From NCBI GenBank assembly GCA_964492305.1, contig CAZBJN010000002.1:279-24278 (forward strand): a stretch of 24,000 nt of DNA. The letters run 5' to 3'. Source of the DNA: an uncultured Candidatus Saccharibacteria bacterium (lineage in GTDB: Bacteria > Patescibacteriota > Minisyncoccia > Phycocordibacterales > UBA918). How positions within the stretch are numbered: the first letter of the stretch is position 1; every line of letters starts with the position of its first letter. Below the pieces are notes generated by a model, which saw only the letters and a program-made list of their open reading frames with translations, was not told the origin of the DNA and did not search any database. Made by a program: the position numbers and the translations under genes. Below, piece after piece: positions 1-24,000 of this stretch.

Positions 1-12926: not shown

Positions 12927-13631
12927 TTAGTTATCTTTTTCACTACCGATTAGCACTTTGCGCATAATAGTGCCAGCTAAGTTTATTAGTAAACCTAATA
13001 ATACAAGACTTGTCAGGCGGGTGAGTACGAGCGTAATTGAACCGCCTGTGGTCTCAGGTTGTGCGTAGACAATTCCTCCTAGGATAGCTTTTAGCGACCA
13101 ATACATTCCAGCAGGAATACTGGCACCAGCCGCTTGGTGGTTTTCAAAGATATAAAAGAGACTGCCAAGGATAAGGGTGGCGATAGTAAGAGCAGCTACG
13201 TAAATTTCAATATTGTATAAGTAGACGGATTCTGGAGCCGGACTTTTTTTGCTGGACTTGGACAGTTTGGCAAGTCTGAGGATTCTAAGAAGACGAATGA
13301 TGCGCACTGCTCGTCCGGCCTTGAGGAAGGTGAGGTTGGCAAACCCGAGCATACTCGGCAAAATAGCGATGAGATCAATGAGTCCAAAGAAACTAAAAAT
13401 GTACTTTAGTTTTGAAGGTGCTTGGTAGATACGTATGAGATACTCGAGACTAAATATCACCACCAATACATACTCAGCAAATGTGAAATATGGCAGGTAT
13501 GGAGCCAGGGAGGGGACTGTTTCAACGGCAACCAAGAGAACGGCGATAATAGTAGCAATGGCTAGAAAACCGCCGACGTATGGCATGGTATCCAGGTCAT
13601 GATGCTTTAGGGCTTTGCGTTTGCGAGACAT
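12927..13631 (-). CDS. Ion_trans family (voltage-gated-like) cation channel subunit with a non-canonical pore sequence
   Basis: S4-like arginine ladder RAVRIIRLLRILRLAKL, several TM helices, and a pore-helix-like MYWSLKAILGGIVYAQ in place of TVGYG. ATG 13631 is preferred over the TTG at 13637. Confidence 0.7.
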   Translation of the reverse strand: MSRKRKALKHHDLDTMPYVGGFLAIATIIAVLLVAVETVPSLAPYLPYFTFAEYVLVVIFSLEYLIRIYQAPSKLKYIFSFFGLIDLIAILPSMLGFANLTFLKAGRAVRIIRLLRILRLAKLSKSSKKSPAPESVYLYNIEIYVAALTIATLILGSLFYIFENHQAAGASIPAGMYWSLKAILGGIVYAQPETTGGSITLVLTRLTSLVLLGLLINLAGTIMRKVLIGSEKDN

Positions 13632-13637
13632 ACTCAA

Positions 13638-13646
13638 ATCGTAACA
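13638..13646 (-). promoter_or_regulatory. Extended -10 element (TGtTACGAT) 6 nt upstream of the channel ATG; candidate leaderless promoter
   Basis: The minus-sense sequence reads GTGTTACGAT-TTGAGT-ATG, with the ATG at 13631. Confidence 0.35.
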
Positions 13647-13664
13647 CAGTATAATTGGCTACCC

Positions 13665-13693
13665 TTGAATAGTGGGCCCTTTTCGTGCATAAT
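13665..13693 (+). promoter_or_regulatory. Candidate promoter for tRNA-Leu
   Basis: TTGAAT (13665-13670), a 17-nt spacer, then CATAAT (13688-13693), about 30 nt upstream of the tRNA. Confidence 0.45.
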
Positions 13694-13722
13694 GTCGCCA
13701 CCTCAAAGAAAGAGAAGTACCT

Positions 13723-13809
13723 GCCCAGGTGGCGAAATTGGTAGACGCACTACCTTGAGGTGGTAGCGCCTTTACGGGCATGCTGGTTCAAATCCAGTCT
13801 TGGGCACCA
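13723..13809 (+). tRNA. tRNA-Leu (anticodon GAG), class II with a long variable arm
   Basis: GCCCAGG TG GCGAAATTGGTAGACGC A CTACC TTGAGGT GGTAG (variable arm CGCCTTTACGGGCAT) GCTGG TTCAAAT CCAGT CTTGGGC A CCA. The anticodon loop UUGAGGU gives GAG. CCA is present in the DNA at 13807-13809. Confidence 0.92.
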
Positions 13810-13893
13810 CAACGCAAATAAAAAACACCCCTTCATTTGAAGGGGTGTTTTTTATTTAGCCAGCCAACTGCTTGGCTGGCGTGCGTTGTGGTG
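13805..13893 (+). other. 89-nt three-way palindromic unit overlapping the tRNA-Leu 3' end
   Basis: Arm caccacaacgca (13805-13816, including the tRNA 3' CACCA) is the exact reverse complement of tgcgttgtggtg (13882-13893). The arms enclose a 19-bp terminator hairpin (13816-13834 / 13839-13857, followed by UUUUUUAUUU) and the 22-nt hairpin GCCAGCCAA-CUGC-TTGGCTGGC (13859-13880). Confidence 0.85.
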
Positions 13894-13948
13894 AAGCGCA
13901 GCCATAATTTCCTCGCCTTCCTAGCGAGGAAATTGGCGAGCTGGGGCA

Positions 13949-14003
13949 GCAGGTACTTAGTGCTCGTAACTAGCGAAGCTAGTGAGAACACTTAGTAACC
14001 TGC
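13949..14003 (+). repeat. Copy E (variant, 55 nt) of the ACTNAGT imperfect-palindrome family
   Basis: GCAGGT-ACTTAGTG-CTCGTAA-CTAGC-GAA-GCTAG-TGAGAAC-ACTTAGTA-ACCTGC. It has a 6-bp closing stem, two ACTTAGT boxes and a GAA-capped 5-bp mini-stem. Confidence 0.7.
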
Positions 14004-14014
14004 GCCAAGGCCGG

Positions 14015-14075
14015 GTCGAGAACACTTAGTAGATTTGGAGTCGGAGACGAACAGATATACTTAGTGATTCGTGAC
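14015..14075 (+). repeat. Copy D of the ~61-nt imperfect-palindrome repeat (end of the tRNA-Leu downstream module)
   Basis: GTCGAGAACACTTAGTAGATTTG-GAGTCGGAGACGAA-CAGATATACTTAGTGATTCGTGAC. It is near-identical to copy B, which lies on the other strand. Confidence 0.85.
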
Positions 14076-14263
14076 CAAAGACGTAACGACTAACAACTGC
14101 GATATATATTAAATAAGTTTGACCAAAGTTGTAAGCAAGCTATCTAGTGACCTAATCCAGTCTTTATAAACAAACTTAGTAGCTCTAGCCCCAATCCACC
14201 CTTACCAACCAACCCCAAATCAAGGGTTGAAACAATTGGTTCATTTTTGCGTATCAATGGAGT

Positions 14264-15157
14264 ATGATAAAAACTATGACCGTCCAAAAACACCTTGTTG
14301 CGTTACTTCTCACTCTCACCATATTTGGTGGTTTTGGTAGAGAAGTACAGGCAGCGTCTGTAGCTGAAGGGGAGATTCGGGCTCAATTACTTTCACAAAT
14401 TGAGTTACTTCTAGCCGAAGTTGAGCGCTTGCAAGCAATTGTTTCCGAGCGCGAGTCTGCTAAGTACACACTCTACACACCGTACACTTCAGTTTTTTTC
14501 CCGCTCGATTTTGAGACCATGTACTTAGTAAAGGGCGGACAGCTTTACGCCATAGGAAGTGAAAAGTCTTTTAAAAATGCTGATGTACATCTTTTTGAAC
14601 TCTTTAAAGGAATTGTGGGTGATGAAGCAGTTGATGCGCATGTACGAGAGTGGCGTGTCTTTGAAAATAAAAGTAACGACCTTGGTGCCTTTGTGGAGCT
14701 TATCGCTGGAACTGAAGACTGGATTGTTGGCGTGAATAGAGAGAGTTTCGATATTGATGATCCATTAGCAGTAAAGTCATTCGCTAATTTGTTTGTGCAC
14801 GAATACGCACACATTCTTTTGTTTGAAGAGCCAACGGTGTCGGACAAGTTTGAGGCAACTTTCTGGACAGCTGCAGATCAGCGTCATGAGGTGGCTGTTG
14901 AAGCTGCGTCCAGCAAGAATAGTTTCTCAGTCCTCCGTCGTTACTTTGAAGAAAATGAAAGTAGATTTGTTAGTGATTACGCTACCATGAATCCAGATGA
15001 GGATATGGCTGAAACGTTTGTGTCATTTGTTCGTGAACCAAAGCCAACCGGCAACACACTACGTGATAAAAAAATCCTTTTCTTTTATGGATATAAAGAC
15101 TTTGTGTCATTGCGCGCTGAATTGCGTAGCAACCTAGAGGCACAAAATGTCTTATAA
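14264..15157 (+). CDS. Secreted HExxH zincin-like protein (MtfA/M90-like downstream motif)
   Basis: Signal-peptide-like N-terminus (LVALLLTLTIFGGFGREVQA). HExxH within FVHEYAHILL. The later YATMNPDEDMAETFVSF resembles the NPxExFAE third-ligand region of M90-type gluzincins. The alternative start is ATG 14276. Confidence 0.55.
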   Translation: MIKTMTVQKHLVALLLTLTIFGGFGREVQAASVAEGEIRAQLLSQIELLLAEVERLQAIVSERESAKYTLYTPYTSVFFPLDFETMYLVKGGQLYAIGSEKSFKNADVHLFELFKGIVGDEAVDAHVREWRVFENKSNDLGAFVELIAGTEDWIVGVNRESFDIDDPLAVKSFANLFVHEYAHILLFEEPTVSDKFEATFWTAADQRHEVAVEAASSKNSFSVLRRYFEENESRFVSDYATMNPDEDMAETFVSFVREPKPTGNTLRDKKILFFYGYKDFVSLRAELRSNLEAQNVL

Positions 15158-15728
15158 TATTGGCATGTACAAAATTGGTATCTTGGTCGCTGCCGTATTG
15201 TTTGTAGTATTGGCAATTTATTTAGCGGTTGTTTCTTCACACAACACTAGTCACGATAATATAGGTAATGAACACTCAGCTCATGTTGTAGCCATTACTT
15301 CTGAGCGAGCATTTATTGAGCACATGATTCCGCATCACGAGGAGGCGGTGGCGTCAGTGCAGGTGGTGCTACAGAAGGGGACTTCATTCCGTCCGCTTTT
15401 AGAACTGGCTGAGGATATTGTTTCAGGACAGACAATTGAGATAGATAAAATGAAAGGTTGGTACCAAACATGGTACGAAGTTCCTTACGAAGACACGGGA
15501 CTGTACACGCCGATGATGCGTCCACTCCAAGAACTGTCTGGAGTAGAATTTGACCGCGGGTTTTTGGAAGACATGATTCTCCATCACGAAGCAGCTGTTG
15601 AAACTGCAAAAGCAGTTCTCAAGCTTCCTATTTCTACCGAGACGGAAGGATTGGCTAATGGCATAATTGTTGCCCAAGAAGCTGAGATAACTTTGATGCA
15701 GGAGCTGCTCCGGTTACTTCCTAAGTAA
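15147..15728 (+). CDS. DUF305 domain-containing protein (membrane-anchored or secreted)
   Basis: Two copies of the DUF305 motif, FIEHMIPHHEEAV and FLEDMILHHEAAV. N-terminal TM segment. It overlaps the upstream gene by 11 nt and has an AGAGG 6 nt upstream of the ATG. Confidence 0.85.
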   Translation: MSYNIGMYKIGILVAAVLFVVLAIYLAVVSSHNTSHDNIGNEHSAHVVAITSERAFIEHMIPHHEEAVASVQVVLQKGTSFRPLLELAEDIVSGQTIEIDKMKGWYQTWYEVPYEDTGLYTPMMRPLQELSGVEFDRGFLEDMILHHEAAVETAKAVLKLPISTETEGLANGIIVAQEAEITLMQELLRLLPK

Positions 15729-15740
15729 GGGAGCATAAAT

Positions 15741-15774
15741 AAAAGCCCGGTGGACTATAGTCCACCGGGCTTTT
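15741..15774. terminator. Bidirectional intrinsic terminator
   Basis: gcccggtggac (15745-15755) pairs with gtccaccgggc (15760-15770) around the loop tata. The stem is flanked by aaaa and tttt. Confidence 0.8.
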
Positions 15775-15787
15775 ATGATGGTTTGAA

Positions 15788-16267
15788 TTATCCTCCGAAC
15801 AGTCTCTTGAAGAAACCTTTTTCTTCTGGTTTGGCTGCTTGTGCTGCCCGTTGCTGCCGTCTTTGTTCTGGACTTAAGGTTTGAGCAAAGGCATGTCTAC
15901 CTACATTTATTGTATTGTCGTATTCAGCTGGTGCTTGAGAAATTTGAAATTCAGATACGGGAACGGTATTTTTAAATTTAACTATTTCTTCAACTGAACC
16001 TCCGTCACTTCTTATAATACGTGGAGCGTTTTTTTCGGCCGGGCTTTCAAGAATATCAGTAATCACCTCACTACGTCCCTCTTCAGTATGCATAAATTCA
16101 GTTGGGCCCAGGCCGGTCGGCACGGATGCTGCCACTGTAGGTTCGGCTTCGTAATGTGGGGCAATTGTATAATCCTTATCACCCAAAATCTCAGCAATTT
16201 TTGCTTGTTGTGCTAACTCTTCAGGCGTTAGTTCCTCAGCCTTCTTTTGACCTGGAAAATTTTCCAT
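15788..16267 (-). CDS. Hypothetical protein (no recognisable domain)
   Basis: A 159/160-aa ORF between two terminator/promoter regions with a C-terminal basic patch (RRQQRAAQAAKPEEKGFFKRLFGG). The start is either of the tandem ATGs (16270 or 16267). Confidence 0.5.
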   Translation of the reverse strand: MENFPGQKKAEELTPEELAQQAKIAEILGDKDYTIAPHYEAEPTVAASVPTGLGPTEFMHTEEGRSEVITDILESPAEKNAPRIIRSDGGSVEEIVKFKNTVPVSEFQISQAPAEYDNTINVGRHAFAQTLSPEQRRQQRAAQAAKPEEKGFFKRLFGG

Positions 16268-16362
16268 CATATTTTAGTATCAATTATTTAAAAATATGAC
16301 CATATTGTCACATACTATTGATTTACGCTCAATATCCACGCCTACGAGCAAGGCCCGTTTTG

Positions 16363-16371
16363 TGGTATTCT
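16363..16371 (+). promoter_or_regulatory. Extended -10 element (TGgTATTCT) 7 nt upstream of the ABC ATPase ATG; candidate leaderless promoter
   Basis: TG at 16363-16364, hexamer TATTCT at 16366-16371, then tgcaaac, then ATG 16379. Confidence 0.35.
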
Positions 16372-16378
16372 TGCAAAC

Positions 16379-17137
16379 ATGTCACAACCACCAATGTTAG
16401 AAATCAAAGATCTTGTTAAGGTCTACGGCTCAGGACCGAAGGCAAAAACCGCAGTAAATCATGTCTCATTGTCTATCCCTCGAGGTAGTTTCTTCGGTCT
16501 TCTTGGTCCAAATGGTGCCGGGAAGAGTACCATCATCCAGTGTATTACCGGTATCTCCCAACCAACAGAGGGGCAAATTTTAATAGACGGTACTGACGTA
16601 GTGGCTGAATACAAAAAAGCTCGTACCAAAGTCGGTCTTTCGCCACAAGAATTTAACGTAGATATTTTTTCTACCCCAACTGAACTCATGGACTTCATGG
16701 GTGGCTACTACGGTATTCCCGCTGAAGTACGAAGTGAACGTATTGAAAAACTCATTAAGCGTTTTGATTTAACCGAGCACCGCAATATGAAGTTCCAAAA
16801 GTTATCTGGTGGTCTCAAGCGCCGCGCCATGCTTGGACGAGCTCTTATACATACCCCGGACTTACTCATCCTTGATGAGCCAACAGCTGGCGTAGACGTT
16901 GAGCAACGTCGTGATCTTTGGGCGTATCTAAAGGAACTAAATGAAGTAGAAGGTAAAACAATTATCCTCACTTCACATTACTTAGAAGAAATTGAATACC
17001 TCTGCAAAGATATAGCCATCATTAATCATGGTCGTATTGTGGCTGAAGGTACTAAAGAAGAATTTATGAAAGAGGGAAATAGTATTGAAGAGGCTTATCT
17101 AAAGATTACCAGGGCAAGTAACGCAAACCCAGCATGA
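16379..17137 (+). CDS. ABC transporter ATP-binding protein (ABC-2/DrrA-like exporter subfamily)
   Basis: Walker A GPNGAGKST, signature LSGGLKRRAMLGRAL, Walker B LLILDEPTAGVD and H-loop TSHY. Confidence 0.93.
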   Translation: MSQPPMLEIKDLVKVYGSGPKAKTAVNHVSLSIPRGSFFGLLGPNGAGKSTIIQCITGISQPTEGQILIDGTDVVAEYKKARTKVGLSPQEFNVDIFSTPTELMDFMGGYYGIPAEVRSERIEKLIKRFDLTEHRNMKFQKLSGGLKRRAMLGRALIHTPDLLILDEPTAGVDVEQRRDLWAYLKELNEVEGKTIILTSHYLEEIEYLCKDIAIINHGRIVAEGTKEEFMKEGNSIEEAYLKITRASNANPA

Positions 17138-17901
17138 AAATAAACTCAATTGGCCTCTACACAATGCTCAGACGGGAAGTGAAGCGTACGATGCGCGTCA
17201 TGATACAGACGTTAGTGGCTCCGGTCATGTCCGCAGCGCTCTATATATTTATCTTCGGTACCGTCATCGGTTCGCAGATCACTGAAGTCTCTGGCGTGCC
17301 GTACATTTCCTTTGTGTTTCCGGGTGTACTGATGCTGTCTGTGATTAATGCGTCATTTGCCAGCGCTTCCTCGGCACTTTATTTCATGCGCTTCACTCGC
17401 GGCATTGAAGAGATGCTTATCGCACCATTCTCATACATGGAGATGCTCATTGGTCTAGTTGGTAGTGCTGTTATGCGTGCGCTTATGGTGGCGTTTCTGA
17501 TTCTTGGAGTCGGCCTTGTCTTTGGTGCGGTGTCACTAGTGCACCCAATTTGGTTTGTGTTTTATGTAGCAACTATTTCAGCTATCTTTGCCATCCTGGG
17601 AATCTTGGTTGCCTTGTGGGCAGAAGGATTTGAACAGCTTCAAGTTCTCAACACTTTTGTGATTACTCCACTTACGTACCTCGGAGGTATCTTCTATTCA
17701 ATTACGTTCTTGCCAGAATTTGCTGCGACCCTAACCCGCCTCAATCCCTTCTTCTACTTCGCTGATGGTATACGCAGCAGTATGATTGGCATAAATGAAG
17801 CTAATTCGGCACTAGGATTAGTCATCATTTGTGGATTGCTTGGGGGACTAGGACTCCTAGTAGTTACGCTATTTAGAAAGGGTTGGAAAATCCGCTCTTA
17901 A
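17134..17901 (+). CDS. ABC-2 type transporter permease
   Basis: 255 aa with about 6 TM helices. The ATGA overlap with the ATPase gene (17134-17137) suggests translational coupling. Confidence 0.88.
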   Translation: MKINSIGLYTMLRREVKRTMRVMIQTLVAPVMSAALYIFIFGTVIGSQITEVSGVPYISFVFPGVLMLSVINASFASASSALYFMRFTRGIEEMLIAPFSYMEMLIGLVGSAVMRALMVAFLILGVGLVFGAVSLVHPIWFVFYVATISAIFAILGILVALWAEGFEQLQVLNTFVITPLTYLGGIFYSITFLPEFAATLTRLNPFFYFADGIRSSMIGINEANSALGLVIICGLLGGLGLLVVTLFRKGWKIRS

Positions 17902-17911
17902 CAGCTGACTA

Positions 17912-17940
17912 TTGTTAAAACAGTATTTCTGTGATATAAT
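17912..17940 (+). promoter_or_regulatory. Near-consensus sigma-70 promoter with an extended -10
   Basis: TTGTTA (17912-17917), a 17-nt spacer, then TGaTATAAT (17932-17940). A 31-nt leader follows, carrying AGGAG (17961-17965) 6 nt before ATG 17972. Confidence 0.6.
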
Positions 17941-17971
17941 AATAAACAGGACAACCCACAAGGAGACAGAC

Positions 17972-18436
17972 ATGGACATGCTAGTTGCACAGCGTAAGAA
18001 TGCTGCGAAGATTGCGCAGTATGAGTTCTATGATGGTCGGTTTGAAAGGGCAGCTCTTGACCGAAATCACCGTTTAGAACTACGTGTGGTTGATGATGGG
18101 TTTCTCACCCGTCACCACAAAACCCAAAAGCGACTGCTTCGACTCCAACAAACCTTTGCTTGGTGGTACGAGCTCAGGGATTGGGCTCGTGCAAAGGCGG
18201 AAAGGAATTCAAAAGAGCTTCGCGAGTTCCTTCTGAAGCGCCTAATAGAGGGGAAGGTGTATATCAAAACCTTCAATCTGCAGACGGGCTACTACTGCTT
18301 CCGTCTGGTCCACGCGGACGAGATTCCACCTCTGGTCGCTTTCCTTCAAGAAAAGCACCAGTACCATCTCTACTTCAGCCAAGGAGATGACCCGACTGTG
18401 ATGTCTCTTATACATCTGGGTACCTTTCCGACATGA
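17972..18436 (+). CDS. Hypothetical protein (orphan, 154 aa)
   Basis: It has its own promoter, a Shine-Dalgarno sequence and a terminator. I recognise no motif (MDMLVAQRKNAAKIAQYEFYDGRFERAALDRNHRLELRVVDDGF...). The track's TTG start at 17912 coincides with the -35 hexamer and was discarded. Confidence 0.55.
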   Translation: MDMLVAQRKNAAKIAQYEFYDGRFERAALDRNHRLELRVVDDGFLTRHHKTQKRLLRLQQTFAWWYELRDWARAKAERNSKELREFLLKRLIEGKVYIKTFNLQTGYYCFRLVHADEIPPLVAFLQEKHQYHLYFSQGDDPTVMSLIHLGTFPT

Positions 18437-18452
18437 ATCAAAATCGCCCTTT

Positions 18453-18480
18453 GGCCCGCAACTTGTTGCGGGCCCTTCTT
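18453..18480 (+). terminator. Intrinsic terminator
   Basis: ggcccgcaa (18453-18461) pairs with ttgcgggcc (18466-18474) around the loop cttg. It is followed by cttcttattt. Confidence 0.65.
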
Positions 18481-18526
18481 ATTTAGCATAGCTATGAAAT
18501 GAGGTGGTTTTCAAATAATCTCACCG

Positions 18527-18535
18527 TGTTATCAT
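18527..18535 (+). promoter_or_regulatory. Extended -10 element (TGtTATCAT) 6 nt upstream of the NUDIX ATG; candidate leaderless promoter
   Basis: TG at 18527-18528, hexamer TATCAT at 18530-18535, then atttgt, then ATG 18542. Confidence 0.4.
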
Positions 18536-18541
18536 ATTTGT

Positions 18542-18988
18542 ATGAGGCATCAAGTATCCAAAGATATCGTGGTAGCAGCATTGATTACTGATCAGGCTGG
18601 GCGTGTACTTATTGTTAAGCCAGACTACAAAGAAGGTTGGATATTTCCCGGAGGTTATGTTGAGGTGGGTGAGTCGCCGAGCAGCGCTTGCCATCGCGAG
18701 ATAGCCGCTGAGCTGGGTGTCGACATAGAAGGACCGCAACGACTTCTCAGTATCGACTATCGTGGTCAGGATGAGGAATACGTGATGTTTATTTTTGACG
18801 GGGGAGTTTTCACAGATGAAACTGTTGCATCAATAAAACTACAACCCAAACTAACTGAGTACCAGTTTGTGTCTAGTGAAGAAGCAATTACACTTCTACG
18901 ACCAAATAGTGCGCGGCGTCTCCTGCCTACGATGCAAGCACGAGACAACAACCAAATTGCTTACCTCGAACACCAAGAACTCTTCTAG
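18542..18988 (+). CDS. NUDIX hydrolase
   Basis: Nudix box GGYVEVGESPSSACHREIAAELGV, which matches GX5EX7REUXEEXGU with one substitution. Confidence 0.9.
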   Translation: MRHQVSKDIVVAALITDQAGRVLIVKPDYKEGWIFPGGYVEVGESPSSACHREIAAELGVDIEGPQRLLSIDYRGQDEEYVMFIFDGGVFTDETVASIKLQPKLTEYQFVSSEEAITLLRPNSARRLLPTMQARDNNQIAYLEHQELF

Positions 18989-19067
18989 CTGATGTGTCAC
19001 GGACATGTCTGACAAGAAGAGTTTTTGTTTTTTAGGTGGGTAAGTTATTACCTTTAACTAAAATTAT

Positions 19068-20342
19068 ATGATGTTACTTATTAGCATAGTTTTTGTGCTC
19101 GGGTATGTGCTCATTACTCTTGAGCACCACTGGAAGATTAATAAATCAATTACTGCCACTGCGCTGGCGGCTAGTATGTGGGCAATTATTGCCTTAAGTG
19201 GATTTGATGCACATGCTTTAGAAGAAGTGTTGCATGAGGTTTCTGCTGAAACGTTTGCTCTGGTGGCATTTCTACTGGCGGCGATGACGTTGGTGGAGAT
19301 TTTGGTTCATTATCGATTCTTTGACTGGTTGCGGGTAAAGCTTTTTGCTCTTGGTCTTGAGGATCGCGGACAGTTGATTTTAATTGCTGGAATTGCATTT
19401 TTCCTCTCAGCTATTATCGACAACCTCACCACTACTATCGTGATGGTGCAGATTGCTCGTCGGTTCTTCAAAGGGAAGAACTTGCTGGTGGCGGCTGGAG
19501 CGATTGTGGTCGCTGCTAATGCCGGAGGAGCATTTTCGCCAGTTGGTGACGTGACAACTATTATGATTTGGCTGGCGGAAAAGTTTACTGCGTCCCAGAT
19601 TCTTCTTTGGGGCTTCTTGCCGTCAGCGACTATTTGTCTCGTGAGTACGTTTTTGTTTGCTCGGCAAATTGAAGGGGATACTCCTGATGATATGCCAGTT
19701 GGTCACGAAGAAGTGGTGCTAACAAGATCCGATAAGGTGGTGATTGTGGCTTCATTTGCGTCATTTGCTTTGCCTCCGTTTGCGCACTTCATTGGACTAC
19801 CGCCATTTATGGGGGTATTGCTTGGAGTTGGTATTGTAGGATTGATTATCGGGTGGTTTGCTAATACTCATCCGGAAGAGAAAACCCACTTGGCTATGGA
19901 TATTGAGAAGTTGCTAGGCAAAGTAGATATTACCAGTCTGCTTTTCTTCATCGGTATTCTTTTTGCGGTAGGGGCACTTGGATTCCTCGGTATTCTAGAA
20001 CAAATTTCAAACGGTTTGTTTGGTGAGAATCCAGCAGATTCACGACTGATTATGGGCAGCGTGGTGCTCGGAGCTTTTTCAGCTATCTTTGACAACATTC
20101 CACTGACAGCTGCAGCGCTTGATATTCTTCATACTACTGACTTCCGCATCTGGGTGCTCTTGGCCATTTGTGTTGGTACTGGTGGATCAATGCTAGTGAT
20201 TGGTTCAGCGGCGGGAGTGGTAGCGATGGGAATGGTTAAGGAGTTGACCTTTAAGCAGTTTTTGAAAATTGCTACTGTTCCAGCTCTGGCTGGATATGTT
20301 GCCGGTGTTGCTGTGTGGTACTTGCAGTATTTGTTGTTCTAA
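19068..20342 (+). CDS. ArsB/NhaD-superfamily permease, NhaD-like Na+/H+ antiporter
   Basis: About 11-12 TM helices. FFLSAIIDNLTTTIVMVQI and IFDNIPLTAA resemble NhaD-family conserved segments as I recall them. The start is ATG 19068 or 19071. Confidence 0.7.
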   Translation: MMLLISIVFVLGYVLITLEHHWKINKSITATALAASMWAIIALSGFDAHALEEVLHEVSAETFALVAFLLAAMTLVEILVHYRFFDWLRVKLFALGLEDRGQLILIAGIAFFLSAIIDNLTTTIVMVQIARRFFKGKNLLVAAGAIVVAANAGGAFSPVGDVTTIMIWLAEKFTASQILLWGFLPSATICLVSTFLFARQIEGDTPDDMPVGHEEVVLTRSDKVVIVASFASFALPPFAHFIGLPPFMGVLLGVGIVGLIIGWFANTHPEEKTHLAMDIEKLLGKVDITSLLFFIGILFAVGALGFLGILEQISNGLFGENPADSRLIMGSVVLGAFSAIFDNIPLTAAALDILHTTDFRIWVLLAICVGTGGSMLVIGSAAGVVAMGMVKELTFKQFLKIATVPALAGYVAGVAVWYLQYLLF

Positions 20343-20354
20343 CTATGTAAAAAA

Positions 20355-20390
20355 GTCCGCTGGACCGTTATATGGTCCAGCGGTCTTTTT
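20355..20390 (+). terminator. Intrinsic terminator
   Basis: ccgctggacc (20357-20366) pairs with ggtccagcgg (20374-20383). It is followed by tcttttta. Confidence 0.75.
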
Positions 20391-20471
20391 AAATATTAAG
20401 TGCCAAATTATGGTTATTACATTAGGCAAAACATTGCGTCTAGCGTCCTTTTCCTCAGCAAAGGTGCTAAA

Positions 20472-22040
20472 ATGACACTGAAGAAATGTGTAAAAGTTAG
20501 CCTTATTTCTATGACCAATATAAACAACATTGAGGTTTCAAAAGATCCAGCCGTACTCGAGACATATAGTCGCGATGTTAGTAACTTTAAAATTGTTCCC
20601 TTGGCGGTGTTTTTCCCGCGGAGTACAGAGGAGGTGCAGACGGTGGTGCTTGCAGCGAAGGAGGAAGGGGTATCAGTAACAGTTCGGGCTGGTGGAACCT
20701 GTATGAGTGGCGGTCCTATCAATAGTGGTTATATTATCGACCTAACTCGATACATGAATTCAGTGGCAGTGGATGCTGATTCCAAGACAGCTACCGTTGA
20801 TGCTGGTGCGTACTTCCGAGATGTTGAAGATGCTGCCAAAGTACATGAACTATTCTTTGCTGGATACCCTTCATCAAATCGTATTTGTGGTATTGGTGGA
20901 ATGCTGGGTAACAATGCTTCGGGTGAAAAGAGTCTGCGTCATGGAGCAACTGGAGTTAATGTGATTTCTCTTGAGGTGGTATTGGCAGACGGGTCGGTCA
21001 CTACTCTGACCAGGAAACAGCTGACTGAGGTTAACAGTGAGCGAGAGCAAAAGACATTGGCACTTTATGAAGAATATGCAGCTGCCCTGCGAGATGCTAT
21101 TGGCGACGTGAAGAAGTGTGCTTCTGGTTATCGACTTGATGAGGTAGTTAAAGACGGAGTGTTTAGCGAGATTCCTCTTATGGTTGGGTCACAGGGTACT
21201 CTCGGTATCATCACTAAGGCAACACTTAATTTGGTGCCACTACCTGAGCATGTAGGACTTCTGGTTGTCTCAGCTCAGTCGCTTGAAGATCTCTCAGACA
21301 TTATCGCCACAGCATACGAGCATAATCCAGAAGGTCTAGAAACCTTTGATAAAAATACTTTTGCTCGGGCCCGAGTACACTTAAGTGAGTATGCCGAAAA
21401 GGTTGTACCGTATGTAGATGTTAATGCTGAGCTGTTTATTCTGATTCAATTAAGTGAAGATACGGCTGAGGCCACAGCTACTCAAGCGGCAGCTTGCTAT
21501 GAGAGCCTTTTGTCCAAAGGCTACTTTGTTAAACAGATTCAGGAACCGGTAGATGTTGAAGCAGCTTGGATGGTTCGACGTAACTCATTCACCCTGATGC
21601 GTGATCATAATGAGGAAGGATTTAGAGCTATGCCATGTATTGAGGATGTGATTGTGCCGCTGCCAGCTCTAGGAACTTTCATTCACGAATTAATTGCTAT
21701 CCTCGAAAAGCGAGAAATCACTTATGGTTTCCATGGCCACATTGGCGACGGTTCATTTAGAGTGGTGCCAATCTTTGATTTCCGTAAAGAGACATTAACT
21801 GATGATATCTTTGGTTTGATGGATGACGTTTTCGCACTAATTAAACGTCTCCGAGGTAACATGAGTGCAGACCATAGCGATGGAATCATTCGCACACCGT
21901 TCCTAGAATCATTTTATGGAAGTACTCTCGCTGGAGCATTTGCAGAGATTAAGCAGATATATGACCCGGAAAATCGTTTAAATCCAGGCAAGAAGGTGGG
22001 AGGGGTCAAAGAAGATATACTAAAAACCCTACAGCGATAA
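20472..22040 (+). CDS. FAD-binding (PCMH-type) FAD-linked oxidase, GlcD/D-lactate dehydrogenase-like; start uncertain
   Basis: The N-terminal FAD-binding domain carries VTVRAGGTCMSGGP. The C-terminal FAD-linked oxidase domain carries GHIGDGSFRV and DPENRLNPGK. Candidate starts are ATG 20472 and ATG 20511. The track start at 20400 runs into the upstream terminator. Confidence 0.85.
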   Translation: MTLKKCVKVSLISMTNINNIEVSKDPAVLETYSRDVSNFKIVPLAVFFPRSTEEVQTVVLAAKEEGVSVTVRAGGTCMSGGPINSGYIIDLTRYMNSVAVDADSKTATVDAGAYFRDVEDAAKVHELFFAGYPSSNRICGIGGMLGNNASGEKSLRHGATGVNVISLEVVLADGSVTTLTRKQLTEVNSEREQKTLALYEEYAAALRDAIGDVKKCASGYRLDEVVKDGVFSEIPLMVGSQGTLGIITKATLNLVPLPEHVGLLVVSAQSLEDLSDIIATAYEHNPEGLETFDKNTFARARVHLSEYAEKVVPYVDVNAELFILIQLSEDTAEATATQAAACYESLLSKGYFVKQIQEPVDVEAAWMVRRNSFTLMRDHNEEGFRAMPCIEDVIVPLPALGTFIHELIAILEKREITYGFHGHIGDGSFRVVPIFDFRKETLTDDIFGLMDDVFALIKRLRGNMSADHSDGIIRTPFLESFYGSTLAGAFAEIKQIYDPENRLNPGKKVGGVKEDILKTLQR

Positions 22041-22051
22041 ATAAGATAAAC

Positions 22052-22079
22052 AAAAAGAGCGCCATCAGGCGCTCTTTTT
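22052..22079. terminator. Bidirectional intrinsic terminator
   Basis: gagcgcc (22057-22063) pairs with ggcgctc (22068-22074) around the loop atca. The stem is flanked by aaaaa and ttttt, between convergent genes. Confidence 0.8.
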
Positions 22080-22081
22080 GT

Positions 22082-22525
22082 TTATGCTACTTCGTGAACA
22101 TTCACAATCTGCAGCTCACCACTTTCGGCATCAAGCCAGCGGATGAAATCAGGACTCATCTTAAACATCACAAAATCTTCAGCCCCCTCCACATAGTACT
22201 TAGAGGTGTTTTTGCTTTTGAAGAAAGCATGCACTTCCTCTAGTTGGTCAGCTGGGATTTCATACGCTTTGCCGCGAAGGTCGGCCACCTTGAGTGGGTC
22301 CAATACTTCTTCAATCACAGAAAGAGAAACGTAAGGTTGGTTTGTGATTTGGGAATATTTTGAAAAAGCTTTTCTGGTACCAAAATACACATTCAGTTCG
22401 TCATCAATTACATACAGCATAAGCGAGGTGGTCGGCAGTCCTTGGTCATCTGTGGTGGCAAATACTGCCTTGCGGTGATTGTTGAGAAAAGTACGAACGA
22501 TGTCTTTGAGAGCAGCTTGGTCCAT
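22082..22525 (-). CDS. Pyridoxamine 5'-phosphate oxidase-like (FMN-binding split-barrel) family protein
   Basis: 147 aa. The pattern FLNNHRKAVFATTDDQGLPTTSLMLYVIDDELNVYFGTRKAFSKY is typical of the PNPOx-like / general stress protein 26 family. Confidence 0.8.
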   Translation of the reverse strand: MDQAALKDIVRTFLNNHRKAVFATTDDQGLPTTSLMLYVIDDELNVYFGTRKAFSKYSQITNQPYVSLSVIEEVLDPLKVADLRGKAYEIPADQLEEVHAFFKSKNTSKYYVEGAEDFVMFKMSPDFIRWLDAESGELQIVNVHEVA

Positions 22526-22589
22526 AGTATGTAAATGTTACTTGTATAACGTATATAGTATAGCGCAGAGTGGAAGAAAGGGCAGGGAT

Positions 22590-22937
22590 TTAAATACTGC
22601 GGGAGTTGATTTTAAATTCAATACCAACCACGCCCCAATGCTTCTCGTCTTCGATTGAGTAGAACTGATTAATTTCTTGCAGGAGTACTTCTGGAGATTC
22701 GTCGGCAAACTTTTCTTTTGGTAAGTTGGAAAATAAATCTGTGAAAGTAGTGAAGTGATGAAGGGCTGTGATGGTCGACTGTATTTCGGCTCCGTTTTCG
22801 CGGTTTATAAATATGAGCTGGTCACCGACGGCAAATCCACGTCGCTTGTCGTCATTAAGTCTAGATTCTATTGTCTTTCGTCCTCTGAGGATTTTATTAA
22901 ACGGAGAAGAGTTGAGATGGAGAGTGTGGGTGTTCAT
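22590..22937 (-). CDS. ASCH domain-containing protein
   Basis: LHLNSSPFNKILRGRKTIESRLNDDKRRGFAVGDQLIF is an ASCH-type beta-barrel N-terminal pattern. ATG 22937 is preferred because TGcTACACT lies 7 nt upstream. The alternative start is 22964. Confidence 0.78.
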   Translation of the reverse strand: MNTHTLHLNSSPFNKILRGRKTIESRLNDDKRRGFAVGDQLIFINRENGAEIQSTITALHHFTTFTDLFSNLPKEKFADESPEVLLQEINQFYSIEDEKHWGVVGIEFKINSRSI

Positions 22938-22944
22938 TTTTGTT

Positions 22945-22953
22945 AGTGTAGCA
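22945..22953 (-). promoter_or_regulatory. Extended -10 element (TGcTACACT) 7 nt upstream of the ASCH ATG; candidate leaderless promoter
   Basis: The minus-sense sequence reads TGCTACACT-AACAAAA-ATG, with the ATG at 22937. Confidence 0.35.
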
Positions 22954-23059
22954 AAAATAGGCATAAAGAAAAAACTCTATTTTAGACTGCGCATTGCACG
23001 ATTGGCTTATTTTGCTATAGTGCGTTTGGTTCAGTCTGATTTCTTACAAGGAGTGACAA

Positions 23060-23332
23060 ATGGGAACAAGGCATGAGGTTCTGGGTCGAGTGGTCGTTAT
23101 AAAAAAGGGGGACCGTAATAAACACGGCAATGGTGCAAAAGGGAGCGGTCGGCAAAACGGCACTGGTATGAATGCCTATCTGTATCAGTTTGATAAAGAT
23201 GGCAACCGAACACTGATTGCAAGTGTTACGGGTTCAACGTTCAAGGACGTAAAACAGAACCTGCGTGCAGCCGCACCAGGGATGATTCCACCGCACGTGG
23301 CCATAAAAGATGATGAAGAGACGCACTTCTAA
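23060..23332 (+). CDS. Hypothetical small protein (90 aa, G/K/N-rich N-terminal half)
   Basis: AAGGAG (23048-23053) lies 6 nt upstream of the ATG, and the gene has its own terminator downstream. I recognise no domain. Confidence 0.55.
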   Translation: MGTRHEVLGRVVVIKKGDRNKHGNGAKGSGRQNGTGMNAYLYQFDKDGNRTLIASVTGSTFKDVKQNLRAAAPGMIPPHVAIKDDEETHF

Positions 23333-23356
23333 AGACAGAAGACGTGTCTATAAGAA

Positions 23357-23385
23357 CCGCGGCACATTGTGTCGCGGCTTTTTTG
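23357..23385 (+). terminator. Intrinsic terminator
   Basis: ccgcggcac (23357-23365) pairs with gtgtcgcgg (23369-23377), including one G-T pair. It is followed by cttttttg. Confidence 0.65.
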
Positions 23386-23473
23386 TAGCTAATTTTTATG
23401 TCATTGCCTAGGGAATGTAAATATAAAGTATTTGCTGCTGATTTGGGCGACGTGACCGTATTTATTCCAACAT

Positions 23474-24000
23474 TTAATTTTGTTCCATTAGAGACGCAAT
23501 CTTTCTAACGGTATTTATATTTCGGGCGGTCATATGTTTGTAGATGGTGGTACCAATAAATTTATGCATTTTACTTTTTGTGTAGTATTTCTTATCAAAA
23601 TGCCATACAACAGCTCCTTCTATGTATTTTAAAGTGTCCACAGCAGGATTAATCTCGATTAAATCAACTGATTTTTTGTTTGCAAATTCGTCCCACAAAA
23701 ATAAAACGTCACACCTTTGTTCCTTATCGTTGGTCCATTCAGAAGAAATAAGTGAGCATACTTTTTTAATGTTGACGCTATCTCGTAAAAGTACCCGAAT
23801 ATCTAAATTGAAGGCTGTTTTTATAATCGCTTCTATTTCTTTAGTTATTTTTTTCTGATCTACTTTTTTAGTTTCAAAAATTATATTGCCAGAGTTAATG
23901 TAGGTAATTACATTTCTGTACCCAAGAGATTCAAAACACTCTTTGAGTTTGGGCATAGCTACTTTGTTGTTTCCTCCTACGTTAATCCCACGTAACAATG
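23474..24000 (-). CDS. DUF1697 domain-containing protein (N-terminus runs off the window end)
   Basis: LLRGINVGGNNKVAMPKLKECFESLGYRNVITYINSGNIIF is the hallmark DUF1697 N-terminal motif. The frame is still open at 24000, and the track's 'M' is a TTG. The gene is visibly AT-rich. Confidence 0.8.
   Translation of the reverse strand, partial: LLRGINVGGNNKVAMPKLKECFESLGYRNVITYINSGNIIFETKKVDQKKITKEIEAIIKTAFNLDIRVLLRDSVNIKKVCSLISSEWTNDKEQRCDVLFLWDEFANKKSVDLIEINPAVDTLKYIEGAVVWHFDKKYYTKSKMHKFIGTTIYKHMTARNINTVRKIASLMEQN

What the first reader, a model, noticed from the sequence alone, without database searches (positions are those of the whole stretch)
13805..14075. tRNA-Leu is followed by a 271-nt modular palindromic region whose first 12 nt are the tRNA 3' end
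Directly visible, in order:
- The arm CACCACAACGCA (13805-13816) contains the last acceptor base, the discriminator and CCA.
- A 19-bp terminator hairpin with a U-tract follows (13816-13857).
- A 22-nt hairpin follows, with a 9-bp stem and CUGC loop (13859-13880).
- The exact 12-nt complement of the arm, TGCGTTGTGGTG, lies at 13882-13893.
- After a 12-nt spacer comes an 11-bp hairpin (13906-13934).
- Two long imperfect palindromes follow (13949-14003 and 14015-14075).

The same order, spacings (zero-nt junctions, 12-nt spacer) and unit length (88-89 nt) recur downstream of tRNA-Val and tRNA-Arg, with different stem sequences. That combination indicates selection on structure rather than on sequence.

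I know of no described bacterial element in which a tRNA 3' end is one arm of a three-way junction enclosing its own terminator. Possible roles are control of tRNA 3' processing or read-through, a structured trailer RNA, a single-strand DNA recombination substrate, or a tRNA-targeting non-autonomous mobile element.
Basis: partly seen in the sequence, partly recalled or inferred. Interest (0 to 1): 0.85.

Follow-up and report, generated by a model that had tools for sequence, protein, structure and literature searches.

The report
Structured mini-elements homing to tRNA ends
The palindromic stretch after tRNA-Leu is real: it is the youngest of several copies of an apparently undescribed family of about 200-nt, non-coding, hairpin-rich insertion elements that in Patescibacteria sit in the 3' ends of tRNA genes, rebuild the gene end they displace, and carry an antisense copy of their own target.

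Summary
The folds are far beyond chance (z -13 and -9).

The 88-nt module is only the left arm of a larger element. The layout is gene end X, an element-borne terminator, an optional 9-bp hairpin (hp2), a 12-nt antisense segment (N12), and then a conserved core of about 110 nt ending in a 60-nt hairpin.

- **Distribution.** A structural pattern for that hairpin finds 108 loci. About 104 are in Patescibacteria, and most lie about 120 nt downstream of a same-strand tRNA, across 18 isotypes.
- **Structure.** The core covaries strongly: 98.4% of cells paired against 85% in shuffles. It folds on the tRNA-sense strand and matches no Rfam family.
- **Target.** N12 complements the upstream gene in two strict registers, starting at T54 or at position 70. 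The DNA after the core restarts at the third target nucleotide.
- **Other hosts.** Copies also follow tmRNA, ftsZ and rplB.
- **Turnover.** Orthologous tRNA sites in relatives are empty or hold other variants. A relative with about 90% identical genes has older T-loop-type elements where the window has the reported type.

Best reading: non-autonomous, site-specific insertion elements. Guide-directed targeting is my inference, and no enzyme was found.

The parts
13723..13809 (+). tRNA-Leu(gag), the host gene. CCA is encoded here.
   Evidence: ARAGORN; Rfam tRNA, 51.5 bits.
13805..13816 (+). X (n1-n12): the last tRNA bases plus the element-borne trailer. It pairs with N12.
   Evidence: pair I2, 12/12 complementary. 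The same geometry holds in 30 type I copies.
13816..13857 (+). Element-borne intrinsic terminator: an A tract, a GC stem and a T tract.
   Evidence: pair I1. The relative L114 has a different hairpin at the same tRNA.
13859..13880 (+). hp2: an optional accessory hairpin with a 9-bp stem and a CTGC loop. When present it lies G + 12 nt before the core.
   Evidence: It recurs with compensatory stems in many loci.
13882..13893 (+). N12: a 12-nt antisense segment complementary to X.
   Evidence: pair I2. Across the family the match has 0, 1 or 2 mismatches in 24, 36 and 12 of 106 copies.
13894..13945 (+). Core junction: P1a, a GA-rich internal loop, P2a, the variable hairpin hp3 (13906-13934), P2b, CGAG, P1b and GGG.
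   Evidence: Consensus structure and covariation of P1 and P2. hp3 is pair I4.
13946..14008 (+). Terminal hairpin of the young element ('unit c', GCAG...CTGCGC).
   Evidence: Fold. The same unit type directly abuts the target copy in L154 and L148.
14015..14075 (+). 'Unit a': a conserved 60-nt hairpin, GTCGAGA..GA-[mini-hairpin]-GAA..TCGTGAC. It is probably inherited from an older element.
   Evidence: covariance-model hit at 70.7 bits; 13 of the 20 pairs in this helix show compensatory changes.
14076..14151 (+). Decayed remains of older elements, with repeated ...TGAC|CAAAG ends. The stretch ends in GTGAC (14147-14151).
   Evidence: family D3. The right junction is orthologous to L114 7252-7259.
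14152..14164 (+). X' relic: a direct copy of the tRNA-Leu T-loop and T-stem (CTAATCCAGTCTT). It is the old target end displaced by a T-loop-type insertion.
   Evidence: family D4 (11/11 with 13791-13801). The same junction is present in L114.
10329..10402 (-). tRNA-Val(tac), a host gene.
10133..10333 (-). Young type I element after tRNA-Val. X is at 10333-10322, followed by the terminator, hp2 at 10280-10259, N12 at 10257-10246, and the core running to 10133.
   Evidence: covariance-model hit at 106.1 bits. It is absent from the relative L114.
9979..10122 (-). Older type II (T-loop) element. The antisense copy of the tRNA-Val 3' end is at 10122-10106, hp2 at 10107-10086, N12 at 10084-10073, and the core runs to 9979.
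   Evidence: Covariance-model hit at 99.1 bits. It is 96% identical to L114 3374-3521, where it sits directly next to tRNA-Val.
9966..9978 (-). X'' relic: a direct copy of tRNA-Val from C56 (CAAATCTCTCATC).
   Evidence: Read directly from the sequence.
9745..9817 (-). tRNA-Arg(tct), a host gene.
9562..9749 (-). Type I element after tRNA-Arg. X is at 9749-9738, followed by the terminator, hp2 at 9695-9674, N12 at 9672-9661, and the core runs to 9562.
   Evidence: covariance-model hit at 92.2 bits; fold z = -9.0. L114 has a type II element at this tRNA instead.

Best explanation
The region is one member of a large, diverse family of small (about 150-250 nt), non-coding, non-autonomous insertion elements. 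I call the family E. It is found in Patescibacteria, in the Paceibacteria, Kaiserbacteria and Nomurabacteria lineages. The elements are site-specific for the 3' ends of tRNA and tmRNA genes, and occasionally for protein genes.

**Parts of an element, in order**
1. A replacement copy of the gene end it displaces (X).
2. Its own hairpin, which in the window's type is a full terminator.
3. An antisense copy of the target. Its last 12 nt (N12) sit at a fixed position, directly before the core.
4. A conserved structured core (P1, P2, hp3, and a terminal 60-nt hairpin with GA / GAA motifs).

The displaced original gene end (X') follows the core and decays.

**Two insertion registers**
- Type II: between T55 and C56 of the T-loop.
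- Type I, the type in the window: between positions 71 and 72.

**What happened in the window**
Young type I elements have landed between each of three tRNAs and older type II elements.

**Mechanism**
- Shown: the anatomy, the two registers, the gene restoration, the presence/absence polymorphism and the rapid turnover.
- Inferred, at about 40% on its own: the folded single strand (RNA, or single-stranded DNA, of the tRNA-sense strand) uses N12 as a guide. N12 base-pairs with target nucleotides n1-n12. A trans-acting, still unidentified recombinase or nuclease then joins the element so that its 3' end abuts n3. A circular or otherwise permuted intermediate carrying X would integrate Campbell-style.
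For: **Family and tRNA linkage**
- The pattern scan finds 108 loci, about 104 of them Patescibacteria. I estimated about 4 chance hits, and 4 hits in other phyla were seen.
- 69 of 116 pattern matches lie 81-190 nt downstream of a same-strand tRNA, across 18 isotypes.
- The covariance model gives 158 hits. 94 of 133 tRNA or tmRNA genes in those loci have one within 400 nt downstream.

**Structure**
- 27 pairs, 18 of them with compensatory changes.
- 98.4% of cells are paired against 85.0% in shuffles.
- Covariation score 0.420 against 0.163, reached by 0 of 500 shuffles. Slid controls give 0.02-0.07.
- G.U pairs number 95 against 9 A.C, so the tRNA-sense strand is the one that folds.

**Target relation**
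- N12 complements a 12-mer in the upstream 160 nt with 2 or fewer mismatches in 72 of 106 copies. My calculation of the chance rate is about 0.006 per copy.
- n1 sits at -20 (range -19 to -22) in 31 copies and at -4 (range -2 to -6) in 30.
- X' starts at n3 in 21 of 27 clear cases.
- In 30 type I copies, n1n2 (7 different dinucleotides) pair with N12 in 30 of 30. n6-n12 differ in 27 of 30 yet stay paired.

**Insertion and gene restoration**
- X' is followed by a different, ordinary terminator.
- ftsZ: the functional end and the relic both encode SKLK* with different codons.
- Copies also sit at rplB and tmRNA.

**Mobility**
- Relative L114 has 89.9% nucleotide identity in the genes between the tRNAs. 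It carries type II elements at all three tRNAs, and the window retains their orthologues or relics downstream of its type I elements.
- Orthologous tRNA-Val sites are empty in 6 relatives and filled with different core families in others.
- In loci chosen without regard to E, 27 of 133 tRNAs carry a copy of their own 3' end downstream, against 2 of 133 upstream.
Against: - No transposase, integrase or reverse transcriptase lies in the window. None recurs in 108 neighbourhoods of 8 kb. The mobilising enzyme is therefore unknown, and movement has not been observed directly.
- A terminator precedes the core in type I elements. An RNA form of the core would need read-through or its own promoter, so the folded species could be single-stranded DNA instead.
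- The n2|n3 junction may only mark where identity between the element and the target begins. It need not be a cleavage site.
- In type I elements only 4-5 nt of N12 are tRNA-specific. The rest pairs with element-borne trailer.
- Core similarity across tRNA isotypes could come from recombination between resident copies rather than from retargeting.
- The conserved positions of the 60-nt hairpin were partly imposed by the search pattern.
- X was located as the best match to N12. The strict offsets are the independent check on that step.
Confidence: 0.6

Rival explanations
1. The elements are remnants or miniature derivatives of classical integrase-driven integrative elements (CIME-like). A tyrosine integrase recognises the T-loop or the 3' end of the tRNA gene as double-stranded DNA. 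The direct repeats are attL and attR. The antisense copy and the hairpins have no guiding role.
For: - The targets are tRNA and tmRNA 3' ends.
- The direct repeats of the gene end, and the restoration of the gene, are as expected for attP sites that carry the gene's 3' end.
- In L114 a 1.2-kb stretch with two ORFs lies next to a further copy of the tRNA-Val end.
Against: - No integrase gene lies near any of about 110 loci.
- A core of about 110 nt is conserved, with 98% pairing, compensatory changes and G.U pairs on one strand. Double-stranded att arm sites would not be expected to show this.
- One core family serves at least 18 tRNA isotypes plus protein genes. Known integrases are each specific for one attB.
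- The antisense copy sits at a fixed distance from the core.
Confidence: 0.15
2. The elements are made by a retroelement route. The terminated tRNA precursor snaps back on its own terminator. A reverse transcriptase extends it, producing the antisense copy, then switches to a core RNA. The product integrates by homology with the tRNA gene.
For: - X, trailer, hairpin, anti-trailer and anti-X form one long palindrome centred on the hairpin loop.
- The terminators have A tracts that would pair with the 3' U tract.
- Target-specific parts differ between otherwise very similar cores. This would fit templated copying of each new target.
Against: - No reverse transcriptase gene was seen near any copy.
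- At ftsZ only N12 is antisense and there is no extended palindrome.
- hp2 interrupts the antisense arm at a position fixed relative to the core, not relative to the target.
- The covariation points to the tRNA-sense strand as the folded one. In this route that strand would be the cDNA.
Confidence: 0.1
3. The region is a host device: a cis-acting structured trailer that controls termination, 3' processing, stability or read-through of the adjacent tRNA. It would be inherited vertically and kept by compensatory evolution.
For: - It is always co-oriented with and adjacent to the gene.
- The arm helix is maintained by covariation even where the trailer is free to vary.
- A terminator is part of the module.
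- It is abundant in small genomes.
Against: - Orthologous tRNAs in relatives have no such trailer.
- Close relatives carry different types at the same tRNA.
- There are decaying displaced gene ends and tandem arrays.
- Copies occur at the ftsZ and rplB ends.
- Copies flanked by tRNA-His fragments occur at non-tRNA sites.
- Pairing of N12 to positions 70-73 or 54-65 would compete with the tRNA fold rather than help it.
Confidence: 0.1
4. The region is chance terminator-like palindromes, or an assembly artefact of inverted repeats.
For: Short-read contigs of the same population break exactly at these palindromes: L001 spans window 10329-13893.
Against: - The z-scores are -13 and -9.
- More than 150 copies come from dozens of independent assemblies, including contigs of 0.3-0.96 Mb.
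- One element is conserved at 96% between the window and L114.
Confidence: 0.01

Closest known systems
Integrative elements and their integrase-less derivatives (CIMEs) that target tRNA and tmRNA genes
   Same: - Insertion is into the T-loop or the extreme 3' end of tRNA or tmRNA genes.
- The element supplies a replacement 3' end.
- The displaced end remains as a direct repeat.
- Successive insertions build arrays of gene-end copies.
   Different: - These elements are 150-250 nt long and have no gene.
- One core family serves at least 18 isotypes, plus ftsZ and rplB.
- They carry an antisense copy of the target and a covarying single-strand fold.
- No integrase was found nearby.
Elements that choose targets by base pairing: IS110/IS1111 bridge or seek RNAs, IS200/IS605 DNA guides, and the TnpB omega RNA
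   Same: - A short segment inside the element is complementary to the insertion site.
- That segment sits at a fixed place in a conserved fold.
- A structured hairpin directly abuts the flank, as at the right end of IS200/IS605 elements.
   Different: - No DEDD, Y1 or TnpB gene lies nearby.
- There is a single 12-nt guide rather than two loops, or a 4-nt guide.
- The target end is duplicated and restored, which IS200/IS605 elements do not do.
- The architecture and sequence are unrelated, and there is no Rfam hit.
Folded single-strand recombination sites: integron attC and the CTX-phage attP(+) hairpin (from my own knowledge)
   Same: - Structure is conserved more than sequence.
- They are imperfect palindromes.
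- A hairpin rebuilds a double-stranded copy of the attachment site. Here that hairpin is X paired with anti-X.
   Different: - There is no GTTRRRY core and no dif-like site.
- No intI gene or phage genome is present.
- The targets are tRNA gene ends.
MITEs and other small bacterial repeats: Correia elements, REP/BIME, and Rickettsia palindromic elements (from my own knowledge)
   Same: - They are small, non-coding, hairpin-rich and multicopy.
- Some insert in frame in genes or in tmRNA.
- They probably depend on functions supplied in trans.
   Different: - There are no terminal inverted repeats.
- There is no fixed short target duplication: 4 nt in one type against 18 nt or more in the other.
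- Site and orientation specificity are strict.
- Each copy carries target-specific sense and antisense segments.

Membership tests
Any Rfam 15 RNA family (including ribozymes, tracrRNA or omega-like RNAs, and leaders) | A covariance-model match at the family's gathering score. | tested here: not met
   Only tRNAs pass in the window. At E <= 10, the only matches that overlap the elements are far below gathering score and lie on their hairpins. In 18 further loci only tRNA, tmRNA, group I intron and LOOT RNA were found.
Intrinsic terminator (sub-part 13816-13857) | A GC-rich hairpin followed by a T tract. | tested here: met
   (plus-strand site 13829-13845 with the tail TGTTTTTTAT); pair I1.
Classical MITE | Terminal inverted repeats. 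| tested here: not met
   The ends are C(A/G)(C/A)... on the left and ...TCGTGAC on the right. No inverted repeat between the two ends appears in the copies listed.
Classical MITE | A target-site duplication of fixed short length. | tested here: not met
   The direct repeat ranges from 8 to 99 nt. It is about 4 nt in type I and 18 nt or more in type II.
Integrase-type integrative element in a tRNA gene | Direct repeats of the tRNA 3' end flanking the element, with the gene restored. | tested here: met
Integrase-type integrative element in a tRNA gene | An integrase gene within or next to the element. | tested here: not met
   All window ORFs are housekeeping. No recombinase recurs in 108 loci. 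Whole genomes could not be searched.
IS110/IS1111 with bridge or seek RNA | A DEDD recombinase gene adjacent to the non-coding RNA. | tested here: not met
IS110/IS1111 with bridge or seek RNA | Two internal loops, each holding paired guides for target and donor. | tested here: inconclusive
   Only one target-complementary segment is evident. Whether X, which is identical to the target, plays the donor role cannot be decided from sequence.
IS200/IS605 derivative (PATE) or OMEGA guide | Insertion without target duplication, next to a short fixed motif. | tested here: not met
   The gene end is duplicated. The left flanks are TT or NN, with no common motif.
IS200/IS605 derivative (PATE) or OMEGA guide | A tnpA or tnpB gene in the genome that mobilises it. 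| not testable with these tools
   Only slices of about 8 kb per genome were available.
Integron attC | R''/R' core sites (RYYYAAC / GTTRRRY) and an intI gene. | tested here: not met
   The base of the unit hairpin is GTCGAGA / TCGTGAC. No intI is present.
Group II intron (terminator-targeting class C) | Intron domains, such as domain V, recognisable by Rfam models. | tested here: not met
   No hit. The elements are also far too small.

The most novel reading that the evidence does not exclude
E elements may be a new class of nucleic-acid-guided, programmable insertion system. A 12-nt guide is held in a conserved fold of about 110 nt. It pairs with the target strand and fixes the joining point two nucleotides into the paired segment. 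This would allow one non-coding scaffold to be retargeted to almost any tRNA, to tmRNA and even to protein-gene ends, while rebuilding the gene it enters. The catalyst would be an unknown host or trans-acting enzyme, or conceivably the fold itself.
Probability: 0.3. Interest if true: 0.92.

Novelty: new variant of a known kind. Interest (0 to 1): 0.8.

Why it matters
- **A hidden, active mobilome.** Patescibacteria (the candidate phyla radiation) have tiny genomes and usually single-copy tRNA genes. A family of selfish elements occupies a sizeable share of those genes without killing them: 20% of tRNAs in an unbiased sample carried a copy of their own 3' end downstream, and 71% of tRNA/tmRNA genes in element-selected loci had a core within 400 nt. 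It turns over between genomes whose genes are 90% identical. This points to active mobile DNA in organisms thought to be poor in it.
- **A possible programmable system.** The fixed-position antisense segment and the constant junction offset give a concrete, testable hypothesis of guide-directed insertion by a very small scaffold. If true, it would be a new programmable targeting principle.
- **Practical consequences.** These palindromes break short-read assemblies at tRNA loci. They also create pseudo-tRNA fragments that confuse annotation.
- **A resource.** The core is a new structured-RNA (or single-stranded DNA) family with strong covariation. It is suitable for Rfam-style curation.

Tried and rejected
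- **Cyanobacterial repeats, or ends or homing guides of type V-K CRISPR-associated transposons.** This was my first guess. I dropped it when the window proved to be Patescibacteria from groundwater and no Tn7 or Cas genes were present.
- **Known RNA families.** Rfam at gathering score and at E <= 10, plus 18 further loci, gave nothing for the element.
- **Hammerhead, k-turn or C/D-box readings of the GA / GAA motifs.** By eye, the unpaired CUGA of a hammerhead and the 3-nt bulge of a k-turn are absent. There was no Rfam support.
- **Primer-binding site for a mature tRNA.** The antisense copy matches the gene plus its trailer, not a CCA end, and in type I it covers only 4-5 tRNA nucleotides.
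- **Phage origin.** The same pattern gave 0 hits in viral contigs.
- **A linked enzyme.** Clustering 782 ORFs from the loci gave only housekeeping families. It also gave a 227-aa helix-turn-helix protein next to tRNA-Gly, with no informative match. The two ORFs in the L114 insertion have no Pfam match.
- **Literature.** Six full-text searches found no description of this element. One further query was rejected for its syntax.
- **Regex parsing.** A first regex parse of the core failed for 19 of 111 copies. I replaced it with a covariance model.
- **Exact-protein look-up.** A look-up of the gene downstream of tRNA-Leu found nothing.
Full report
**1.

tRNA-Leu(gag) ends at 13809.
- the 12-mer CACCACAACGCA at 13805-13816;
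- the 20-bp-arm terminator at 13816-13857;
- the 9-bp hairpin with a CTGC loop at 13859-13880;
- the exact complement TGCGTTGTGGTG at 13882-13893;
- the 11-bp hairpin at 13906-13934.

The two long palindromes appear in the minimum-free-energy fold. That fold is 13 standard deviations more stable than shuffles. The tRNA-Arg trailer gives z = -9. The same layout follows tRNA-Val and tRNA-Arg on the minus strand.

**2. The module is the left arm of something larger.**

All three tRNA trailers end in a near-identical 60-nt hairpin, GTCGAGAACACTTAGTAGATTTGGAGTCGGAGACGAACAGATATACTTAGTGATTCGTGAC. An exact 17-mer from it occurs three times against 0.1 expected. The Arg copy has a compensatory change in the mini-hairpin, GTCGGAGAC to GGCGAAGCC.

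Between the arm complement and this hairpin lie two short helices, P1 and P2, which enclose a variable hairpin, hp3. After the hairpin come partial direct copies of the tRNA's own T-loop and T-stem:
- Leu: AATCCAGTCTT at 14154-14164 (family D4);
- Val: CAAATCTCTCATC at 9978-9966.

A covariance model built later finds four copies in the window: two in tandem after tRNA-Val, one after tRNA-Arg and one after tRNA-Leu.

**3. It is a family.**

The window comes from a groundwater Patescibacterium. I scanned one genome per species of bacteria and archaea with a structural pattern for the 60-nt hairpin. The scan gave 108 loci. All but four are Patescibacteria (Paceibacteria, Kaiserbacteria, Nomurabacteria and relatives). 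I had estimated about four chance hits from the pattern's information content.
- 69 of 116 pattern matches lie 81-190 nt (mode about 122) downstream of a tRNA on the same strand, covering 18 isotypes.
- Others follow tmRNA, tRNAs interrupted by group I introns, or lie at contig edges.
- A covariance model from 74 copies gives 158 hits in 100 loci. 94 of 133 tRNA or tmRNA genes there have a hit within 400 nt downstream.
- No Rfam family matches.
- No viral contig carries the pattern.
- Six literature searches found no description.

**4. The core is a folded single strand.**

On 74 copies:
- 27 predicted pairs are 98.4% paired, against 85.0% after shuffling;
- 18 pairs show compensatory changes;
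- 303 cells have a change on both sides, against 93 in shuffles;
- the covariation score is 0.420 against 0.163, reached by 0 of 500 shuffles. Partners slid by 1-3 columns give 0.02-0.07.

A G.U pair at the base of the terminal hairpin is kept in 69 of 74 copies. Overall there are 95 G.U cells against 9 A.C. The tRNA-sense strand is therefore the one that folds, as RNA or as single-stranded DNA.

One caveat applies. Four short motifs of the hairpin were imposed by the search pattern. The covarying positions were not.

**5. Relation to the target.**

The 12 nt just before P1 (N12) are the reverse complement of a 12-mer, n1-n12, in the upstream gene. The match has 0, 1 or 2 mismatches in 24, 36 and 12 of 106 copies. 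By my calculation, chance gives about 0.006 per copy.

The position of n1 is strictly bimodal:
- T54 of the T-loop in 31 copies (type II);
- position 70 of the acceptor stem in 30 copies (type I, the type in the window).

The DNA after the core restarts at n3 in 21 of 27 clear cases. It reads CGAATCC... in type II and CAC(A) in type I.

In 30 type I copies the two flanking tRNA bases n1n2 take 7 different dinucleotide values and pair with N12 in 30 of 30. The trailer part n6-n12 differs in 27 of 30 copies yet stays paired.

Where hp2 is present it sits G + 12 nt before the core, whatever the target. In type II this splits the antisense copy between its acceptor part and its T-arm part.

Counted from the 5' end of N12, the junction lies opposite positions 10 and 11. 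I record this only as a geometric fact.

**6. They are insertions that rebuild the gene.**

- In type II loci the copy after the core (C56 to the 3' end) is followed by a different, ordinary trailer and terminator. The hairpin next to the live tRNA is often a conserved, element-borne one without a T tract.
- At ftsZ (Pfam Tubulin and FtsZ_C) the live end reads AGT AAG CTT AAG TAA. The displaced relic reads TCT AAA CTA AAA TAA. Both encode SKLK-stop, so the element brought its own version of the gene end.
- Another copy sits on the stop codon of rplB.
- Elements flanked by a tRNA-His 3' fragment occur at sites with no tRNA-His 5' half.
- Tandem arrays with two or three copies of the gene end exist, for example L066 and L078.

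**7. They turn over quickly.**

A metagenome contig of 962 kb (L114) is a close relative. It has 89.9% nucleotide identity over the 3.5 kb of genes between tRNA-Val and tRNA-Leu. At all three tRNAs it carries type II elements, where the window has type I elements next to the tRNA. The window still holds the L114-type elements, or their relics, further downstream:
- the second element after tRNA-Val is 96% identical to the one that abuts tRNA-Val in L114;
- the junction GTGAC|CTAATCCAGTCTT at 14147-14164 is the right end of L114's tRNA-Leu element;
- the tRNA-Arg loci share the terminal hairpin and the flank.

The reported region is therefore a younger insertion between the tRNA and older elements.

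In more distant relatives with the same gene order, the orthologous tRNA-Val site is empty in six loci. In others it is filled with different core families.

In this sample, which was chosen without regard to the element, 27 of 133 tRNAs have an exact inverted or direct copy of at least 10 nt of their own 3' end within 400 nt downstream. Only 2 of 133 have one upstream.

At least two further core families share the architecture and the apical GA-hairpin-GAA motif.

Core similarity does not follow tRNA isotype. For example, 88% identity links a Trp copy and a Leu copy whose N12 segments differ at 9 of 12 positions.

**8. How it most likely works.**

Shown:
- a site- and orientation-specific, non-coding element;
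- a replacement gene end, its own hairpin or terminator, an antisense copy of the target at a fixed place in a conserved fold, and a constant right junction;
- presence/absence polymorphism and replacement between close relatives.

Inferred:
- The element moves as a permuted, probably circular, form in which the core end is joined to n3 of X.
- It integrates by exchange within the identity between X and the gene end. This explains the relic, the restored gene, the arrays and the secondary sites.
- N12, which matches the uninterrupted target two bases further than X does, serves as a guide that selects the site for a trans-acting enzyme.

I give the mobile-element reading about 0.85. I give guidance by N12 about 0.4. 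The combined statement gets 0.6.

No enzyme was found in the window or in 108 neighbourhoods.

The terminator ahead of the type I core leaves open whether the active fold is RNA or single-stranded DNA.

**9. Rivals.**

- Classical integrase scars share the target choice and the repeats. They do not explain the covarying single-strand core, the antisense copy, or one core serving many targets.
- A snap-back reverse-transcription origin explains the long palindromes. It lacks an RT and fails at ftsZ, where only N12 is antisense.
- A host tRNA-processing device is contradicted by the empty orthologues, the protein-gene sites and the relics.
- Chance and assembly artefact are excluded.

**10. Comparison and novelty.**

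The elements behave like miniature tRNA-targeting integrative elements. They resemble guide-using elements (IS110 bridge RNAs, IS200/IS605 guides) in having a target-complementary segment in a fixed scaffold. They fail the defining tests of each family (see the membership table) and match nothing in Rfam. I file them as a new variant of a known kind, site-specific gene-end insertion elements. I put a 0.3 chance on their being a categorically new guided system.

**Limits.**

- I had only slices of about 8 kb per genome, and no expression data.
- X was located by its best match to N12.
- Comparisons with published systems rest on my own knowledge, not on papers read here.

Noticed in passing
L009, L017, L038, L068, L074, L081, L101, L112 (for example L101, about 3870-4554, minus strand): A conserved protein of about 225 aa has an N-terminal resolvase- or homeodomain-type helix-turn-helix and an unknown C-terminal part. 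In L009, L017, L081 and L101 it sits directly upstream of a tRNA-Gly that lacks a family-1 (R1-model) core; two of those carry other core types. There was no informative Pfam, NCBIfam or PDB match.
   Followed up: partly
L114 2140-3180 (minus strand): A 1.2-kb stretch absent from the window holds two unknown ORFs of 131 and 136 aa with no Pfam match. It lies between the last copy of the tRNA-Val 3' end and the shared flank, like cargo of a larger insertion at the same hotspot.
   Followed up: partly
L114 about 1880-2060 (minus strand); window 9818-9905: Upstream of tRNA-Arg, L114 has a dead second copy of the tRNA-Arg 5' half. A hairpin and a family-2 element sit inside its T-loop. The window has a hairpin containing GCCCCTGTAAG, a partial copy of the tRNA-Arg 5' end.
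   Followed up: no
L024, L040, L054, L056, L066, L072, L096, L164, L189 and others: A second core family (...GGTGTACTGAnnnTGTAAG, followed by the gene-end copy starting around positions 53-59) and a third terminal hairpin type (GGGCAG...CTGCGCC) share the same architecture and the apical GA-hairpin-GAA motif.
   Followed up: partly
L068 3498-3745 and L074 1652-1910: Group I introns interrupt the tRNA genes that precede the elements. L068 also encodes a LAGLIDADG-like ORF there.
   Followed up: no
L001 (equivalent to window 10329-13893): Short-read contigs of the same population start at the tRNA-Val 3' end and stop at the end of the arm complement after tRNA-Leu. Assemblies therefore break at these palindromes.
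   Followed up: no
L109 7825-7943 and L073 7558-7674: LOOT RNA (Rfam RF03000) is present in two loci. It is not adjacent to the elements.
   Followed up: no
L046 863-970 and 2598-2718, L036 205-315, L065 3706-3831: Elements flanked on the right by a full tRNA-His 3' fragment have on the left a conserved non-tRNA sequence (...ACAGTTCTAACATCCTCTACGACGTCGCCCA). This could be the start of a small gene on the opposite strand. L065 holds two identical copies 3 kb apart.
   Followed up: partly
window 12890-12928: A strong bidirectional terminator (17 pairs) lies between the convergent L19 and ion-channel genes. It drew several sub-threshold Rfam leader-peptide matches, which I take to be spurious.
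   Followed up: no
L086 about 5230-5500 (minus strand): Three tandem copies of a repeat of about 60 nt (CACACGGGCACTTCTTGTTTTCTAAC...) precede an element. The stretch contains a run of N, so part of it may be a scaffolding gap.
   Followed up: no

What the first reader, a model, noticed from the sequence alone, without database searches (positions are those of the whole stretch)
13859..13880. Family of 22-nt hairpins with a fixed 9-bp stem length and CUGY tetraloop but unrelated stem sequences
There are four copies, all reading CUGY on the strand that is sense for the neighbouring tRNA:
- 13859-13880: GCCAGCCAA-CUGC-UUGGCUGGC.
- 10259-10280: GGAAGCAAA-CUGC-UUUGCUUCC.
- 9674-9695: GCAUCUGCC-CUGU-GACAGAUGC.
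- 10086-10107: GAAAGUGCC-CUGC-GGCACUUUC.

Conserved size, a conserved loop and free stem sequence are what one expects of a hairpin recognised by shape and loop, for example by a protein, nuclease or recombinase. They could also result from a templated fold-back process. None of the ordinary protein-gene terminators in this window (212-247, 12894-12924, 15741-15774, 20355-20390, 22052-22079) has this loop or this length.
Basis: seen in the sequence. Interest (0 to 1): 0.7.

Follow-up and report, generated by a model that had tools for sequence, protein, structure and literature searches.

The report
Structured insert behind CPR tRNA genes
The four small hairpins are real, but each is one arm of a larger folded element of about 170-270 bases, not described in the sources I searched, that sits behind tRNA genes across the Patescibacteria, carries a stretch complementary to the tRNA's own 3' end, and behaves like a small protein-less mobile element.

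Summary
There are four exact 9-bp/4-nt hairpins with CTGY loops, all in tRNA sense, against 0.04 expected by chance. They are not a free-standing hairpin family. Each is the short arm of a three-way junction inside a composite unit placed 3' of tRNA-Arg, tRNA-Val (two units) and tRNA-Leu.

The unit reads: trailer, terminator-like hairpin A, hairpin B (the finding), an arm complementary to the tRNA 3' end, a covarying core, then a highly conserved ~61-63-nt hairpin (P3).

More than 140 copies were found in about 100 Patescibacteria genome loci. Of these, 101/121 follow a same-strand tRNA or tmRNA of any isotype, and a few follow ftsZ or rplB.

The flank after P3 repeats the target from a point 3 nt inside the arm's complementarity (tRNA position 57 or 73). 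Close relatives differ in which units are present, and older, decayed copies lie further from the tRNA.

Rfam and full-text literature searches found nothing, and no enzyme gene is linked.

My best reading is a non-autonomous integrative element that replaces gene 3' ends and folds on the sense strand. The mechanism is unresolved.

The parts
9561..9749 (-). Unit 1, 3' of tRNA-Arg(TCT) (9745-9817). X 9738-9749; hairpin A 9697-9738; hairpin B 9674-9695; arm X' 9661-9672; core 9624-9660; P3 9561-9623.
   Evidence: Coordinates. Fold -85 kcal/mol, z -8.5, with X:X' closing a three-way junction. Covariance model 90 bits.
10132..10333 (-). Unit 2, 3' of tRNA-Val(TAC) (10329-10402). X 10322-10333; hairpin A 10284-10320; hairpin B 10259-10280; arm X' 10246-10257; core 10193-10245; P3 10132-10192.
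   Evidence: (116 bits). No counterpart of Unit 2 in the ~90%-identical Kaiserbacteria locus L111, where the ortholog of Unit 3 directly follows tRNA-Val.
9966..10122 (-). Unit 3, an older unit with no tRNA of its own. Antisense of the tRNA-Val acceptor 3' strand and trailer 10106-10122; hairpin B 10086-10107; antisense of the T-arm 10073-10082; core 10041-10072; P3 9978-10040; displaced sense copy of tRNA-Val positions 57-68 (AAATCTCTCATC) 9966-9977.
   Evidence: 17-nt perfect inverted repeat 10106-22 / 10325-41. (98 bits). Ortholog in L111.
13805..14076 (+). Unit 4, 3' of tRNA-Leu(GAG) (13723-13809). X 13805-13816; hairpin A 13816-13857; hairpin B 13859-13880 (the flagged one); arm X' 13882-13893; core 13894-13944; extra diverged P3-like hairpin 13945-14006; P3 14014-14076.
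   Evidence: 75 bits; -145 kcal/mol, z -12.9. Hairpin A is scored as a bidirectional terminator-like site.
14144..14165 (+). Remains of an older tRNA-Leu unit: the last bases of a P3 (..CTAGTGACC) joined to a displaced copy of the tRNA-Leu T-loop and 3' part (TAATCCAGTCTTT).
   Evidence: In L111 the corresponding unit is intact and ends ..CGTGACC|TAATCCAGTCTTG.
9745..9817 (-). tRNA-Arg(TCT), target gene of Unit 1. Its last 4 nt (GGCA) pair with arm X'.
10329..10402 (-). tRNA-Val(TAC), target gene of Units 2 and 3.
   Evidence: Identity with the sister-strain contig L118 (99%) ends at the tRNA 3' end.
13723..13809 (+). tRNA-Leu(GAG), target gene of Unit 4.

Best explanation
The hairpins are modules of a small, protein-less, highly structured integrative element specific to Patescibacteria. 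It inserts at the 3' end of tRNA and tmRNA genes, and occasionally at the 3' end of protein genes, and it replaces the displaced part.

Anatomy of an integrated unit (shown):
- a new copy of the target's 3' end, which keeps the gene intact;
- a trailer and a terminator-like hairpin A;
- optionally the 9-bp hairpin B;
- an arm complementary to the target's 3' end. Its complementarity begins at tRNA position 54 (T-loop class) or about 70 (acceptor-end class);
- a covarying two-helix core with a purine-rich internal loop and a variable hairpin;
- the conserved 61-63-nt hairpin P3.

Directly after P3 comes the displaced original target sequence. It starts 3 nt inside the arm's complementarity, at position 57 or 73.

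The arm pairs with the tRNA end and trailer, so hairpins A and B become the two arms of a three-way junction.

Inferred history: new units enter next to the tRNA. Older units are pushed outward and decay by deletion.

Inferred mechanism: a trans-acting enzyme not encoded in the unit (a recombinase, HUH nuclease or reverse transcriptase) recognises the folded sense strand, as single-stranded DNA or RNA. P3 is the main handle, and the target-complementary arm aligns the element with its target. Strand transfer happens 3 nt into that duplex. Hairpin B is a shape-constrained spacer or arm of the junction, and in short variants it doubles as the terminator.
For: Composite unit and junction:
- Direct reading of the sequence.
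- Folds with z -8.5 and -12.9.

Conserved, covarying structure on the sense strand:
- 13 of 29 pairs show double changes, for example 67/117 AU36/GC17, 68/115 CG36/UA16 and 74/109 GC37/CG13. There is a conserved G.U at 63/121.
- The covariance model scores 75-116 bits in sense and at most 24 bits in antisense.
- Predicted folds of the left part (one per strand) contain 55 G.U pairs on the sense strand and 22 on the antisense strand.

Distribution:
- More than 117 genome loci, nearly all Patescibacteria.
- 155 model hits in 100 loci.
- 101/121 elements have a same-strand tRNA or tmRNA within 600 nt upstream, covering about 18 isotypes plus tmRNA.

Integration signature:
- In 18 loci, at least 13 of the 17 nt after P3 match tRNA positions 57-73 (all 17 in 9 of them), and the match is usually lost within a few nt of position 73.
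- The arm's complementarity starts at position 54 (12 units) or 70 (18 units, plus 5 at 69-72).
- In acceptor-end units the first base after P3 equals the discriminator: A in general, G in all five tRNA-Trp cases (read).
- The same 3-nt offset holds at ftsZ (clearest in L006) and rplB, where the coding 3' end is also duplicated.

Mobility and turnover:
- Window against L118 (99% identical up to the tRNA-Val end, different unit after it).
- Window against L111: Unit 2 has no counterpart; the tRNA-Leu unit is intact there and only a relic here.
- Nested, 5'-truncated P3 fragments are each followed by a tRNA remnant.

No coding capacity and no linked enzyme.

The regenerated-target-plus-displaced-fragment logic is the accepted hallmark of integration at tRNA genes (PMC4383910).
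Against: - No enzyme was identified, and no autonomous copy was seen among about 150 units.
- No true empty site or excised form was observed, so mobility is inferred from comparisons between strains and species.
- Copies at different tRNAs within one genome are diverged. P3 is about 90% identical across classes. The long hairpin keeps its pairing in apparently orthologous tmRNA units. All of this would also fit a selected cellular function.
- How the arm becomes matched to each new tRNA is unexplained. The window Unit 4 and L011 share the unit but differ in the 4-5 tRNA-specific bases.
- In most acceptor-end units the old trailer no longer matches the arm, so guidance by pairing is not demonstrated for them.
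- The tRNA census comes from loci chosen because they contain an element.
Confidence: 0.6

Rival explanations
1. It is a cellular, cis-encoded structured RNA attached to tRNA genes. A read-through or separately made transcript folds into core + P3, binds a conserved protein, and uses its arm to pair with the pre-tRNA 3' end and trailer. The purpose would be 3'-end processing, quality control, termination or stabilisation in these reduced genomes. Hairpin B would be a structural arm.
For: - Strong covariation and strand specificity typical of functional RNAs.
- P3 is nearly invariant across classes.
- The arm always matches the local tRNA end.
- The long hairpin keeps its pairing in diverged tmRNA units.
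- The trailer begins with C after N73 in 74 of 75 genes.
Against: - The conserved part lies behind a terminator-like hairpin.
- Only a fraction of tRNAs carry it.
- It also sits behind ftsZ and rplB, with duplicated coding ends.
- Nested decayed copies and differences at strain level.
- Hairpin B and other modules are optional.
Confidence: 0.2
2. It is a passive by-product with no dedicated machinery. Palindromes at tRNA terminators would grow by fold-back (template-switch) replication, tandem duplication and gene conversion between arms. The repeated hairpins would simply be what such processes leave behind.
For: - The region from the T-loop to the arm is one long inverted repeat centred on hairpin A.
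- Tandem arrays and deletions between P3 copies occur.
Against: - It does not explain a ~110-nt non-palindromic core + P3 conserved in sequence and covarying across a phylum.
- It does not explain the element's appearance at more than 18 tRNA types and at protein genes.
- It does not explain the sharp 54/70 and +3 regularities.
Confidence: 0.1
3. One reading: an independent family of 22-nt hairpins, each recognised by shape and CUGY loop as a site in its own right.
For: Fixed 9-bp + 4-nt format with compensatory changes. Conserved A/G flanks.
Against: - In this census, which searched for it only upstream of core + P3, every copy lay inside the larger unit at a fixed place. It was not looked for elsewhere.
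- It is absent from otherwise complete units.
- The loop is not conserved in a third of copies.
- It can merge with the terminator.
Confidence: 0.05

Closest known systems
Genomic islands and prophages integrated in tRNA/tmRNA genes by tyrosine integrases (Islander principle; PMC4383910)
   Same: The element restores the 3' part of the split gene, and a displaced 3' fragment marks the far end. A T-loop crossover site is one of the known sublocations. Tandem arrays occur at one tRNA gene.
   Different: - About 0.2 kb instead of kilobases, with no integrase or any ORF.
- One conserved element family at more than 18 tRNA types, plus tmRNA, ftsZ and rplB, rather than one integrase for one tRNA.
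- A second site at position 72|73.
- An internal arm complementary to the target.
- Conserved folded hairpins on one strand.
REP/BIME/REPIN, BOX, Correia and RPE-type modular palindromic repeats (from my own knowledge)
   Same: Short, non-coding, multi-copy, modular hairpin elements in 3' intergenic regions, mobilised in trans (RAYT for REPINs). Modules are gained and lost.
   Different: Those have no fixed gene target, do not regenerate the target's 3' end, and carry no target-complementary arm. No RAYT-like gene was sought successfully here.
IS200/IS605 single-strand transposons and their miniature derivatives, in which cleavage sites are read by base pairing with an internal guide (from my own knowledge)
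   Same: One specific strand folds, hairpins serve as handles, a short internal sequence pairs with the bases just 5' of the insertion point, and insertion is on the sense (lagging-template-like) strand.
   Different: Those create no repeat of the target, their guides are 4-5 nt and not 12-25 nt, and their ends differ. No TnpA or TnpB is nearby. Rfam, whose IscB guide-RNA (HEARO) family I recall from my own knowledge, gave no hit for any guide-RNA family.
Folded single-strand attachment sites (integron attC; CTX phage attP) (from my own knowledge)
   Same: Recognition by shape of a folded single strand with bulged bases. Sequence is free where it is paired. Arrays of short units. The arm and the restored target copy would form a duplex that mimics the target.
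   Different: No R''/R' AAC..GTT boxes. The junction lies at the end of the hairpin, not inside it. No integron integrase and no attI context.
Self-splicing introns (internal guide of group I; EBS of group II; class IIC introns that insert behind terminators) (from my own knowledge)
   Same: A guide near the 5' part pairs across the junction: 3 nt on the upstream side and more on the downstream side. The element sits behind a terminator hairpin. There is a bulged A near the 3' end of the last hairpin.
   Different: No Rfam intron, ribozyme or other non-tRNA model matches at gathering score, and only chance-level non-tRNA matches at E up to 10. The core is only about 110 nt. There is no terminal G or AY. 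The host gene is intact without splicing.

Membership tests
tRNA-gene integrative island (tyrosine integrase) | Regenerated target gene plus a displaced 3' fragment as a direct repeat at the far end | tested here: met
   At least 13 of 17 positions (57-73) repeated after P3 in 18 loci. In the window: 9966-9977 and 14153-14165.
tRNA-gene integrative island (tyrosine integrase) | Integrase gene carried by the element | tested here: not met
   Units are 170-300 nt with no ORF. No recurrent recombinase appears in 95 loci of 8 kb or in the window.
tRNA-gene integrative island (tyrosine integrase) | One element family tied to one tRNA gene and sublocation (anticodon loop, T-loop or T/acceptor junction) | tested here: not met
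   The same core + P3 follows about 18 isotypes, tmRNA, ftsZ and rplB. The sites are 56|57 and 72|73.
MITE (miniature inverted-repeat transposable element) | Terminal inverted repeats and a fixed-length target-site duplication | tested here: not met
   The ends differ (target copy or trailer on one side, P3 on the other). The repeat is about 20 nt or about 3 nt depending on the site.
REP/REPIN-RAYT | Extragenic palindrome doublets together with a single-copy RAYT gene in the genome | not testable with these tools
   Whole genomes could not be retrieved. Only 8-kb loci were available.
IS200/IS605-type single-strand element | No target duplication, a 4-5-nt target read by an internal guide, and TnpA (Y1) supplied in cis or trans | tested here: inconclusive
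   A guide-like 3-nt pairing 5' of the junction is present, but the target is repeated and no TnpA or TnpB was seen.
Integron attC | R''/L''..L'/R' boxes with conserved AAC/GTT and a crossover inside R' | tested here: not met
   P3 has a different, strongly conserved sequence, and the junction lies at its last base.
Known RNA families (Rfam 15: introns, ribozymes, guide RNAs, sRNAs) | Match at the gathering score | tested here: not met
   Only tRNA matches in the window. Non-tRNA matches at E up to 10 are all below gathering score, the best being ohsC at 35.9 bits against 50. In 15 further loci there are only tRNAs and one unrelated group I intron.
Rho-independent terminator (for hairpin B itself) | G+C-rich stem followed by a T-tract | tested here: not met
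   The four window copies have no T-tract and are not called. In short units of other genomes the homologous CTGC hairpin does carry one.

The most novel reading that the evidence does not exclude
A new class of programmable mobile element. An RNA or single-stranded DNA of about 200 nt would carry its own guide, the arm complementary to the target from -3 to +9..+20. With the help of a host or unlinked enzyme, or by its own catalysis, it would insert exactly 3 nt into that duplex at the 3' ends of tRNA, tmRNA and some protein genes, bringing a replacement 3' end and a terminator so that the host gene survives.

Unit-length RNA could be cut out by the tRNA-processing machinery, because both ends look like tRNA 3' ends.
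Probability: 0.25. Interest if true: 0.9.

Novelty: new variant of a known kind. Interest (0 to 1): 0.75.

Why it matters
Patescibacteria have tiny genomes with few recognised mobile elements. Yet this element follows many of their tRNA genes (all three in this window) and their tmRNA, and it is kept nearly invariant across classes.

It combines features so far known only separately: regeneration of the target as in integrase islands, single-strand hairpin handles as in attC or IS200/IS605, and a long target-complementary arm as in guide-dependent systems. It has no protein of its own.

Finding its partner enzyme could reveal a new guided recombination or processing activity. On the practical side, the units create tRNA fragments and long palindromes that confuse annotation and assembly of these genomes. 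A covariance model (R1) now detects them.

Tried and rejected
- Rfam at gathering and at permissive thresholds: only tRNA at gathering score, and sub-threshold chance-level matches otherwise.
- Viral contig scan with the P3 motif: 0 hits.
- Full-text searches for the motif sequences and for descriptions of such elements: nothing relevant (one search failed on syntax).
- Search for a linked enzyme: clustering ORFs of 95 loci gave only housekeeping families. Pfam on window ORFs and on the extra 131-aa ORF of L118 gave no recombinase, RT or HUH.
- Looking for autonomous copies among P3-only model hits: these turned out to be longer non-coding variants with an extra hairpin domain, not ORFs.
- Antisense-strand RNA idea, prompted by the G.U reading of hairpin 9674-9695 on the + strand: rejected, because the sister strain has a perfect stem and core and P3 favour the sense strand.
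- TnpB/omega-RNA idea, with the displaced fragment as guide: rejected, because it would target the intact tRNA copy.
- Group I, group II and small-ribozyme ideas: no model match, and the core is too small.
- Exact-protein look-up for the ion-transport gene next to tRNA-Leu: not on record.

Full report
**1. Observation**

Each has exactly nine pairs and a four-base loop reading CTGC or CTGT on the strand of the neighbouring tRNA. The copy at 9674-9695 has one C.A mismatch.

The stems cannot be extended. All are framed by A on the 5' side and G on the 3' side.

In 200 dinucleotide shuffles of the window, hairpins of this format with such loops occur 0.04 times on average, with a maximum of 1. 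Four are observed.

**2. What surrounds them**

Reading the flanks shows that each hairpin is part of a much larger repeated unit. In tRNA sense, a unit consists of:

- the last bases of the tRNA plus a trailer (X);
- a long A/T-framed hairpin A. This is terminator-like, and the scan calls it as such for Unit 4;
- hairpin B, the finding;
- an arm X' that is the reverse complement of X;
- a core of about 35-50 nt;
- a 61-63-nt imperfect hairpin, P3 (GGTCGAGAAC ACTTAGTAGATTTGGAG .. CAAATATACTTAGT GATTCGTGACC).

P3 occurs four times in the window, against 0.07 expected.

RNA folding puts X:X' as the closing stem of a three-way junction whose two arms are hairpins A and B, followed by the core and P3. 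Energies are -85 and -145 kcal/mol, with z-scores of -8.5 and -12.9.

Unit 3 has no tRNA of its own. It begins with the antisense of the tRNA-Val 3' end, with hairpin B inserted in it. It ends, after P3, with a sense copy of tRNA-Val positions 57-68.

**3. Relatives**

About 100 are true copies, nearly all from Patescibacteria: Paceibacteria/Parcubacteria including Kaiserbacteria and Nomurabacteria, and Saccharibacteria. The rest are chance matches in coding DNA of other phyla.

In 101 of 121 elements with enough upstream sequence, a tRNA or tmRNA on the same strand lies within 600 nt upstream. About 18 isotypes plus tmRNA are involved. In this ascertainment-biased set, 90 of 151 tRNA/tmRNA genes are followed by an element.

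A few units follow protein genes: ftsZ in three Kaiserbacteria-type loci and rplB in one. One apparent exception follows a tRNA that is interrupted by a group I intron.

**4. A conserved fold on the sense strand**

An alignment of 54 core + P3 sequences gives a consensus structure with 29 pairs, 13 of which show compensatory double changes.

- There are two three-pair helices either side of a purine-rich internal loop (G-S-A / G-A). The pairs include 7/56 GC39/AU15 and 8/55 with four pair types.
- There is a variable hairpin.
- P3 itself has covarying pairs, a conserved G.U, a bulged A and conserved U.U and G.A mismatches.

The covariance model built from this alignment scores the four window copies at 75-116 bits in tRNA sense and at most 24 bits in antisense. 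It finds 155 matches in 100 loci.

G.U pairs outnumber A.C mismatches in core and P3, by my tally of the pair counts. In the left part, the predicted sense-strand folds contain 55 G.U pairs and the antisense folds 22. The folded strand is therefore the tRNA-sense strand, either as RNA or as single-stranded DNA.

Rfam has no matching family. Full-text searches found no description.

**5. Hairpin B in the family**

With strict criteria, 68 of 145 units have the A-[G N8 loop N8' C]-G hairpin. The loops are CTGC in 42, CTGT in 3, and TAGT, TAAT, AAGT and others in the remainder.

The stems are recognisable variants of GAAAGCAAA, GCAAGCAAA and GAAAGTGCC. Eight of nine pairs show three or four Watson-Crick types. 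That set was selected for pairing, so only the diversity of pair types is informative.

The hairpin is optional. The sister-strain contig L118 has a tRNA-Val unit with an uninterrupted antisense arm, and many T-loop-class units lack it. Where it lies inside the arm, it looks like a clean 25-nt insertion (A + 22 nt + GT) at the acceptor/T-stem boundary.

In short units there is only one hairpin between X and X'. It has 9-10 pairs, a CTGC or CTGT loop and a T-tract, so it is the terminator-like hairpin itself.

**6. Integration signature and a positional rule**

In 18 loci, at least 13 of the 17 bases right after P3 repeat the upstream tRNA from position 57 to the discriminator, and all 17 match in 9 of them. 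The similarity is usually lost within a few bases of position 73. An old trailer and often an old terminator follow, sometimes with an older unit.

The position of the tRNA that pairs with the 3' end of the arm is sharply bimodal: 54 in 12 units and 70 in 18 units, with 69-72 in five more. The displaced copy begins at 57 or at 73 respectively.

In the acceptor-end class, the first base after P3 equals the discriminator. It is A in general and G in all five tRNA-Trp cases (read).

The displaced sequence therefore starts 3 nt inside the arm's complementarity. The same offset is seen at ftsZ in L006 (GGC|AGTGCC; the L036 and L051 copies fit less exactly) and at rplB (CGG|CAAGCGG). There the element also supplies a new coding 3' end.

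A regenerated target plus a displaced fragment is the accepted hallmark of integration into tRNA genes (PMC4383910).

**7. Turnover**

- The contig L118 comes from a sister strain and encodes the same acylphosphatase. It is 99% identical to the window up to the tRNA-Val end. After that it carries a different unit, followed by three nested remnants, each consisting of a P3 fragment plus AAATCTC...
- L111 (Kaiserbacteria RIFCSPLOWO2_01_FULL_45_25) is about 90% identical over 3.5 kb. It has the ortholog of window Unit 3 directly behind tRNA-Val, so Unit 2 has no counterpart there.
- L111 also has an intact T-loop-class unit behind tRNA-Leu. The window has a different acceptor-end unit there, and only a relic of the old one at 14144-14165.
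- The trailer and hairpin A of window Unit 4 closely resemble those of a Saccharibacteria tRNA-Lys unit (L011). Only the 4-5 tRNA-specific bases of the arm differ.

New units thus appear next to the tRNA, while older ones move outward and decay.

**8. What was not found**

- The units contain no ORF.
- No recombinase, transposase or reverse transcriptase recurs in 95 loci or occurs in the window.
- The viral collection has no copy.
- Longer variants carry an additional non-coding hairpin domain, not a gene.

**9. Interpretation**

The evidence best fits a non-autonomous, structure-defined integrative element that targets gene 3' ends and repairs them. It has two preferred sites in tRNA genes, and hairpin B is a shape-constrained arm of its left-hand junction.

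The mechanism is inferred, not shown. The one-strand fold, the conserved P3 and the arm that spans the junction by 3 nt all suggest recognition of a folded single strand. The alignment with the target resembles that of integron attC and CTX attP sites, IS200/IS605 guides, or intron guide sequences.

A cellular RNA function, such as tRNA 3'-end handling, remains a serious rival. The reasons are the deep conservation and the matched arms.

How the arm is re-matched to each tRNA, and which enzyme acts, are open questions.

Noticed in passing
window 4020-5489 (- strand ORF, 489 aa): The protein carries a long acidic region built from 9-nt periodic repeats (19 copies in register, GAT/GAA-rich on the coding strand) and a DUF5667 match.
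   Followed up: no
L058 1498-1716: A group I intron (Rfam RF00028, 52.8 bits) lies immediately 5' of the tRNA 3' part that precedes a unit, so the tRNA appears to be interrupted by it. ARAGORN missed this tRNA.
   Followed up: partly
L006 ~6770-7060, L036 ~2920-3040, L051 ~5110-5230: Units are inserted at the 3' end of ftsZ. The element supplies a new C-terminal peptide (..AVPAFLRRSKLK*), and the old coding end is left behind P3. L006 has two units in tandem.
   Followed up: partly
L118 1079-1474 (- strand): A 131-aa ORF with no Pfam match lies between the decayed tRNA-Val units and tRNA-Arg in the sister strain. It is absent from the window.
   Followed up: partly
L050 2117-2215; L066 3303-3398; also L054 and L032: Longer unit variants carry an extra conserved domain between core and P3 (GTGAGAA-hairpin-GCAAGACCTTGCC-hairpin-GACAAGGTGTACAGAATTCGTAGAAT). 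A related fragment, GGTACTG-[ACCC TGTA AGGGT]-CGAA, recurs in L118, L091, L049, L071 and L018.
   Followed up: partly
window 13945-14006: Unit 4 contains a second, diverged P3-like hairpin upstream of the canonical P3.
   Followed up: partly
75 tRNA genes with units (segments around the P3 matches): The base after the discriminator is C in 74 of 75 genes. CA follows in 48, and a full CCA in only 12.
   Followed up: partly
L041, L101, L064, L085 (P3 region): P3 tolerates inserted hairpins in its apical loop or its 3' arm.
   Followed up: no
L108 ~870-4090; L007 ~650-1860; L013 ~1900-2000: Units whose arm and displaced fragment look like a tRNA 3' end, but no tRNA is detected upstream. L108 has three such units within 4 kb. 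The first two are preceded by near-identical sequence (..cacagttctaacatcctctacaacgtcgcccacgag).
   Followed up: partly
window 6134-6857: A RuvX-like gene overlaps the start of a small tRNA-binding-domain (PF01588) gene by 59 nt.
   Followed up: no
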